In this document: positions 1 to 64,000 of the stretch, piece by piece
How the letters are laid out: every line of letters starts with the position of its first letter
Numbering within the stretch: the first letter of the stretch is position 1
Source: an uncultured Gammaproteobacteria bacterium
Lineage (GTDB): Bacteria > Pseudomonadota > Gammaproteobacteria > Pseudomonadales > JAHEGP01
Assembly: GCA_963808975.1 (NCBI GenBank)
Contig: CAWEHR010000009.1
Location: forward strand, 66,147-130,146
Length of the DNA: 64,000 nt
Reading direction: 5' to 3'
The notes under the pieces: model-generated
Seen by the model: the letters and a program-made list of their open reading frames with translations, nothing else
What the model was told of the DNA's origin: nothing
Database searches by the model: none
Program-made: the position numbers and the translations under genes

Positions 1-1674
1 GACGCCGTGGCAGCCAAGAACCAGGCGGAACAGATCACCATGGTGCTCTACCCCAACGACGCCAGCGAACAGGGCAAGGAACTGCGCCTGCGCCAGCAGT
101 ACTTCATGGCCTCGGCCAGCCTGCAGGACGTGCTGCAGCGCTGGGTGCGCTTCAACGGCCGCGACTTCGGCGAGTTCGCCGAGAAGAACGGTTTCCAGCT
201 CAACGACACCCACCCGACGGTCGCGGTGGCAGAGCTGATGCGGCTGCTGCTGGACGAGTACCTGCTGGAGTGGGACGAGGCCTGGGCGATAACGACTGCG
301 ACCATGGCCTATACCAACCATACACTGCTGCCGGAGGCGCTGGAGATGTGGTCGGTCAGCCTGTTCGGCGAATTGCTGCCGAGGCTGCTGGAGATCATCT
401 TCGAGATCAATGCCCGTTTCCTGGGTGAGGTTTCCGGCCGCTGGCCTGGCGATGTCGACCGGCAGCGGCGCATGTCGATCATCCAGGAGGGCCCGCAGCC
501 CCACGTGCGCATGGCCTTCCTCGGGATCGTCGGCAGTTATTCCGTCAATGGCGTTGCGGCGCTCCACACCCGCCTGCTGGAGGAGGGCCTGTTCCGGGAC
601 TTTTACGAGTTCTCCCCGGAAAAGTTCAACAACAAGACCAATGGCGTCACCCCGCGGCGCTGGCTGGCCCACTGCAACCCCGGGCTGAAAGCCCTGCTGG
701 ACGAAACCATCGGCGAGGCGTGGGTGCGCGACCTGGACCAGTTGGAGCGCCTGCAGGAATACGCCGGTGACAGCGCCTTCGCTCAGCGGTTCATGGCGGT
801 CAAGCGGGATAACAAGGCGCGCCTGGCCGACCTCGTGCGCAAGACCTGCAGCATCGACTTCGACACCGGCATGATTTTCGACGTGCAGGTCAAGCGGATC
901 CATGAGTACAAGCGTCAGTTGCTCAACGTCCTGCACGTCATCCACCTCTACGACCGGGTGGTGCGCGGGGATACCGACGGGCTTCAGCCCCGCTGTGTGC
1001 TGGTCGGCGGCAAGGCGGCGCCCGGGTACGTGATGGCCAAGCTGATCGTGAAACTGGTCAATAACGTGGCCAACGTGGTAAACCGCGACCGCCGGGCCAG
1101 GGACTGGCTGCGGGTGGCATTCATTCCCGACTACCGGGTCACGGTCATGGAAACCATCTGCCCCGGCACCGACCTCTCGGAGCAGATCTCCACCGCCGGC
1201 AAGGAGGCCTCCGGTACCGGCAACATGAAGTTCATGATGAACGGCGCGGTGACCATCGGTACCCTGGACGGCGCCAACATCGAGATCCGGGAGGCGGTGG
1301 GAGCCGACAACTTCTTCCTGTTCGGCCTGAACGCCGAGGAGGTCGAGGCCTCGCGGCAGCACTACGATCCCCAAGCCATCATCAGCGGTGACGAGGAGCT
1401 GTCCCGGGTGGTGAACCTGCTGGAGTGCGGACACTTCAGCATGCTCGAGGGCGGTATCTTCGAGCCCATCCTGGGCGCGATCCGCAGTAGCGGCGACCCC
1501 TGGATGACCGCCGCCGACTTTCGCAGTTACGTCGATGCCCAGCGGCGGGTCGACGCCACTTTCGCGGACGGCGGTGCCTGGGCGCAGATGAGCATCCTCA
1601 ACACTGCCTGCAGCGGCCGCTTCTCATCGGACCGCACCATCGCCCAATACCGGGACGAGATCTGGTTCAGGTAG
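1..1674 (+). CDS. glgP: alpha-glucan (glycogen/maltodextrin) phosphorylase, C-terminal ~555 aa; 5' end lies outside the window
   Basis: Frame is open from base 1. It carries the PLP-lysine region 'EASGTGNMKFMMNGAVTIGTLDGANIEI' and 'TNHTLLPEALE'. Stop TAG at 1672-1674. Confidence 0.95.
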   Translation, partial: DAVAAKNQAEQITMVLYPNDASEQGKELRLRQQYFMASASLQDVLQRWVRFNGRDFGEFAEKNGFQLNDTHPTVAVAELMRLLLDEYLLEWDEAWAITTATMAYTNHTLLPEALEMWSVSLFGELLPRLLEIIFEINARFLGEVSGRWPGDVDRQRRMSIIQEGPQPHVRMAFLGIVGSYSVNGVAALHTRLLEEGLFRDFYEFSPEKFNNKTNGVTPRRWLAHCNPGLKALLDETIGEAWVRDLDQLERLQEYAGDSAFAQRFMAVKRDNKARLADLVRKTCSIDFDTGMIFDVQVKRIHEYKRQLLNVLHVIHLYDRVVRGDTDGLQPRCVLVGGKAAPGYVMAKLIVKLVNNVANVVNRDRRARDWLRVAFIPDYRVTVMETICPGTDLSEQISTAGKEASGTGNMKFMMNGAVTIGTLDGANIEIREAVGADNFFLFGLNAEEVEASRQHYDPQAIISGDEELSRVVNLLECGHFSMLEGGIFEPILGAIRSSGDPWMTAADFRSYVDAQRRVDATFADGGAWAQMSILNTACSGRFSSDRTIAQYRDEIWFR

Positions 1675-1827
1675 CCCGGCGGACCAGCGCCGGGTCGCCG
1701 GTGTCGACCGCGGGCGGCGCCGGTTACCAGATGCACGCCCGCCTGACGGGCAACCCCGAACTCTCCTTGATCTGCACCAGGCTGAAAGGGTAACGCCAAG
1801 TTGACTCGGCCAAATTGGTAGAATCGG

Positions 1828-1908
1828 GTGATGGATACTGATGAGCGTCACCGATTCCCGCCCGATATCATCAGCTACGCTGTCTGGCTCTACTATCGCT
1901 TTAATCTC
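1828..1908 (+). pseudogene. IS6-family transposase N-terminal remnant (~27 codons)
   Basis: 'MMDTDERHRFPPDIISYAVWLYYRFNL' resembles the conserved N-terminus of IS6-family DDE transposases (RHRFP..II..AVWLY.RF.L). The similarity ends near 1908 and no DDE domain follows. Confidence 0.4.
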
Positions 1909-2169
1909 ATGCCCCAAGTGGGCTGCCAGGACGGCCACCCGGGACGAGGATACCTGCTGCACATGCTTACCAGGGCATGTGGGTTATGCCTGGCTAATTC
2001 AGGTGGCGTTGTGGATCCTGGCGGCCATGTAGTACCCGGATAATTTCAACCCTGCTGGCGGTCACCCGGTAACACAGGGTATGGCATTGCATAGGGAGGC
2101 TTCTGGTATGTGGCAGTTGCTTTCGCATGCTACCCAGGCCGACACCCCCAATCAGTACCTGCAATACAA

Positions 2170-2230
2170 TTGACTGTAATATTACAGTATGCTAGGCTGC
2201 ATTTAAGTACTGTAATATTACAGTATAAAT
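2170..2230 (+). promoter_or_regulatory. Promoter/operator region of the Xre-RES operon with two identical 18-bp sites
   Basis: ACTGTAATATTACAGTAT occurs at 2173-2190 and again at 2209-2226; the core ACTGTAATATTACAGT is a perfect palindrome. TTGACT at 2170-2175 and TATAAA at 2224-2229 overlap the sites. AGGAGG lies about 5 nt before ATG 2249. Confidence 0.55.
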
Positions 2231-2248
2231 ACTGCCCAGGAGGTAACC

Positions 2249-2650
2249 ATGATCGCTCAAGCCGAACAACTGCTGCAACGTGGTTCCAGTGTCACCCGTT
2301 CACTGCTGCCGGCGATTTTCAATATCTTCAGCCAGTGGCGGCTGACGGGTGCCCAGCAGATGACGCTATTGGGACTCAGTAATGAGAAGACCCTTTACAA
2401 CTGGAAGAGCCAGCCCGGGAAGGCCAAGCTGACGCGGGACCTGTTGGAAAGGGCCAGCTACATTTTGGGGATCTACAAGTCCCTGCAAATCCTGTTGCCC
2501 GATCAGCTGCTGGCCGACCAGTGGCTGGCCACACCGAACGACAACCCGCTGTTCAATGGCACGGCCCCTCTGGACCGGTTGCTGGCTGGTCAGGTGGTCG
2601 ACCTGGCCGTGGTCAGGGATTTTCTCGATGCCCAGCGGGGTGGCTGGTGA
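2249..2650 (+). CDS. Xre-type antitoxin with DUF2384 (MbcA/ParS-like) C-terminal domain
   Basis: 133 aa. C-terminal 'WLATPNDNPLFNGTAPLDRLLAGQVVDLAVVRDFLDAQRGG' fits the DUF2384 pattern. Its stop overlaps the start of the RES gene. Confidence 0.8.
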   Translation: MIAQAEQLLQRGSSVTRSLLPAIFNIFSQWRLTGAQQMTLLGLSNEKTLYNWKSQPGKAKLTRDLLERASYILGIYKSLQILLPDQLLADQWLATPNDNPLFNGTAPLDRLLAGQVVDLAVVRDFLDAQRGGW

Positions 2651-3339
2651 TCGCTATCGATACGCTACCCAGTAGTGAGGTCAATGAAACGGTCTATCGG
2701 GTCATACTGTCGCGCTACCCGCAGATCCACCTGTTTGAGCGCGTCTCCAATCCACAGGATTGGGATGTGCTCTACGCCGTCGAGTCGCTGACCAACCCCC
2801 GGCTGCGCGATCAAATCGGTGATATTCGCCTGGTGCCGACGGAAGACCGCGTCTATGGCGATGGCGCATCCTGGATCATGGCGGCCTTTACCCACCCGCC
2901 AGTCGATGGTCGAGGCGGTCGCTTCAACCGGGATTTTGGTATCTATTACTGCGCTGCCGATGAAGCGGTGGCCATCGCCGAATCGTCTTTCCACCGGGCG
3001 CGCTTTCTGCGGGAATCCCGAATCGACAAGACCACCCAGGAGGTGCGGGTCATCCGTGCGCAGCTGGGGCAGACAAACCTTCACGATGTCAGGCACCTGG
3101 CTGGACATGCCATTTACCATCCCGATGATTACGGTGAAGCCCAGCAGCTCGGTGATGCGTTACGAAAAGTCAAAAGCTTCGGTGTTCACTACCAAAGCGT
3201 GAGAGCGAAAGGGGAGTGTTACGGAGTGATGCGTGCCCGGGCGCTCTCCGATGCGGTCCACTGGCATTGTTTGCGCTACCACTATGAACTGGGATCCATC
3301 GTCAACGTGGAATCCCTCGATGGCGGTGGCAGGAGGTGA
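2647..3339 (+). CDS. RES-domain toxin (MbcT/ParT family)
   Basis: GTG 2647 overlaps the antitoxin TGA (GTGA). Conserved Arg/Glu/Ser contexts are present: 'GGRFNRDFGIYYCA', 'AVAIAESSF', 'GVHYQSVRAKG'. The track ORF 2521..3339 shares this frame, and I trimmed it to the coupled start. Confidence 0.85.
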   Translation: MIAIDTLPSSEVNETVYRVILSRYPQIHLFERVSNPQDWDVLYAVESLTNPRLRDQIGDIRLVPTEDRVYGDGASWIMAAFTHPPVDGRGGRFNRDFGIYYCAADEAVAIAESSFHRARFLRESRIDKTTQEVRVIRAQLGQTNLHDVRHLAGHAIYHPDDYGEAQQLGDALRKVKSFGVHYQSVRAKGECYGVMRARALSDAVHWHCLRYHYELGSIVNVESLDGGGRR

Positions 3340-3344
3340 TGGCA

Positions 3345-3938
3345 ATGTGTAAAGAGCTGCTTTGGATCTTCACCCAACTGCCAGACGCTTACATCGCTCT
3401 GGACACCGAAACCACCGGACTCCCTGACGAAAACGGCCCACCGGATATCGTGACACTTGGCATCACTGTGGTGAGAAATCGAGAGATAGCTGAATCGGTA
3501 GAGTTTAAAACACGACCGCAGAAACGCATTTTAGAAGAAGCGCAGTCGATACACGGCGTTACCAACGAACAGGCTGCAGGATTTGATTCCTTTGATTCCC
3601 AATGGAACCCGATTGCCGAATACCTGAAAGATCAGCTCATCGTGATTCACAACGCGAGTTTTGACTGGCCGATCCTGCTGGACCACGTCGCTCGATACGG
3701 AATGGCAATGCCAATAATACAAGGTGTTTTTTGCAGTCAGGCAGCAGCTATTCCCTGGGCGAATGTAATGAAACTTCCATGCAGTCACAGAGGCCCATCG
3801 CTGGATACCTTAACGGAAACGTTCGGCGTTGAAAATTTCAGAGCCAAGGACAGCGGGTTGCACGGGGCGGAGATAGATAGTCAGCAAACCGCTCGAGTGG
3901 TGGAAGCCATGCGGCAATCCGGAAGTGGTTCGATATGA
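3345..3938 (+). CDS. DEDDh 3'-5' exonuclease (DnaQ/RNase T-like), third gene of the RES operon
   Basis: ExoI 'ALDTETTGL', ExoII 'HNASFDWPIL', ExoIII 'HGAEIDSQQ'. AGGAGG (3331-3336) lies inside the RES 3' end, 8 nt before ATG 3345. Alternative starts are GTG 3336 and ATG 3339. Confidence 0.85.
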   Translation: MCKELLWIFTQLPDAYIALDTETTGLPDENGPPDIVTLGITVVRNREIAESVEFKTRPQKRILEEAQSIHGVTNEQAAGFDSFDSQWNPIAEYLKDQLIVIHNASFDWPILLDHVARYGMAMPIIQGVFCSQAAAIPWANVMKLPCSHRGPSLDTLTETFGVENFRAKDSGLHGAEIDSQQTARVVEAMRQSGSGSI

Positions 3939-4016
3939 AGTACGACCCTGTTCCGCATGAGCGGTATTTCTCTCTGGTGCTCAAACCCGACGCTGACTCT
4001 GACCAGCAAGACTCGC

Positions 4017-4202
4017 TCAATTTGGAGTGATCAGAAACGCACTGCTTGGCTGGAGGTGATCGCCTTCAGCGACATCCGTGCGTTGGTTGCCCAGTTGCGG
4101 ATCTTCGGCTAACCAGCCAAAGCGTTTTTCGAGTGCTTTCAGATAAGTATTATGTTTTCGTTTACCCCATTGGCGCTCTGTAAAGCGGCCGATGTTTTCA
4201 AA
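4017..4202 (-). pseudogene. ParE/RelE-family toxin remnant (no start codon, N-terminus missing)
   Basis: Open stretch 'FENIGRFTERQWGKRKHNTYLKALEKRFGWLAEDPQLGNQRTDVAEGDH..' matches the ParE pattern (WG....Y...L...F..LAE.P.LG..R.D). It is bounded upstream by TAA and has no Met. Confidence 0.45.
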
Positions 4203-4280
4203 TTATGCCGAGCCCCGGGGTTGACTCTGAATCTGGACATCGGGCTTCGTTATCCAGATCGCTGATGAGAGTGTGATGTT

Positions 4281-6803
4281 CTATGTCTTGCGTCCCATTT
4301 GGATCGCCGCCGCCTCGGCTTCGGCAGCATCGGCACTTTTGATGAGCGCTTCAGCCTCTTCGGTGAGTTCCTCGGCAAGCAAAGCCTTTGCGGCCCGGCG
4401 TTTCCTGGCCGCGAGCATGCTCAGATTTTCGATGCGCGCGAGCTGCTCTGCGGTTAACCGCGGCGGAGCAGACTGACCGTCAACGGGCAATAAAGGCCGC
4501 GTGGCCCGTTTATGGATGCTGATCATCCCGGCGCCGGCAAGCTGCTCGAGTGCGTGCCAGGTCGAGGTGTCGAGAACCTGTAGTGTCGGCCTGTCGCCTC
4601 GCCAGTCAGTTTCCTCGAATAGCGCCTCGACGCGGGCACGTTCGGCGACGTTATTCAGCACAGCCATGATCACCGGCGTCGGTGAGCCGGGCACCCAGGT
4701 CTCATCGCATTGGGTGAGATGTTCGCCCAGTACTGCTTTGGCTCGGGTCGCGAAATGCACAGCGGGATCTGCCGGTGGGGGCGTTGCGGCTGTGCTTTGC
4801 GTTGGCACGACCGCCATGACCTGCTCGAGACGCTTGAGGAATGCCTGGCGGCCGCTCCGGAGTGTCATTTTGGTAAGATCGCCCGTGCCATCGAGAACGC
4901 CCTGGGCGAGCTCCATTTTTTGTGACAGGGAGGCCAGCATACCGTGCTCGATCGTGCCCTCGGCAACCAGATTGACGACCGTAACCGGGTTCAGCTGGTT
5001 CTTGCGCCAAGCGCGCGCGATCCGCTGTTCGAGCTTGGCCGGGTTCCAGGGCAAGTCACAATTGATGACGACGCTGGCATTCTGCAGGTTGAGCCCGACG
5101 CCCCCCGAGTCGGTGCTGAGGAACAACCGGCAGTCTGGATCCTGACGGAAGGCGAGGATCTCTGCGCGACGTTGTTTCTGCGGGACTGAGCCGGTGTGCC
5201 AGGCATAACCGATGCGGTGTTTGTCCGCCCATTCCCGCACTCGATCGAGCATGCCGACCCACTCCGAAAAAACGATAACTTTGACGTCGCTGTCCTCCAG
5301 ACACTCTTCCAGAACTCGGGCAAGTTCGTCGAGTTTCGGGCAGTCGCGTGAGGGGTTGTCTTTCATGATCCCCGGTGAGTCGCAGATCATTCGCAGCATG
5401 TTCAGCAGAACCATCAGCAGGTCCTGCTCCTTCGAGGTAAGAGCGCGTCGTTTTGATCGCGCCATCAGGTCGGCAACCTGCCTGTTAAGTGCGGCATATT
5501 CATCGCGCATTGCCTGCGTGAGCTTGACCAGGTGTGTACGGTCCGTGCGGTCTGGGAGCTCGGTCTCGACATCCGCCTTGCGGCGGCGAAGCATTATTGG
5601 ACGTACGCTTTCACGCAGTTTATCGAGGTTCTTGTAACCCGCTGGACGGCCGCGCTCGTCCAGCTCGTAATACTCGCGATTGAAGCGGAACAGCGGACCC
5701 AGGATAGCAGGGTCGAGAAAATCGACAATCGAGCGCAATTCGTCGATCCGATTTTCAAGCGGCGTGCCGGTCAGCACGAAAGCGTAGCGGCTTTCCAGCC
5801 GCTTGACCGCCTGAGCGGTCTTGGTAGACCAGTTCTTGATCCGCTGGGCTTCATCGAGCACGACGATGTCCGGACGCAGCCGCGCATTGATGTCGAGACT
5901 GTCGGCAAGAATCTGTTCGTAGTTCGAAACTGTAAAGAACGGCGGATCCGGTTCGGCATAGATCCTTGCTCGCCGCGCGCGCCCACCGAATACCAGACGC
6001 AGCGGCAGGTCAGAGAATCGAAGGATCTGCTCCTCCCATTCAGTCTTTAACGAGGCGGGTGTAACAATCAGCACGCGTCGCGCCTTGCCGAGGTGGCGCA
6101 GGAGCGCGCAGGCTGCAATCGCCTGGATAGTTTTGCCGAGGCCCATCTCGTCGGCCAGCAGCGCGCGTTCGTTGAAGGCAAGGTGCAGCATACCTTCGCG
6201 TTGGTAGGGGAGTAGTGGGCTATGTGTAATCTGTTCCGGTTGCGTGCCATTGGCAACGCCTGCGGTATATTCGCGGCGGCTTATGATGCGGTCTTGCTCG
6301 CGGCCTCGCATCTCAATCCACGGCGGAACTTCATCTGAAATCCTAATAGATCGGCTACGCGAGGCCCTGAATTCCTCGAGCAGTTCTTCAGCACTCAGGC
6401 CATTTACCTGGAGTCCGCTGCTGTCGAAACGTGCGCGCAGTCGGGGCGGCAGTTTCCCGATGTTGCGCTCCACACGCAGGCGGCCAGCCGGAAAGTCCGG
6501 CACGATGTCCACTCGCTTCGACGAGATGCGCTCGGCGGTTTTGAACTCCTCGCGGTGGCGACGCGCAAGTTGGAGCAGGATCGACTCGATGTGCTTGCAG
6601 GTACCGAGTCCATTGATGCCAAAATCAGTGCAGCTACAGTAGAACTGCCGTGAAGGGAGATCGCGGATCTCGGCGCGATAGGTCATACCACTTGGCGAGC
6701 AGATCTCAAAATTCGAAAAAAATCGGATGTTTGGGCTCAAGATTGGTGATCCGGTGACGCTCTTCCCTCGCACGGAGTTTGCGCTTCGCAAGTTCATGCT
6801 CAT
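4281..6803 (-). CDS. SNF2-family helicase with N-terminal SWIM zinc finger (main frame; see frameshift note)
   Basis: SWIM 'CSCTDFGINGLGTCKHIESI'; motif I 'LADEMGLGKTIQAIA'; motif II 'DEAQRIKN'; helicase-C 'DSGGVGLNLQNASVVINCDLPWNPAKLEQRIARAWR'. The first ~29 codons of the track ORF look non-coding. Confidence 0.85.
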   Translation of the reverse strand: MSMNLRSANSVRGKSVTGSPILSPNIRFFSNFEICSPSGMTYRAEIRDLPSRQFYCSCTDFGINGLGTCKHIESILLQLARRHREEFKTAERISSKRVDIVPDFPAGRLRVERNIGKLPPRLRARFDSSGLQVNGLSAEELLEEFRASRSRSIRISDEVPPWIEMRGREQDRIISRREYTAGVANGTQPEQITHSPLLPYQREGMLHLAFNERALLADEMGLGKTIQAIAACALLRHLGKARRVLIVTPASLKTEWEEQILRFSDLPLRLVFGGRARRARIYAEPDPPFFTVSNYEQILADSLDINARLRPDIVVLDEAQRIKNWSTKTAQAVKRLESRYAFVLTGTPLENRIDELRSIVDFLDPAILGPLFRFNREYYELDERGRPAGYKNLDKLRESVRPIMLRRRKADVETELPDRTDRTHLVKLTQAMRDEYAALNRQVADLMARSKRRALTSKEQDLLMVLLNMLRMICDSPGIMKDNPSRDCPKLDELARVLEECLEDSDVKVIVFSEWVGMLDRVREWADKHRIGYAWHTGSVPQKQRRAEILAFRQDPDCRLFLSTDSGGVGLNLQNASVVINCDLPWNPAKLEQRIARAWRKNQLNPVTVVNLVAEGTIEHGMLASLSQKMELAQGVLDGTGDLTKMTLRSGRQAFLKRLEQVMAVVPTQSTAATPPPADPAVHFATRAKAVLGEHLTQCDETWVPGSPTPVIMAVLNNVAERARVEALFEETDWRGDRPTLQVLDTSTWHALEQLAGAGMISIHKRATRPLLPVDGQSAPPRLTAEQLARIENLSMLAARKRRAAKALLAEELTEEAEALIKSADAAEAEAAAIQMGRKT

Positions 6804-6909
6804 CGCTCGTGCGCCAATCAGTGGGGGGTGGCAAACCGGCGGCAGTTGCCCCGGATTTTATTGCACGTTTCTGTGCAGGCGTGTGTTTCTTCTTCCCTAC
6901 TTTGGCCAT
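6706..6909 (-). CDS. Probable authentic 5' segment of the SNF2 gene in another frame, separated by an A7/T7 homopolymer
   Basis: The 67-aa ORF 'MAKVGKKKHTPAQKR...RITNLEPKHPIFFEF*' ends at the run 6716-6722. Removing one base gives '...KHPIFSNFEICSPSGMTYRAEIRDL...', which reads straight into the SWIM region. Confidence 0.5.
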   Translation of the reverse strand: MAKVGKKKHTPAQKRAIKSGATAAGLPPPTDWRTSDEHELAKRKLRAREERHRITNLEPKHPIFFEF

Positions 6910-7877
6910 ATTGTTTGCCCTGTGGTGCGAATTTCGTCGTTACAGGCAACAAGCAAACGCAGCCGTATCAATCCGAGCTGACCGCCAGTCATGTTGGTTG
7001 CCTGCATTTCCGATCAATACCGCAGTGCCTTACCAAGATCAGCAGTGGCGTTCCAGTGAATTTACGATCATGGTGCTTTTCATATTATCCGCTTTCGGGT
7101 AAGGACTTAAGCATAAGAAAATAAGAAGGAAATTACGACTATTGCGAACAGTAGTCCCCATGGTGTTTATTTGCGTTTAGAACGGTAGAAGACGGCGATT
7201 CCACGAAAAGAAAATTTGTGACCGCCGGAGGCTATATGCCCCCACATGCGTGGGGAGCAGTCTAATTGTAGCTATATGGTAACTACTTACCCCCCTCCAT
7301 CAAAAAAGGGTTGACAGGTTTTTCGGCTGACCTTTCTCGTAAATCCGGGTGACAGCAAAATGTCCAGCTTATAGCGGCTCAGTTTCGGCATGAGCGCTAA
7401 TCTCCTGCCTTATGTATGTGCCGGTCCAACTACGCGGTTATTCGCCGCTGTTCTGCATTAGCTGCCTGACGCCCCAATTTTTCTGATCGCCTGAACCGCA
7501 ACCAATCGTGTCGTCCGAGCGCAGCCCGACACGCCCTGGGCGCGGGCATCGGCGGTGTCGGTGCGTCCGGCGGTCCAGGCTGAGGTTGGGTTGATCCATG
7601 TCTTAGCTCATGGTCAATTAACCCTAGAAACCCCAGTTGGGCACGGAATTATCGGGAAGTCCCAGCTCGCCAGAATGCCCTATCAGAGGCGATGCATCAC
7701 TCGCCGGAATTTATTCGATGCCGGGACCGTCAGTGTTTACCTATGGCCCCAGGAAGCCCGGGCCCAGATGATGTCCAAACGAAATTTGCAATTGGGCCCA
7801 AAAAAGCCCGTGAACCCGCGTAAGATTGATGCGCGGCTTCGCTGGGTTTGCCGTTACATGATGTTACTATTGTGGAG

Positions 7878-8423
7878 TCAGGAAGCCGATGCTGGTTGTT
7901 GGTTTGCTCCTACCAGACATACGACCATGCGGCAGGGCATTTTGCTTTTGTTATGCCACGCGTGTCTCGTGCCATTTTGTATCAGTGTATCACCGGCAGA
8001 CAGATGTACTTCTTGTCCATCGCCCAGTTCCAGCGAGATATCGCCGGCAATGACGTAAATAAAGTCGGTCGTAGCTGATGCGTGCATTCTCGGATTATCG
8101 GGATCTTGCGTCGCCACTAAGCCTGGCCATATTGTTTCCAGTTCAGAGCGCACAGCTTCCGGATCGACGTAAGTAAGCTTGGTACTTGATTCAGGTGCAA
8201 AAGTGACCACGGTAAACCTGAAGCCCCCCAGCGGTGGGAAATAGTTTGCAAAAGGCGCCATTGACCCGTCGTTAGGCAAGGTTGGCGGCCCGTCGGCTCC
8301 CCATATCGTATGCTGTTCAAAGCCCGGGAACGGCGCAGCCGTCTCACCATCAACTGTCGAATCACTCGCGATCGTGGTTTTTCTATCCTTCGTGTGGCCG
8401 GTGACGACCCGCCTAATCCCCAT
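7878..8423 (-). CDS. cupin-domain protein
   Basis: 181 aa. C-terminal cupin barrel 'DFIYVIAGDISLELGDGQEVHLSAGDTLIQNGTRHAWHN'. Confidence 0.75.
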   Translation of the reverse strand: MGIRRVVTGHTKDRKTTIASDSTVDGETAAPFPGFEQHTIWGADGPPTLPNDGSMAPFANYFPPLGGFRFTVVTFAPESSTKLTYVDPEAVRSELETIWPGLVATQDPDNPRMHASATTDFIYVIAGDISLELGDGQEVHLSAGDTLIQNGTRHAWHNKSKMPCRMVVCLVGANQQPASAS

Positions 8424-8672
8424 GGCTAACGCTCCTGATCTGTCGAATGTGTTGCCAAAAAGCCTCCATCAGCGGTGCCGCTCAGCCGATTCCGGGCTGA
8501 CAGCAACCGCCTTGAACCCAGCACCTTGCGGTGAGAAATGGCAGACCTCCAGGTTACCACCCGCTACCGCCGGCAGAGCTGCAGCAGGAGACAAAATGAG
8601 GGCAGGCAGAATCGATCCGCGCCTCATGACCTGCCTATGCATAATAAAGTTGACCGGCTTCAGGAGTATCGA

Positions 8673-18930: not shown

Positions 18931-19076
18931 CGTCGGAGTGAGCATGTGCGCAAAATCGACGCGAGATCAAGTGGTGTCCAGGCAAACAGCAGTGGGGACA
19001 TTCTGTACCCGGGTGAAAAACTCGCGAGCTCTTTTTCTGCATGGGCCAGATAAATAAATTGGCGTGTGCTGGTGCA

Positions 19077-19316
19077 TTATTCGGGCCGGTTCAGCAGGGC
19101 CTTGATCTCATCCGTGCTGGAAACCTTGCCCTCAATAACGATATCACCGTCGATCGCCAACGCCGGTGTGCGCATCACGCCCGCGTCGATAATCGCATTG
19201 GTATCAGTGATTTTTTCTACTTCGCAACTTTTGCCCAGCGCTTGAGCCGCGCACTGTGCATTGGCGGTGAGTCGCTTGCACTTGGCGCAGCCGCTGCCGT
19301 AAATAGTGAATTTCAT
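19077..19316 (-). CDS. thioredoxin-fold small redox protein (TM0996/MTH895-like)
   Basis: 79 aa. '[10 protein letters not shown]' CxxC and '[15 protein letters not shown]'. This type is typically found next to a COG0701 permease. Confidence 0.8.
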
Positions 19317-19340
19317 TGACTTGTCCTCACTGTTTCCTGT

Positions 19341-20660
19341 TCAAATCCAATTGCCGTAGACGAAGCCCGTGGTGGTGGCCATCACAACTACCAGGCCACT
19401 GTAAACGACGGTTTTTTGGGTGCCGAGAATCGTACGAATTACCAGCATATTGGGTAGGGACAACGCGGGACCTGCCAACAACAATGCCAGCGCCGGGCCT
19501 TTGCCCATCCCGGCCCCCATCAGCGCTTCCACGATGGGGACTTCGGTAAGCGTTGAAAAATACATCAGTGCGCCCATTACCGATGCAATGACGGTGGAAG
19601 ACAATGAGTTGTCTCCCACGGCTGCCGATACCCACTCGGAGGGGATGAGCCCTTCATGCCCGGGACGACCGAGGGCCAGACCGGCGATAAACACCCCACC
19701 CAACAGCAGCGGTAGAATTTGTTTGGCAAAATCCCAACTCTGCGCTGCCCATTCCTGGTCCTGCTCGCGGGTCATGGCAACGATCATCAGCCCAGCAATC
19801 CCCAGGGCAAAGGGCAGTTCGGGATGTCCGGGAGCCATTAACATCGCGGCAACCAATACCGCCGCCAACAGGCCAAGCTGGACTGGTGACCATTGCCAGC
19901 GCCAGATCAGTAGCAGCCCCAATGTCGTGCTCAATGCAGCGGTAATGGGCCACTTCCAGCTAAACACCGCCAGCCACCAGCCAGCATCGGCGGGAGCCCA
20001 GTTGGCAAATACCAGGATGGCGACCATGAGCCCAAAAAAAATGATCAGTAGCGCCGGTGACTTTTCCTGGCCTTCGGCCTCGAATCCCCGGCTAGTGGTA
20101 GCTGAGCGGGCCGCTTCTTCCCTGCGGTACAGGAAATGCATTAGCAGGCCGATCACCACCGAAAATACAATCGCGCCGATCCCGCGGGCGATACCAATTT
20201 CCGCCCCCAGTACCTTGGCGGTGATAACAATCGCCATGATATTGATCGCCGGGCCGGAATAGAGAAAAGCAATGGCTGCTCCCAATCCGGCACCGCGCTT
20301 GTAGATACCGCCAAACAAGGGCAATACTGTGCAGGAACAGACCGCCAGCAGAGTGCCCGAGACAGAGGCCACGCCCAGGGCGATAGGCTTGGGAGCGGTG
20401 GGCCCAAGATAACGCATAACTGAACCCTGACTGATGTATGTCGCCATCGCGCCGGCTATCAAAAAAGCCGGTAGCAAACACAATATGACATGTTCGCGGG
20501 CATACCAGTTGGTGAGCCGCAAGCCTTCCAGTATGGCATTTTCAAACCGTCCATTGCCGACCGGCATAAAATAAATGGCGAGGAACACAGCCAGTATGAG
20601 GGCCAGTAGCTTTGCCCGCTGAGGGTTTTCCTGATAGAGCACTTGTAGACGAGTATGCAT
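19341..20660 (-). CDS. COG0701/DUF318 permease (ArsP-family)
   Basis: 439-aa polytopic protein with the signature 'LLAVCSCTVLPLFGG'. Confidence 0.8.
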   Translation of the reverse strand: MHTRLQVLYQENPQRAKLLALILAVFLAIYFMPVGNGRFENAILEGLRLTNWYAREHVILCLLPAFLIAGAMATYISQGSVMRYLGPTAPKPIALGVASVSGTLLAVCSCTVLPLFGGIYKRGAGLGAAIAFLYSGPAINIMAIVITAKVLGAEIGIARGIGAIVFSVVIGLLMHFLYRREEAARSATTSRGFEAEGQEKSPALLIIFFGLMVAILVFANWAPADAGWWLAVFSWKWPITAALSTTLGLLLIWRWQWSPVQLGLLAAVLVAAMLMAPGHPELPFALGIAGLMIVAMTREQDQEWAAQSWDFAKQILPLLLGGVFIAGLALGRPGHEGLIPSEWVSAAVGDNSLSSTVIASVMGALMYFSTLTEVPIVEALMGAGMGKGPALALLLAGPALSLPNMLVIRTILGTQKTVVYSGLVVVMATTTGFVYGNWI

Positions 20661-20691
20661 GGTAAATTCGTTACATCGCGAATATATTCTT

Positions 20692-20992
20692 GGGCAACTC
20701 TGATCAATTCGGTAATGCTTCAGCGGAGCCTCTGGCGTTCATTGGCAAGGCGCGCCGCGAAGGTCAAGGCTGGTTGTCCTTGACGAGTGGTGCAAGCGGA
20801 TGGCCGCCCCCTTGTCCAATGGGCGCCAGAGGCCCGCCCTGCGGGGCTTCGCTTAGAGCGCCTACTGTTGGTGCGTCGCGTTCGTCTACTGCGTTACAGC
20901 CGTTTGGAAGGCAACCAGCCTTCCTGTACGACTGCGCCTTGTGGACAAACGCGACGCAAGGCCTGAAGCGTCACCGAATTAATCAGAGGTGC
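20692..20992. mobile_element. 301-bp MITE-like repeat, copy 1 (the repeat is certain; mobility is inferred)
   Basis: 299/301 identical to 47719-48019 (differences at 20907 and 20927). The termini are imperfect inverted repeats with 26 of 31 positions matching (GCAACTCTGATCAATTCGGTAATGCTTCAGC vs the reverse complement of the 3' end). Nested internal inverted repeats are present and there is no credible ORF. Confidence 0.6.
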
Positions 20993-21048
20993 CCTTGATA
21001 TGTTTTTTTAACGCATCTCCAGTATCGCCATTCGGTCGCAGGTGATTT

Positions 21049-21393
21049 TTAGCAACACGACTTTATTCTCTGGGGTCTGTCACCCATGGCAGCCAGCCTT
21101 TTTCGGTTGCCGTCCACAAAGGCGTTGTTGGCTTTGGCACTGGTCGCCAGTACCTGTTTGGCCCATGCCGGCAGCGCCGGATTAATCCTGTAAAAAACCC
21201 ATTGCCCCTGGCGACGATCGATCAGTAGCTCGCACTTCCTCAATTGGGCAAGGTGGCGTGATACCTTGGGCTGGATTTCCTCCAGGGCTTCGGTCAGTTC
21301 GCATACGCACAGTTCCTTCTCCTGCTCAATCAACAGCAGGCAGCGCAATCGTGTTTCATCGCTTAGGCATTTGTAGAATTGCACGGGATTCAT
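21049..21393 (-). CDS. arsR: ArsR/SmtB-family metalloregulator
   Basis: From 'MNPVQFYKCLSDETRLRCLLLI', with 'ELCVCELTEAL' (CVC As(III) site context), wHTH 'VSRHLAQLRKCELL' and a C-terminal 'SCC'. The track ORF extends to 21582, but I consider that 5' extension spurious. Confidence 0.85.
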   Translation of the reverse strand: MNPVQFYKCLSDETRLRCLLLIEQEKELCVCELTEALEEIQPKVSRHLAQLRKCELLIDRRQGQWVFYRINPALPAWAKQVLATSAKANNAFVDGNRKRLAAMGDRPQRIKSCC

Positions 21394-21549
21394 GAGCAGG
21401 ACGTACTCTCCTGGGTTTTCGTGAGCGCAAACGCCTGAATAGAAGACGCCACGGCGAGGCGGGCGAATCGCCCTGTGCATACCAATAGAGCGGAGCGCCT
21501 CATCATTGTCCTTCCTGGGCTGTCCCCTATGGTCATATCGGGCATTATT

Positions 21550-21577
21550 ACATATATACATAAAACCGTATATATGT
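21550..21577. promoter_or_regulatory. AT-rich perfect inverted repeat, candidate ArsR operator/promoter
   Basis: ACATATATAC (21550-21559), 8 nt, then GTATATATGT (21568-21577), upstream of arsR in an otherwise GC-rich context. Confidence 0.35.
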
Positions 21578-22341
21578 TTCATCGTATATTAAACGAGTGC
21601 CCTGGTGACCCAGGCGCTGTGGTTGCAGCGTGTGTTTAATCGAACTGCGTGCGATCGAGGAGTGCCCTGGTGTGGTGTCACAGTCACTGTAACTGCCGAT
21701 AGATCGGATCGCGCATCGAATGCCCGGTGATGATTGAGGTTATCCGGTGTGCCGGCCCCGTCTGGCCTGTGGTTCAATTCAGGGGAACCACCTGAGAGTA
21801 ATCGCCGCTACCGGGCCGTCGAGGTTCAAGTCGGCTGCGATCTCGCTGGCGGGAGGGCCATAGTGGAGATAGCGCCATGGGGCGATTACATCTCACTAGC
21901 CGAACTGATAACCGCCCCCCGGTTATTACAACCCTGCCAAAGAGGGCGTGCAACTATCGTGACAGATGGGTGCGACCGCCGTTCTGTGATTAGAGGTCGA
22001 ATTGGCGTCCAGCCAACGTGGACTTCAAGAAGAAGCGCGTTTATTCTTCTTACTACCCCAACGTGTCTGGTGTGCCGATGCCAGCTAGAATACGAAGAAA
22101 GCTTTCGACCTTTTCCGCGGGCCATCCCAGCCGTAGTGTTTGAAGGATCCGAAGCCCAGTTCGGCGCCTAACCGGTTGGGGAGGTGATTCCACCATTTAG
22201 CGGTATAGCGAGAAAGTATCCATTAGAACTAATGCCGTCTAACGAAATGATTAAGTGTGCGTTATGGATAATCTTACGGGGGTGGCCCTATGTTTGGAGT
22301 TGAATCCAAATATGTTCGCATAATTCGAAAAGTTTATATTT

Positions 22342-23421
22342 ATGTTGGAAATTAGGCGTCCAGGTTTAGACCAGTTCTCAAAGATGGAAAAAGAGTGGGA
22401 TGAATTACTCTCGAAAACCAATTCAGACAAGTTGTTCTTGTCCTGGGCCTGGATGTATAACTGGTGGCTACACTGCTCGACAGAGTTAGACGAATTAGTA
22501 TTGCTGTTGGCATACGATGATCAAGAGCTTGTTGGTATTGCGCCATTATTCAGAACAAAGCAGAGAATAAAATATGCCCTGAGTTCGACAAGGATTTTAC
22601 TGATTGGGACCAATCCCAAGGGACATAAGGCGTTTAGAGCTGAATATCTGGAATTTATCGTACCACCTCAACAAGAATATGTGGTGCAGGAATTCTACAA
22701 ATATATTTTTGACAACATTAAGTTTTCCGAAATTTATTTTCTGGACCTGGTTTTAGATTCCGCTACCCATCAATATCTTCATCTCCTCAGGGGCTACAAA
22801 AGACAATTGGGTATAGGTTCTACTTTCGTTATAAAGACGTCGGGGTCATTTGACGAATTCCTCAAATGTTTGGGCAAAAGAACCAGGATAAAGAGCTATA
22901 ACCAGCGAAGTAAGCTCAAATTACAGGGCGATTTGAAACTGGAATATGTAAGCAGAAGCAATATTGAGTTTGTTTTTGAGTTGCTTTACGAATTTCAGAA
23001 AGATAGATGGAACATTGGTAAAAGTGAGTTGGATAATAGAAAGATTTTTCTTGAGCAATTACTAGCCTCACCAAAAATACACATTAGTGGAGTAATCTTG
23101 CTTTTTAATGACGATCCAATTGCTTGTACTTTGAACCTGAACCTGGGGAACCGTGTCTACAATTTGCAACTGGCATATCGGCAAGGGTTTGATAACAAAT
23201 ATTCCCTTGGTCTTTTGATTGCTGTGTACGATGCGGAGTTGTATTTCAAAGAAGGTAGCGTGCACTTTTTTGACTTGCTGGAGGGTAAAGGGAAAAGTAA
23301 AGAGTACAAGTCCCACATTGCCCAAGAGGATCGGGTTCTGGTGGGTGTCACGGTTTTTAAAAACCCCTTTTATTCGGTAATTTATAGAATCTATGATTAC
23401 CTGACGGATCTTCACAAATAA
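22342..23421 (+). CDS. GNAT-type acetyltransferase, CelD/BioF2-like (Acetyltransf_6-like)
   Basis: 359 aa. N-terminal 'EWDELLSKTNSDKLFLSWAWMYNWW' is typical of this family. The gene is strongly AT-rich relative to its flanks. Confidence 0.6.
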   Translation: MLEIRRPGLDQFSKMEKEWDELLSKTNSDKLFLSWAWMYNWWLHCSTELDELVLLLAYDDQELVGIAPLFRTKQRIKYALSSTRILLIGTNPKGHKAFRAEYLEFIVPPQQEYVVQEFYKYIFDNIKFSEIYFLDLVLDSATHQYLHLLRGYKRQLGIGSTFVIKTSGSFDEFLKCLGKRTRIKSYNQRSKLKLQGDLKLEYVSRSNIEFVFELLYEFQKDRWNIGKSELDNRKIFLEQLLASPKIHISGVILLFNDDPIACTLNLNLGNRVYNLQLAYRQGFDNKYSLGLLIAVYDAELYFKEGSVHFFDLLEGKGKSKEYKSHIAQEDRVLVGVTVFKNPFYSVIYRIYDYLTDLHK

Positions 23422-23440
23422 GTGAGAATAGGAAACCAGC

Positions 23441-24079
23441 ATGGTTCCATACGACATGGGTTCTTTTGCGCGGCGTCTGAAATCGAAAACTTCACTTGAA
23501 CTCGTCCAGGCCGTCTTTATCAGGTTTACTGCCAAATTCATATATCTCGATTGTCTGCTTCTGCTCGAATTATCTCAGCTACCAGTCTTTTCTGATCGTT
23601 TGATCAGGGGCAGGGGGCAGGTTCGAGAGGCAGTCGCTGGAGATATTCACGGAATGTCATTATGTGAAGGCAAGCCGCCACATCTCTTCAAGGAAAGGTT
23701 TGAAAGGGGAGATTTTGCAGTCGTCGGCCTGATAGATGGCAAGGTAGTGGGTTATGAATGGTTTTCCATCAGAGACTATTACTATGATGAACACTATCAC
23801 TTTGGTTTTAACCTCGAACCGGGCCATGTTTTCGCTTACGATGGGTATATAAGTGTTGAATATCGGGTCACGGGATTTTATCCAAAATTCAAGCAGTTTC
23901 TGGCCCAAAAAATGGTAGAAATGAATTTGACTACCGTGGTTTGTCTGGTCGATGTGAATAATCGCGTGGCAAAAAATACGTGCTTGCGTTCAGGTTTTAA
24001 GCATATTGCGACTTATTGGGTTGTGAAACTTGCTGGATACAGGTTTTCGGTCAAGTCCCAAGTCAAACCTAAAAAGTAG
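23441..24079 (+). CDS. putative GNAT N-acetyltransferase
   Basis: 212 aa with a weak GNAT-like C-terminal half ('VVCLVDVNNRVAKNTCLRSGFKHI'). It shares the low-GC islet and lies 19 nt after the previous gene. Confidence 0.45.
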   Translation: MVPYDMGSFARRLKSKTSLELVQAVFIRFTAKFIYLDCLLLLELSQLPVFSDRLIRGRGQVREAVAGDIHGMSLCEGKPPHLFKERFERGDFAVVGLIDGKVVGYEWFSIRDYYYDEHYHFGFNLEPGHVFAYDGYISVEYRVTGFYPKFKQFLAQKMVEMNLTTVVCLVDVNNRVAKNTCLRSGFKHIATYWVVKLAGYRFSVKSQVKPKK

Positions 24080-24141
24080 ACCAGCCTACGGGCACCAGAA
24101 TCAGTTATAAGTCTTCAAATCCCTACTTGAGATCTTCACCC

Positions 24142-24489
24142 ATGAGCAATTGTCCTGCGTGTACCCAATGCCAATCACAGTTTACATATGAAGATCGCGG
24201 TTTACTGGTCTGCCCGGAATGCGCACACGAATGGCCAATAACCTCCAGCGATGATCACGGTGAAGAACCGGTTAAGGTGAAAGATGCCAATGGCAATGAC
24301 CTCTATGAGGGCGATAACGCCACGCTGATCAAAGATCTGAAAGTTAAAGGCAGCTCGAGCGTTTTAAAAATTGGCACCAAAATCAAGATTAACCGCATCG
24401 TTGATGGCGATCACAATATCGATTGTCGCGTCGAAAAAGTTGGCGAAATGATGCTGAAATCAGAATTTGTCAAGAGAGCCAATAGCTGA
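24142..24489 (+). CDS. yjdM: zinc-ribbon protein YjdM/PhnA
   Basis: 'MSNCPACTQCQSQFTYEDRGLLVCPECAHEW' zinc ribbon plus 'KVKGSSSVLKIGTKIK...IDCRVEKVGEMMLKSEFVKR'. Confidence 0.85.
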   Translation: MSNCPACTQCQSQFTYEDRGLLVCPECAHEWPITSSDDHGEEPVKVKDANGNDLYEGDNATLIKDLKVKGSSSVLKIGTKIKINRIVDGDHNIDCRVEKVGEMMLKSEFVKRANS

Positions 24490-24614
24490 TCGTCCCAGCA
24501 GGATTAGTGGGTAAGGGGCAGGGCTAGCGCGGTGAAACATACGGCGGAAATCGACCCGGCACCCCCCAGTGCGGGGTGTCGAGAACTACCGGAAATTGGG
24601 CGACCGCAAAAAAG

Positions 24615-25064
24615 TTATAGCCGCTCAATCATCTTACTGAGTTGAACCCCGAGCCTTCTGTGTCGCTGCATCGATTCGTCGTAGCGCGTCCGGTCGATTC
24701 GCGACTGCTCTGAATCATAGCGTGCCTCACCGCGGCCCCAGCTATCGCGCCGATGACTTATCACGGCCAGCAGTAAAATCGAGGAGGAGAGTTCCTCGAT
24801 ATAGCCCTCCAGGGTGAGGGTCATCTTGCGGCTGAAGGTGGTGCTGGGCTCAATTTCTGCTGCGTGGTGAAGGCTCGAAGAAATCTCGGTCAGGCTCTCT
24901 GCCATCGCTTTGAGTTCGGCTTCCATGTCGCCGTAGCGTGGATCACTGTCTTTGATCCTGGATAATTTCTTGAACAGTGAGACTGAAAACATCGTGTCGT
25001 GAATTTCAGCATATCGGCCATGGATGCTGGAAACCCGGTGGGCCAGGGTGACAAGTTGTGTCAT
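24615..25064 (-). CDS. hypothetical protein (149 aa, probably helical)
   Basis: Track ORF with no competing frame. I recognised no motif. Confidence 0.45.
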   Translation of the reverse strand: MTQLVTLAHRVSSIHGRYAEIHDTMFSVSLFKKLSRIKDSDPRYGDMEAELKAMAESLTEISSSLHHAAEIEPSTTFSRKMTLTLEGYIEELSSSILLLAVISHRRDSWGRGEARYDSEQSRIDRTRYDESMQRHRRLGVQLSKMIERL

Positions 25065-25395
25065 GGATCGATTATCTCGTTAAAACTGGCAGGGGAAGAA
25101 ATACCCTCCCCAACGCGACAGGGTGCCAGTATACGCTACTCCGTCTCCCATTCCACAGGCCATAGAACTGGGAAGCGCTGACGGTAAACAACGCGCTAAT
25201 TCAAACTCGGAGGTTGATCGCTGTTGGCTGCGAAACCGCCGTGCTGTTGCGGGATGGCCGGGGTGGTTTTTCCACGAAAAGGGGGTTTATACTTGCGCAC
25301 TCGCAAATCAGCCGTTCTTGGCCTTTCGACCCCCAGCGACTGGAAACATTGGATCACCGGTCCATCATTCTGGTTGCCAACGGAAAGGATATGCC

Positions 25396-27843
25396 ATGGC
25401 ACACGCACATCACCACACGGGCTCAGCCGAAGTTACCCGCGATCCAGTTTGCGGCATGACCGTCGATCCGCAGGCACAAAAACCCTCGGCCACGCATGAA
25501 GGGCACACCTACCATTTCTGCTCGAGCGGGTGCCGAGCCAGGTTCATCGCAGACCCAGGCACCTATCGCTCGGCCAGGGACGCGGTCTGCGGCATGACAG
25601 TAGAGCGTGCCACGGCCGCGCATGTCGCCAGGCACGACGGCGAGCGGTTCTACTTCTGTTCCTCTGGCTGCCAATCCCGGTTCGAAGCTGACCCCGACGC
25701 CTATCTTGGCGACCGACCCACGCCCAGGGCGATGCCGGAGGGGACGGAATATACCTGTCCGATGCATCCCGAAATTGTGCAGGATCACCCGGGGGATTGC
25801 CCCAAGTGCGGCATGGCATTAGAGCCGATGACGCCTTCGGCTGACAGCGGCCCCAACCCGGAGTATGTCGACTTCAAGCGCCGTCTCCGCATCACCGCAC
25901 CGCTGGCCCTGGCGATTTTCATCCTGGAAATGGGCAGTCATGTCGGCATCCCCTTTGCCGACTGGATGGGCCACACCTTCTTTAGCTGGTTGCAATTGGC
26001 GTTGGCGACGCCGGTTGTCTGGGTTTGCCGATCATTTTTCAAGCGCGGTTGGTCGTCGATTGAGCACCGCTCTCCCAATATGTGGACGCTGATTGCCATG
26101 GGCACGGGAGCCGCTTACCTGTTCTCGATCGTGTCGCTACTTGCCCCCGGTCTGCTGCCCGCGCAGATGCAGGACAGCATGGGGATGACCCCGGTGTACT
26201 TCGAAGCGACGGCGGTGATCCTGGTGCTGGTGCTGGTCGGGCAGGTCATGGAACTGGCTGCCCGTGAACGCACGGGGGATGCCATTCGCGCGCTGATGGA
26301 TCTTGCGCCCAAGGCGGCGCGGCGGGTTCGTGGCGACAGCGAGGAAGACGTTCCCCTGGATGAATTAAGCACCGGTGACATTCTGCGGGTGCGCCCTGGC
26401 GAAAGCGTGCCGGTGGATGGGGTGGTGACCGAGGGACGCTCTTCGGTGGACGAAAGCATGATCACCGGTGAACCGGTCCCGGTCGAGAAAGTCGAGGGCG
26501 AGGCGGTCACCGGCGGCACGTTGAACAAGACCGGCAGCTTCCTGATGGAAGCCCGCTCGGTTGGTGGCGACACAACGCTGAGCCGTATCGTGCAGATGGT
26601 CGCCAGCGCGCAACGTTCCCGCGCCCCGATCCAGGCGCTGGCGGACCGGGTGGCGGAATACTTCGTGCCGGCGGTGGTTGCGTCGGCGCTGCTGGCTTTT
26701 GTTGCATGGTGGATATTGGGGCCACCGCCTGCGCTGTCCTACGCCTTTGTCGCGGCGGTTTCGGTGCTGATCATCGCCTGCCCCTGTGCCCTGGGCCTGG
26801 CTACGCCCATGTCCATCATGGTCGCCACAGGTCGTGGGGCCAATGCGGGTGTCCTGATTCGTGATGCGGAGGCGCTGGAACGCTTTGCCAAAGTCGATGT
26901 GCTGATCGTCGATAAGACCGGCACCCTGACGGAAGGGAAGCCCACCTTGACGGATGTGGAAGCGGCAGACATCGACGAGGCCGACCTGCTTTCCCTGGTG
27001 GCCGCGCTGGAACGCGGCTCCGAACACCCCCTGGCCGAAGCGATCGTGGACGGCGCCCAGGAGCGCGGCGCGACGCGGCAGGACAGCACCGATTTTGATG
27101 CCGTGACCGGCAAGGGCGTCACTGGTACGGTCAATGGCCGCAAGGTCGCGCTGGGTAACCGCGCGCTGATGCAGGAGCTTGGCGTTGAAATCGCGAACCT
27201 GTCCCGGGCCGAGGCACTTCAGGCTGAGGGCAAGACAGCCATGTTTGTCGCCGTGGACGGGCAATTCGCGGGTTTGGTCGCGGTTGCCGACCGCATCAAG
27301 GAGAGCACGCCCGTCGCCATTCGCGCCTTGCATGAGCTTGGCTTGCGCATTGTCATGGCCACCGGGGATGCCGGGACTACGGCGCGGGCGGTGGCGCGGG
27401 AGTTGGGCATTGACGAGGTGCACGCAGGTGTCAGTCCCGAAGGCAAGGGTGCGCTGGTTCGCAAACTGAAGGAGGAGGGCCTGTTGGTAGCCATGGCCGG
27501 TGACGGGGTGAACGACGCCCCGGCGCTGGCCGAAGCCGATGTGGGTATCGCCATGGGCAGCGGCGCGGATGTGGCAGTTGAGAGCGCAGGTATCACCCTG
27601 GTCAGGGGCGATCTGGGTGGCATCGTTCGGGCGCGCAAACTGGCCCAGGCCACAATGCGCAACATCCGACAAAACCTGTTCTTTGCCTTCATCTACAATA
27701 CGGCCGGGGTGCCGCTGGCGGCGGGTATTCTCTATCCATTTCTTGGCGTACTGCTCTCGCCCATCGTGGCGGCGGCGGCGATGAGCCTGTCGTCGGTGTC
27801 GGTCATTGGCAACGCGCTGCGCCTGCGCGCACAAGCACTGTGA
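25396..27843 (+). CDS. copA: copper(I)-translocating P1B-type ATPase
   Basis: ATG 25396 follows GGAAAGGA. Two TRASH/YHS-like 'DPVCGMTV...FCSSGC' modules, 'CPMHPEI..CPKCGM', TM 'CPC' ([13 protein letters not shown]), 'DKTGTLT' and 'GDGVNDAP'. Confidence 0.9.
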
Positions 27844-27986
27844 CCCCAGGGAGACGGTTCGGCGCACCGCTTCTGCGAAGCCCTTTGCAGCCGGCGGTTC
27901 CCGCAGGCCAGGCCCATCGCGATATGTCACGCGGCAGATGGGCATTATAAGCCCGGCAGCTATTGACAATGTTTCTGCCGCGGAAG

Positions 27987-29747
27987 TTAATGGGAGTGAT
28001 GTGCGTGGGGCTGCGGCCCACCCTGGTCGAACAGTTCGAGCAGCGAGGCCCGTGCACCACGGCGCAGAAGTGAGGCGAGGTACAGAGTACAAAGCCCCGC
28101 CAGGGCGAGCCACTGCAGGGTCGAGTGGGCGTGGGATTCGGAATCCAGGTCGACGGCCTTAAAGTCAGGCAGCAGGCCATCGGTGAGATAGCCCAGGCAG
28201 ACGGTCGTGGTGAAGGTGACACCGGCAAAGATCAGGGCGATGCGCCGACCATGCAGGCCAGACAGTACTCCCAGAGTGGTGAGGTTGGTGGCCGGCCCGG
28301 TTATAAGAAAAGCCAGCGCCGCACCCGGCGACACCCCATTGAACAGCAGCACCGCCACCAGGGGGGTCGCGCCGGACGCACAGACATAGATCGGCATTCC
28401 AATCAGGGCGAAGATCGGCACAGCGAGCCCGGCCGGGATGTTTTCGACCAGGCCGCCGGCCAGCAGGGGCTGGGCCAGGGCCGCGAGCAGCAGGCCGGCG
28501 ACGATCCAGGGGCCGGTGTGATCCACCAGTTCTACCAGGCCGAAACGCAGCCCCTGATGCAGGCGTTGGGGCAAGGGTTGGAGGGGCTCTTCGCATGTGC
28601 TGTGGCCAGCGCCCATGCCCTTGAGTGCTGGGGTAAGCCGGCCCACCAGCATCCCCACGGTCAGGGCGACTACGGCAGCGGCGAGCACCCGGACAATGGT
28701 CATCTCCCCCCCCAGCAGTGGCAGGGACAGCAGCACCGCATCGATCCCCAATTCGGGGGTTGCAATCAGAAAGGACATGGCAGCCGTGGGTGGGGCACCG
28801 CGCTGTATAAGGGTGTGGTAGAGGGGCACAACGCCGCAGGAGCATACCGGCAGGGGGAGGCCCACGGCCACGCCCCGCAGCGACTGTGCCAGGGGGCGGC
28901 CCCGGGCCAACCATTCCACGTAAGCCGCCGGCATGAACACTGACGCCAGACCGGCGATGAGGTAGGCCAGCAGCAGGGCTGGCGCGCTTTCCAGCGCCAG
29001 ATTGAGCAGGGTCGCGCCGGCTTCGTGCAGCCAGGCCAGCTCGTGGCCGCCGCTGTGATTGGACGCCAGGTAGATCACCAGCGCAGCTCCCAGCAGATTA
29101 CCCAGGCCCTCGGGCCAGGCTGCTCGGGCGCCGTGACTGCAGTGATTGCTGCTATGGGGGCGGTGAACCAGCACGTGCATCAGTGAACCGGCCACGAATG
29201 CCTGGAAATAGGCTATGCTCCGGGTGTTCATTTGCGCCAGAATCTCGGGTGCGTAGGCGTAGCCCAGGGTGGTGCAGACACCGATCAACAGCAGCAGCCC
29301 CACACCGACCCGGTTGCCGTAGCGGGGATAGACGAACCACCAGATGGTGAGGGCGATGGGGAGGCGGTGCAACAGCACGCTGAAGGCGAGGAAGTCGGCG
29401 CTGCCGTGGTTAGCTGCACCGGTGGCAAGGGCGGCGCCATCGGTCATGGCGTGCAGGAACAGGCCGGTCAGGCCGAGCATCAGGGCCGCCCGGTGGACGC
29501 TCCCGGCGCCGTGGTGCAGTATACGCTCAGACAGCACCGGCAGCACCAGGCCGAGCACCAGGAACAGCAGGGCCAACCAGCCGCCGTTGGTGATGGCCTC
29601 GGGGAGTACCCCGAACAGCAACATGCCGCCAATGGCGGCGAAGATGAATCCGTCCAGAAGGCTGGTCAGGTCCGCGCGACTGACGCACATTCGGTACAGC
29701 CAGGGTGCCGCGATAAGGGATAGAAAACTGATGATGAGGTAGATCAT
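27987..29747 (-). CDS. fused membrane transporter: ZIP-like N-terminal half plus COG0701/DUF318 permease C-terminal half
   Basis: Start 'MIYLIISF' at 29747. N-terminal half has His-bearing TM motifs ('LFLHAMTDGAALA', 'LLHRLPIALTIW', 'SLMHVLVHRPH'). C-terminal half has 'LPLPVCSCGVVPLY'. The tail is His-rich, 'PQPHAHHSH'. Confidence 0.65.
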   Translation of the reverse strand: MIYLIISFLSLIAAPWLYRMCVSRADLTSLLDGFIFAAIGGMLLFGVLPEAITNGGWLALLFLVLGLVLPVLSERILHHGAGSVHRAALMLGLTGLFLHAMTDGAALATGAANHGSADFLAFSVLLHRLPIALTIWWFVYPRYGNRVGVGLLLLIGVCTTLGYAYAPEILAQMNTRSIAYFQAFVAGSLMHVLVHRPHSSNHCSHGARAAWPEGLGNLLGAALVIYLASNHSGGHELAWLHEAGATLLNLALESAPALLLAYLIAGLASVFMPAAYVEWLARGRPLAQSLRGVAVGLPLPVCSCGVVPLYHTLIQRGAPPTAAMSFLIATPELGIDAVLLSLPLLGGEMTIVRVLAAAVVALTVGMLVGRLTPALKGMGAGHSTCEEPLQPLPQRLHQGLRFGLVELVDHTGPWIVAGLLLAALAQPLLAGGLVENIPAGLAVPIFALIGMPIYVCASGATPLVAVLLFNGVSPGAALAFLITGPATNLTTLGVLSGLHGRRIALIFAGVTFTTTVCLGYLTDGLLPDFKAVDLDSESHAHSTLQWLALAGLCTLYLASLLRRGARASLLELFDQGGPQPHAHHSH

Positions 29748-29879
29748 GGTAACCCTGTTGGAGGCTGCGGCGCGGCAGGGGCGGGGTGTTGCCGGGTGGC
29801 AGACAACAGCGGGCGACAATTTAGCATTTTCCCCAGGGGCAGACAATTCAGCGTGATTCCGGCGCGGCTGCAACTGCGT

Positions 29880-30341
29880 TTATGCTGCTTCATGAGCGCA
29901 TTCCTGGCAGAGGCAATGTAACTCCAGTTGCGGGCTTTTGAGGACGTATCCCACATTCTCTACGTTGCGCTTCAGGGTGGCGACCAGGGCCTTTTTAATC
30001 CCGACCTCCTTCACGTTGCTGCATGCATCGCAGATCAGGAATTGCGGTACTTCGTGGGCGTGGTCACAACTGATATGGGAGCAGGCGATGTACTTGTTGG
30101 CCAGGTGGAGCTTGTGTACCAGGTTTTCCTCGGTCAGGAAGTCGAGGATGCGATACACCGTTGTCGGTGGCAGGGATTCGTCAAATTCCTTGCGCATGTA
30201 TTCAATCAGTTCATAAGCTGACAGGGCTTTCTGCGATTGCAGCAAGCCTGCAAGTATGCGTCTGCGCTTTTCCGTCAGCCTGGCGCCACTGGCGCGACAA
30301 CTTGCCTCGGCATGGTCGAGAATCCGGGTAATTTCGCTCAT
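29880..30341 (-). CDS. zur: Fur-family regulator, Zur-like
   Basis: 'LTEKRRRILAGLL..SAYELIEYMR' wHTH. Cys/His clusters 'CSHISCDHAHE', 'LICDACSNV' and 'HCLCQEC'. Confidence 0.8.
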   Translation of the reverse strand: MSEITRILDHAEASCRASGARLTEKRRRILAGLLQSQKALSAYELIEYMRKEFDESLPPTTVYRILDFLTEENLVHKLHLANKYIACSHISCDHAHEVPQFLICDACSNVKEVGIKKALVATLKRNVENVGYVLKSPQLELHCLCQECAHEAA

Positions 30342-30445
30342 GGGTTTTTACCTGACGATAAGGTGACGGCAACTTTTATCCAGCGCGATAGCGCACTGTC
30401 GACCATTGGCTACCTACAGCAACTTCAGTGGCCGCTAAAAGTAAC

Positions 30446-30458
30446 GATATAACATATC
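30446..30458. promoter_or_regulatory. candidate Fur/Zur-type box
   Basis: GATAT-AAC-ATATC palindrome inside AT-rich 'GTAACGATATAACATATCATAAAC', about 105 nt upstream of zur. It contains a TATAACA half-site like known Zur boxes. Confidence 0.3.
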
Positions 30459-30665
30459 ATAAACTGGCTGCCGATGCGGGCAACTATTGGTCGTCGCTAT
30501 GGACAGCAGAAAAGTCGGTGTCGCTTGTTTTTTCGTCTATAAATAGTATTTCACTTGGCTATTGTCTTCATTTCTATCGGTTGGGGCGATGCCGCCATGG
30601 GTGTCCCGCAGCCGCAGTAGCCCCAAGTGCTAACCGGACCATTATTTACCAGCAGGAACAAAACC

Positions 30666-32336
30666 ATGAGAAGTCGTAAATCCCTGTCTCCAATTGCGAG
30701 CCTGATGCGCCGCCTGCGCGCCGCAGATGCCCTGTCAGAAAAAACCGGCATCTCTGCCGACGAGAGTCTCGACATCATCAATGAGGGAGTGCGCCACAGC
30801 GGCAACAGCGCCGATTCGGAGGCTCGCCGCCAGTTCCTCAAGCAGCTTGGTCTCGGCGCCGCGGCCGTCGGTACAGCCACTGCGCTCGGTACCGCGCCGC
30901 GCCGCGCGGAAGCTGTGGCCGGTGGCGCTACTGATCCGGGGCGTGTCGCCATCATTGGTGGTGGCCTGGCCGGTATTCGCTGTGCACACCGCCTGTACAA
31001 AAACTATGGCACCCCCAGCAGGGTGTTCGAGGGCAACACCCGCCTGGGTGGCCGCGTCCTGACCAATCGCACCATTTTTGGCGCTCCGGTGGAGCGCGGT
31101 GGCGAGCTGATCTCTACCGAGCACACCTACGCTCGCAACCTGGCCAACAACCTGGGCCTGGATATTGAGGATGTAAACGGCAATGCGGTGCCTGGTGGCA
31201 ACGAGCTGTATTTCATCAACGGTCAGCTTTACACCGAGCACCAGCTAAACGCCGAATGGCGCGATGTCTACAAGATCTTCAAGCGTGCCCAGCAGGAGGC
31301 TCCCTGGGTGCCGACCTATGATAGCCACAACGCCATGCACAGGGAGCTGGACTATATCGACGTAAACAGCTGGCTGGACGATGTTGGAATCGGTGCCAAC
31401 TCCAATATGGGGCAAGTGTTCCAGGCGGATATCGTAGCCGAGTACGGCATCCAGCCCGAGGACACCACGGCGCTTAACCTCATCTACCTGCTGGCGTGGA
31501 ACCCGGTCAATACTGCACTGCCGCTGGCCGGCACCGATGAGCGCTTCCGCATCGCAGGCGGTAACGACCAGTTGGTGACACGTATGGTCGAGGAACTGCC
31601 GGAGGGCACCGTCGAGACCGGCCGCAAGCTGGTGGCGATCAGGGGCGATATCAACGGCCCCTATACGCTGACGTTTGAGGATGGCTTCGAGCACATCTGT
31701 GATCGCCTGGTTCTGGCGCTGCCGTTCTCCACACTCAAGGATGTGGATATCGAACCGCGCCTGTACGACGCCTTTCGGCCGCAGAAGTGCATGGCGATCG
31801 AGCGCATGGCGTTTGGCTCCAACGGCAAGATGGCCGTTCACTGTGCAACCCGCCCGTGGGCACGGACGCTGCTGGTCAACGGCGAGAGCTTCACCCCTAA
31901 CGGCGTGACCTATGTGGGTCGCCCCGAGCTGTTCGACACCTGGGACTCCACTTCGGTGACGGGCTCCACCGACGGCATCCTGGTTGACTTCTTCGGTGGC
32001 AACTACGGTAGGGACATCGGTGGCAACAAGCCATTCGCGCCACCGCGCCAGCAGGACCTGAACCACTTCTTCGGTATCGTCGACCAGATATTCCCGGGCA
32101 CCGGTGCGGCCTTTACCGGCACCGCGATGCTGTCCAAGTGGGCGGCCAACCCCTGGTCCAAGGGATCCTACTCCACCCAGACTTTTGGTGACTACACTGA
32201 ATGGTGGGGTGCTGCCGGGCTGCGCGAGGGCAATGTTTTCTTCTGTGGGGAGCACACCGCGGTGGAGACATTCGGCTATATCGACGGTGCCATCAGCACC
32301 GGCGAGCGCGCGGCGCAAGAAATCCACCAGACCTGA
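30666..32336 (+). CDS. flavin-containing amine oxidase with Tat-type signal
   Basis: 'RVAIIGGGLAGIRCAHRL' FAD fold, C-terminal 'FFCGEHT', and Tat motif 'ARRQFLKQLGLGAAAVGTATALG' beginning about 54 residues after the first ATG. Confidence 0.85.
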   Translation: MRSRKSLSPIASLMRRLRAADALSEKTGISADESLDIINEGVRHSGNSADSEARRQFLKQLGLGAAAVGTATALGTAPRRAEAVAGGATDPGRVAIIGGGLAGIRCAHRLYKNYGTPSRVFEGNTRLGGRVLTNRTIFGAPVERGGELISTEHTYARNLANNLGLDIEDVNGNAVPGGNELYFINGQLYTEHQLNAEWRDVYKIFKRAQQEAPWVPTYDSHNAMHRELDYIDVNSWLDDVGIGANSNMGQVFQADIVAEYGIQPEDTTALNLIYLLAWNPVNTALPLAGTDERFRIAGGNDQLVTRMVEELPEGTVETGRKLVAIRGDINGPYTLTFEDGFEHICDRLVLALPFSTLKDVDIEPRLYDAFRPQKCMAIERMAFGSNGKMAVHCATRPWARTLLVNGESFTPNGVTYVGRPELFDTWDSTSVTGSTDGILVDFFGGNYGRDIGGNKPFAPPRQQDLNHFFGIVDQIFPGTGAAFTGTAMLSKWAANPWSKGSYSTQTFGDYTEWWGAAGLREGNVFFCGEHTAVETFGYIDGAISTGERAAQEIHQT

Positions 32337-32357
32337 CATCAACGCAGCGGGACGGCT

Positions 32358-32389
32358 GGGCCCACCGTGAACGGTGGGCCCTTTTTTTT
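32358..32389 (+). terminator. rho-independent terminator of the amine oxidase gene
   Basis: GGGCCCACCG-TGAA-CGGTGGGCCC followed by T8. Confidence 0.85.
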
Positions 32390-33154
32390 CTGTTCGCTAT
32401 GGCTGCACTAGTACAGGAGCATACAGGGCAACCCCTTGGCCTTGGCTACTTTCGATTTCAGTGCCCCCAGCCTCACCATCAACGGTGACATCACTGTCCA
32501 GCGATACCACCAGGTAGCACAGCACTTTGCGGCTGACGCTTATGCCGTCGATAATCCCTGCCGCCAGGACGATGGGGATTACGTGCCTTTGCGACCCTGC
32601 ATGTGTTAACCAGTGCATCTACAATCCGCCTATCCAGGATAGTGGGTAAGAGGTTTTTGACGACGGGTGAAGTAAAGCAAACCTCTTCATCACCGTTTTG
32701 CGCATTCCAGCCGATATATCATTTCGATACCAGCGGCGTGAACAGCAGGGTGTGCAAAGTGCAGAGCAAACCCTATTATGTGGTCCTGGCTCCTGCCGTG
32801 ATTCGGCAGGTCTGTTGAGGGCCGCTGCCCGTCACCGGGGCCTAGCCGCCTGTTTTTTAGTCGGTGTTGGTACAGATTCTGTAGCTACAGTGATTGGTCC
32901 CCATGCTGTCCGGCCAGCCAGGCTCCGCTCATGCACTTGTTGCAGTGTTTATCCCTGGAGCCCGTTGAAAAGGGTTAGATCCAACCGGGGGCATTATTGT
33001 CGGTGCTGAATACAGTGCTGTTGCTGTCGCCAGAGTACCGGAGTCCGTGCCACGTATCAGCGGGCCTTTTCATGGGCCGCTCGGTGCCAGCATGTTTGTT
33101 AATGTCCAGGTAACAACCCTGCCCGGTAAAGTATTTGAACAGTGAGGTTTCCGT

Positions 33155-33937
33155 ATGTGGTTGCAGACAAGCTGTGAAATAGAGTTTTTCATTGAGATTC
33201 CTACGCCATTGATTTTAATGCTGCGACCCAGGAGCGGTGCCCAGCAGTGGATAGCCAGCGAGCAGTACCTGCTTTACCCCAGTGTGCCCGTTTTTGAATT
33301 TACTGATGACTACGGCAACCTGTGCCAGCGGCTGGTTGCCCCTCCAGGCGAGTTCAAGCTGTCTACTGCTGCCCGTATCATGACCGCCGACACTATCGAC
33401 CAGGCGCCTGGTGGAGCCTTTGTCGATGTTCAGAATCTGCCGGACCACGTGCTGAAGTACCTGTTGCCCAGCCGCTATTGCGAATCGGACCGATTCGGTG
33501 ACATGGCGGCAGACATAACCGCCAGCCAGCAACCGGGTTATGATCAGGTCGCTGAAATCGAACGCTGGCTACACACATCGATCGGTTTCCAGCCCGGTAG
33601 TAGTTTTTCATCGCTGTCAGCCATTGAAGTGAACCAGAACCAGTCCGGCGTGTGCAGGGACCTGTCGCACCTGGGTATAGCCCTGTGCAGAAGCCTGAGT
33701 ATCCCCGCCCGCATGGTGGTCGGCTATTTGCATGGCCTTGAACCGATGGAATTCCATGCCTGGTTTGAAGCCTATGTTGCCGATCGCTGGTTTACCTTTG
33801 ATGCCACACAAGCGTCCAAAAAAGGGGGCTACGTGGCGATTGGCTATGGTCGCGATGCTGCCGACGTGGCGATTTACAACCAATTCGGTCCCGCCATTTC
33901 CCCCCTGCAGCAACGAGTTTGCGTGCAGCGTGTTTAG
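33155..33937 (+). CDS. transglutaminase-like cysteine protease family protein
   Basis: Cys-His-Asp core contexts '[11 protein letters not shown]', 'FHAWFEAY' and 'WFTFDAT'. Confidence 0.85.
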
Positions 33938-34373
33938 ACTCGTGGGGTAAGTAAACGTGGTGTATAAGTGCTCTTGCTGTGGCTCTCTCGGCCCCGCAGG
34001 AACCGGATACTGACTCCATTCCCGTCCCGAATATATGGATCGGTAAGGCTGACAAGCAGTTTACCGATCGATGTAGCGAGAGGCATGCGGCGCACGAGGC
34101 GTCGCCACCATCCAGCAGTATGGCGCGCGCGTCATAGCGCCCAACCCAGTGGACACGTGCTCGCAGAAGCGCATCTTCTGGGTGGATGGTGGCCCGGCAA
34201 CTCTTCGGGGGGAGATAATTGTGCTTGCTGGCCTGCAGATCGAGGTGGTCACAGCGCTCGTATAACGAGCCGCCTTCCAACCGGTGACAAACGATCGGCA
34301 GACGAAGTCTTCCGCTGAGATGCGCCACAAAAGTATGGACAGGATACGGCCGCTAGCTTACAGTATTGGCCTC

Positions 34374-34658
34374 ATGATGCCCCCTAGGTTCGCTCTCAAT
34401 TCCGCCTGGCTACCAACTCTGCTGTTGGTACTGCTTTTGGGTGCGCAGCTGCTGCAGTCTGGCCATGTGCATGCCGATCACTTGCCGGCGGGCGACTGTC
34501 TACAGTGCCAGTTCGATACACCGGCGGCTCCCGCTGCCAGCTGCTCATGCCTGATTGTGATTCTTCCGGCGGGCGCCGATGCGTCCGCTTTGCACAACGC
34601 GCCTGCCTGCGGGTCTTACCGCCTTCCTGCCCGGGGTCCTCCCATTCATTCCTGTTGA
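34374..34658 (+). CDS. small exported protein, DUF2946-like
   Basis: From 'MMPPRFALNSAWLPTLLLVLLLGAQLL' (signal-like), then 'HVHADHLPAGDCLQCQ'. It lies immediately upstream of a TonB-dependent receptor, as is typical for DUF2946. Confidence 0.4.
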   Translation: MMPPRFALNSAWLPTLLLVLLLGAQLLQSGHVHADHLPAGDCLQCQFDTPAAPAASCSCLIVILPAGADASALHNAPACGSYRLPARGPPIHSC

Positions 34659-34695
34659 TTACACCCCCCTTCTCAAACTCGACAGGAAAATACAC

Positions 34696-36792
34696 ATGAA
34701 GCGTACACTTTTGGCGGCCCTGGTTGGGGCTGCGAGCCATGCCATGGCACAGGAAAACGATCAGCGCATGGAACATGTTCTGGTGTCTGTGCCCATTCAC
34801 AAGAAAACCGCGGAAACCGGGCTGCCCGTGACTGTACTTTCCGGAGACGAGCTCAGCCGCAACGTGGCGAGCACCATCGGCGAAACATTGCAGGGCAAAC
34901 CCGGCATTTCCAGCGCCTCCTTCGGGCCGGGAGTTGGCCGTCCGGTCATCCGCGGGCAACAGGGCGTGCGCGTGATCACGGTGAGCAACGGCACCGCGGT
35001 AGCAGACGTCTCCAGCCTCAGCCCCGACCATGCTGTCGGGGTCGAGCCTATGTTGGCCGACAGCATTGAAGTATTGCGCGGCCCCTCGACGCTGCTATAC
35101 GGCGGTGCCATCGGCGGCGTGATCAACGTTATCGACAACCGCATCCCCAGAGCACCGATAGACGGTGTCCGCGGCGCCGTGGAGTACCGTTACGATGGTG
35201 CCACCGATGGCAATACCGGTGTCGCCAAACTCGAGGCGGGCACTGGAGACCTGGCGTTTCATATCAGCGGTAGCCTGCGCGACTTCGACGATGTCGAGAT
35301 CCCGGGCGAGGCCATTGATGAGGCAGCACTGGAGCAGCAGGAGCACCTGCTGGAGGGCAGTGGGCACGACGACCCCGGCGAGCATGGAGAGGAGGAGATT
35401 GAGAACACCGATGGTTTCATCGCCAATACCGATGGTGACGTTGACGCCTACACCCTGGGTGCCAGCTACCAACTGGGTGAGCGTGGTTTTTTTGGCCTGG
35501 CGTATAATAAATTTGACACCAATTACGGTATACCCCCGGGTGCCCACGGTCACGGCCACGAAGAAGAGCAGGACGAAGAGCATGAGCATGGTGAAGAGAA
35601 TATCCGCATCGACATGGTGCAGGAACGTTACGATGCCCAGCTTCACTATCATGAATTGGTTCCCGGGCTGGTAGACGTCGCGCGGGCTTTTTTCACCTAC
35701 ACCGATTACGAGCATCAGGAACTTGAGGGAAGCGAGGTTGGAACCAGCTTCGACCGCGATACCTGGGAAGGGCGTCTGGAGTTGGTGCGCGAGGCCGAGA
35801 ATCACTCTGTGCTGGGTTTGCAATACCGCATGGACGAATTCGAGGCAATAGGCGAGGAGGCTTATATCCCGAAGACGGATTCCCTCGAATGGGGGCTGTT
35901 TTACATCCAGGATTTCCATAGTGGCGACTGGATGTTCGAACTCGGGGCACGGGTTGATCAGGTAGATCGCGACCCGGATGCAGCGAGTCTCAGCGACGCC
36001 GACTTTACCAGTTACAGTGGTTCCGGTGCCGCCATCTACCAGTTCAACGCTTTCTGGAACATAGGGCTGGCCCTGTCCTACTCCGAGCGGGCGCCGGCTA
36101 CTGAGGAATTGTATTCCAATGTCGAAAATTCGGCAGAAGATCTGATTGTGCACGCGGCCACGGGGGTGATAGAAATCGGAGACCCCGAACTCGATAAGGA
36201 GAGCTCGATAAACGCTGACCTGTCGCTTAACTGGCTGGGAGATCGTTCCTGGGCTGAGCTCACCACGTTTTACAATAATGCCGGGGATTATATCTACCTG
36301 CAGAACTCCGCCACCGAGATCGACGGGACCCCAATATATAACTACGAGCAGGAAGACGCGACATTCTACGGCGTGGAACTGGATTCCAGTTTCCACCTCG
36401 GCGACGTGGCAGGAGGCGCCATCGAACTGGGAGTGTTCGGCGATATGATTCGCGGTGAATTCGACGACAGTGGCGATGTTCCCAGGCTGCCGCCGCGGCG
36501 GTTGGGCGCATCGCTGTCATGGAGCGGCCCAGCCCTGGGGGCCTATGTCCGCGTGGTCAACGCGGCCAAGCAGGACAATCCCGGCGACTTCGAAACCGAG
36601 ACTGACGGCTATACCCGCTGGGACGCCGGCTTGGATTATCGCTTCAGCCTAAGCGATAACACGGAAATGCTCGCGTTCCTGAAATGGAAGAACATCAGCG
36701 ACGAGGAGATCCGCCTCAGCACGTCGTTTCTGCGCAATTATGCGCCCCAGGCCGGGCAGTCGGTGGAGGCCGGTATTCGGTTGACGTTCTGA
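34696..36792 (+). CDS. TonB-dependent outer-membrane receptor with His/Glu-rich loops (Zn/Cu-type)
   Basis: Signal 'MKRTLLAALVGAASHAMA', plug 'GISSASFGPGVGRPVIRGQQG', C-terminal 'GIRLTF'. Inserts 'GSGHDDPGEHGEEEIE' and 'GAHGHGHEEEQDEEHEHGEEN'. Confidence 0.9.
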   Translation: MKRTLLAALVGAASHAMAQENDQRMEHVLVSVPIHKKTAETGLPVTVLSGDELSRNVASTIGETLQGKPGISSASFGPGVGRPVIRGQQGVRVITVSNGTAVADVSSLSPDHAVGVEPMLADSIEVLRGPSTLLYGGAIGGVINVIDNRIPRAPIDGVRGAVEYRYDGATDGNTGVAKLEAGTGDLAFHISGSLRDFDDVEIPGEAIDEAALEQQEHLLEGSGHDDPGEHGEEEIENTDGFIANTDGDVDAYTLGASYQLGERGFFGLAYNKFDTNYGIPPGAHGHGHEEEQDEEHEHGEENIRIDMVQERYDAQLHYHELVPGLVDVARAFFTYTDYEHQELEGSEVGTSFDRDTWEGRLELVREAENHSVLGLQYRMDEFEAIGEEAYIPKTDSLEWGLFYIQDFHSGDWMFELGARVDQVDRDPDAASLSDADFTSYSGSGAAIYQFNAFWNIGLALSYSERAPATEELYSNVENSAEDLIVHAATGVIEIGDPELDKESSINADLSLNWLGDRSWAELTTFYNNAGDYIYLQNSATEIDGTPIYNYEQEDATFYGVELDSSFHLGDVAGGAIELGVFGDMIRGEFDDSGDVPRLPPRRLGASLSWSGPALGAYVRVVNAAKQDNPGDFETETDGYTRWDAGLDYRFSLSDNTEMLAFLKWKNISDEEIRLSTSFLRNYAPQAGQSVEAGIRLTF

Positions 36793-37144
36793 GGGCCTGC
36801 CGGAGCAGTGTCCGGCAATGCAGCACCGCGCAGCGACCCGGTTTCGTTGCGCGGTGGTTCGAAGCAAGCGGATGTGGCTGCTACATCTGCGTCGATGTCA
36901 AAACTGCACTGATCACCCGGTGCACTATCGGTACCCTAGCCGCCATGCTTCGCCGATTCTGATCGTGCTGGTTGTGGGACGAATCATCTGGGGATTTGTC
37001 GGGTAGCGAGCATGCACGGTTCAGTGACTTTGCGCTCGGCCCATGCGCGATATTGGGTTACATGCGCGGGGAGGGAAGCCCCACGCCGGGCCACAACTCC
37101 CTGGGCGCCTTGTCGGTGCTTGCCCTGCTGGTGCCAATGGCGAG

Positions 37145-37411
37145 TCCTTGCGCGATCCGCGCATATCACCGGTCTATGGCGACCTGTCCGGACTGCCTCC
37201 GCTGCTGATTCACGGTGGAAAGCAGCAGTTTTTGGCGAGGGACGCCCTGGTGCTGTGTGAACGGGCACGCGGGCAGGGAGTAGATGTGAGTCTCGACCAA
37301 TATGAAGGCAGAATGCACGCGTTACACTCCTTTGTTCACCTGTCAAGGCAGGCGAGGGCGTACCTGGAGCGGGCTGCCGATTTTCTGCAAAGCCGCGGCG
37401 CCGGATGGTGA
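37145..37411 (+). pseudogene. alpha/beta-hydrolase (HSL-type esterase) C-terminal remnant
   Basis: 'DPRISPVYGDLSGLPPLLIHGGKQQFLARDALVLCERARGQGVDVSLDQYEGRMHALHSF' is the C-terminal ~85 aa of the fold. No nucleophile-elbow region lies upstream in frame. Confidence 0.5.
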
Positions 37412-37639
37412 GCGTGGGTGTGCCAGTACCAGCCGGGTCCAAGTGCCGGCGTTAAGTGTCGCGGGAGTCTGCCGTTGGTGGAGCCGGCGCCAGGGGGTAA
37501 TAAGCGCGCTATTAGCGCGGCCTGCACATATTTCCTTTTGGCATTTCCTTTGGCAGAGTCGACTTAAACAGCCCAGCCACTTATGCTCGGTGAGCATTGC
37601 TAGAACAAATAGGCCAAGCCACTGGGAGAAACAACACTA

Positions 37640-38596
37640 ATGCCCGATCCATCTTTGAATACGATTTCCGTACTGGGTAGTGGGGTGCTGGGTGGGCAAA
37701 TCGCCTGGCAGAGTGCCTACAAGGGCAAAACGGTGGTGGTTTACGACATCAGCCAGGACGCGCTGGACCAATGTGTGAAGACGCAGCAGGCGTACGCGTC
37801 GGTTTACATGGCGGAGCTGGGCGCCAGTGACGCCGACATCGAGGCCACACGGGCTCGACTCACCTTTACCACTGATATTGCATTGGCGGCGAATGTCGAT
37901 TTGGTGATTGAAGCCGTGCCGGAAGTGCCCGAGGTGAAGACCAGTGTTTACCAGCAATTGGCCGGGTCTATGCCAGCACACACCCTTGTCGCCACCAATT
38001 CATCAACGTTGCTGCCCGCCGACTTCGCTGCTGCCACCGGCAGGCCCGAAAAATATTGTGGCCTGCACTTCGCCAATATGATCTGGTTGATGAACCTGGC
38101 TGAAATCATGGCCCATTCCAGTACCGCTGATAGTACCCTCGCCGCCATTGCCCGCTTTGCCATCGAGATTGGTATGGTGCCTATTCCGGTGCGCAAGGAG
38201 CAGAACGGCTATGTGCTCAATACCTGGTTTATGGCCCTGCTGACAGCGAGTGCTTCCCTGGTAGTCAAAGGTGTAGCGACGCCGGAGGATGTCGACCGTA
38301 CTTACATGATCAGCAATCCGGGGTGTCGCATGGGCCCCTTGGGTATGGTCGATATGGTGGGTATGCAGACAGCCTACAATGTCAGCCAATACTGGGGAAC
38401 GGTTAACGGTGATGAGCAAATGCTGGCCAATGCCAAATACATCAAAGAGCGATTTATCGACAAGGGCCTGATGGGTGTGCAGTCCGGTGCGGGGTTTTAC
38501 CAGTACCCCAATCCAGCCTACCAGGTAGCCGATTTTCTCGCTGTGCCAGACCTTTCGGTGGTGCCGGAGATCGTGCGCCTGACAAGACCTGGCTGA
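37640..38596 (+). CDS. 3-hydroxyacyl-CoA dehydrogenase family protein
   Basis: 'ISVLGSGVLGGQIAWQSA' Rossmann motif, plus 'NSSTLL' and a 3HCDH C-terminal domain. Confidence 0.85.
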   Translation: MPDPSLNTISVLGSGVLGGQIAWQSAYKGKTVVVYDISQDALDQCVKTQQAYASVYMAELGASDADIEATRARLTFTTDIALAANVDLVIEAVPEVPEVKTSVYQQLAGSMPAHTLVATNSSTLLPADFAAATGRPEKYCGLHFANMIWLMNLAEIMAHSSTADSTLAAIARFAIEIGMVPIPVRKEQNGYVLNTWFMALLTASASLVVKGVATPEDVDRTYMISNPGCRMGPLGMVDMVGMQTAYNVSQYWGTVNGDEQMLANAKYIKERFIDKGLMGVQSGAGFYQYPNPAYQVADFLAVPDLSVVPEIVRLTRPG

Positions 38597-38612
38597 GTCG
38601 GCCCCACCGCAC

Positions 38613-38720
38613 TTGCAGTGTGTCGGTCGGGACGTGAGCAGCAGGATAGCGCGGCTCGGCCCCATCGGGTCGGACCACTTCGCCCTGCTCGCTGAGCTCG
38701 CCTTCACACCGGGGCAATCG
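38613..38720 (+). pseudogene. possible endonuclease/exonuclease/phosphatase-family C-terminal remnant
   Basis: 'GPIGSDHFALLAELAF' resembles the terminal SDH-x-P/A-LLAEL motif of EEP enzymes. Nothing of the family lies upstream. Confidence 0.3.
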
Positions 38721-38925
38721 CAGGACCAGCGGGAGCGTCGGGGGCAGGACGGGGATGAGCGGTTGCTGTCCACCCTCACCGGGAAGAAAAATGTGCAGCC
38801 CGCCGATGTGCCGAGCCCCGGCAAATGATGCCGGCACTTAAAGCAAGGGCAGGGCATCCCGGTCGCGGTGCAGGGCGATGGCGGGGCTATCGCCACCCAG
38901 CGGCAGCGACGGGCTGTTAATCGAG

Positions 38926-39990
38926 TCAGTACTTGTCGAAGTAGTCCTGAATCCTGGCGGCATCGCTGGTCTTGAGCAGTGCCAGCTTGAGCAGCACCCG
39001 GGACTTGGCGGGGTTCATCTGGCCGGAGGCCAAGGTGCCGACCTCGTCGTCGTTGACCTCGACATTGCGCCCGATAAAGCCAAAGGGCACGCGGCTGGAG
39101 CGCACCACGACCACGCCTTTCTCAATCGCCTTTGCACTCGCCTCGAGGGCCGCTGCGGTCATGTTGCCATTGCCAACGCCCGCTGTGACGATGCCCTTGG
39201 CTCCCTTGGAAACGGCAGCGTCGATGAGGTCCGCGGACACGTCTGCGGTGATATAGATGACGTCGACCCGGGGCAGCTTGTCGACGCCCTTCACCGAGAA
39301 CTCACTCTGCTTGCCGTGGATGCGGTAGGGCGAGCGGAAAAAGGTATTCTTACCATACAGCGTCACCCCGATCAGGCCGCTCTCCGGCGACATGAAGGTC
39401 TGCACGTCAGTGGTGCTGGTCTTGGTGAAGGCCCGGGCACCGTGGATGTCGTCATTGGCTACCACCATGACGCCCCGCCCCCGGGCGTTTTTGTCAGCGG
39501 CGACCGCCACCGCGTTGAAGATGTTGAGGGGACCGTCTGCAGAGAGAGCCGTGGAGGGCCGCATCGCGGCGGTCAGCACCACGGGCTTGTCGCTCTTGAC
39601 CGTGAGGCTGAGGAAGAAGGCGGTCTCCTCGAGGGTATCGGTGCCATGGGTAATGACAACCCCGTCGACGTCCGACTTTTCCAGCAGTTCGTTGATCCTG
39701 TTTGCCAGCTTGAGCCAGATTGCATCGGACATATCCTGGCTGCCGACATTCGAGATCTGCTCGCCGCTGACTTCGGCCAGGTCCTTCAGCTGCGGCACCG
39801 CGTCGATCAGTATGTCGACGCCAACCTGGCCCGAAGTATAGCCGGCCTGGGTCTGGGTCTCGGCGGAGCCGGCAATGGTGCCCCCGGTCGCCAGTATGAC
39901 CACCCGAGCCTCACTCGCGGCGGTGGCTGCCCCGGCCACCAGAATGGTCAGGGCAAGAATGAAATAGCGGATCACCGTCACCTGTTTCAT
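38926..39990 (-). CDS. ansB: periplasmic L-asparaginase type II
   Basis: Signal 'MKQVTVIRYFILALTILVAGAATAA', plus 'ILATGGTIAGS' and 'ITHGTDTLEETAFFL'. Confidence 0.9.
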   Translation of the reverse strand: MKQVTVIRYFILALTILVAGAATAASEARVVILATGGTIAGSAETQTQAGYTSGQVGVDILIDAVPQLKDLAEVSGEQISNVGSQDMSDAIWLKLANRINELLEKSDVDGVVITHGTDTLEETAFFLSLTVKSDKPVVLTAAMRPSTALSADGPLNIFNAVAVAADKNARGRGVMVVANDDIHGARAFTKTSTTDVQTFMSPESGLIGVTLYGKNTFFRSPYRIHGKQSEFSVKGVDKLPRVDVIYITADVSADLIDAAVSKGAKGIVTAGVGNGNMTAAALEASAKAIEKGVVVVRSSRVPFGFIGRNVEVNDDEVGTLASGQMNPAKSRVLLKLALLKTSDAARIQDYFDKY

Positions 39991-40052
39991 AGCGCTCTCC
40001 TTTTATTGTTACGCGGTACTGGAATCAAACAAACGCAGGACCATACCCGGTT

Positions 40053-41558
40053 TTACTGATACTGTTTCTTGTCGAGCCCGGTCAGGGCCGCGGGATCGAG
40101 GATCTCCTCGATCTGTTCCTCGGTCAGTATTTTCTGCTCGCGCACGACTTCGAGAATGCCCTTATTGGTGCGATAGGCTTCCCTCGCCAGTTCGGTAGCG
40201 CGATCGTAACCGATCACCGGGTTCAGCGCCGTCACGATGCCGACGGTGCGCTCGATGTAGCCTTCCAGTGTGTCCGCGTTCACCGTGATACCGTCGACGC
40301 AGAGCGTGCGGAAGGTCTTCATGGTATTGCCCAGCAGGCGCTGCGAGTCGAGCACGGCGATGGTTTCCAGGGGCTCGTAGGCGTTGAGCTGCAACTGGCC
40401 GTTGCGCGCCGCCAGCACCACCGAGACGTCGTTGCCGATGACACGAAAGGAGACCAGGTTGACCAGCTCGGTTATCACCGGGTTGACCTTGCCCGGCATG
40501 ATCGAAGAGCCGGGCTGCACCGGGGGCAGGTTGATCTCTCCCAGGCCGGCGCGCGGTCCGGAGGACAGCAGGATCAGGTCACTGGCGATCTTGGACAGCT
40601 TCACCGCGAGACTGCGCATGGCGCCGGACTCCGCCAGGAAGGCGTGCTGGTCCCAGGTCGCTGCGATCAGGTCGTCGGCCTTGTGAAAGGGTTTGTCGGT
40701 CAATCTGGCCAGGTGCCCGGCGGTCTTCTGTGCATAACCTTTCGGGGCGTTGAGACCGGTGCCAATCGCAGTGCCGCCCATGTTGATGATAAACAGGGGC
40801 TTCTCCGAGGAGCGGATGAAGTCGATCTCGTCCTCGAGGGCATTGGCCATGGCATGGAATTCCTGCCCCAGCGTCATGGGTACCGCGTCCTGCATCTCGG
40901 TGCGCCCCATCTTGAGCACGTCGATAAACTCATTGCCCTTATTGCGCAGCGACGCCACCAGCAGTTCTATTTCCGCGATCACCGCATCGTTGTTGGTGAC
41001 CATCGCCACTTTGAGCGCGGTTGGGTACGCATCGTTGGTGGACTGGGACATGTTGAGGTCGTCGTGGGGCTCCACGATGTCGTATTCGCCGAGTTTGCGA
41101 CCGGTCTCGACCAGGGCCACGTTGGCCATGACCTCATTGGCGTTCATATTGGTCGAAGTGCCAGCCCCGCCCTGGTAGGGGTCGACGGGAAACTGGTCGA
41201 GATACTTGCCGGCGAGTATGGCCTCGCCAGCGACGATGATGGCGTCCCGGGTCTTCTCGTCCATCTTGCCGACATCGGTGTTGGCCTTGGCCGCGGCCAT
41301 CTTGACCAGGGCAAAGCCCTTGATCAGCTCTGGATAGTCGCCCAGGGTGCGCCCTGAGATCTGGAAGTTCTCGATGGCCCGCGCCGTCTGCACACCGTAG
41401 AAGGCATCTGCGGGAATGGCCTTTTCACCCAGCAGATCGTGCTCGATGCGCACCTCCTGAGGGCCACTGAGCTTGGGCGCGGCCTGCGCCTGCAGGTTGG
41501 CACTGGCCACGGCCAGAGCGAACACGGAAACCGCGAGGGGCAATCTTAGCATTGTCAT
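40053..41558 (-). CDS. aspA: aspartate ammonia-lyase carrying an N-terminal Sec-type signal peptide
   Basis: 'GSSIMPGKVNP' signature. GGAGGAG lies immediately upstream of ATG 41558. 'MTMLRLPLAVSVFALAVASANLQAQA' precedes the region that aligns with the E. coli AspA N-terminus ('RIEHDLLGEKAIPADAFYGVQTARAIENF'). Confidence 0.9.
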   Translation of the reverse strand: MTMLRLPLAVSVFALAVASANLQAQAAPKLSGPQEVRIEHDLLGEKAIPADAFYGVQTARAIENFQISGRTLGDYPELIKGFALVKMAAAKANTDVGKMDEKTRDAIIVAGEAILAGKYLDQFPVDPYQGGAGTSTNMNANEVMANVALVETGRKLGEYDIVEPHDDLNMSQSTNDAYPTALKVAMVTNNDAVIAEIELLVASLRNKGNEFIDVLKMGRTEMQDAVPMTLGQEFHAMANALEDEIDFIRSSEKPLFIINMGGTAIGTGLNAPKGYAQKTAGHLARLTDKPFHKADDLIAATWDQHAFLAESGAMRSLAVKLSKIASDLILLSSGPRAGLGEINLPPVQPGSSIMPGKVNPVITELVNLVSFRVIGNDVSVVLAARNGQLQLNAYEPLETIAVLDSQRLLGNTMKTFRTLCVDGITVNADTLEGYIERTVGIVTALNPVIGYDRATELAREAYRTNKGILEVVREQKILTEEQIEEILDPAALTGLDKKQYQ

Positions 41559-41602
41559 AAACTCCTCCAAACGTAGCGGGGCCCGTCCTGGGCGGCGGAC
41601 GT

Positions 41603-41944
41603 TCATGCCAGTATCAATCTGCCCAGAAGCAGCCCGCACAGGATCGCTGCCGTGGTGGACACCAGTCCGGGCAGCACGAAACTGTGGTTAAGCAGAAACT
41701 TGCCGATACGGCTGGCGCCGGTATGATCGAAAGTGACCATCGCAAGCACTGTACCATAGGTCGGCAGGAAGAAGTTGCCGTTGACCGCGGGGTAGACGCC
41801 CTTCGGGGCATGCGGTGGCAGACCCGGGGCAACGCCGACGGGCATCCGCATAACGATGGTTGCAGCCTGGTGGAAAACCGCGGGCGGTATACACGAGTAG
41901 GCACCCAAGCCCCGGACTCCTGACTGAAAAACCTGTTCAATCAA
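41603..41944 (-). pseudogene. C-terminal remnant of an anaerobic C4-dicarboxylate transporter (DcuA/DcuB family)
   Basis: 'FFLPTYGTVLAMVTFDHTGASRIGKFLLNHSFVLPGLV' resembles the Dcu C-terminus. Only ~113 codons are present, whereas intact members have >400. Confidence 0.45.
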
Positions 41945-42027
41945 TGGCTTTCACTTTGCTTTTCCGGCGCGAGTTCCGTAGATTGTGCACCACAATAAAG
42001 CCAATAACCGTGTGAGAGGAAAAGTCG

Positions 42028-43425
42028 ATGTTCGAACACCTGACCAGTGTCAGCAATTCCATCATCCTGCGCCTGCGGCTCGAAAACCGGCCGGGGCTTT
42101 TTGCTCTGGCCTTGACTCGAATAGCCGAGGCGGACGGCAATGTGGGCGCCATCGATATCGTACGTTATGAAGAGGGTTTCGTCATCCGCGATGTTACCGT
42201 CGATACCGCCGGTGCCGAGCATGTCAATGAAATCAGCGCGGCGTTGGACCAGGTGCAGGGCATCGAAGTGCTGCATACGTCGGATCGCGTCTTTGTCATG
42301 CATCTCGGGGGCAAGATAGAGGTGGTCAGTCGATCGCCCCTGAAGTCGCGTGATGATCTCTCCATGGTGTATACGCCGGGAGTGGCGCGGGTGTGCATGG
42401 CCATCCATGAGGACGTGAGTAAGGCGTACAACCTTACCATCAAGAAAAACACAGTCGCCATTGTCAGTGACGGTACCGCCGTGTTGGGGCTGGGGAACAT
42501 AGGGCCCTATGCAGCCATGCCGGTAATGGAAGGCAAGGCGATGCTGTTCAAGGAGTTCGGTAACGTCGATGGCTTTCCCATCTGCCTCGACACCGTCGAC
42601 ACGGAGGAAATCATCAGGACGGTGAAGGCGATTGCGCCCGGCTTTGGCGGCATCAACCTGGAAGATATCTCTGCACCCCGGTGTTTCGAAATCGAAAGGC
42701 GCCTGCAGGAAGAGCTGGATATCCCCGTGTTCCACGATGACCAGCACGGCACCGCTGTGGTGATGACGGCCGGACTCATCAACGCGCTGAAGGTCGTCAA
42801 AAAGGACGCTGCGAATATCAAGGCTGTCGTGGCTGGTGTCGGCGCCGCGGGAACGGCCTGTACCAAGATGATGCTGGACCTCGGCATCTCGAACATTATC
42901 GGCATCGACCGGGTGGGAATTCTCTACCGGGGGCGGGAGGATATGAATGACGCCAAGCGAGACTATGCAGAAATTACCAACCCGCAAAACATCAAAGGTA
43001 CATTGAACGAGGCAATAAGCGGGGCAGACCTTTTTGTCGGGCTCTCCGGCCCCGGCATTTTGACGGTCGATCACCTGAAGAAGATGAACGAGGATGCCAT
43101 CGTATTCGCCATGAGCAACCCCACGCCGGAAATCCTGCCGGAATTGGCCTGGCCCCACATTGCGGTGATGGCCACCGGCAGAAGTGATTACCCCAACCAA
43201 TTGAACAACGTGCTGTGCTTTCCCGGCATTTTCCGCGGGGCCCTGGATTGTCGAGCGACACGCATTACCGAGGAGATGAAAATGGCGGCGGCACGGGCTA
43301 TTGCGGAAACGATTCCCGCGGAAAACCTGTCGGCGGACCATATCATTCCCGGTGTATTCAATAAGGACGTCGCCCGCAACGTTGCCGAAGCGGTGAAGGC
43401 AGCGGCCCCCGCCGACGAATCCTGA
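42028..43425 (+). CDS. NAD(P)-dependent malic enzyme with N-terminal ACT-like domain
   Basis: 'VYTPGVARVC', 'GTAVLGLGNIGP' and 'VAGVGAAGTAC'. The antisense ORF 41941..43341 is a shadow. Confidence 0.9.
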   Translation: MFEHLTSVSNSIILRLRLENRPGLFALALTRIAEADGNVGAIDIVRYEEGFVIRDVTVDTAGAEHVNEISAALDQVQGIEVLHTSDRVFVMHLGGKIEVVSRSPLKSRDDLSMVYTPGVARVCMAIHEDVSKAYNLTIKKNTVAIVSDGTAVLGLGNIGPYAAMPVMEGKAMLFKEFGNVDGFPICLDTVDTEEIIRTVKAIAPGFGGINLEDISAPRCFEIERRLQEELDIPVFHDDQHGTAVVMTAGLINALKVVKKDAANIKAVVAGVGAAGTACTKMMLDLGISNIIGIDRVGILYRGREDMNDAKRDYAEITNPQNIKGTLNEAISGADLFVGLSGPGILTVDHLKKMNEDAIVFAMSNPTPEILPELAWPHIAVMATGRSDYPNQLNNVLCFPGIFRGALDCRATRITEEMKMAAARAIAETIPAENLSADHIIPGVFNKDVARNVAEAVKAAAPADES

Positions 43426-43641
43426 TAGCGCTTCATATCTGCCAGGGTTGGTGCAGCGCAGTGCAGTGTGCGGTAGCCCGGGGCGGATGCTGTTGTCTGC
43501 GAGCGCTCTGCCGGCGTTTTGTCTATTGCATGGTCACCACGTCCGCCACTTCCAGAGTCCTATTGCGCCGCTGTTCTTGTATAATGGAACCCCTGACCAA
43601 TAATCTCTGGCTGCAGGTCAGCCGCGGAAAATCAAGTTTTT

Positions 43642-44952
43642 ATGATGCGTCGGATTACTTTTCCAAGATCTGTCCTGGCAACACTGGCTATTGTATCCAG
43701 CCTGGCAGGCTGCGCATCGTCGGGGGTCTGGGTTGAAGCGGATACCAAGGACTACAAGGAACGTTTACAAAGCCGGACCGATGGCGATGTGCGGGTAGCA
43801 ACCAGCGTACTCTCCGCGAGTGAGTCGGAGGCTATTTACGGCGTGCCGCTGGCCGACAAGAAAATCCAGCCGGTGTGGGTAGAAGTTGAGAATAACGGTA
43901 ACGAAACTCTCCGGCTGCTGTCTCCCGGGCTGGACCCGAACTTTTTTCCCGCATCCGAGGCAGCAGAGGCGTTTGCGTCGTCGCTTGCTGGCGACGACGC
44001 CTGGCAACAGGAACAGCATTTTCGGCAATTAGCCTTCAAGAATCCGGTCGTGCCGGGTGCAACGGTCTCGGGCTTTATTCTCACCACCCTTAACGAAGGC
44101 GTAAAAATGGTCGAGTTGGACCTGCTGAGCAGCGGTCGTCTCAGGACCTATTCCTTTCTTGCCGATGTTCCCGGCTTTCGTGCCGACTACGCGGGCAAAC
44201 ATACCCTGCCCGAATCCTATTATGCCCCGCAAGGTATCACCAACTACACTGATGACGCCGCCTTCAGGGCGGCGCTCGAGGCCCTGCCCTGCTGCACTTC
44301 CAACAAGAAGGGCACGCGCATGGGCGATCCGCTCAACCTGGTTATCGTCGGCGGTGACGATGACGCATTTCCCGCGCTGGCGCGCCGCGGGTGGCAGCCG
44401 ACAGAAGCCACTTACGCCGGATCGGTCAGAAAAATGATCAGTTCGGTACTGTCCGGCGAGCGCTACCCGTATTCCCCCATCAGTCCGCTGTATCTCTACG
44501 GGCGGCCCCAGGAATTCGCGCTGCAAAAGGCCCGCGACAATATTCACCAGCGCAATCACCTGCGCCTTTGGGCCAGCCCAATGCACTACCATGGCAGGCA
44601 GGTGTGGGTCGGCCAGATCAGCCGCGATATCGGCTCGCGGCTCACCATCCATTCACCCTACCTGACCACGCACAAGATCGATCCTGATGTCGATGAAGCC
44701 GCAAGGGCGCTGATCGAGGACCTCGCTTATTCACAGTTTCTGGCCAAAATCGCACTGGTAGAGGGGGTTGGTGCAGCGCCACTGGATGCGCCGCGCCAGA
44801 ATCTGACTACCGACCCCTATTTCACAGAGGGCTTTCGAGCGGTACTGTTTTTTGAAGATCACCCTACCGCACTCCCGGACATCGAAATCCTGCCCTGGGC
44901 GGGCCGGCCGGGTAGTTTTGTCAGGCCGACGGACAGCGGTGAAAGCCAATGA
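43642..44952 (+). CDS. lipoprotein with LssY-like C-terminal domain
   Basis: Lipobox 'IVSSLAGC'. 'GDPLNLVIVGGDDDAFPALARRGWQPTE' and 'HLRLWASPMHYHGRQVWVGQISRDIG' are LssY_C-type blocks. Confidence 0.65.
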   Translation: MMRRITFPRSVLATLAIVSSLAGCASSGVWVEADTKDYKERLQSRTDGDVRVATSVLSASESEAIYGVPLADKKIQPVWVEVENNGNETLRLLSPGLDPNFFPASEAAEAFASSLAGDDAWQQEQHFRQLAFKNPVVPGATVSGFILTTLNEGVKMVELDLLSSGRLRTYSFLADVPGFRADYAGKHTLPESYYAPQGITNYTDDAAFRAALEALPCCTSNKKGTRMGDPLNLVIVGGDDDAFPALARRGWQPTEATYAGSVRKMISSVLSGERYPYSPISPLYLYGRPQEFALQKARDNIHQRNHLRLWASPMHYHGRQVWVGQISRDIGSRLTIHSPYLTTHKIDPDVDEAARALIEDLAYSQFLAKIALVEGVGAAPLDAPRQNLTTDPYFTEGFRAVLFFEDHPTALPDIEILPWAGRPGSFVRPTDSGESQ

Positions 44953-46223
44953 GGGTTTTGGCTACAGCTGCGCCACTCCAGCCTGTTGTACAATCGGTTA
45001 CCAGGCTGCTGGTATCCTACGGGCTATGCCTCGCCCTGCTGGGCTGTGCAAGCTTGCAGCCTCCGCTTGAAATTGATGAAACCCCACTGCGCGAACGCGC
45101 AGAAACCCAAACGGTCGGCAACGTCCAGGTCAACGCTGCTGTGCTCAGTGCCGAGGACAGCCAGAACTTTTTCGGCGCCGACCTCAGCGCTAACGGCGTC
45201 CAGGCTGTGTGGCTGGAAATTGTCAATCACTCATCCCATTCACTGCGGCTACTGCGGTCCGGAACCGACCCTGACTATTTTTCTCCGCTGGAGGTCGCCT
45301 GGTCTTACCATGGTGCGCTGTCCGGTGATGCCAACCGTAAAATTGATGAGCATTTTCGCTATGCAAGCATTGACGGTGTTATCCCGCCCGGCGAGACTCG
45401 CAGCGGCTTTCTGTATGTTAATCCGCATCATCGCACCCAGGTAATCAATATCGACCTGCTGGGTCAAAAAACAAACTTCCCTTTCACCTTGTTCCTTCAA
45501 GTGCCGGGTGAACAGGACGACCACAATTTTGACGGAATCTGGGATCAGATGCTGCGCGCACAGGGCAATGAATACCAGGATGAATTGGCGTTCCGCCAGG
45601 CACTTGAGCAATTGCCAGCCAGTACCAGCGTGGCCCAGGGCGCAGCCGAGTCGGGCCCGCTAAATGTGGTTCTCATCGGTAAGCTTGCGGATATCGCCGC
45701 CGCACTGATTCGTCGTGAGTATCGTCACGCGCCAACGCCAGCGGACGCGGCACAGCAGGTATTCGGCCGGCCACCGGACTTCGTTTCTCGCAAGGCGGGA
45801 CAAGGCGGAGTAACCGCCAACTGGATGCGGATATGGGTGGCGCCACTTTACTACCAGGGCCAAACCGTATTTGTTGGCCAGGCCGGGCGCCCGGTGGGTG
45901 GTCGCTTCATGGCAACCGATGACGCGGCACCGCGGCTGCATCCGGACGTCGATGAAGCGCGAGCTTACGTCATCCAGGACCTGCTGTATTCCGGGGGACT
46001 CGCGAAACTGGGCTTTGTCGGGGGTGTGAATGCGGTGAGCGCTGAACAACACCGCAATCAGCCCGAAGAGCTCAACTACCATAGCGATGGTTTGCGGGCG
46101 GTGCTGTTTTTTGTCACCCGGCCCCTGTCGCTGGCGGATGTAGAAATTCTTGATTGGGTGCCGGCCCTTGAAGTCCAGGCTGCCGCGGCAGCTAAAAGGA
46201 ATGCGCATCAAAATGCCGATTAA
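44949..46223 (+). CDS. lipoprotein with LssY-like C-terminal domain (paralogue)
   Basis: ATGA overlap with the upstream gene. Lipobox 'LALLGC'. 'GPLNVVLIGKLADIAAALIRREY' and 'WMRIWVAPLYYQGQTVFVGQAGRPVG'. Confidence 0.65.
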   Translation: MRVLATAAPLQPVVQSVTRLLVSYGLCLALLGCASLQPPLEIDETPLRERAETQTVGNVQVNAAVLSAEDSQNFFGADLSANGVQAVWLEIVNHSSHSLRLLRSGTDPDYFSPLEVAWSYHGALSGDANRKIDEHFRYASIDGVIPPGETRSGFLYVNPHHRTQVINIDLLGQKTNFPFTLFLQVPGEQDDHNFDGIWDQMLRAQGNEYQDELAFRQALEQLPASTSVAQGAAESGPLNVVLIGKLADIAAALIRREYRHAPTPADAAQQVFGRPPDFVSRKAGQGGVTANWMRIWVAPLYYQGQTVFVGQAGRPVGGRFMATDDAAPRLHPDVDEARAYVIQDLLYSGGLAKLGFVGGVNAVSAEQHRNQPEELNYHSDGLRAVLFFVTRPLSLADVEILDWVPALEVQAAAAAKRNAHQNAD

Positions 46224-47352
46224 CCGCATTGGAAATCAACACGGCAGGGGGTCACTCCGGGCAGTGAGCTGCCAGTGGGCGGCCCGGTACCTGCCTGCTA
46301 TCGCTGCAATTCTGATTATGGGCGGCTGTGCATCCAAACCGTTGATGCCCTATACCACCGACACCATTCCCCTGTTACTCGCGCCCGCCATAGTGAGTGA
46401 CGAGCAGGACAAGCGAGGACGCTTCCGGGAAGTATTCTGTGCGGTGCTCGAAGCCCGCAAAGACAGCGTGCCTGACTACCGCTCCTGTAACGAAGCGCTA
46501 ACAACGGTTGGCAAAGAGCCCCCCGGTACTGGCAATGAAATTAACCTGGGCGAGTCGCAACAACCCCGACTGGCCCTGTTCGTGGGCGGTGTTGGCTGGG
46601 ACTGTTTCTCTGAGTGGCTGGAGTTGCAGAATACGGTGCAGAAGCATATCAGCCAGTTTGGCTTTGATGCCTCCATGCTGTCCGTCGACAGCCTTGCCAG
46701 CAGCAGGAATAACAGTCGACAGATCCGCGATGCGATCCTGGCAATGCCCCGGGAGAGCGGGCTGCCTGACCTGATCCTCATTGGCTATTCCAAGGGGGCA
46801 ACCGATATTCTCGAGGCAGTCGTCAGCTACCCGGAGATTCATGAGCGGATTGCCGCCGTGGTCAGCATTGCCGGGTCGGTGGGAGGTTCGCCGCTGGCAA
46901 ACGATGCCAGCCAGTCGCAGCTCAACCTGCTACAGCATTTTCCGGGAGCAACATGCAAACCAAGCGATGAAGGCGCCCTCGACAGCATGCGACCGTCGAT
47001 GCGCAAGGCCTGGCTTGCGGAAAACCCCCTGCCTGAGCAAATTCCCTATTACTCGCTGATCACCTTCCCCGACCCCGCAGAAATTTCGTCACTGCTGCGC
47101 AGCTTTTACAAGAAGCTGGGCAAAGTGGATGCCCGTAACGATGGCCAGGTCATTTTCTATGACCAGTTCATCCCGGGCAGTACCCTGGTGGGGTATCTCA
47201 ACGCGGATCATTGGGCGCCGGCAGTGCCGATTGCACGCGCCCACGGCATTGTCGGCAGGCTGTTCGTCGACGAGAATGACTACCCGCGTGAGGCGCTGCT
47301 CGAAGCATTGCTGCGCTTTCTCGAAGAAGACCTGCGGCGTACAGAAAACTGA
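46201..47352 (+). CDS. lipoprotein alpha/beta-hydrolase (lipase-like)
   Basis: ATG 46201 overlaps the previous gene by 23 nt. Lipobox 'ILIMGGC'. Nucleophile elbow '[10 protein letters not shown]'. Confidence 0.6.
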
Positions 47353-47404
47353 CGCCGGTTGAATTCGGACCAGGTATCGAGAGCGCAAGGCACATCTGAT
47401 CACG

Positions 47405-47718
47405 CCGTTTGTTCGACAATTCACTTGCCACAATGCGCTTTAGGTCAGCCCAAGCCTCTGTGCTCATAGGCTTGTTGTCGTTGGTCGATTGCCCGGTTGT
47501 CCACCAGGTGTGCTCGCGGCTGGTATCGTCCAGCACAATGAATTTGTCTTTTGGGGAGCGGCCGGTGAATTCCCCCGTCCTGACGGCGACCGCGCCGAAC
47601 TCGGTGACCACGCCGCGTTCGAAACCCTGCAGCTCGGGGCTGGTCTCCTCTTTGAAGAGTGTTTCGTACGAGGGGTTGTAAATAATCTCGGTGGTATCAC
47701 TGATGCCGTATTGACCTA
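47405..47718 (-). pseudogene. pckA: phosphoenolpyruvate carboxykinase (ATP) fragment, ~residues 10-115 only
   Basis: '[58 protein letters not shown]' aligns with the N-terminal region of E. coli PckA. Homology stops after 'SELSNKR'. The 5' end abuts the 301-bp repeat. Confidence 0.8.
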
Positions 47719-48019
47719 GGGCAACTCTGATCAATTCGGTAATGCTTCAGCGGAGCCTCTGGCGTTCATTGGCAAGGCGCGCCGCGAAGGTCAAGGCTGG
47801 TTGTCCTTGACGAGTGGTGCAAGCGGATGGCCGCCCCCTTGTCCAATGGGCGCCAGAGGCCCGCCCTGCGGGGCTTCGCTTAGAGCGCCTACTGTTGGTG
47901 CGTCGCGTTCGTCTACTGCGTTACAGCCGTTTGAAAGGCAACCAGCCTTCCTGCACGACTGCGCCTTGTGGACAAACGCGACGCAAGGCCTGAAGCGTCA
48001 CCGAATTAATCAGAGGTGC
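47719..48019. mobile_element. 301-bp MITE-like repeat, copy 2
   Basis: Same orientation as 20692-20992 with 2 mismatches. TA lies on both flanks of this copy. Confidence 0.6.
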
Positions 48020-48199
48020 TAGACTGGCCGAGCTGCGCAACGCCAAAGGTGGCGAGCCACTGAATATCGTCATTGTGTTGATCGACGTATCAGTTTTTGG
48101 CTAGATGGGGAGGACCGCGCTGAATGAGTTTACCAGTCGATGCCGACAGGGCTACTCGGCTCCACCGGCACATAATTCATAGTGGCAGGAGGCTTTGGC

Positions 48200-48847
48200 A
48201 TGTTGATTGAAAATGAACGCCATGCGGTTGTTGAACACTGCCAGAAAATGGGGCGTAGGGGGCTAACACCCGGCACCAGCGGCAATATTAGTGTCTTTAA
48301 CAAAGAGCAGGGCCTGATGGCAATTAGCCCAAGTGCAATGAGCTATGAAGCGATGACGCCGGCGGACTGCGTGGTGATGGATCTAGAAGCAAAAATTGTC
48401 GATGGCACGCGGCGGCCATCGACTGAATACGGTATGCATCTGGCTTGCTACCAGGCGAGGCAAGATATTGGTGCCGTCGTCCATACCCATTCGACCGCGG
48501 CGACCACGCTGGCGACTCTCGGTTGGGACTTACCCGCCATCCATTACATGATTGCCTACAGTGGCGGCGACCTGGTGCGTTGCGCCCCTTATCATCTATT
48601 CGGTACAAAGGACCTTGCCGATACCGCCGTTAAACACCTGGGCAGGGGCTATGCCTGCCTGTTGGAAAGTCACGGCGCGTTGGCCTGTGGGCCCAATATC
48701 GGTCATGCCTTCGCCCTCGCCGAACAGTTGGAATTTTGTGCCGACGTTTACTTGAGGGCCAGGGCCGCAGGTACGGCCAAAATACTGACCTCCGCGCAAG
48801 TAAGCGAAGTGATTGCACGTATGGCCAGCTATAGTTCGCAACAATAG
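48200..48847 (+). CDS. class II aldolase/adducin-family protein (fuculose-phosphate aldolase-like)
   Basis: 'GTSGNISV' and 'VVHTHSTAATTLA'. GGCAGGAGG lies upstream of ATG 48200. Confidence 0.85.
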   Translation: MLIENERHAVVEHCQKMGRRGLTPGTSGNISVFNKEQGLMAISPSAMSYEAMTPADCVVMDLEAKIVDGTRRPSTEYGMHLACYQARQDIGAVVHTHSTAATTLATLGWDLPAIHYMIAYSGGDLVRCAPYHLFGTKDLADTAVKHLGRGYACLLESHGALACGPNIGHAFALAEQLEFCADVYLRARAAGTAKILTSAQVSEVIARMASYSSQQ

Positions 48848-49023
48848 GGGCGCGCCTGGTGCTGGACGCAAACGCTTTGCTGTCACAACGTTGCAGGATG
48901 AACATGATGACGATTATGCAAAGCACCGATGCTCTCGCTGGGCCTCTGCCACTGTAGCTTCGATGTGGATGGGACGGTGTTCGGAGGAAAGGCTCTGTGT
49001 GGTTAGCCGCCATATCTCACCGA

Positions 49024-49135
49024 TATTTGGAATTTTCGATGAGATATTGTGCACTGTGCGGGATTTTACGACCAAGGGCATAGCCGTAGCTATGGCCGCG
49101 GAAGCAAAATTTCGCACAGGGTGCAAGATCCGGCG
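49024..49135. repeat. ~112-bp hairpin-forming intergenic repeat, copy A
   Basis: About three-quarters identical to 52476-52588 with 1 indel, by my column count. Central stem CATAGC-CGTA-GCTATG is flanked by CTGTGCGGGATTTT / AAAATTTCGCACAG inverted arms. Confidence 0.7.
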
Positions 49136-49228
49136 AGAAACCAAATAGGCTTTTGAGTTTGCAGTAGAAGGTATCGATTGATACAGACCGCCGAATCGGT
49201 GAGATATGGCGGTTAGGGTGATGGCCAA

Positions 49229-49411
49229 TTGACAATGGTGTGCAGTGACCCCGACTTCAACCCCGCGCAGCATGCGTTTTATTACGCTCGGGTACTTGAA
49301 ATACCCACCCCGCGCTGGACTACTTACAATTCAGTGCGCTTCCAGGAAGCCATCCCCGACGGGGTGCCGGTAAGCATTCGGGAGCGAGCCTATACTTCGC
49401 CAATCTGGTAG
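49229..49411 (+). pseudogene. C-terminal remnant of a DUF3604-family protein
   Basis: 'FYYARVLEIPTPRWTTYNSVRF...IRERAYTSPIW*' resembles the extreme C-terminus of DUF3604 proteins, which are normally several hundred aa. Confidence 0.45.
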
Positions 49412-49419
49412 GCTCCCTG

Positions 49420-49456
49420 GACATAATGGCTCCCCCTTGGGGTGGGCCATTATGTC
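49420..49456. terminator. strong hairpin between convergent units (possible bidirectional terminator, no U-tract)
   Basis: GACATAATGGC (49420-49430) pairs perfectly with GCCATTATGTC (49446-49456). The loop contains CCCC..GGGG. Confidence 0.35.
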
Positions 49457-49572
49457 TAGCAGGTTGCTGAAAACGCTCTGCGTGGTATCTGCCGCGGTAA
49501 AAAATGGCTTAAAAATGCAGAGCTATTGCAGGGGTTCGCTGCAGCGGCCGATGCAGGGAAGGCCACTACCGT

Positions 49573-51111
49573 CTATCCACCCTTGGCCGGTCTAAATGCA
49601 TCGAACTGCCCCTCCGGGGGCGGTTCGACCGGCGCAGCGAGACCAAGCAACATGGTGCGAATGTTTTTCAGAAGCAGACGCCAGTTGCCCCATTCTACAT
49701 TCCCGGAGGCCAGGGCCAGCAATGCCTGTTGGCGAAGTGCCTTTTTGTACACCGCATTGAATTCCCGCTTGTTCAAGCCATCGAGATATAGGTAAGCCTG
49801 CCAATCGTCGTTGGGAAGATAGTTTCTGTCTATCTTGTTGTGTCTTACCAGGATGTCGTAGAGCTCGGCTCCCGGAACGGGAATAGCAAAAGTCCAACTG
49901 GTATAGTGCAGGTAGCCCTTGCGCCAAAGCCGGTAGACGTAAGCGATGGTGTTCTCAACTTCCTGCGCTGTTTCGTGGACCAGCTTGCCGTCTTCTTCCC
50001 AGGCATTGAACATCATCAGAAATGCAAATACCTTGATACCCTGACCCGACCAAAGCTGGCAGGCTCTCTCAATTTTTTCCAGCGACATGCGTTTGCGAAT
50101 TCCCTTTAAGACGCGCATATTCGCACTCTCTATGCCAACGCGAACCATCCAGAAATTGGCCTTTTTCATCCACAGGCACAACTCCTCGTTGATGGGCACT
50201 ACTCTCATATTGCATTGAAAATAGAGGTCTTTATGACCGAGCGCCGCCAGCGCCTTACATAGCTCGATAGACCATCCCAGACGCACGTTCAACTCGTCGG
50301 AGTGAAAGTAAATTTCCCGGTAACCCAGTTGATAGAGTTGCTCTACTTCACCGGCGATATTTTCCGGGGTTCTGGCACGAAACAGTGGGCCACCTTCCAA
50401 CCTGTAAACCGGATTAGCGCAGAAGGTGCAGCGCAGCGGACAGCCCCGGGTAATGATAACCTCAGTATTGGGACTGGCCTTGCTATAGCTGGTGCCGACA
50501 AAATCACTTTGATCAATCAAATGGCGAGGAGGAAAAGGCAGGGTGTTGATGTCGTCAATCAAGGCGCGGGCCGCAGTGACCCGGTACTGGTCATCCTCGA
50601 GGTAGGCGACACCGTCGATGCGACTTAGTGCATGTGGTAGCGCACCGAAATTCCTGATTATCTCGACAAAGGTCACTTCACCCTCGCCCAGCACACAAAT
50701 ATCAGCGCCGGAATCGCGCAAAGCTTGCTCTGCGTGGGTTACCACGTGGGGACCACCGATAAGCACCACCAGCCGGGGAAATTGCCGCTTGATGATTCTA
50801 ATCATCTCGAACGCTGTGCTGGCCGAATAAGATGTAAAAGATACGGCGTAAATATCCGCGTTGATGCTGGCGATTTTACGGAGATGGTAGTCCAGGGTTG
50901 GTTTTTGCGAAATATACTCGATATTAAGGTCTGGCACCTGCTCCAAGGCGTACCCGGCAAGGTATAGCAAACTGAGATTGGCGCTGGGCTGGTCTTTTCC
51001 CAGCACCGGTCCATGCACGTCGGCCAGAATGATATTTGCTGCTTTACGGCAGCTATCCTCACCACACGACGTTGACATTTTGTCGCTCGCGACGATATTT
51101 ATTGCCTTCAT
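49573..51111 (-). CDS. B12-binding-domain radical SAM enzyme
   Basis: 'ITRGCPLRCTFCANP' (CxxxCxxC). N-terminal Rossmann-like 'VVLIGGPHVT'. GGGAGG lies upstream of the ATG. Confidence 0.9.
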   Translation of the reverse strand: MKAINIVASDKMSTSCGEDSCRKAANIILADVHGPVLGKDQPSANLSLLYLAGYALEQVPDLNIEYISQKPTLDYHLRKIASINADIYAVSFTSYSASTAFEMIRIIKRQFPRLVVLIGGPHVVTHAEQALRDSGADICVLGEGEVTFVEIIRNFGALPHALSRIDGVAYLEDDQYRVTAARALIDDINTLPFPPRHLIDQSDFVGTSYSKASPNTEVIITRGCPLRCTFCANPVYRLEGGPLFRARTPENIAGEVEQLYQLGYREIYFHSDELNVRLGWSIELCKALAALGHKDLYFQCNMRVVPINEELCLWMKKANFWMVRVGIESANMRVLKGIRKRMSLEKIERACQLWSGQGIKVFAFLMMFNAWEEDGKLVHETAQEVENTIAYVYRLWRKGYLHYTSWTFAIPVPGAELYDILVRHNKIDRNYLPNDDWQAYLYLDGLNKREFNAVYKKALRQQALLALASGNVEWGNWRLLLKNIRTMLLGLAAPVEPPPEGQFDAFRPAKGG

Positions 51112-51197
51112 CTGTAAAACCTCCCTGTAGTGCTATTTATATGTTGGCCGTTGAATCGCTAGGCATTAAGGGAAAAGGAGGCAATAGAGTTCTCCGA

Positions 51198-52436
51198 TTA
51201 TTCCCCGAGCAAATCCGTGTACAGGTCAGCTAGCCGCCTTCCCAAATTGCTGTAGTCGTAACGTTGGCGCACCAGTTCGCGACCGCGGCGCCCAATCTTT
51301 CGGGATTCATGGCGGTTTCCCAGATGCTCCACAACGGCGCGGGAAAAGCTATCATCCGATTCCGCCAGCACGATGTTCTCACCATCGGTAAGCGCTAATC
51401 CCTCTATTGCGAGTGGATGCGCTACTGCACACTTGGCCATGGACAGGGCCTCCAGCAGCTTGAGTTTGGTTCCTCCACAACCACCGGCTACGGGGCAGAT
51501 GTACAACGCAGCCCGTGCAATCAGCGGGCGCACATCCTCAACAAAACCGTGTACTCGAACTGCAGTATCCTGGCGCGCGATCTCTTTCAGGAATGGTGGT
51601 GGTGACGTTCCAACAACATCGATAGAAACGCCAGCGCAGCTTGCCTTCAGCCTCGGCCATAACCGGCTAAAAAAATAGGCCATGGCGTCCCGGTTTGGGT
51701 ACCAGTCCATTCCGCCAACGTAGACCAGTGAGTTGGGCTGCTCGGGTACTGCCAGCGGCGCAAAGTCAGCCGTATCGACACCATTTTCGATGACGATACT
51801 TCGGCAATCGGGCGCCACATCGGCGAGGCGTTGCGCATCCAGTCCCGAACACACAATATTGAAATCAAAGCGCTTGCAAATCTGCCGCTCATAACTCGTC
51901 AGTCGAGCTCCCTCAAGCCCGAAGTAGGCACTCTTGAGCGGGTTGCGTTCAGTTTTTGCGCGCCGGAGCATCATATGGGATTCGACATTATGGTGAGTCA
52001 GTGTTTTCGGCAGTTCACCCACGTTATCCAGGTAATGCGACAGACTGATAGTATCAAAATGTACCGCATGTATTGTATTTTGGGCGATTACCGTGGCAAC
52101 CGCCCGCTCCATGGCATCGGATACCAACCAGTTGACGGTATAGGGCCTGGCCAAAAACAGACTGCGCAAGGCCAAGCGATACCTGCCCATCACGCGACTC
52201 TCGCAGGCGATATCCACAAATTCCACATGCGCGCAGAGCTCAGCCAGGTGACGGTGTGCATCGGCAAGCCCCGATGCAATATCCTGATACATGGCTCGAA
52301 GCGGCGCCTGCTGAGTAAATGCCAGCAGGTAAATATTATGGTAACGAGAAAGTTGCCGCAGCAGATTGTAACTGCGGTTGAGGCAGCCACTTTTCGGTGG
52401 AAACGGCACGAAGTGGGACAGCCATAGAATATTCAT
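51198..52436 (-). CDS. GT-B glycosyltransferase (GT4-like)
   Basis: From 'MNILWLSHFVPFPPKSG'. C-terminal 'GGCGGTKLKLLEALSMAKCAVAHPLAIEG'. It lies 86 nt upstream of the radical SAM gene on the same strand. Confidence 0.85.
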   Translation of the reverse strand: MNILWLSHFVPFPPKSGCLNRSYNLLRQLSRYHNIYLLAFTQQAPLRAMYQDIASGLADAHRHLAELCAHVEFVDIACESRVMGRYRLALRSLFLARPYTVNWLVSDAMERAVATVIAQNTIHAVHFDTISLSHYLDNVGELPKTLTHHNVESHMMLRRAKTERNPLKSAYFGLEGARLTSYERQICKRFDFNIVCSGLDAQRLADVAPDCRSIVIENGVDTADFAPLAVPEQPNSLVYVGGMDWYPNRDAMAYFFSRLWPRLKASCAGVSIDVVGTSPPPFLKEIARQDTAVRVHGFVEDVRPLIARAALYICPVAGGCGGTKLKLLEALSMAKCAVAHPLAIEGLALTDGENIVLAESDDSFSRAVVEHLGNRHESRKIGRRGRELVRQRYDYSNLGRRLADLYTDLLGE

Positions 52437-52475
52437 GCCGGCCTGCAAAGCGTTCTAATTGCCTTATCTCAACGC

Positions 52476-52588
52476 TATTTGGAATTTTTTTCAAGAGATG
52501 TTGCGCCGACAGGGATTTTACGACGAAGGACATAGCCGGAGCTATGGGCGGTGGGAGAAAAATGGCGCACAGCGTGAAAGAGTCGGCG
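52476..52588. repeat. ~113-bp hairpin-forming intergenic repeat, copy B
   Basis: Aligns with 49024-49135. Central CATAGC-CGGA-GCTATG. It sits immediately upstream of the glycosyltransferase start. Confidence 0.7.
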
Positions 52589-52838
52589 GCTGGCCCTGTA
52601 ACCGTAATCAGTGACCGGGAATCGTCGACCCTATTCCCGGTCGGGAGGTAAAGTTTATGGACCAGGCACTCGCGTTAAACCCCATCGCCATACCGCAGGA
52701 ATTCCAGGATGTATTTGCCGAACAAAAGGCCTACTACCGGGAGCATCGCAACCCCGATTATAAAACCCGCGCCGCCGACCTGACGAGACCCCGGTATTGA
52801 AGGAAGCCGCCGAAACCTGGACCGGCGACTGGTGGATG

Positions 52839-52982
52839 AAAAATTTCATTGGACGGATCCCCCTGGCGGTAGACGGCTTCGTCCCTGGCCAGGTGACGCT
52901 GAGTACTCAGGCGCGAGATTTCCTCTTTGACGCGCTTCGGCAGTTCACTGATAAAATCGTGCAGGTAAGGAATCAGTTTCAT
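52839..52982 (-). pseudogene. N-terminal remnant of a Crp/Fnr-family regulator
   Basis: 'MKLIPYLHDFISELPKRVKEEISRLSTQRHLARDEAVYRQGDPSNEIF' looks like the start of a cNMP-binding domain. The frame degenerates after ~48 codons. Confidence 0.4.
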
Positions 52983-53186
52983 GCTTGGTGTTTACCATAA
53001 CTGACCGCCCATTGACAGGTTGCCTGGTGATTTGGTCCTGGCAACCGGGGGGGCAGGCAGTCAAGACAGCAGTGAGTTTACTGATTGTCGTGAATGTGAC
53101 GGTTTTTCTGGGCAGACTGTCTGTATGCTGGGTTTACTTCCGCAGACAGGTTCTGGCGGCAGCCCTCGACAAGGAGGAAAAACGTT

Positions 53187-54914
53187 ATGTCCAGGAAAAC
53201 TCCCGAAACCCTGCGCAGCCGACGCTGGTATGGCATCGGCCCCCAGTCAACCGAGCACACGAGTCACGCCCTGCAGGCGGGCTATAGTCGCGAGGAATTC
53301 CAGGGCAAGCCGGTCATCGGCATTGTCAACACCTGGAGCGACATGAACCCCTGTCATGCCCACCTGCGCGACCGTGCCGAGGCGGTCAAGCGGGGGGTGT
53401 GGCAGGCCGGGGGATTTCCGGTGGAGCTGCCGGCGATGTCCCTGGGCGAGGGTTACGTCAAACCCTCCAGCATGATGTACCGCAACTTTCTTGCCATGGA
53501 GACCGAGGAGCTATTGCGCTGCCATCCTATTGACGGTGCGATATTGCTCGGTGGCTGCGACAAGACCACCCCCGGTCTGTTGATGGGTGCGATCAGCATG
53601 GACATCCCGGCAATATATTGCCCGGCGGGATTCACCATGGGCGCGACCTTCCGCGGCGAGCGCTTCGGTAGTGGTACCGGGCCCTTTCGCTGGGCGCCCG
53701 ACCTGATCGCTGGCCGCTTGCCAATGGAGGAGTGGGAGACCATAGAACAGAAGATATGGAGTTCCCCGGGCACCTGCAATGTGATGGGCACCGCCTCTAC
53801 CATGACGGCCCTGGCCGAGGTGATGGGTATGTCGCTCACCGGCGCTTCCTCAGTTCCGGCCATGGATTCCCGCGGACACCAACTGGCGGCGGCAGCGGGG
53901 CGGCGCATAGTCCAACTGGTGTGGGACGATGTGAAGCCCAGCGATATCATCGGCGATGCGTCGATTCGCAACGCTGCCAGGGCCTGTGTGGCGCTGGGCG
54001 GTTCCACCAACGCCGCCATACACCTGATTGCAATCGCCCGCCGCGCTGGTACGGGCTTCACCCTTGAGGACTTCAACGATATCGGCCGGCAGGTGCCGGT
54101 GCTGGCAAACGTGCAGCCTTCGGGGGAGTACATCATGCACGAATTTGGCGACGCCGGCGGCCTGCCGGCCATGCTCACCCAACTCGCATCGCAACTGGAG
54201 CTGGACGTCCCGACGGTCACCGGCTCCAGCCTCGGTGAGAACATCAGCCAGGCTAAAGTAGGGGACCCGGACGTCATCCGCTCGATGGATAACCCGGTTG
54301 CCACCGAGGCGCTAGCTGTATTGAAGGGCAACCTTGCGCCCAATGGCTGCGTTATCAAGCCCAGTGCCGCCACTGAAAGCCTGCTGCAACATCGCGGTCG
54401 CGCCGTGGTATTCGAAAATGCCGATGACCTGGCGGCGCGCATTCACAGTCCGGACCTGGAGGTCGATGCCGACAGTGTGCTGATTCTTCGCAACGTGGGT
54501 CCCCTGGGGGGGCCGGGGATGGCGGAGAACGGCATGTTACCGATTCCCAAGAAACTCGCGGAGCAGGGCATACGCGATGTGGTACGCATCAGTGACGCGC
54601 GCATGAGCGGCACCAGTTTCGGTACCTGTGTGCTGCATGTCAGCCCCGAATCATGGATTGGCGGACCCCTCGCGCTGGTGCGGGACGGCGATGAAATCGA
54701 AATCGACGTACCCAACCGCAGTATTACGCTGCGTGTCGACGAGGATACCCTCGCAGGGCGGCGCCGGGCCTGGCAGGTTCCCGCGCCGCACTACAAGCGT
54801 GGCTGGGGGCTGCTGTTTTCTCAAAACGTCAACCAGGCCCACGAAGGCTGCGATTTCGATATGCTGGCCAGCCGCGAGCCGACTCCGGAACCGCCGGTGC
54901 ATGGGAAAATCTGA
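53187..54914 (+). CDS. IlvD/Edd-family dehydratase (sugar-acid/dihydroxy-acid dehydratase)
   Basis: 'GGCDKTTPG' and 'ISDARMSGTSFG'. 575 aa. Confidence 0.9.
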   Translation: MSRKTPETLRSRRWYGIGPQSTEHTSHALQAGYSREEFQGKPVIGIVNTWSDMNPCHAHLRDRAEAVKRGVWQAGGFPVELPAMSLGEGYVKPSSMMYRNFLAMETEELLRCHPIDGAILLGGCDKTTPGLLMGAISMDIPAIYCPAGFTMGATFRGERFGSGTGPFRWAPDLIAGRLPMEEWETIEQKIWSSPGTCNVMGTASTMTALAEVMGMSLTGASSVPAMDSRGHQLAAAAGRRIVQLVWDDVKPSDIIGDASIRNAARACVALGGSTNAAIHLIAIARRAGTGFTLEDFNDIGRQVPVLANVQPSGEYIMHEFGDAGGLPAMLTQLASQLELDVPTVTGSSLGENISQAKVGDPDVIRSMDNPVATEALAVLKGNLAPNGCVIKPSAATESLLQHRGRAVVFENADDLAARIHSPDLEVDADSVLILRNVGPLGGPGMAENGMLPIPKKLAEQGIRDVVRISDARMSGTSFGTCVLHVSPESWIGGPLALVRDGDEIEIDVPNRSITLRVDEDTLAGRRRAWQVPAPHYKRGWGLLFSQNVNQAHEGCDFDMLASREPTPEPPVHGKI

Positions 54915-55008
54915 CACCGCGTGCCGTTGCGGCCAGCCTCCGTATTGCCCGCGTGCGGGTATAGTGCGGCCCATGGTGTATCATCAGCTTTCAAGTTAAG
55001 GGTTCTGC

Positions 55009-55479
55009 ATGTCTATGCAACACGCCAAGTGGATGCGCCTGGCGCTGGAGCAGGCCGAACTGGGTGGCCGGCGCGATGAGGTGCCGGTGGGTGCGATTAT
55101 CGTGCGCGACGGTGAAATTATCGGGCGCGGTTTCAATTGCCCGATCAGTTCTGCCGATCCCACCGCCCACGCCGAAATCCAGGCCCTGCGCCAGGCGGCC
55201 CAGGCGGTGGGCAACTACCGACTGCCCGGGGCAACCCTCTATGTCACCCTCGAGCCCTGTCATATGTGCGCGGGGGCGCTGGTGCATGCGCGCATCGACT
55301 GCCTGGTATTTGGTGCGCGGGAACCCAAGGCCGGGGCCGTGGTCAGCCAGAACCGGATGCTCGAGGCGCCCTACCTGAATCATCGTGTCCGGTGGCGGGA
55401 GGGGGTGGAGGCCGAGGAATGCTCAGCCCGCTTGAGTGCCTTTTTCGCCAGGCGTCGGCAGAAGCCTGCTGGGCCCTAA
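55009..55479 (+). CDS. tadA: tRNA adenosine(34) deaminase
   Basis: 'HAEIQAL' and 'PCHMCAGAL' zinc site. Confidence 0.9.
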   Translation: MSMQHAKWMRLALEQAELGGRRDEVPVGAIIVRDGEIIGRGFNCPISSADPTAHAEIQALRQAAQAVGNYRLPGATLYVTLEPCHMCAGALVHARIDCLVFGAREPKAGAVVSQNRMLEAPYLNHRVRWREGVEAEECSARLSAFFARRRQKPAGP

Positions 55480-56969
55480 ATAGCTTTCAGCGCGTCGGTG
55501 TTTCGCAATTCCAGTGGCAGCAGTGCCTCAACCCGGGTCGGTGGCTTGCGCCTGGAGCGCTCTGCCTGTTGCCACTCTAACAGATTGTAATAGTTGCGAA
55601 TGTGCTGCACGTAGGTGACTGCCTCGGTGCCACGGGCATAGCCGTATTTGGTTTGCTTGTAGTACTTGCGCTGCTGTAACAGCGGCAGGCGTTGCATCAC
55701 GTCAGACCACTTGTCAGGGCTGCCGCCCTGCTGCTGGGTCAGTATGCGGGCATCGTGCACATGCCCCAGCCCGGCGTTGTAGGCTGCCAGGGCAAACCAG
55801 GTGCGGTCGGGATCGCGGATTCGCTGGGGGATGCGCCGCCGGATTTTGAGGAAATAGCGAGCGCCACCACGCAGGCTCTGTTCAGCATCCAGGCGATTGC
55901 GCACGCCCATCTCCTTGGCGGTGGTGCGGGTCAGCATCATCATGCCGCGTACGCCCGTGGGCGAGGTTGCGCTCGGGTTCCAGTGCGATTCCCGGTAGCT
56001 GATGGCTGCGAGCAGGCGCCAGTCAAGTCCTTCCTCCCGCGCCACCTGCTTGATCAGGGTCTCGTAATTGGGCAGGCGGCGCTCGACGTTGCGGGTGAAG
56101 GTGCGAGCGTCGCCCTGGCCGGCATGGGTGGTATGGCCGTAGTACCGCTCCACCAGCGTGGCGAGGGTTCCATCGGCGCCGATACGCGCCATGAACAGGT
56201 TGACGGCGGCGTACAGATCGTCATCGGCGACACGCTTCGATATTGCCCAGCCGATAGGCTCGGGCTCGCTCAAGTCGAAGGCCCTGCGCACCAGCGGGTA
56301 ATAAGCCTTGTTGATGGCAAAATCCCGGGAGTCGACCACCGTGTACAGGAGTTCACCGGTTTCCACCCGGTCCATCAGGTCAAGGGTGTCAAGTTGCGAC
56401 GTTTCCCGCCAGCGCAGGCCAGGGTGGTGGGTGGACAGTCGATTCAGCAAATGGGCGTGCTGGCTGTTTTTAAGCACCATGATATCGCTTTCAAGTATGT
56501 GTTCGATCTTGCGCGGGCGCAGGGTGCCTTCCCGATAAACTACCAGGGGCGTTGATTCAAAATAGGGAAACGAGAAACGGTAGTGCTCCACGCGTTCGCT
56601 GGTGGCGGCGAGGCCGGCGGCGGCAATGTCGGCGCGGCTGTGGTCGAGCATGCGGAACAATTGCCCGGGGGTGTAGGCAGTACGGATATCCAGCTTGACC
56701 CCGAGGCTGTCAGCGAACTCTCTCGCCAGGGCGTACTCGAAGCCGGTGGGCCCGAGCTTGTTTTCATAGTAGGTGGCAGGGCCGTTGAGCGTTGCAATGG
56801 TCAGCACCTGCTTGTGCTGGATGTGTTGCAGTGTGCTCTCGGGTCTGCAGCCGGCGATGCTGGTCACCAGCGCGCACAGAGTGAGCAATAACCCAATGCA
56901 AGAAGGTCGCGTTGCTTCGGAAGGCCGGGGTTGCGGTGGTGAGGAGCGCTGCTTAAGGTCTTTCAACAA
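55476..56969 (-). CDS. mltF: membrane-bound lytic murein transglycosylase F; start uncertain (TTG ~56969/56966)
   Basis: Lipobox 'VTSIAGC', a solute-binding-like domain, and SLT 'SYRESHWNP...GVRGMMMLT'. The track ORF reaching 57302 runs through the purL promoter region and has no Met near the lipobox. Confidence 0.85.
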
Positions 56970-57080
56970 GGCAAATTCCGGGGTTGCGTTGTAGTCGGAG
57001 TCACGCCAAAAATTCAGCAATCGATAGGCAAATACAGTACAATCCGCGCCTTTGCCGCGGCGGTACTCGTCTGGCCCGCA

Positions 57081-57122
57081 GTGCCGGGAGCCGCTGATAG
57101 AGTGCCGGGAGCCGCTGATAGA
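57081..57122. repeat. 21-bp tandem duplication (x2)
   Basis: GTGCCGGGAGCCGCTGATAGA occurs at 57081-57101 and 57102-57122, in the mltF/purL divergent intergenic region. Confidence 0.9.
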
Positions 57123-57191
57123 GTAACGGATCGGCCGGGCACCGCGCCCGCATCCAGCCAGAAACCCGCGCACAGGAGACCCGAGCGGCCC

Positions 57192-64000: not shown

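Follow-up and report, generated by a model that had tools for sequence, protein, structure and literature searches.

A three-gene variant of the RES-Xre system with a coupled DEDDh exonuclease gene in marine bacteria and their conjugative elements

The 64-kb stretch of DNA analysed here (the window) carries, at positions 2170-3938, a predicted promoter with two palindromes followed by three genes, xre, res and exo (Table 1). A preliminary description of this DNA had proposed that these genes form a coupled operon, and on rereading the sequence every one of its gene and junction coordinates, overlaps and Shine-Dalgarno sites for the trio was reproduced. An AGGAGG at 2238-2243 precedes the ATG of xre. 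With res starting at the GTG at 2647, the stop of xre and the start of res share bases as a GTGA overlap. The Shine-Dalgarno stretch of exo, CAGGAGGTGA, is kept in most of the related loci, as is the exo ATG at 3345; a second candidate start, ATG 3339, overlaps the res stop and is not conserved in relatives. A terminator or an independent promoter in front of exo had been named as a finding that would speak against the operon. The 5-nt gap between res and exo holds no terminator, and a consensus scan gave no promoter there better than chance, its two promoter-like sites (1.7 expected) both lying away from this junction. As read from the sequence, both junctions are built for translational coupling.

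Table 1. Features of the Xre-RES-Exo locus and its flanks in the window.
Feature	Position	Strand	Description
IS6-family transposase fragment	1785..1909	+	marks the broken upstream flank; found by blastn
Promoter (predicted)	2170..2198	+	-35 TTGACT 2170-2175, 17-nt spacer, -10 TAGGCT 2193-2198
O1 (predicted operator)	2173..2188		perfect palindrome ACTGTAATATTACAGT; overlaps the -35 and the spacer
O2 (predicted operator)	2209..2224		second copy of the O1 palindrome, 36 bp from O1
xre	2249..2650	+	antitoxin/repressor, 133 aa; ATG 2249, TGA 2648-2650
res	2647..3339	+	RES-domain toxin, 230 aa; GTG 2647, TGA 3337-3339
exo Shine-Dalgarno AGGAGG	3331..3336	+	inside the final res codons; read from the sequence
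exo	3345..3938	+	stand-alone DnaQ-like DEDDh 3'-5' exonuclease, 197 aa; ATG 3345, TGA 3936-3938
Cargo-gene remnant	3934..4054	+	5' end of a 1443-aa P-loop gene; 2-bp deletion (frameshift), then truncation

All three proteins match the Pfam families expected of them. Xre has the Xre-like HTH and the MbcA/ParS C-terminal toxin-binding domain that precede RES toxins (PF20432, 9e-12; PF09722, formerly DUF2384, 2e-9), and is 91-97% identical in most loci. RES matches PF08808 (3e-27), and the Arg, Glu and Ser conserved in RES domains (R91, E111 and S183) do not vary among 13 sequences, the most distant of which has 38% identity. What the locus does not share with RES-Xre systems is their two-gene architecture. 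On three inspected plasmids, RES relatives with 38-42% identity form simple two-gene systems, no RES-Exo fusion (Rosetta stone) was found among the 150 nearest RES representatives, and no PADLOC model matches Xre or RES. When the PDB was searched with a RES profile, NatT (8QNL/8QNQ, 1.5e-6) was the sole solved relative; MbcT, ParT and the P. putida RES were not recovered, and a single-sequence search of the PDB gave no match. A ParT-like RES, considered because the best plasmid matches come from Sphingobium, was rejected on the profile result.

Exo matches PF00929 (RNase_T, 5e-15). Its motifs Exo I (DxE; LDTETTG), Exo II (D; HNASFD) and Exo III (H-x4-D; HGAEID), already reported as intact in the preliminary description, align with E. 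coli DnaQ (epsilon) and with PolC, and in 71 homologues the DEDDh catalytic residues show at least 97% conservation. Among solved sequences, the PolC exonuclease domain (2p1j) and E. coli epsilon (1j53, 2gui) come closest, at about 1e-10. A structure model of medium confidence (pLDDT 70) points the same way, its best Foldseek matches being epsilon, the PolC exonuclease domain, ExoX, the DinG exonuclease domain and Cas2-DnaQ. Exo nevertheless does not qualify as a DNA polymerase III epsilon subunit: it scores 70.9 bits against the NCBIfam dnaQ model TIGR01406, whose cut-off is 222.7, and it terminates 7 residues past the catalytic domain, with no C-terminal alpha/clamp-binding segment. Its PADLOC matches are confined to the generic CRISPR-associated DEDDh model (1e-23) and the N-terminal domain of the candidate PDC-S48, and the components of the trio do not make up a catalogued anti-phage system in PADLOC 2.0.

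We infer the promoter from conservation, its -35 and -10 being the sole upstream hexamers conserved in an alignment of about 75 loci; the consensus scan missed it because the -10 matches at 3/6 positions only. The palindrome CTGTA-N4-TACAG occurs twice in the window, where 0 occurrences are expected, is confined to the promoter of the trio, and was found at the same two promoter positions in 72 loci. Its half-sites are invariant and its central 4 nt variable, and the centre-to-centre spacing of 36 bp is kept in nearly all loci; divergent Xre lineages have altered half-sites. Since the half-sites change in step with Xre, we read the palindromes as probable Xre operators. A LexA/SOS box was rejected for this reason and because the palindrome is CTG-N8-CAG, not CTG-N10-CAG. 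In the P. putida Xre-RES system, a palindromic repeat mediates repression of its own promoter (PMC12204516). The GTGA overlap and the two promoter palindromes would give the locus both the coupled genes and the promoter operators of a toxin-antitoxin (TA) system. An integron or repeat-bounded mobile cassette was also considered and rejected: flanking repeats are absent, the motif lies at the promoter only, and homology ends plainly at the promoter and at the 3' end of exo, which argues against a cassette. No RNA family was found by Rfam in window positions 1-8000.

In a genome survey seeded on the exonuclease, 78 loci came with upstream DNA, and in 77 of them Xre, RES and Exo stand in the same order with the same junctions. 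The sole locus lacking Xre-RES has an exonuclease interrupted by an in-frame stop at about codon 7, so that an intact Exo without RES-Xre occurs in 0/78. The GTGA overlap of xre and res recurs in 65 of 76 loci and a res-exo gap of 4-5 nt in 57 of 76; the most divergent members have an ATGA overlap at the res-exo junction. In a second sample, of metagenome loci collected with a conjugative-element gene as seed, 36 had both RES and Exo and 42 had neither, a pattern by which the two are evidently gained and lost jointly. DNA homology begins sharply at 2164-2170 and stops at about 3880-3925 in nearly all loci, and the pairwise divergences of Xre, RES and Exo correlate (r = 0.89-0.97). All three genes are under purifying selection, with dN/dS of 0.06 for xre, 0.08 for res and 0.13 for exo (dS 0.7-1.2). 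These comparisons indicate a 1.75-kb unit that has been inherited en bloc across many gammaproteobacterial genera.

The arrangement, with a junction geometry that recurs from genome to genome, is by this evidence not a product of chance. That an ordinary two-gene TA happens to stand beside an unrelated exonuclease gene, or only seems to through annotation, has only a prior in its favour, namely that two genes are usual at RES-Xre loci; the synteny, the conserved junctions, the sharp shared boundaries and the joint presence and absence of RES and Exo already refute it, and we regard its probability as negligible. The coupled Xre-RES-DEDDh operon of the preliminary description is thereby upheld by synteny, junctions and purifying selection alike, and its worry that exo might never be syntenic with RES in other genomes is dispelled.

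The trio was seen in dozens of marine bacteria, cultured carriers being Haliea salexigens DSM 19537, Porticoccus litoralis DSM 25064, Alcanivorax nanhaiticus 19-m-6, Oceanobacter antarcticus and Nitrincola sp. A phage origin was rejected, as 50,697 phage records held no relative above 31% identity and IMG/VR held none either. Co-inheritance of linked genes does not by itself prove joint function. Some loci depart from the full set. Four integrative and conjugative elements (ICEs) lost RES and Exo and retain an orphan Xre with the same operators, as would be expected of a toxic RES with Xre as its antidote. RES is truncated and Exo intact in loci L006 and L070, and at least two loci, L044 and L069, have a truncated Exo and an intact RES. 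These truncations may in part be assembly errors; if real, they mean that neither gene strictly needs the other for viability.

Neighbours of the related loci include TraD, TIGR03747, RAQPRD, TIGR03745 and TIGR03746, and the trio is nearly core to one lineage of ICEclc/PFGI-1-type conjugative elements, being present in 31 of 35 closely related ICEs and in 0 of 12 distant ones. It starts 77-114 nt past the TIGR03747 gene, on the upstream border of the traD-RAQPRD hotspot, whose flanks (TraD/TIGR03747 upstream, RAQPRD/TIGR03745/TIGR03746 downstream) enclose it at about 30 of 80 genome loci and at 36 of the 55 loci seeded on ICEs. At about 50 of the 80 loci the trio lies as a block outside any T4SS context. 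Such a distribution bears on the explanation that Exo is a hitchhiker, serving the conjugative element in the processing or replication of transferred DNA or in countering recipient defences, and sharing with the TA pair a promoter only. The co-divergence of the trio with the backbone of the ICE lineage in which it is nearly core would fit, and so would the loci with truncated RES but intact Exo; DnaQ-like exonucleases are moreover common on plasmids in ParB/DnaN/RecT contexts without RES. We consider this unlikely, because the only Exo without RES-Xre in the 78 genome loci is a pseudogene, ICEs that lost RES lost Exo as well and retained Xre, the trio moves as a block outside the T4SS context, and the res-exo junction is still coupled (ATGA) in the most divergent members.

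The variable region after the trio holds mostly phage-defence systems. PADLOC gave 15 strong and three weaker matches downstream of the trio in 26 loci, against one strong and one ambiguous match in 10 loci of an upstream control (Fisher p = 0.02), and the cargo includes Mokosh, Avs2/3/4, Gabija, Qat, CBASS, Lamassu, Tmn and Cas9. The traD-RAQPRD interval has been described as a defence hotspot of Pseudomonas islands (PMC12629846).

The copy in the window is an intact orphan in an eroded, non-ICE remnant locus. The traD-RAQPRD flanks are absent from it: upstream lie glgP and an IS6 fragment that has replaced the original flank, and downstream a truncated cargo gene and an SNF2 helicase. The IS6 fragment matches, by blastn, a Halioglobus plasmid and an annotated IS6-family transposase in a Rhodovastum plasmid. 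The preliminary description had taken the DNA after exo for TA debris, a candidate we reject, as this DNA aligns with the start of 1443-aa ORFs in L009 and L011 and is the frameshifted and truncated 5' end of that P-loop gene, whose ATG in both loci overlaps the exo stop as ATGA. The 1443-aa protein matches no Pfam or PADLOC family, and window positions 4040-4300 have no plasmid match. The SNF2 helicase matches the DpdE and ZorD models through the generic helicase core alone and was not counted as a defence gene. The defence-island setting proposed earlier is consequently weak in the window; it is strong in the related loci, with their PADLOC-matched cargo.

The trio could also act chiefly as a regulatory head of the cargo region, a stress-responsive, Xre-controlled promoter reading into defence genes poor in promoters, with RES and Exo as accessories. 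The gene after exo is co-directional in 49 of 74 loci, including every locus in a T4SS context, and a median of 165 nt separates the two genes. Only 7 of the 74 loci have a terminator-like hairpin, and a cargo gene overlaps the exo stop in L009 and L011 (ATGA) and in L020. Yet the downstream gene is convergent in the other 25 of 74 loci, operator copies are absent near the cargo, and the window copy is intact despite its missing cargo; nor does a regulator need a conserved active toxin and nuclease at dN/dS of about 0.1. We hold this role to be quite unlikely.

The reading we prefer, to which we give an even chance, is that the locus is a self-contained, autoregulated RES-Xre type II TA pair with an obligately joined exonuclease in one operon, which stabilises the ICE and its cargo. 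Xre dimers, alone or as an Xre-RES complex, would repress the operon by binding O1 and O2, and the Xre C-terminal domain would block the active site of RES. Once Xre was lost or titrated, possibly upon element loss, stress or infection, RES would consume NAD+, acting as a phosphorylase/NADase or else as an ADP-ribosyltransferase. Exo would be produced in a fixed ratio to RES and may be the arm of the module directed at nucleic acids, acting on free 3' ends of DNA. In this place it could serve as a second effector that targets replicating or invading DNA, or as a link between DNA ends and toxin release. The preliminary description had suggested as possible roles a second effector, a nucleic-acid sensor or a processor of an ADP-ribosylated or NAD-capped substrate. 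The net outcome would be addiction or abortive growth arrest, by which the conjugative element and its defence cargo would be stabilised.

A stronger version of this proposal, which we offer tentatively as possible rather than probable, makes the trio a three-part immune/addiction device in which the action of Exo on foreign DNA 3' ends is coupled to the release of RES from Xre, and which serves as gatekeeper of the defence cargo of the ICE. No RES TA system has been implicated in immunity, and NatT is without a phage phenotype (PMC11535050). Such a device would be the first three-part immune/addiction system of the RES family, and the trio might perhaps also co-regulate the exchangeable cargo of widespread marine conjugative elements.

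The two enzymes could alternatively work against each other, RES ADP-ribosylating nucleic-acid termini in the manner of KptA/Tpt1 and Exo excising them as a second, DarG-like antidote. RES and KptA have been placed together in the ART superfamily as members that attack phosphate (PMC9503650), the PDB profile search sets the present RES clade apart from MbcT, ParT and the P. putida RES, and the catalytic residues of Exo are strictly conserved. We find this very unlikely, given that the characterised RES toxins in the literature consulted (MbcT, NatT) act on NAD(P)+ and that loci exist with a truncated Exo and an intact RES. That ParT acts on a protein, Prs, also counts against it.

RES-Xre systems are among the largest TA families, and their physiological role has been described as unresolved (PMC11535050). 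The present RES clade, joined to a nuclease, borne by ICEs and placed at the mouth of a defence hotspot, offers a concrete handle on that role. If Exo is a working partner, the trio would be a new three-component architecture in which NAD+ chemistry is tied to the processing of DNA ends. The trio would further be a conserved 1.75-kb marker for defence cargo in marine Gammaproteobacteria, one that could lead to systems missing from the catalogues, the 1443-aa P-loop protein being an example.

Compared with known systems, the trio is a three-part variant of the well-known two-part RES-Xre system. Like MbcTA, ParST, P. putida Xre-RES, NatR-NatT, SlvTA and KnaAT, it has the antitoxin gene first, with an HTH and PF09722, an overlapping gene for a RES toxin with the conserved R, E and S, palindromic operators (here predicted) in its own promoter, and carriage on mobile elements. 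Unlike them, it always has a third, coupled DEDDh exonuclease gene, its RES is distant and reaches NatT only, and it sits consistently at a defence-cargo hotspot. Exo had been put forward in the preliminary description as a third component without counterpart in characterised RES-Xre systems, and its synteny and its joint presence and absence with RES agree with this; our literature search found no publication describing an Xre-RES-Exo trio. The mazE-mazF-mazG operon of E. coli likewise adds a third, downstream, co-transcribed enzyme gene to a TA operon, but MazG is a nucleotide pyrophosphohydrolase whereas Exo is a nuclease, and the toxin families are unrelated. With DnaQ (Pol III epsilon), the PolC exonuclease domain, ExoX and Cas2-DnaQ, Exo shares the DEDDh fold and the five catalytic residues; unlike DnaQ, it consists of the catalytic domain only, without an epsilon-like C-terminal extension or clamp-binding motif, and unlike these relatives, it is encoded in a toxin operon. 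DarTG, SIR2-HerA and the short pAgo-SIR2/TIR systems pair an NAD+-consuming or ADP-ribosylating toxin with a partner acting on nucleic acids. The trio may resemble them by analogy only, their partners having no homology to its own. [quoted passage not shown] In the marine ICE lineage, the trio is by comparison the nearly fixed first occupant of this interval.

As the preliminary description had proposed, xre, res and exo form a three-gene operon with overlapping or coupled junctions, at the coordinates it had read. Profile searches confirmed the three protein families, and all five DEDDh residues of Exo align with E. coli epsilon and the Thermotoga PolC exonuclease domain. The xre stop and res start overlap as GTGA. 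The 5-nt gap between res and exo contains no terminator, and a promoter scan returned no promoter-like matches above chance around the trio genes, so neither a terminator nor a promoter of its own, either of which would have argued against coupling, was found before exo.

Features of the trio and its flanks in the window
Feature	Position	Strand	Remarks
IS6-family transposase fragment	1785-1909		directly upstream of promoter
-35 TTGACT	2170-2175	+	17-nt spacer to -10
O1, ACTGTAATATTACAGT	2173-2188		perfect palindrome, identical to O2
-10 TAGGCT	2193-2198	+	upstream of xre
O2, ACTGTAATATTACAGT	2209-2224		perfect palindrome, identical to O1
xre	2249 (ATG) to 2648-2650 (TGA)	+	Pfam PF20432 + PF09722 (former DUF2384)
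res	2647 (GTG) to 3337-3339 (TGA)	+	Pfam PF08808
Shine-Dalgarno AGGAGG for exo	3331-3336	+	within last res codons
exo	3345 (ATG) to 3936-3938 (TGA)	+	Pfam PF00929
Remnant of 1443-aa P-loop gene	3934-4054	+	5' end, 2-bp deletion (frameshift), then truncated
SNF2-family helicase, 840 aa	4281-6803	-	convergent with trio
Small cupin gene	7878-8423		
1600-aa ORF	8673-13475	-	no Pfam match; adjoins cupin gene

The promoter and its operators, O1 and O2, were absent from the preliminary description. The motif CTGTA-N4-TACAG occurs twice in the 64-kb window, as O1 and O2, and nowhere else (expected 0), and 72 related loci carry it at exactly the same two places, 36 bp apart. Its half-sites are invariant across loci while the central four bases drift; in the most divergent Xre lineages the half-sites are altered correspondingly. 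Sequence conservation of this kind is the hallmark of an operator belonging to the antitoxin itself, and it matches the P. putida Xre-RES system, where autorepression through a palindrome was shown (PMC12204516).

Scanning genomes with Exo, each species being represented once, gave 80 loci in numerous genera of Gammaproteobacteria, among them Porticoccus, Haliea, Halioglobus, Nitrincola, Alcanivorax, Oceanobacter, Sedimenticola, Spongiibacter and Thiogranum. Xre, RES and Exo stand in identical order in 77 of the 78 loci having upstream DNA, which settles in the affirmative whether the exonuclease recurs beside RES elsewhere. In the sole exception, L063, exo is interrupted by an in-frame stop near codon 7; it is the only locus without Xre-RES, and two small ORFs follow the interrupted gene (5716-6872). 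The xre/res junction is GTGA in 65 of 76 loci, and a res-exo gap of 4-5 nt with the Shine-Dalgarno sequence inside res is found in 57 of 76; the most divergent members have an ATGA overlap instead. Identity to the window proteins is 91-97% (Xre), 80-88% (RES) and 70-83% (Exo) in most loci, falling to 57%, 44% and 50% in the most divergent. In nearly all loci, DNA similarity to the window begins sharply at 2164-2170 and ends at ~3880-3925, with unrelated flanks on either side, so the unit inherited as a block is the promoter plus three genes, ~1.75 kb. One Haliea MAG has four trio loci on different contigs (L041, L046, L051, L054) and one Halioglobus MAG has two (L023, L027). Two to four copies per genome imply multiple related elements per cell, and cross-talk between their near-identical Xre proteins is possible.

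Pairwise protein divergences of Xre, RES and Exo correlate strongly among 71 complete trios (r 0.89-0.97). At dS of 0.7-1.2, Xre, RES and Exo have median dN/dS values of 0.06, 0.08 and 0.13, respectively; all three genes are under purifying selection, and the high protein identity reflects constraint rather than recent spread. RES residues R91, E111 and S183 are invariant, even at 38% identity, and conservation of the DEDDh residues of Exo is 97% or higher.

About 30 of the 80 loci lie between two sets of conjugation genes, with TraD (TIGR03754, 1078 bits) and a TIGR03747 membrane protein upstream and RAQPRD (TIGR01690), TIGR03745 and TIGR03746 downstream, which is the transfer region of an ICEclc/PFGI-1-type element. 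About eight others (L001, L002, L003, L016, L029, L035, L040, L065) come immediately after guaB-guaA, outside T4SS regions, and the rest occupy varied settings. The traD-RAQPRD interval corresponds to GI-Hotspot 8 of Pseudomonas islands, shown to be enriched in defence systems in a paper whose searched text mentions no RES-Xre or exonuclease there (PMC12629846). When metagenomes were scanned with the TIGR03747 protein and the downstream DNA was inspected, the full trio was present in 31 of 35 loci with enough downstream DNA at ≥83% identity to the query, in 5 of 8 at 69-82% and in 0 of 12 at ≤68%. The trio resides at the edge of the hotspot, starting 77-114 nt past the TIGR03747 stop in 30 of the 31 trios of the first group. 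Its identity to the window drops as TIGR03747 diverges, which points to long co-inheritance with the ICE lineage.

RES and Exo were jointly present in 36 loci of this ICE-seeded sample and jointly absent from 42. In four of the 35 loci of the ≥83% group (L098, L102, L104, L127), an orphan Xre (70-75% identity) persists without them; in L102, the orphan locus read in detail, it (7652-8071) is preceded by the same two operators. A divergent GNAT/RHH-type toxin-antitoxin pair lies between TIGR03747 and this Xre. Retention of the antitoxin after toxin loss is expected if RES is truly toxic, and the orphan may act as an anti-addiction antitoxin. That Exo vanishes with RES and not with Xre is an argument for its value being tied to RES. 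In rare loci, some possibly assembly errors, res or exo is truncated singly with its partner spared, which argues against strict mutual dependence, and distant plasmid Exo homologues (~29% identity) occur in ParB/DnaN/RecT contexts without RES. Given the joint losses, we consider it unlikely that Exo has an ICE function independent of RES.

DNA 3' of the trio varies and mostly encodes defence functions. The first large protein encoded there matched PADLOC models strongly in 15 of 26 sampled loci and more weakly in three more, as single proteins (MkoA of Mokosh, Tmn, Avs2, Avs3a, an Avs4-like protein, SngA, PDC-S06, Cas9) or components of multi-gene systems (GajA and GajB of Gabija, QatA, CBASS E1-E2/JAB, OLD/AriA-like, LmuB of Lamassu, HerA, DndF). 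Among the nearest large upstream genes of 10 non-ICE loci, used as a control, JetA was the one clear case of a defence gene and a helicase IV was ambiguous, the remainder being housekeeping genes, a transposase or unknowns (Fisher p = 0.02 for downstream versus upstream). The Cas9 homologue, in one MAG (L021, 6496-9591; 8e-106), indicates that the hotspot can hold CRISPR-Cas type II cargo. In L009 and L011 (5591-9922), the ATG of a 1443-aa P-loop (GAGKT) gene overlaps the exo stop; its product, for which neither Pfam nor PADLOC gave a match, may be a defence protein not yet catalogued. In 49 of 74 loci the gene after exo runs in the same direction (median gap 165 nt), and terminator-like hairpins after exo are rare (7 of 74). 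That the module serves as a read-through regulator would suit this layout, but we rate the idea as distinctly improbable.

The window trio is not within an ICE. A glycogen phosphorylase gene lies upstream, and the IS6 fragment marks the site of the lost original upstream flank. With the truncated P-loop gene downstream, these flanks identify the window trio as a complete but orphaned unit within an eroded island. The defence-island context suggested for it is weak here: the SNF2 helicase's PADLOC matches (DpdE, ZorD, BrxH, DrmD) are confined to the generic helicase core. Its N-terminal Cys/His motif reads as a putative SWIM zinc finger.

In sequence and in predicted fold (pLDDT 70), Exo most resembles DEDDh enzymes that act on DNA, namely epsilon, the PolC exonuclease domain, ExoX, the DinG N-terminal exonuclease, the Cas2-DnaQ domain and TREX. 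No phage relative exceeded 31% identity in 50,697 phage records, and none was found in IMG/VR. We propose that Xre would repress through O1 and O2 and mask RES, that freed RES would consume NAD+, and that Exo, made in step with RES, would act on DNA 3' ends, either as a second effector or by coupling DNA ends to release of the toxin. The module might ensure that the element is kept, along with its defence cargo, or it might abort infection. A DarG-like repair role for Exo, conditional on RES of this clade modifying the ends of nucleic acids, seems very unlikely.

At E ≤0.001, homologue searches returned 786 Exo and 718 RES proteins. Plasmid RES homologues are only 38-45% identical to the window protein, and the three plasmid loci inspected (Sphingobium p1, Novosphingobium pNL2, a Tenderia plasmid) are all plain two-gene Xre-RES. 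Among 1063 relatives in a 50%-identity-clustered library, one full-length representative exceeded 50% identity to the window RES, and the best 150 included no RES-exonuclease fusion. Exo is thus a clade-specific accretion, in a clade that is narrow in sequence space yet abundant in marine data. The published full texts searched contained neither a RES domain combined with DEDDh nor a RES-Xre-exonuclease trio, and one of these papers states that none of the RES toxin-antitoxin systems has been linked to immunity (PMC11535050). Neither the toxin-antitoxin core, from a known family, nor the ICE hotspot, already described, is new; the novelty lies in the third gene, which is obligate, and in the fixed place it takes at the edge of the hotspot. 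Compared with the dnaQ family, Exo is the catalytic domain only and scores far under the family cut-off; compared with RES-Xre of the characterised two-gene type, the trio adds this exonuclease as an obligate third gene.

Follow-up and report, generated by a model that had tools for sequence, protein, structure and literature searches.

The closest structural precedent for the repeat described here is bcr1 of the Bacillus cereus group, a mobile repeat of about 155 bp (Delihas 2011, PMC3184786) that is flanked by short direct repeats and has a cruciform-like structure of two stem-loops kept by compensatory changes (PMC3184786). Among insertion sequences, the target duplication motif reported for IS5 is YTAR (PMC10359306), and a 4-bp YTAR duplication has likewise been reported for ISXo1 (bioRxiv 10.1101/2023.04.27.538605). 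Here we consider a repeat found in the window, by which we mean the whole 64-kb stretch of DNA that was analysed, and we conclude that it belongs to a true MITE family, since it has inverted repeats at its termini (TIRs), a fixed 4-bp duplication, small size, no coding capacity and copies at many unrelated loci. This family is widespread in uncultured Gammaproteobacteria and was previously undescribed. Taking all observations together, we hold that it is very probably a non-coding MITE moved by a DDE transposase that makes 4-bp cuts at YTWR targets, and that its interior fold is under selection.

Two copies of one element

The repeat search returned a single family in the window, with two copies of about 300 nt that are 99% identical, lie 27027 bp apart and are both found on the + strand (raw coordinates 20689-20988 and 47716-48015), in full agreement with the initial annotation of a near-identical pair in direct orientation some 27 kb apart. 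Reading of the sequence together with the family alignment places the element ends at GGCAAC...GGTGCC (Table 1). Between these ends the copies differ by two substitutions, at element positions 215 (G/A) and 235 (T/C), and the right tip of copy 2 reads GGTGC-TAG as opposed to the expected GGTGCC-CTAG, meaning that two C residues are missing. The termini match as inverted repeats at 27 of 31 positions; the inverted termini had been recognized before, and the earlier count of 26 of 31 was obtained with slightly different ends. The placement of those ends, one base too far out, is also the reason why no consistent target-site duplication had been discerned, since the flanks of the copies do carry a duplication of 4 bp, and the C-CTTG previously read to the right of copy 1 is the last base of the element followed by the CTTG duplication. 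Outside these 4-bp target sites the flanks of the two copies are unrelated to each other. With the family profile nhmmer found no third copy or fragment in the window, only copies 1 and 2, and the match that it reported on the reverse strand at E=1e-18 reflects the mirror symmetry of the element.

Table 1. Positions in the window of the two MITE copies, their parts and the gene fragments beside copy 2
Feature	Position	Strand	Remarks
Left target-site duplication, copy 1	20689-20692		CTTG
MITE copy 1	20693-20993	+	301 bp, ends GGCAAC...GGTGCC
Left TIR, copy 1	20693-20723	+	27/31 match to the right end; near-invariant in 31 + 18 copies
Left arm of fold, copy 1	20724-20836	+	A2 columns 32-54 / 137-159; encloses two nested hairpins
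Tiny junction hairpin, copy 1	20837-20845	+	3 bp, CCC-UGC-GGG
Right arm of fold, copy 1	20846-20962	+	A2 columns 195-212 / 264-281, inner hairpins, loop CAACCAG
22-bp insertion, window variant	20850-20871 (copy 1), 47877-47898 (copy 2)	+	CGCTTAGAGCGCCTACTGTTGG
Right TIR, copy 1	20963-20993	+	From the sequence and the family alignment
Right target-site duplication, copy 1	20994-20997		CTTG
pckA fragment, codons ~18-122	47405-47719	-	Pfam PEPCK_ATP; PDB PckA alignment, residues 17-122; homology stops at 47405
Left target-site duplication, copy 2	47716-47719		CTAG
MITE copy 2	47720-48019	+	300 bp, direct orientation relative to copy 1; terminal C lost; inserted in pckA codon 18
Remnant of right target-site duplication, copy 2	48020-48022		TAG; GCC-CTAG expected, GC-TAG seen
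pckA start codon and first 17 codons	48023-48073	-	Split off by copy 2; frame restored without the element

One might suppose that segmental duplication or gene conversion left the pair behind, as there are only two copies in the window and these are in direct orientation, but the homology does not extend by a single base beyond the element, the 4-bp duplication of one copy differs from that of the other and the family occupies more than 80 other loci. The chance of this explanation being correct is practically negligible; far from there being only two copies within a larger duplicated segment, dozens are found elsewhere and the flanks are unrelated. The best explanation is instead that a single variant recently gave rise to both window copies as sister insertions.

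The sites of insertion

Copy 1 is found, as first annotated, between arsR (21049-21582, - strand) and the gene for an ArsP permease (19341-20660, - strand), 32 nt upstream of the start codon of the latter. A GAPDH gene lies downstream of the permease, all three genes are on the - strand, and copy 1 is presumably co-transcribed within the ars operon. Without the element the spacer between arsR and arsP is predicted to read ...ATTCTTGATATG..., and as the contig carrying a 91% identical ArsP homologue starts 12 nt before that gene, no empty site could be seen there. The gene order on the - strand from 16504 to 21582 is arsR, the MITE, the ArsP-type permease, GAPDH with an N-terminal extension (436 aa) and an ORF of 406 aa, and this arrangement resembles an operon for arsenate resistance of the GAPDH/ArsJ type in which the MITE separates regulator and permease. 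At the locus of the 91% homologue (L096) a thioredoxin-like gene is found between permease and GAPDH.

Copy 2 is inserted in codon 18 of pckA, which encodes ATP-dependent PEP carboxykinase. Removing the copy and one CTAG restores the open reading frame, alignments to solved PckA structures cover residues 17-122, the junction included, and the uninterrupted gene is predicted to read ...GACCTAGACTGG... at codon 18. pckA is hence a pseudogene that has been damaged twice, being split at codon 18 and truncated after codon 122. The former proposal that copy 2 lies at a rearrangement joint must be modified in this light: copy 2 is a simple insertion, and a joint does exist, about 315 bp away at 47405. 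The stretch 47389-47404, GGCACATCTGATCA, matches the MITE terminus at 13 of 14 positions and is found exactly where the pckA homology breaks; about 0.02 chance matches to such a 14-mer are expected in the window, and the tetranucleotide preceding it is atypical as a target. It could be what is left of a third copy that took part in the pckA deletion, or a coincidence. The neighbouring ORF of 400 aa (46150-47352, + strand) has no Pfam match. With pckA knocked out and a copy sitting in the ars operon, the element is an active mutagen here, and it is plausible that the two copies, being 300 bp long, 99% identical and in direct orientation, could mediate deletion or excision of the intervening 27 kb.

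A family of non-coding mobile repeats

When one genome of each GTDB species was searched for exact matches to the TIR core that the copies share, 38 loci were retrieved, nearly all of them from a single Gammaproteobacteria MAG, MFD03804.bin.1.8, while two further MAGs have one locus each. The former MAG holds about 30 full-length copies that are 83-89% identical to the window copy by blastn and fall into size classes of 279 and 265 bp. A scan of metagenomes with the TIR pattern added 57 loci on contigs from JGI, TARA and other metagenomes, and altogether the family is present at more than 80 loci outside the window, in unrelated contexts, and uncultured Gammaproteobacteria of the sea and of soil commonly carry it. 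The suggestion in the initial annotation of a MITE-like, non-autonomous transposon that has spread recently is thereby borne out, as dozens of copies, all having TIRs and a duplication, occupy loci that are unrelated to one another. It was also correctly noted that the element encodes no credible protein, since no ORF is found in any of the length classes; indels and substitutions in the paired stems break every reading frame. Insertion sites are intergenic except for that of window copy 2, which occupies the pckA remnant, and the orientation of the element is not biased with respect to the genes beside it (13 same, 8 opposite, 9 divergent, 6 convergent). Nothing known matches the element, be it an ncRNA or a gene fragment. 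The TIR sequence gave only unrelated primer matches in full-text literature and no matches in viral contigs, and neither the whole element nor the TIR, the latter at E up to 10, returned anything useful from the plasmid collection.

The TIR is about 31 bp long and begins GGCAMCTCTGATYAATTCGGTRA, and its ends are near-invariant over 49 aligned copies. Nucleotides 27-37 counted from the end, TCAGCGGAGCC, are an inverted near-copy of the terminal 11 nt and constitute an internal pseudo-end. Element sizes span 50-392 bp across the family. In addition there are micro-forms of two kinds, namely 37-bp forms, which stop at the internal pseudo-end, here GGAGCC, and are then followed by a YTAR tetranucleotide, and 50-57-bp forms, which consist of two TIRs alone (L062 652-688, L047, L090, L071, L081, L088; L001 7621-7676, L014 6926-6981, L035, L041/L067, L052). 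Some micro-forms are surrounded by perfect 4-bp duplications (TTAA in L062, CTAG in L001, TTAG in L014), and they may have arisen either by transposition or by deletion in place. Two metagenome contigs were furthermore seen to carry elements of differing length at the same insertion site, 265 bp in L060 (8589-8853) and 180 bp in L074 (9144-9323), and a similar same-site pair, of 377 and 392 bp, occurs among L068, L083 and L069. Such differences show that whole arms or hairpins are deleted or inserted in place.

It should also be mentioned that a stretch of 1.06 kb encoding a calcineurin-like phosphoesterase (13698-14755 of the window) is 90% identical in DNA to positions 158-1216 of L022, a locus of MAG bin.1.8, where it ends 20 bp from a MITE copy. 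This is the lone stretch of more than 350 bp that is common to the window and the 38 genome-scan loci compared, which are mostly from MAG bin.1.8, and it may have been transferred horizontally or be part of a mobile unit.

Target rule and transposase

With the ends set at GGCA...TGCC, direct repeats of 4 bp flank nearly all of the approximately 55 paired copies. CTAG, CTAA, TTAG and TTAA dominate among the duplicated tetranucleotides, the exceptions being CTAT in one copy and CTTG in seven, among which are window copy 1 and copies in L024, L034, L037 and L082. The overall rule is YTWR-like, with CTTG falling outside strict YTAR. Since most junctions can be written TA-RGGCA...TGCCY-TA, and TA had been seen on both sides of copy 2, one could alternatively imagine a MITE of the IS630/Tc1-mariner type that duplicates TA only and whose outer bases belong to the inverted repeat. 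The base outside the TA is however repeated directly and not as the complement (CTAA...CTAA, TTAG...TTAG, CTAT...CTAT), and the seven copies with CTTG...CTTG, including window copy 1, have no TA at all. A duplication of TA only is excluded by these two observations, and an origin from elements of this type is in our opinion exceedingly improbable.

The target rule rather leads us to infer that the family is transposed by a DDE-type transposase acting in trans. Of 16 positions compared, the TIR has 9 in common with the left end of E. coli K-12 IS5, a weak likeness that a random 16-mer equals with p ~0.008 and that is suggestive only; this weakness and the CTTG targets outside strict YTAR both count against the transposon reading. 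IS701-family elements also make 4-bp duplications and are a possible source of the transposase.

A partner transposase with matching TIRs, which had been recommended as a check, was searched for, and no autonomous partner was found among the 95 fetched loci, plasmids or viral contigs. There is no ORF of the DDE_Tnp_1 (IS5-type) next to any end. The ORFs beside solo ends in L017 and L035 encode SurE, an oxaloacetate decarboxylase subunit and an ion channel and no transposase, and on the inner side of the 27 single ends that metagenome loci provided there are only ordinary genes, save for one IS110 transposase inserted in the MITE. Inverted TIR-like pairs 0.6-3.5 kb apart gave only noise and none with a matching 4-bp duplication, and tblastn with IS5 InsH across the fetched loci returned nothing credible; a match in L031 at E=0.39 is inside the 3' end of an IS110-like element and was discarded as spurious. 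The clean 4-bp YTWR target rule provides a handle for finding the transposase of the family.

According to the mechanism that we propose, a DDE-type transposase would bind the TIRs of about 31 bp and make staggered 4-bp cuts at CTAG, CTAA, TTAG, TTAA and CTTG (YTWR-like), and the element would be excised and inserted in trans by cut-and-paste. One of the sister insertions entered the arsR-arsP spacer and the other codon 18 of pckA.

A conserved four-way junction

The long-range inverted repeats previously noticed in the interior of the element are real, and they are the stems of a conserved fold. Near-identical copies from within one MAG show almost no covariation (2 of 99 pairs), and the fold alignment was made of 18 diverged copies, comprising the window, 4 copies from MAGs and 13 from metagenomes, with a mean column identity of 74%. 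For these, RNAalifold gave 103 pairs, 42 of which have two-sided compensatory changes. The shared fold is a four-way junction without unpaired junction bases, formed by the TIR stem (columns 1-31 / 286-316), the left arm (32-54 / 137-159, enclosing 75-81 / 110-116 and 86-93 / 99-107), a 3-bp hairpin (160-168) and the right arm (169-172 / 282-285 and 195-212 / 264-281 with inner helices). Two-sided changes are seen in 11 of 22, 4 of 7 and 4 of 8 pairs of the left-arm helices, and 14 of 17 pairs covary in the main stem of the right arm (helix 8), whose sequence differs from lineage to lineage and is always paired. The left arm has the conserved loop CTGGTTG and the right arm the loop CAACCAG, and GAAG/GA and CUGGUUG recur across copies as conserved loops or internal loops. 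Length variants arise by gain or loss of whole small hairpins at loop positions.

In the folding and covariation analysis that had been called for, the agreement with this fold is above all controls. The observed proportion of paired cells is 96.5%, as compared to 86.4% with the 3' letters shuffled (reached in 0 of 500 shuffles) and 32-39% with partners slid by 1-3 columns, and the covariation score is 0.315 against 0.124 for shuffled and about 0.05 for slid partners. The window copy also folds far better than its shuffles (z = -11.4 and -12.8 for the two strands). Two further features were considered and rejected. The junction hairpin (helix 6) reads CCC-UUC-GGG in most copies, and the lone covarying change in it, a double change from C-G to U-A in L044, fits a 3-bp stem with a triloop and not a UNCG tetraloop. 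Kissing of the arm loops CUGGUUG and CAACCAG has no compensating change to support it, and the simpler account of their complementarity is that the arms are inverted homologues.

We can conclude that the interior fold is maintained by compensatory substitutions and that a single-stranded form, RNA or DNA, is what selection acts upon. Covariation in the TIR stem could reflect one protein reading both ends, but covariation inside each arm is not explained in this way. That copies decay in place, as seen for L060 and L074, furthermore implies that the constraint is not on a host function everywhere; it points to a constraint that acts on the spreading lineages, with a role in propagation or in limiting harm and not a host function at each site.

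Mirror modules and the polarity of wobble pairs

Read on the + strand, the left arm is homologous to the right arm read on the - strand, making the element a pair of mirror-image modules of about 115 nt, in each of which the order is TIR, variable stem, AAGGCGC...AAGGCTGGTTG...GCAACGCAGT and variable stem. This inverted homology accounts for the reverse-strand profile matches and for the complementary loops that were noted initially. When non-Watson-Crick stem cells are counted and collapsed by clade, the left arm has 29 G.U and 3 A.C on the + strand and the TIR stem 14 and 4, whereas the right arm has 8 G.U and 15 A.C, the latter being G.U on the - strand. The arms differ significantly (Fisher p = 2e-5), although the reversed bias of the right arm alone (8:15) is not significant. 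Mutation of double-stranded DNA gives no such asymmetry, so that a single-stranded form must be what is selected, and the arms lean to opposite strands, in each case the one that is read 5' to 3' from the outer end of the arm into the element. The reading we prefer is that a module works on its inward strand and that the element consequently acts alike in either orientation. As a more specific and distinctly tentative proposal, doubtful as it stands, the modules could be folded single strands of RNA or DNA, each read inward, that represent a new motif working in either orientation. If true, they might constitute a portable module for RNA ends or processing or a folded-DNA cofactor for the transposase, the last of which would be unprecedented for a transposon with IS5-like duplications.

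A DDE transposase acting on double-stranded DNA would not obviously require an internal fold, and the transposon model alone leaves the selection on structure unaccounted for. The initial annotation offered a structured RNA spreading as a transposon as an alternative, and strong covariation and strand-specific wobble do lend it some support. In its full form this alternative holds that a structured ncRNA gene or cis-acting RNA module rides on transposon ends and that the fold is its functional product. It is in agreement with extensive compensatory changes in stems that have nothing to do with transposase binding, with a left-arm ratio of G.U to A.C on one strand that requires a single-stranded form, with conserved loops and with hairpins that expand at loop positions as they do in evolving RNAs. 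There is also the precedent of bcr1, which is transcribed and shows compensatory changes (PMC3184786), and copy 1 is situated in an operon. However, neither a sigma-70 promoter nor an intrinsic terminator was found in or near copy 1, which gives no sign of a dedicated transcript. Searches of Rfam (Rfam 15) gave chance-level matches only (E up to 10 for the window copy and up to 5 for ten metagenome loci), and gene orientation is unbiased. In addition, both strands fold equally well, the arms favour opposite strands such that any one transcript would be less than optimal for one of them, individual copies undergo deletion in place, and as G.T wobble is the mildest mismatch in a DNA hairpin, folded single-stranded DNA explains the same data. 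We therefore regard an RNA gene proper as rather unlikely, although it deserves consideration.

The preference for a single-stranded form could also be taken to indicate a palindromic element, REP/REPIN-like or derived from IS200/IS605, that an HUH (Y1) transposase moves as single-stranded DNA, for which both the compensatory conservation of hairpins and the strand-specific wobble would speak. Such elements are however without TIRs at both ends and without target duplication, both of which are consistent features here, and their ends are asymmetric with subterminal hairpins. None of the copies has a tnpA/RAYT-like ORF beside it, and we consider this a very unlikely origin.

Returning to a transposon with a selected fold, the two mirror modules and the paired termini fold into the four-way junction, which has been kept on spreading lineages, and the inward strand of a module would act either as a folded transcript upon read-through from the host or as folded single-stranded DNA that aids mobilization. 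Either RNA or folded single-stranded DNA may be the selected form, as both fit the data. The fold with its 42 covarying pairs and the opposite wobble of its arms make this family a strong and testable case of selection on the single-stranded shape of a DNA transposon.

A target of IS110-family elements

The 301-bp form of the window is the 279-bp form with an insertion of 22 bp, which is present in both window copies and absent from all copies of 279 and 265 bp. Its 12 final nucleotides, GCCTACTGTTGG, are identical to the right end of an IS110-like element in L031, and this 12-mer occurs four times in the 626 kb compared, in all cases at such a junction and followed by TGC. The first 10 nt resemble the left end of the IS110-like element loosely. 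A similar 22-mer is carried by the MITE of L007 at the mirror position.

Elements of this kind are found within other copies of the MITE. In one MAG copy, spread over L007 and L031 of the same contig CAVROQ010000007.1, an element with a gene for an IS110-family transposase (L007 6673-8000 with L031 1-380) interrupts the loop of the right arm, GGCTGGT^TGCC, an unrelated metagenome copy in L065 (561-1577) is split at the same point (Pfam DEDD_Tnp_IS110 and Transposase_20), and L004 (~4100-4611) has a different insertion at that point of the MITE. It seems that the MITE is a preferred multi-copy target of IS110-family elements, which are of the bridge-RNA type, and the 22-bp stretch is, from its junction sequence, probably an IS110-family relic. 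On the simplest reading, an ancestral copy would have received an IS110-like element at a secondary site, GGCTT^TGCG, and all but 22 bp of that element would later have been deleted, whereupon the MITE marked in this manner would have transposed to give the two window copies. The family may hence be a natural multi-copy target for studying IS110 targeting.

Comparison with known systems

In its workings the family is like a MITE of the IS5 type. The IS5 group (IS5, ISXo1) has in common with the family a 4-bp duplication of the YTAR type (CTAG, CTAA, TTAG, TTAA), termini that start with GG, a loose likeness of the TIR (GG.A..T..GA.TAA, 9/16) and a cut-and-paste mode that clean junctions lead one to expect. 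It differs in that no IS5-type transposase was found between ends of the family, and in that the family also uses CTTG targets, has a TIR of about 31-37 bp, which is about twice that of IS5, and has an internal inverted pseudo-end, and in that the interior of the family is a fold and not leftover IS ends. The structural precedent, bcr1, is likewise a non-autonomous mobile repeat with short direct-repeat flanks and a structure kept by compensatory changes, but it belongs to Firmicutes, makes duplications of 5 bp and not 4 bp, has no sequence similarity to the family, is about half the size and is known to be transcribed.

Correia/NEMIS of Neisseria and ERIC of enterobacteria are also small intergenic repeats bounded by TIRs that fold into long hairpins when co-transcribed, and they too can alter expression or disrupt genes. 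They differ by a TA duplication (Correia) or none that is clear, by a size of 100-160 bp, by a single hairpin and by IHF or promoter boxes, whereas the present family forms a four-way junction with two mirror modules and not one hairpin. REPINs share the many intergenic copies and hairpins preserved by compensatory changes on spreading lineages, but they neither duplicate their target nor possess long TIRs, they measure about 100 nt, and their spread is linked to a Y1 transposase gene present in single copy. The family is accordingly neither IS630-like nor REP/REPIN-like, but an element of an ordinary kind that is unusually well structured.

Follow-up and report, generated by a model that had tools for sequence, protein, structure and literature searches.

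Within the 64-kb window (the whole stretch of DNA that was analysed), two minus-strand genes lie between two copies of a repeat, here called copy A and copy B, in decaying surroundings that contain stubs of PEPCK, DUF3604 and Crp genes. One gene of the pair (49573 to 51111, minus strand) encodes a B12-binding radical SAM (rSAM) enzyme of 512 aa, in which the matches to PF02310 (E 2.6e-13) and PF04055 (E 5.8e-22) are those that define class B. The other (51198 to 52436, minus strand) encodes a glycosyltransferase (GT) of the GT4/GT1 type, with the Pfam domains Glyco_trans_1_4 and Glyco_transf_4. These domains agree with the first-pass annotation of this DNA, which had read the pair as a B12-dependent rSAM enzyme coupled to a GT4-like transferase. 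It had also suggested that the rSAM enzyme be placed in a subfamily. Assignment to HpnJ, BchE, PhpK or any other named class B subfamily is rejected by the NCBIfam models, all 19 matches lying far below their cut-offs (the best, HpnJ, reaches 104.7 bits against 577.6), and the subfamily is an uncharacterised one. The GT was considered as a TIGR03087 glycosyltransferase of the PEP-CTERM/XrtA system, its nearest NCBIfam model, and rejected; its score of 225.7 bits against a cut-off of 316.65 makes it a relative and not a member. An alternative GT start exists at TTG 52448; the most likely start is the ATG at 52436, which gives a protein of 412 aa like its homologue. The GC content of the cassette is 52-55%, compared with 61-63% to its right, and its GC3 is 58-61%, compared with 74-75% in IlvD and PurL, so that the earlier impression of a cassette less GC-rich than the core genes was correct.

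More than 500 homologues of the rSAM enzyme were found, accompanied elsewhere by a GT2 glycosyltransferase or by a methyltransferase, or standing alone. Homologues of the GT lie upstream of the rSAM gene at three other loci, L003, L014 and L015, and the repeat is absent from all three. The L003 pair is 78.6% identical to that of the window at the nucleotide level, with the similarity confined to the two genes. It lies, together with fragments of IS110 and IS91, between the copies of a 587-bp direct repeat that are 99.5% identical; in another genome, then, IS fragments and a repeat unlike the one found here surround the module. The rSAM-GT pair is a horizontally mobile two-gene module with no intrinsic tie to the repeat found here, and the special link between cassette and repeat that had been proposed does not hold, because relatives of the cassette lack the element.

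To the left of the pair, 49217 to 49411 (plus strand) is the C-terminal stub of a DUF3604 gene, comprising the last ~64 codons of about 590. It matches PF12228 at positions 530-588 of 591 (E 1.6e-24) and is 72% identical to the sequence P0241 across all 64 residues; the stub that the first reading had named is thus real and covers the last ~60 positions of the family only. Between it and the rSAM stop stands a strong hairpin at 49417 to 49459 (previously placed at 49420-49456), with 20-nt arms that are 85% complementary and a 3-nt loop. It is likely to be the former terminator of DUF3604, one that may work in both directions; it lacks a T-run and is not called by the terminator scan. To the right, ~48 codons from the N-terminal part of a Crp-family regulator gene are left as a stub at 52839 to 52982 (minus strand) and mark the limit of the disturbed region; in BLASTP the stub is 48% identical over 48 aa (E 8e-14) to a Crp-like gene near IlvD in the relative L009.

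Copies A and B lie on the same strand, in direct orientation, and within 3.4 kb of each other. In blastn over the 64-kb window, they are 76.6% identical over 128 nt (E 1e-21), and a MAFFT alignment gives 78% over 90 nt. A profile made solely from copies in other genomes, with those of the window left out, matches both (E 3e-60 for copy A and E 5e-24 for copy B) and detects no third copy in the 64-kb window, where patterns for the conserved blocks find 2 matches compared with 0 expected. The original observation of two copies in the same orientation, about 75% identical, is therefore well-founded, and the E value and the independent profile settle the doubt, raised along with it, as to whether the similarity is significant. 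The repeat is real, but its size was underestimated: homology between the copies begins at 49003 and 52455, ~20 nt to the left of the start noted before, and copy A measures 206 nt instead of ~112 bp.

Copy A (49007 to 49212, plus strand) is an intact and probably young element. Its terminal inverted repeats (TIRs; 49007-49024 and 49195-49212) are 18 nt long and match perfectly, at 18/18 (CCGCCATATCTCACCGAT / ATCGGTGAGATATGGCGG), and its central long hairpin spans 49047-49126, with fold z-scores of -9.1 on one strand and -9.2 on the other. None of the six-frame ORFs of the 206-nt element has a Pfam match. Direct repeats of TTAG stand to the left and right of copy A (49003 to 49006 and 49213 to 49216), a putative 4-bp target-site duplication, and the TAG of the right-hand TTAG is in frame with DUF3604 and closes its reading frame. 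Copy A is 91-93% identical to the copy at L001 and 82% identical to those at L012 and L013.

Copy B (52459 to 52590, plus strand), by comparison, is old, truncated and decayed. Only the left ~130 nt survive, the profile match (52456-52590) covering profile positions 2-135 and the right end being missing, and the left TIR has mismatches at 5/18 positions. Its left flank, placed by sequence and by the register of the alignment columns, is CTAA (52455 to 52458). The left hairpin arm reads CCGACAG, not CTGTGCG, so that, with the arms broken, only the CATAGC/GCTATG stem is left, and the fold z-score is about 0. The claim that each copy is a long imperfect palindrome accordingly stands for copy A (z = -9) and falls for copy B. 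Copy B is the most divergent member of the family, 70-78% identical to every other copy. Identity between copies A and B is no more than 74-78%, and copy A is nearer to copies from other genomes, which makes recent recombination between A and B unlikely.

Beyond the window, L001 (core and right end) and L002 (left end and core) both belong to one uncultured gammaproteobacterial MAG, whereas L012 and L013 are two full-length copies from JGI metagenomes, with TIRs that match at 17/18. Further copies were also found as spurious ORFs: in P0361 (95% identical) the copy is joined to part of a short-chain dehydrogenase, and in P0364 it lies within a transposase-like ORF. These copies, P0362 and the two copies of the window all belong to the family, and their flanks are unrelated. 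The family is rare wherever it can be counted: there were 2 element matches in 185,579 species genomes, 0 and 2 in two metagenome scans, and ~4 credible matches in 1.84 billion representative proteins. The flanking sequences seen are TTAG, CTAG and CTAA, and YTAR is present at five of seven independent ends (p about 5e-12), with the flanks of L012 and L013 fitting it at 3/4 positions only. Since YTAR is its own reverse complement, a target duplication and an extension of the TIRs are not fully distinguishable from the flanks by themselves, and only the direct TTAG/TTAG of copy A speaks for duplication. Across six copies of the hairpin, 92% of cells are paired and 4 pairs have changed on both sides, these compensatory changes stemming essentially from the single lineage of L012 and L013. 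The same two loci have a common left flank and element, and differ from the right end of the element onward. This divergence shows directly that, elsewhere, one end of the element is a rearrangement breakpoint.

A length of 206 nt without coding capacity, TIRs, a YTAR target and copies at unrelated loci are the marks of a MITE, and the repeat very probably is one. It would be a nonautonomous transposable element of ~206 bp with 18-nt TIRs and a long central hairpin that inserts at YTAR (TA-centred) sites and, as such, would represent a previously undescribed and rare MITE family of uncultured, probably Halieaceae-like Gammaproteobacteria with a clear YTAR target. Among the well-known elements of this kind, Correia (NEMIS) of Neisseria, RUP and Nezha are non-coding, 100-200 bp in length, and have TIRs, TA-centred flanks and a long hairpin. 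MITEs of the Correia type are located between genes or at gene ends and may form the leaders of neighboring genes. The element described here resembles these and MITEAba12 in its non-coding size, TIRs, TA-centred flanks and long hairpin, but shares no sequence similarity with them and is present in very few copies (2 in 64 kb and a handful across public data). MITEAba12 is itself low-copy and influences neighboring transcription (PMC6382973).

In terms of the target, there is a likeness to the IS5 group and its derived MITEs, which have TIRs and insert into a 4-bp YTAR target that is duplicated, YTAR being the target-duplication motif of IS5 (PMC5009759). No transposase partner of the element was found: the window, searched with the TIRs and the profile, the fetched loci, plasmids and viral contigs yielded no autonomous IS or transposase with these TIRs, one chance match in the viral contigs aside. 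To our knowledge, the TIR CCGCCATATCTCACCGAT is unlike the ends of IS5-family elements, and the TA duplication of IS630/Tc1-mariner elements fits the flanks almost equally. REP units, 20-40 nt long and present in hundreds of copies, have neither TIRs nor target duplications. REP/BIME and ERIC sequences have in common with our element that they are imperfect intergenic palindromes. Its 206 nt, its TIRs and its mere 2 matches across 185,579 species genomes exclude identity with REP/BIME, and the reservation, expressed at the outset, that the repeat might be an abundant, scattered REP-like element is not borne out wherever the family can be counted.

Imperfect palindromes that face the same way on either side of a short gene unit and, at 110-200 nt, fall within the size range of chromosomal attC sites also invite the reading that they are sites of site-specific recombination, either integron attC-like or attL/attR, that bracket the cassette. 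We give this almost no credence. There are no RYYYAAC ... GTTRRRY cores, the ends having the form YTAR|CCGCC ... GGCGG|YTAR with flanks that are direct YTAR and not an inverted pair, and the element has true TIRs and occurs singly at unrelated loci. No integrase or recombinase was found among the ORFs scanned, ~40 kb to 63 kb of the window.

Very improbable, too, is a shared cis-regulatory structure, that is, an RNA leader, attenuator, terminator or protein-binding palindrome that controls the cassette and its neighbors. With the GT starting at the ATG at 52436, 18 nt separate this start codon from the copy B flank upstream of it (and not the ~40 nt estimated before), and copy B necessarily lies in the leader or promoter region of the GT-rSAM unit, for which the only upstream sigma-70-like match, at 52757-52786, is found beyond copy B. 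The conserved central hairpin with its few compensatory changes would fit such a role. However, the structure has been lost in the very copy that lies in the leader, orthologous cassettes do without the element, copies occur in unrelated contexts and also in truncated form, and the compensatory changes come essentially from one lineage. Within copies A and B there is no terminator-type T-run and no promoter consensus, and a search of the window with Rfam gave 0 matches at gathering thresholds and, in E-value mode, only chance-level microRNA and snoRNA matches. The suggestion of the first-pass annotation that the repeats are shared regulatory or terminator structures thus finds no support in the loss of structure in copy B, the three contexts without the element or the Rfam result. 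With selfish DNA as its explanation, the repeat gives no cause to seek a riboswitch or an operator in it.

The ends of the copies coincide with the two edges of a segment between them. This 3.2-kb segment, which comprises the 3' stub of DUF3604 with its hairpin and the rSAM and GT genes, is limited on one side by the right end of copy A (within a few nt) and on the other by a point 18 nt short of the left flank of copy B. On the A side, DUF3604 homology opens at the first codon after the right-hand TTAG, and no DUF3604 sequence was found to the left of copy A. On the B side, the homology that the window shares with L003 tails off ~14-18 nt upstream of the GT start codon, at the beginning of the copy B flank; because of the gap of 18 nt, and because intergenic sequence diverges fast, this boundary is less exact than the other. 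An empty site was not recovered: relatives at 88% IlvD identity are not syntenic, and L012 and L013 show a breakpoint instead.

One alternative account is coincidence, with independent MITE insertions at different times into a non-essential, decaying stretch and no role for the element in the arrival or trimming of the rSAM-GT pair. In keeping with this, copy A is by far the younger and less diverged of the two copies, many gene stubs lie around, the TTAG/TTAG of copy A is apparently intact, as after a simple insertion, and relatives of the cassette are without the MITE. We nevertheless consider it unlikely, if worth keeping in view, as the family is rare and yet both copies in the window fall within 3.4 kb, and as the right flank of copy A is to the codon the point of DUF3604 truncation, with nothing of the gene on the left. 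A simple insertion would have split DUF3604, not truncated it.

The unit may also have transposed as a whole. Donor insertions in DUF3604 and 18 nt upstream of the GT would have been followed by movement of A, passenger and B together, with a transposase acting in trans on the left TIR of copy A and the right TIR of copy B. The copies are in direct orientation, both ends of the passenger adjoin MITE ends and the GC content is lower across the whole block. There is also precedent in Acinetobacter, where identical copies of a 439-bp MITE surround class 1 integrons and two copies of MITE-297 surround a 76-kb mer region (PMC6382973), so that, as here, two copies of one family bracket a passenger segment. 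The Acinetobacter copies are identical and complete, whereas here one is reduced to a diverged stump that lacks the outer TIR, and the unit was seen only once. Copy B has no right (outer) TIR and 5/18 mismatches in the left, the copies are merely 74-78% identical, an outer target duplication is not readable, and no second A-passenger-B unit was found, L003, L014 and L015 carrying the pair without the MITE. On balance, a composite transposon is doubtful as the explanation. Were it correct, capture of the biosynthetic gene pair between two MITEs in a donor genome, with a piece of the adjoining DUF3604 gene, and its transfer as one composite into this environmental gammaproteobacterium would be a case of natural MITE-mediated gene mobilization outside clinical resistance plasmids, and the decayed copy B would now be the only upstream region of the operon.

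The reading we prefer, with modest confidence in its parts taken jointly, is that the repeat is a MITE, that the rSAM-GT pair is an acquired module and that both junctions of the 3.2-kb segment arose by rearrangements at MITE ends. Such rearrangements could have been aberrant or composite transposition, or else a deletion or recombination event involving two copies of the MITE; they would have removed the native upstream region of the GT and left the gene stubs. A difficulty for this reading is that the TAG of the right flank of copy A is in frame with DUF3604: simple insertion into an intact gene could not have produced the stub, and one must suppose a secondary event or a 1-nt change at a later time. 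Transcription of GT-rSAM would now have to begin in or beyond copy B, the one possible functional consequence of the element. The earlier notion that the repeats are scars of recombination or mobilization gains from these results: there is a dispersed family with TIRs and YTAR flanks, and its ends are the edges of the segment. At this locus, small non-coding transposons mark where acquired DNA ends and where genes are truncated, and probably also create these boundaries.

The chemistry of the module is of interest apart from the repeat. In hopanoid side-chain synthesis, HpnI, HpnK and HpnJ combine a glycosyltransferase with a subsequent ring contraction by a B12-type radical SAM enzyme (PMC13459092). 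The pair described here likewise combines a glycosyltransferase and a radical SAM enzyme of class B, for which HpnJ is the top NCBIfam model, but differs in the score of that enzyme (105 versus 578 bits) and in its GT4-type GT. HpnI is a glycosyltransferase of another type, GT2. No hopanoid genes were found near the rSAM-GT pair. The rSAM subfamily is a widespread, uncharacterised group within class B that is often paired with glycosyltransferases, and this pairing provides a lead for natural-product or glycolipid chemistry.

The two repeat copies that flank the minus-strand pair of genes for a glycosyltransferase (GT) and a B12-binding radical SAM enzyme (rSAM) are terminal-inverted-repeat (TIR) elements with YTAR flanks, and their ends coincide with the edges of the segment that carries the genes. 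The left and right copies, A and B, share 78% identity over 90 ungapped nt in a pairwise alignment and 76.6% over 128 nt when compared with the window by blastn (E 1e-21), and each of two conserved blocks is present two times and no more in the 64 kb, where zero occurrences are expected. The fairest test is a profile built solely from copies in other genomes; its sole matches in the window are copy A (E 3e-60) and copy B (E 5e-24). Alignments and independent profile thus both bear out the pair reported in the first-pass annotation, the left boundary of which was nevertheless misplaced, as homology begins about 20 nt further left. The stretch originally assigned to copy A covers the left two-thirds of a longer element of 206 nt (49007-49212), which has perfect 18-nt TIRs (CCGCCATATCTCACCGAT and ATCGGTGAGATATGGCGG) and TTAG directly outside both ends as a direct repeat. 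The whole of this element folds far better than shuffled sequence (z = -9.1 and -9.2 for the two strands).

In copy B (52459-52590), the match to the profile is limited to positions 2-135, the right end is absent, and 5 of the 18 TIR positions are mismatched. Its left hairpin arm reads CCGACAG, as opposed to CTGTGCG, the inner CATAGC/GCTATG stem alone survives, and the z score of the fold is about 0. The description of each copy as a long palindrome therefore holds for A but not for B. The left arm of B (52499-52512, GCGCCGACAG) resembles its right arm (52564-52572, GGCGCACAG) when both are read in the same direction, not as an inverted pair, which gives the impression that one arm has been copied over the other. 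No member of the whole set is more divergent than copy B, with 70-78% identity to all others, whereas A is 91-93% identical to L001 and 87-89% to L002 (two loci of another genome) and 82% to the metagenomic loci L012 and L013. A recent duplication therefore does not account for A and B, which are 74-78% identical across alignments; B is divergent from all copies, and A is closer to foreign ones. Copy A looks young and intact, and copy B looks like an old relic.

A search with a 21-base core pattern of one genome per species, covering 185,579 species, gave 2 hits, which come from a single uncultured gammaproteobacterial MAG. These copies comprise the core and right end (L001) and the left end and core (L002), in flanks unrelated to the window. 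L001 was considered as a full-length copy but is left-truncated: the identity of its left 40 nt to the other copies is only 34-42%, a random level. The core pattern had 0 hits in the JGI metagenomes, in which a left-end pattern found two full-length copies of ~204 nt, L012 and L013. The 73-residue spurious ORF of the element, compared with 1.84 billion representative proteins, returned about four credible hits. In one (P0361), a copy with 95% identity is joined to part of a short-chain dehydrogenase, and another (P0363) has a length (163 aa) and a sequence that suggest it is the L002 copy. A third (P0364, 184 aa predicted) begins with ~93 residues that are DDE-transposase-like by eye (…VVVDGTGVSMPDT…), the remainder being translated element from right to left TIR; here the element is probably nested within another insertion sequence. 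These census hits establish a real family that is dispersed over unrelated loci and genomes and is rare; with 2 hits among 185,579 species genomes and a handful elsewhere, it is not an abundant REP-type repeat. A transposase-encoding parent was not found in the window, at the other loci examined, or among plasmid and viral sequences, blastn of the element against plasmids giving no match and a TIR scan of viral sequences one chance hit, inside a coding region.

TIRs, YTAR flanks, dispersal, and a conserved hairpin are the defining features of MITEs, small non-autonomous TIR transposable elements, and all are displayed here; the element is very probably a new and rare MITE family. The tetranucleotides flanking its copies are TTAG, TTAG, CTAA, CTAG, CTAA, and TTAG. 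Of 7 independent ends, 5 carry YTAR, a motif whose background frequency is 0.3% per position (p about 5e-12). Duplication of a YTAR target is a property of IS5 (PMC5009759), although the TA duplication of the IS630 type would account for the flanks almost equally well. All six aligned copies retain the central hairpin, with 92% of cells paired and 4 pairs changed on both sides, these changes stemming mostly from the L012/L013 lineage. No Rfam family matched the element, either at gathering thresholds or in E-value mode. Readings of the repeat as an attC or att site were rejected on the basis of the end sequences. L012 and L013 also carry a second, unrelated hairpin element of 100 nt (L013:97-196), whose inverted arms are 26 nt long and which has CTAG at either end. 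This element lies immediately next to the MITE, one CTAG being common to both, so that YTAR sites hold stacks of small TIR elements.

The junctions between the MITE copies and the intervening DNA link the repeat to the cassette. To the right of copy A lies a DUF3604 stub covering only model positions 530-588 of 591, in which homology starts at the first codon past the right-hand TTAG (GDGQLTMV... in the window, GDAELITV... in homologues) and all 64 residues align; family and similarity searches found nothing DUF3604-like to the left of A. Simple insertion would have split the gene, yet its 5' 530 codons are gone, and the right end of A is therefore a truncation junction. The TAG of this right flank is in frame with DUF3604, and because the gene could not hold TTAG in that register, a secondary event or later single-base change is assumed. 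At the other side, the GT start codon lies only 18 nt from the CTAA flank of B, and similarity between the window and L003, a locus with the same gene pair, fades 14-18 nt upstream of the GT ATG. From both junctions, a 3.2-kb segment, consisting of the DUF3604 stub, a hairpin present at 49417-49459 as previously described, rSAM, and GT, spans the right end of A to 18 nt from the left flank of B. The element ends are breakpoints in other genomes too, since L012:1-384 and L013:25-408 share left flank and MITE and diverge completely, and exactly, from the right end of the MITE onward (CTAA... and TTAG...).

A TIR/YTAR family with ends at the segment edges supports the earlier reading of the repeats as scars of mobilization or recombination, and the present arrangement probably arose by rearrangement at MITE ends. 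This could have involved recombination between direct MITE copies, leaving one hybrid copy and deleting the intervening DNA, or aberrant transposase cleavage followed by joining. A further candidate is transposition of A, passenger, and B as one MITE-bracketed composite unit, which would neatly account for both passenger ends abutting MITE ends; however, copy B lacks its outer TIR, identity between the two copies is no higher than 74-78%, and the unit was not encountered a second time in the searched genomes, metagenomes, and loci. An empty site was sought through relatives carrying IlvD, and none was recovered, relatives at 88% identity not being syntenic. Possible composite mobilization and the uncharacterized rSAM-GT chemistry are the aspects of this locus that merit further study.

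The alternative that the repeats are shared regulatory or terminator structures is not supported, as the fold of B is lost, the gene pair occurs without the MITE, and Rfam provides no match. Loss of the native upstream DNA means that transcription of GT-rSAM would have to start either inside copy B or further upstream. Scanning detected no outward σ70 promoter in the left end of B, and candidates built there by hand had poor -10 boxes or over-long spacers. The sole σ70-like consensus match, at chance level, lies beyond copy B at 52757-52786(-). Rfam, promoter scanning, and folding gave no evidence of regulation by the hairpin itself.

The gene pair moves independently of the MITE. Domain matches confirm the annotated content, namely a B12-binding radical SAM protein (49573-51111, minus strand), a GT4/GT1 transferase (51198-52436, minus strand), and the DUF3604 stub, and also borne out is the lower GC content of the cassette (52-55% compared with 61-63% to its right). 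At L003, the most closely related locus, the rSAM and GT proteins are 86% and about 80% identical to those of the window, and nucleotide identity (78.6%) is restricted to the two genes; L014 and L015 also contain a GT4-rSAM pair (82% rSAM identity). The contexts of these three loci differ, and none includes the MITE. Transposase fragments of IS110 and IS91 come after the pair in L003, and the resulting 5.5-kb block lies between 587-bp direct repeats that are 99.5% identical (L003:7696-8281 and L003:13800-14386). This, together with a GC3 of 58-61% in the pair compared with 74-75% in IlvD and PurL, identifies the pair as a module with horizontal mobility of its own. L003 is also a second, unrelated instance of the same genes bracketed by direct repeats, each repeat copy containing a 108-aa ORF with no Pfam match.

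The rSAM protein has >500 homologues but scores much too low for membership of any named class B subfamily (the best match, HpnJ, 105 bits versus a cut-off of 578); the nearest solved structures are AprD4, CysS, and TokK, with weak E-values. The GT is nearest to TIGR03087, yet below the cut-off of that model. PADLOC matched no defense-system model to either protein, and a defense role is thus without support. To our knowledge, HpnI/HpnK/HpnJ is the sole nameable biochemical precedent for a glycosyltransferase succeeded by a B12-type radical SAM enzyme. There, the succession serves hopanoid cyclitol-ether formation (PMC13459092). The likeness of the cassette to this system is one of analogy, not membership. 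Remoter rSAM homologues adjoin a GT2 or a SAM methyltransferase, or stand alone. Some of those with 55-59% identity (P0044, P0099, and P0114-P0120) are fusion proteins that include DUF3050 (PF11251) and an iron enzyme domain resembling haem oxygenase (PF14518), a domain architecture that hints at a redox partner for this rSAM subfamily. A 70%-identical homologue paired with a GT2 (L006:10558-17410) adjoins a DUF4325 gene and an MksE/JetB-SbcC-like (Wadjet-type) set, which suggests a variable island context.

The neighborhood of the cassette is a collection of gene stubs. The N terminus of an ATP-dependent PEP carboxykinase (profile positions 2-86 of 465; about 47405-47689, within ORF 47198-47734, minus strand) lies 1.3 kb left of copy A, with none of the rest of the gene nearby. 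Beyond copy B is an N-terminal stub of a Crp-family regulator (~48 codons, 52839-52982, minus strand), the full-length homologue of which lies a few kb from IlvD in the relative locus L009 (CP019046.1). A 47-codon ORF at 52657-52800(+), with a GGAGG ribosome-binding site and no family match, is preceded by a CCGGGAAT/ATTCCCGG hairpin (about 52624-52648) and looked like a truncated gene start; its assignment as an aldehyde-dehydrogenase N terminus was not confirmed (no Pfam match, BLASTP E 0.45). Further left, the adjacent, overlapping genes 43642-44952(+) and 44949-46223(+) both carry an LssY_C domain and are thus tandem paralogues, followed by a 400-aa ORF (46150-47352) with no family match. 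Elsewhere in the window, a perfect hexanucleotide tandem repeat, (TAGCCA) x 7.7 (18883-18928, within ORF 17732-19042(-)), accounts for some weak, spurious hits of the CATAGC motif from the MITE.
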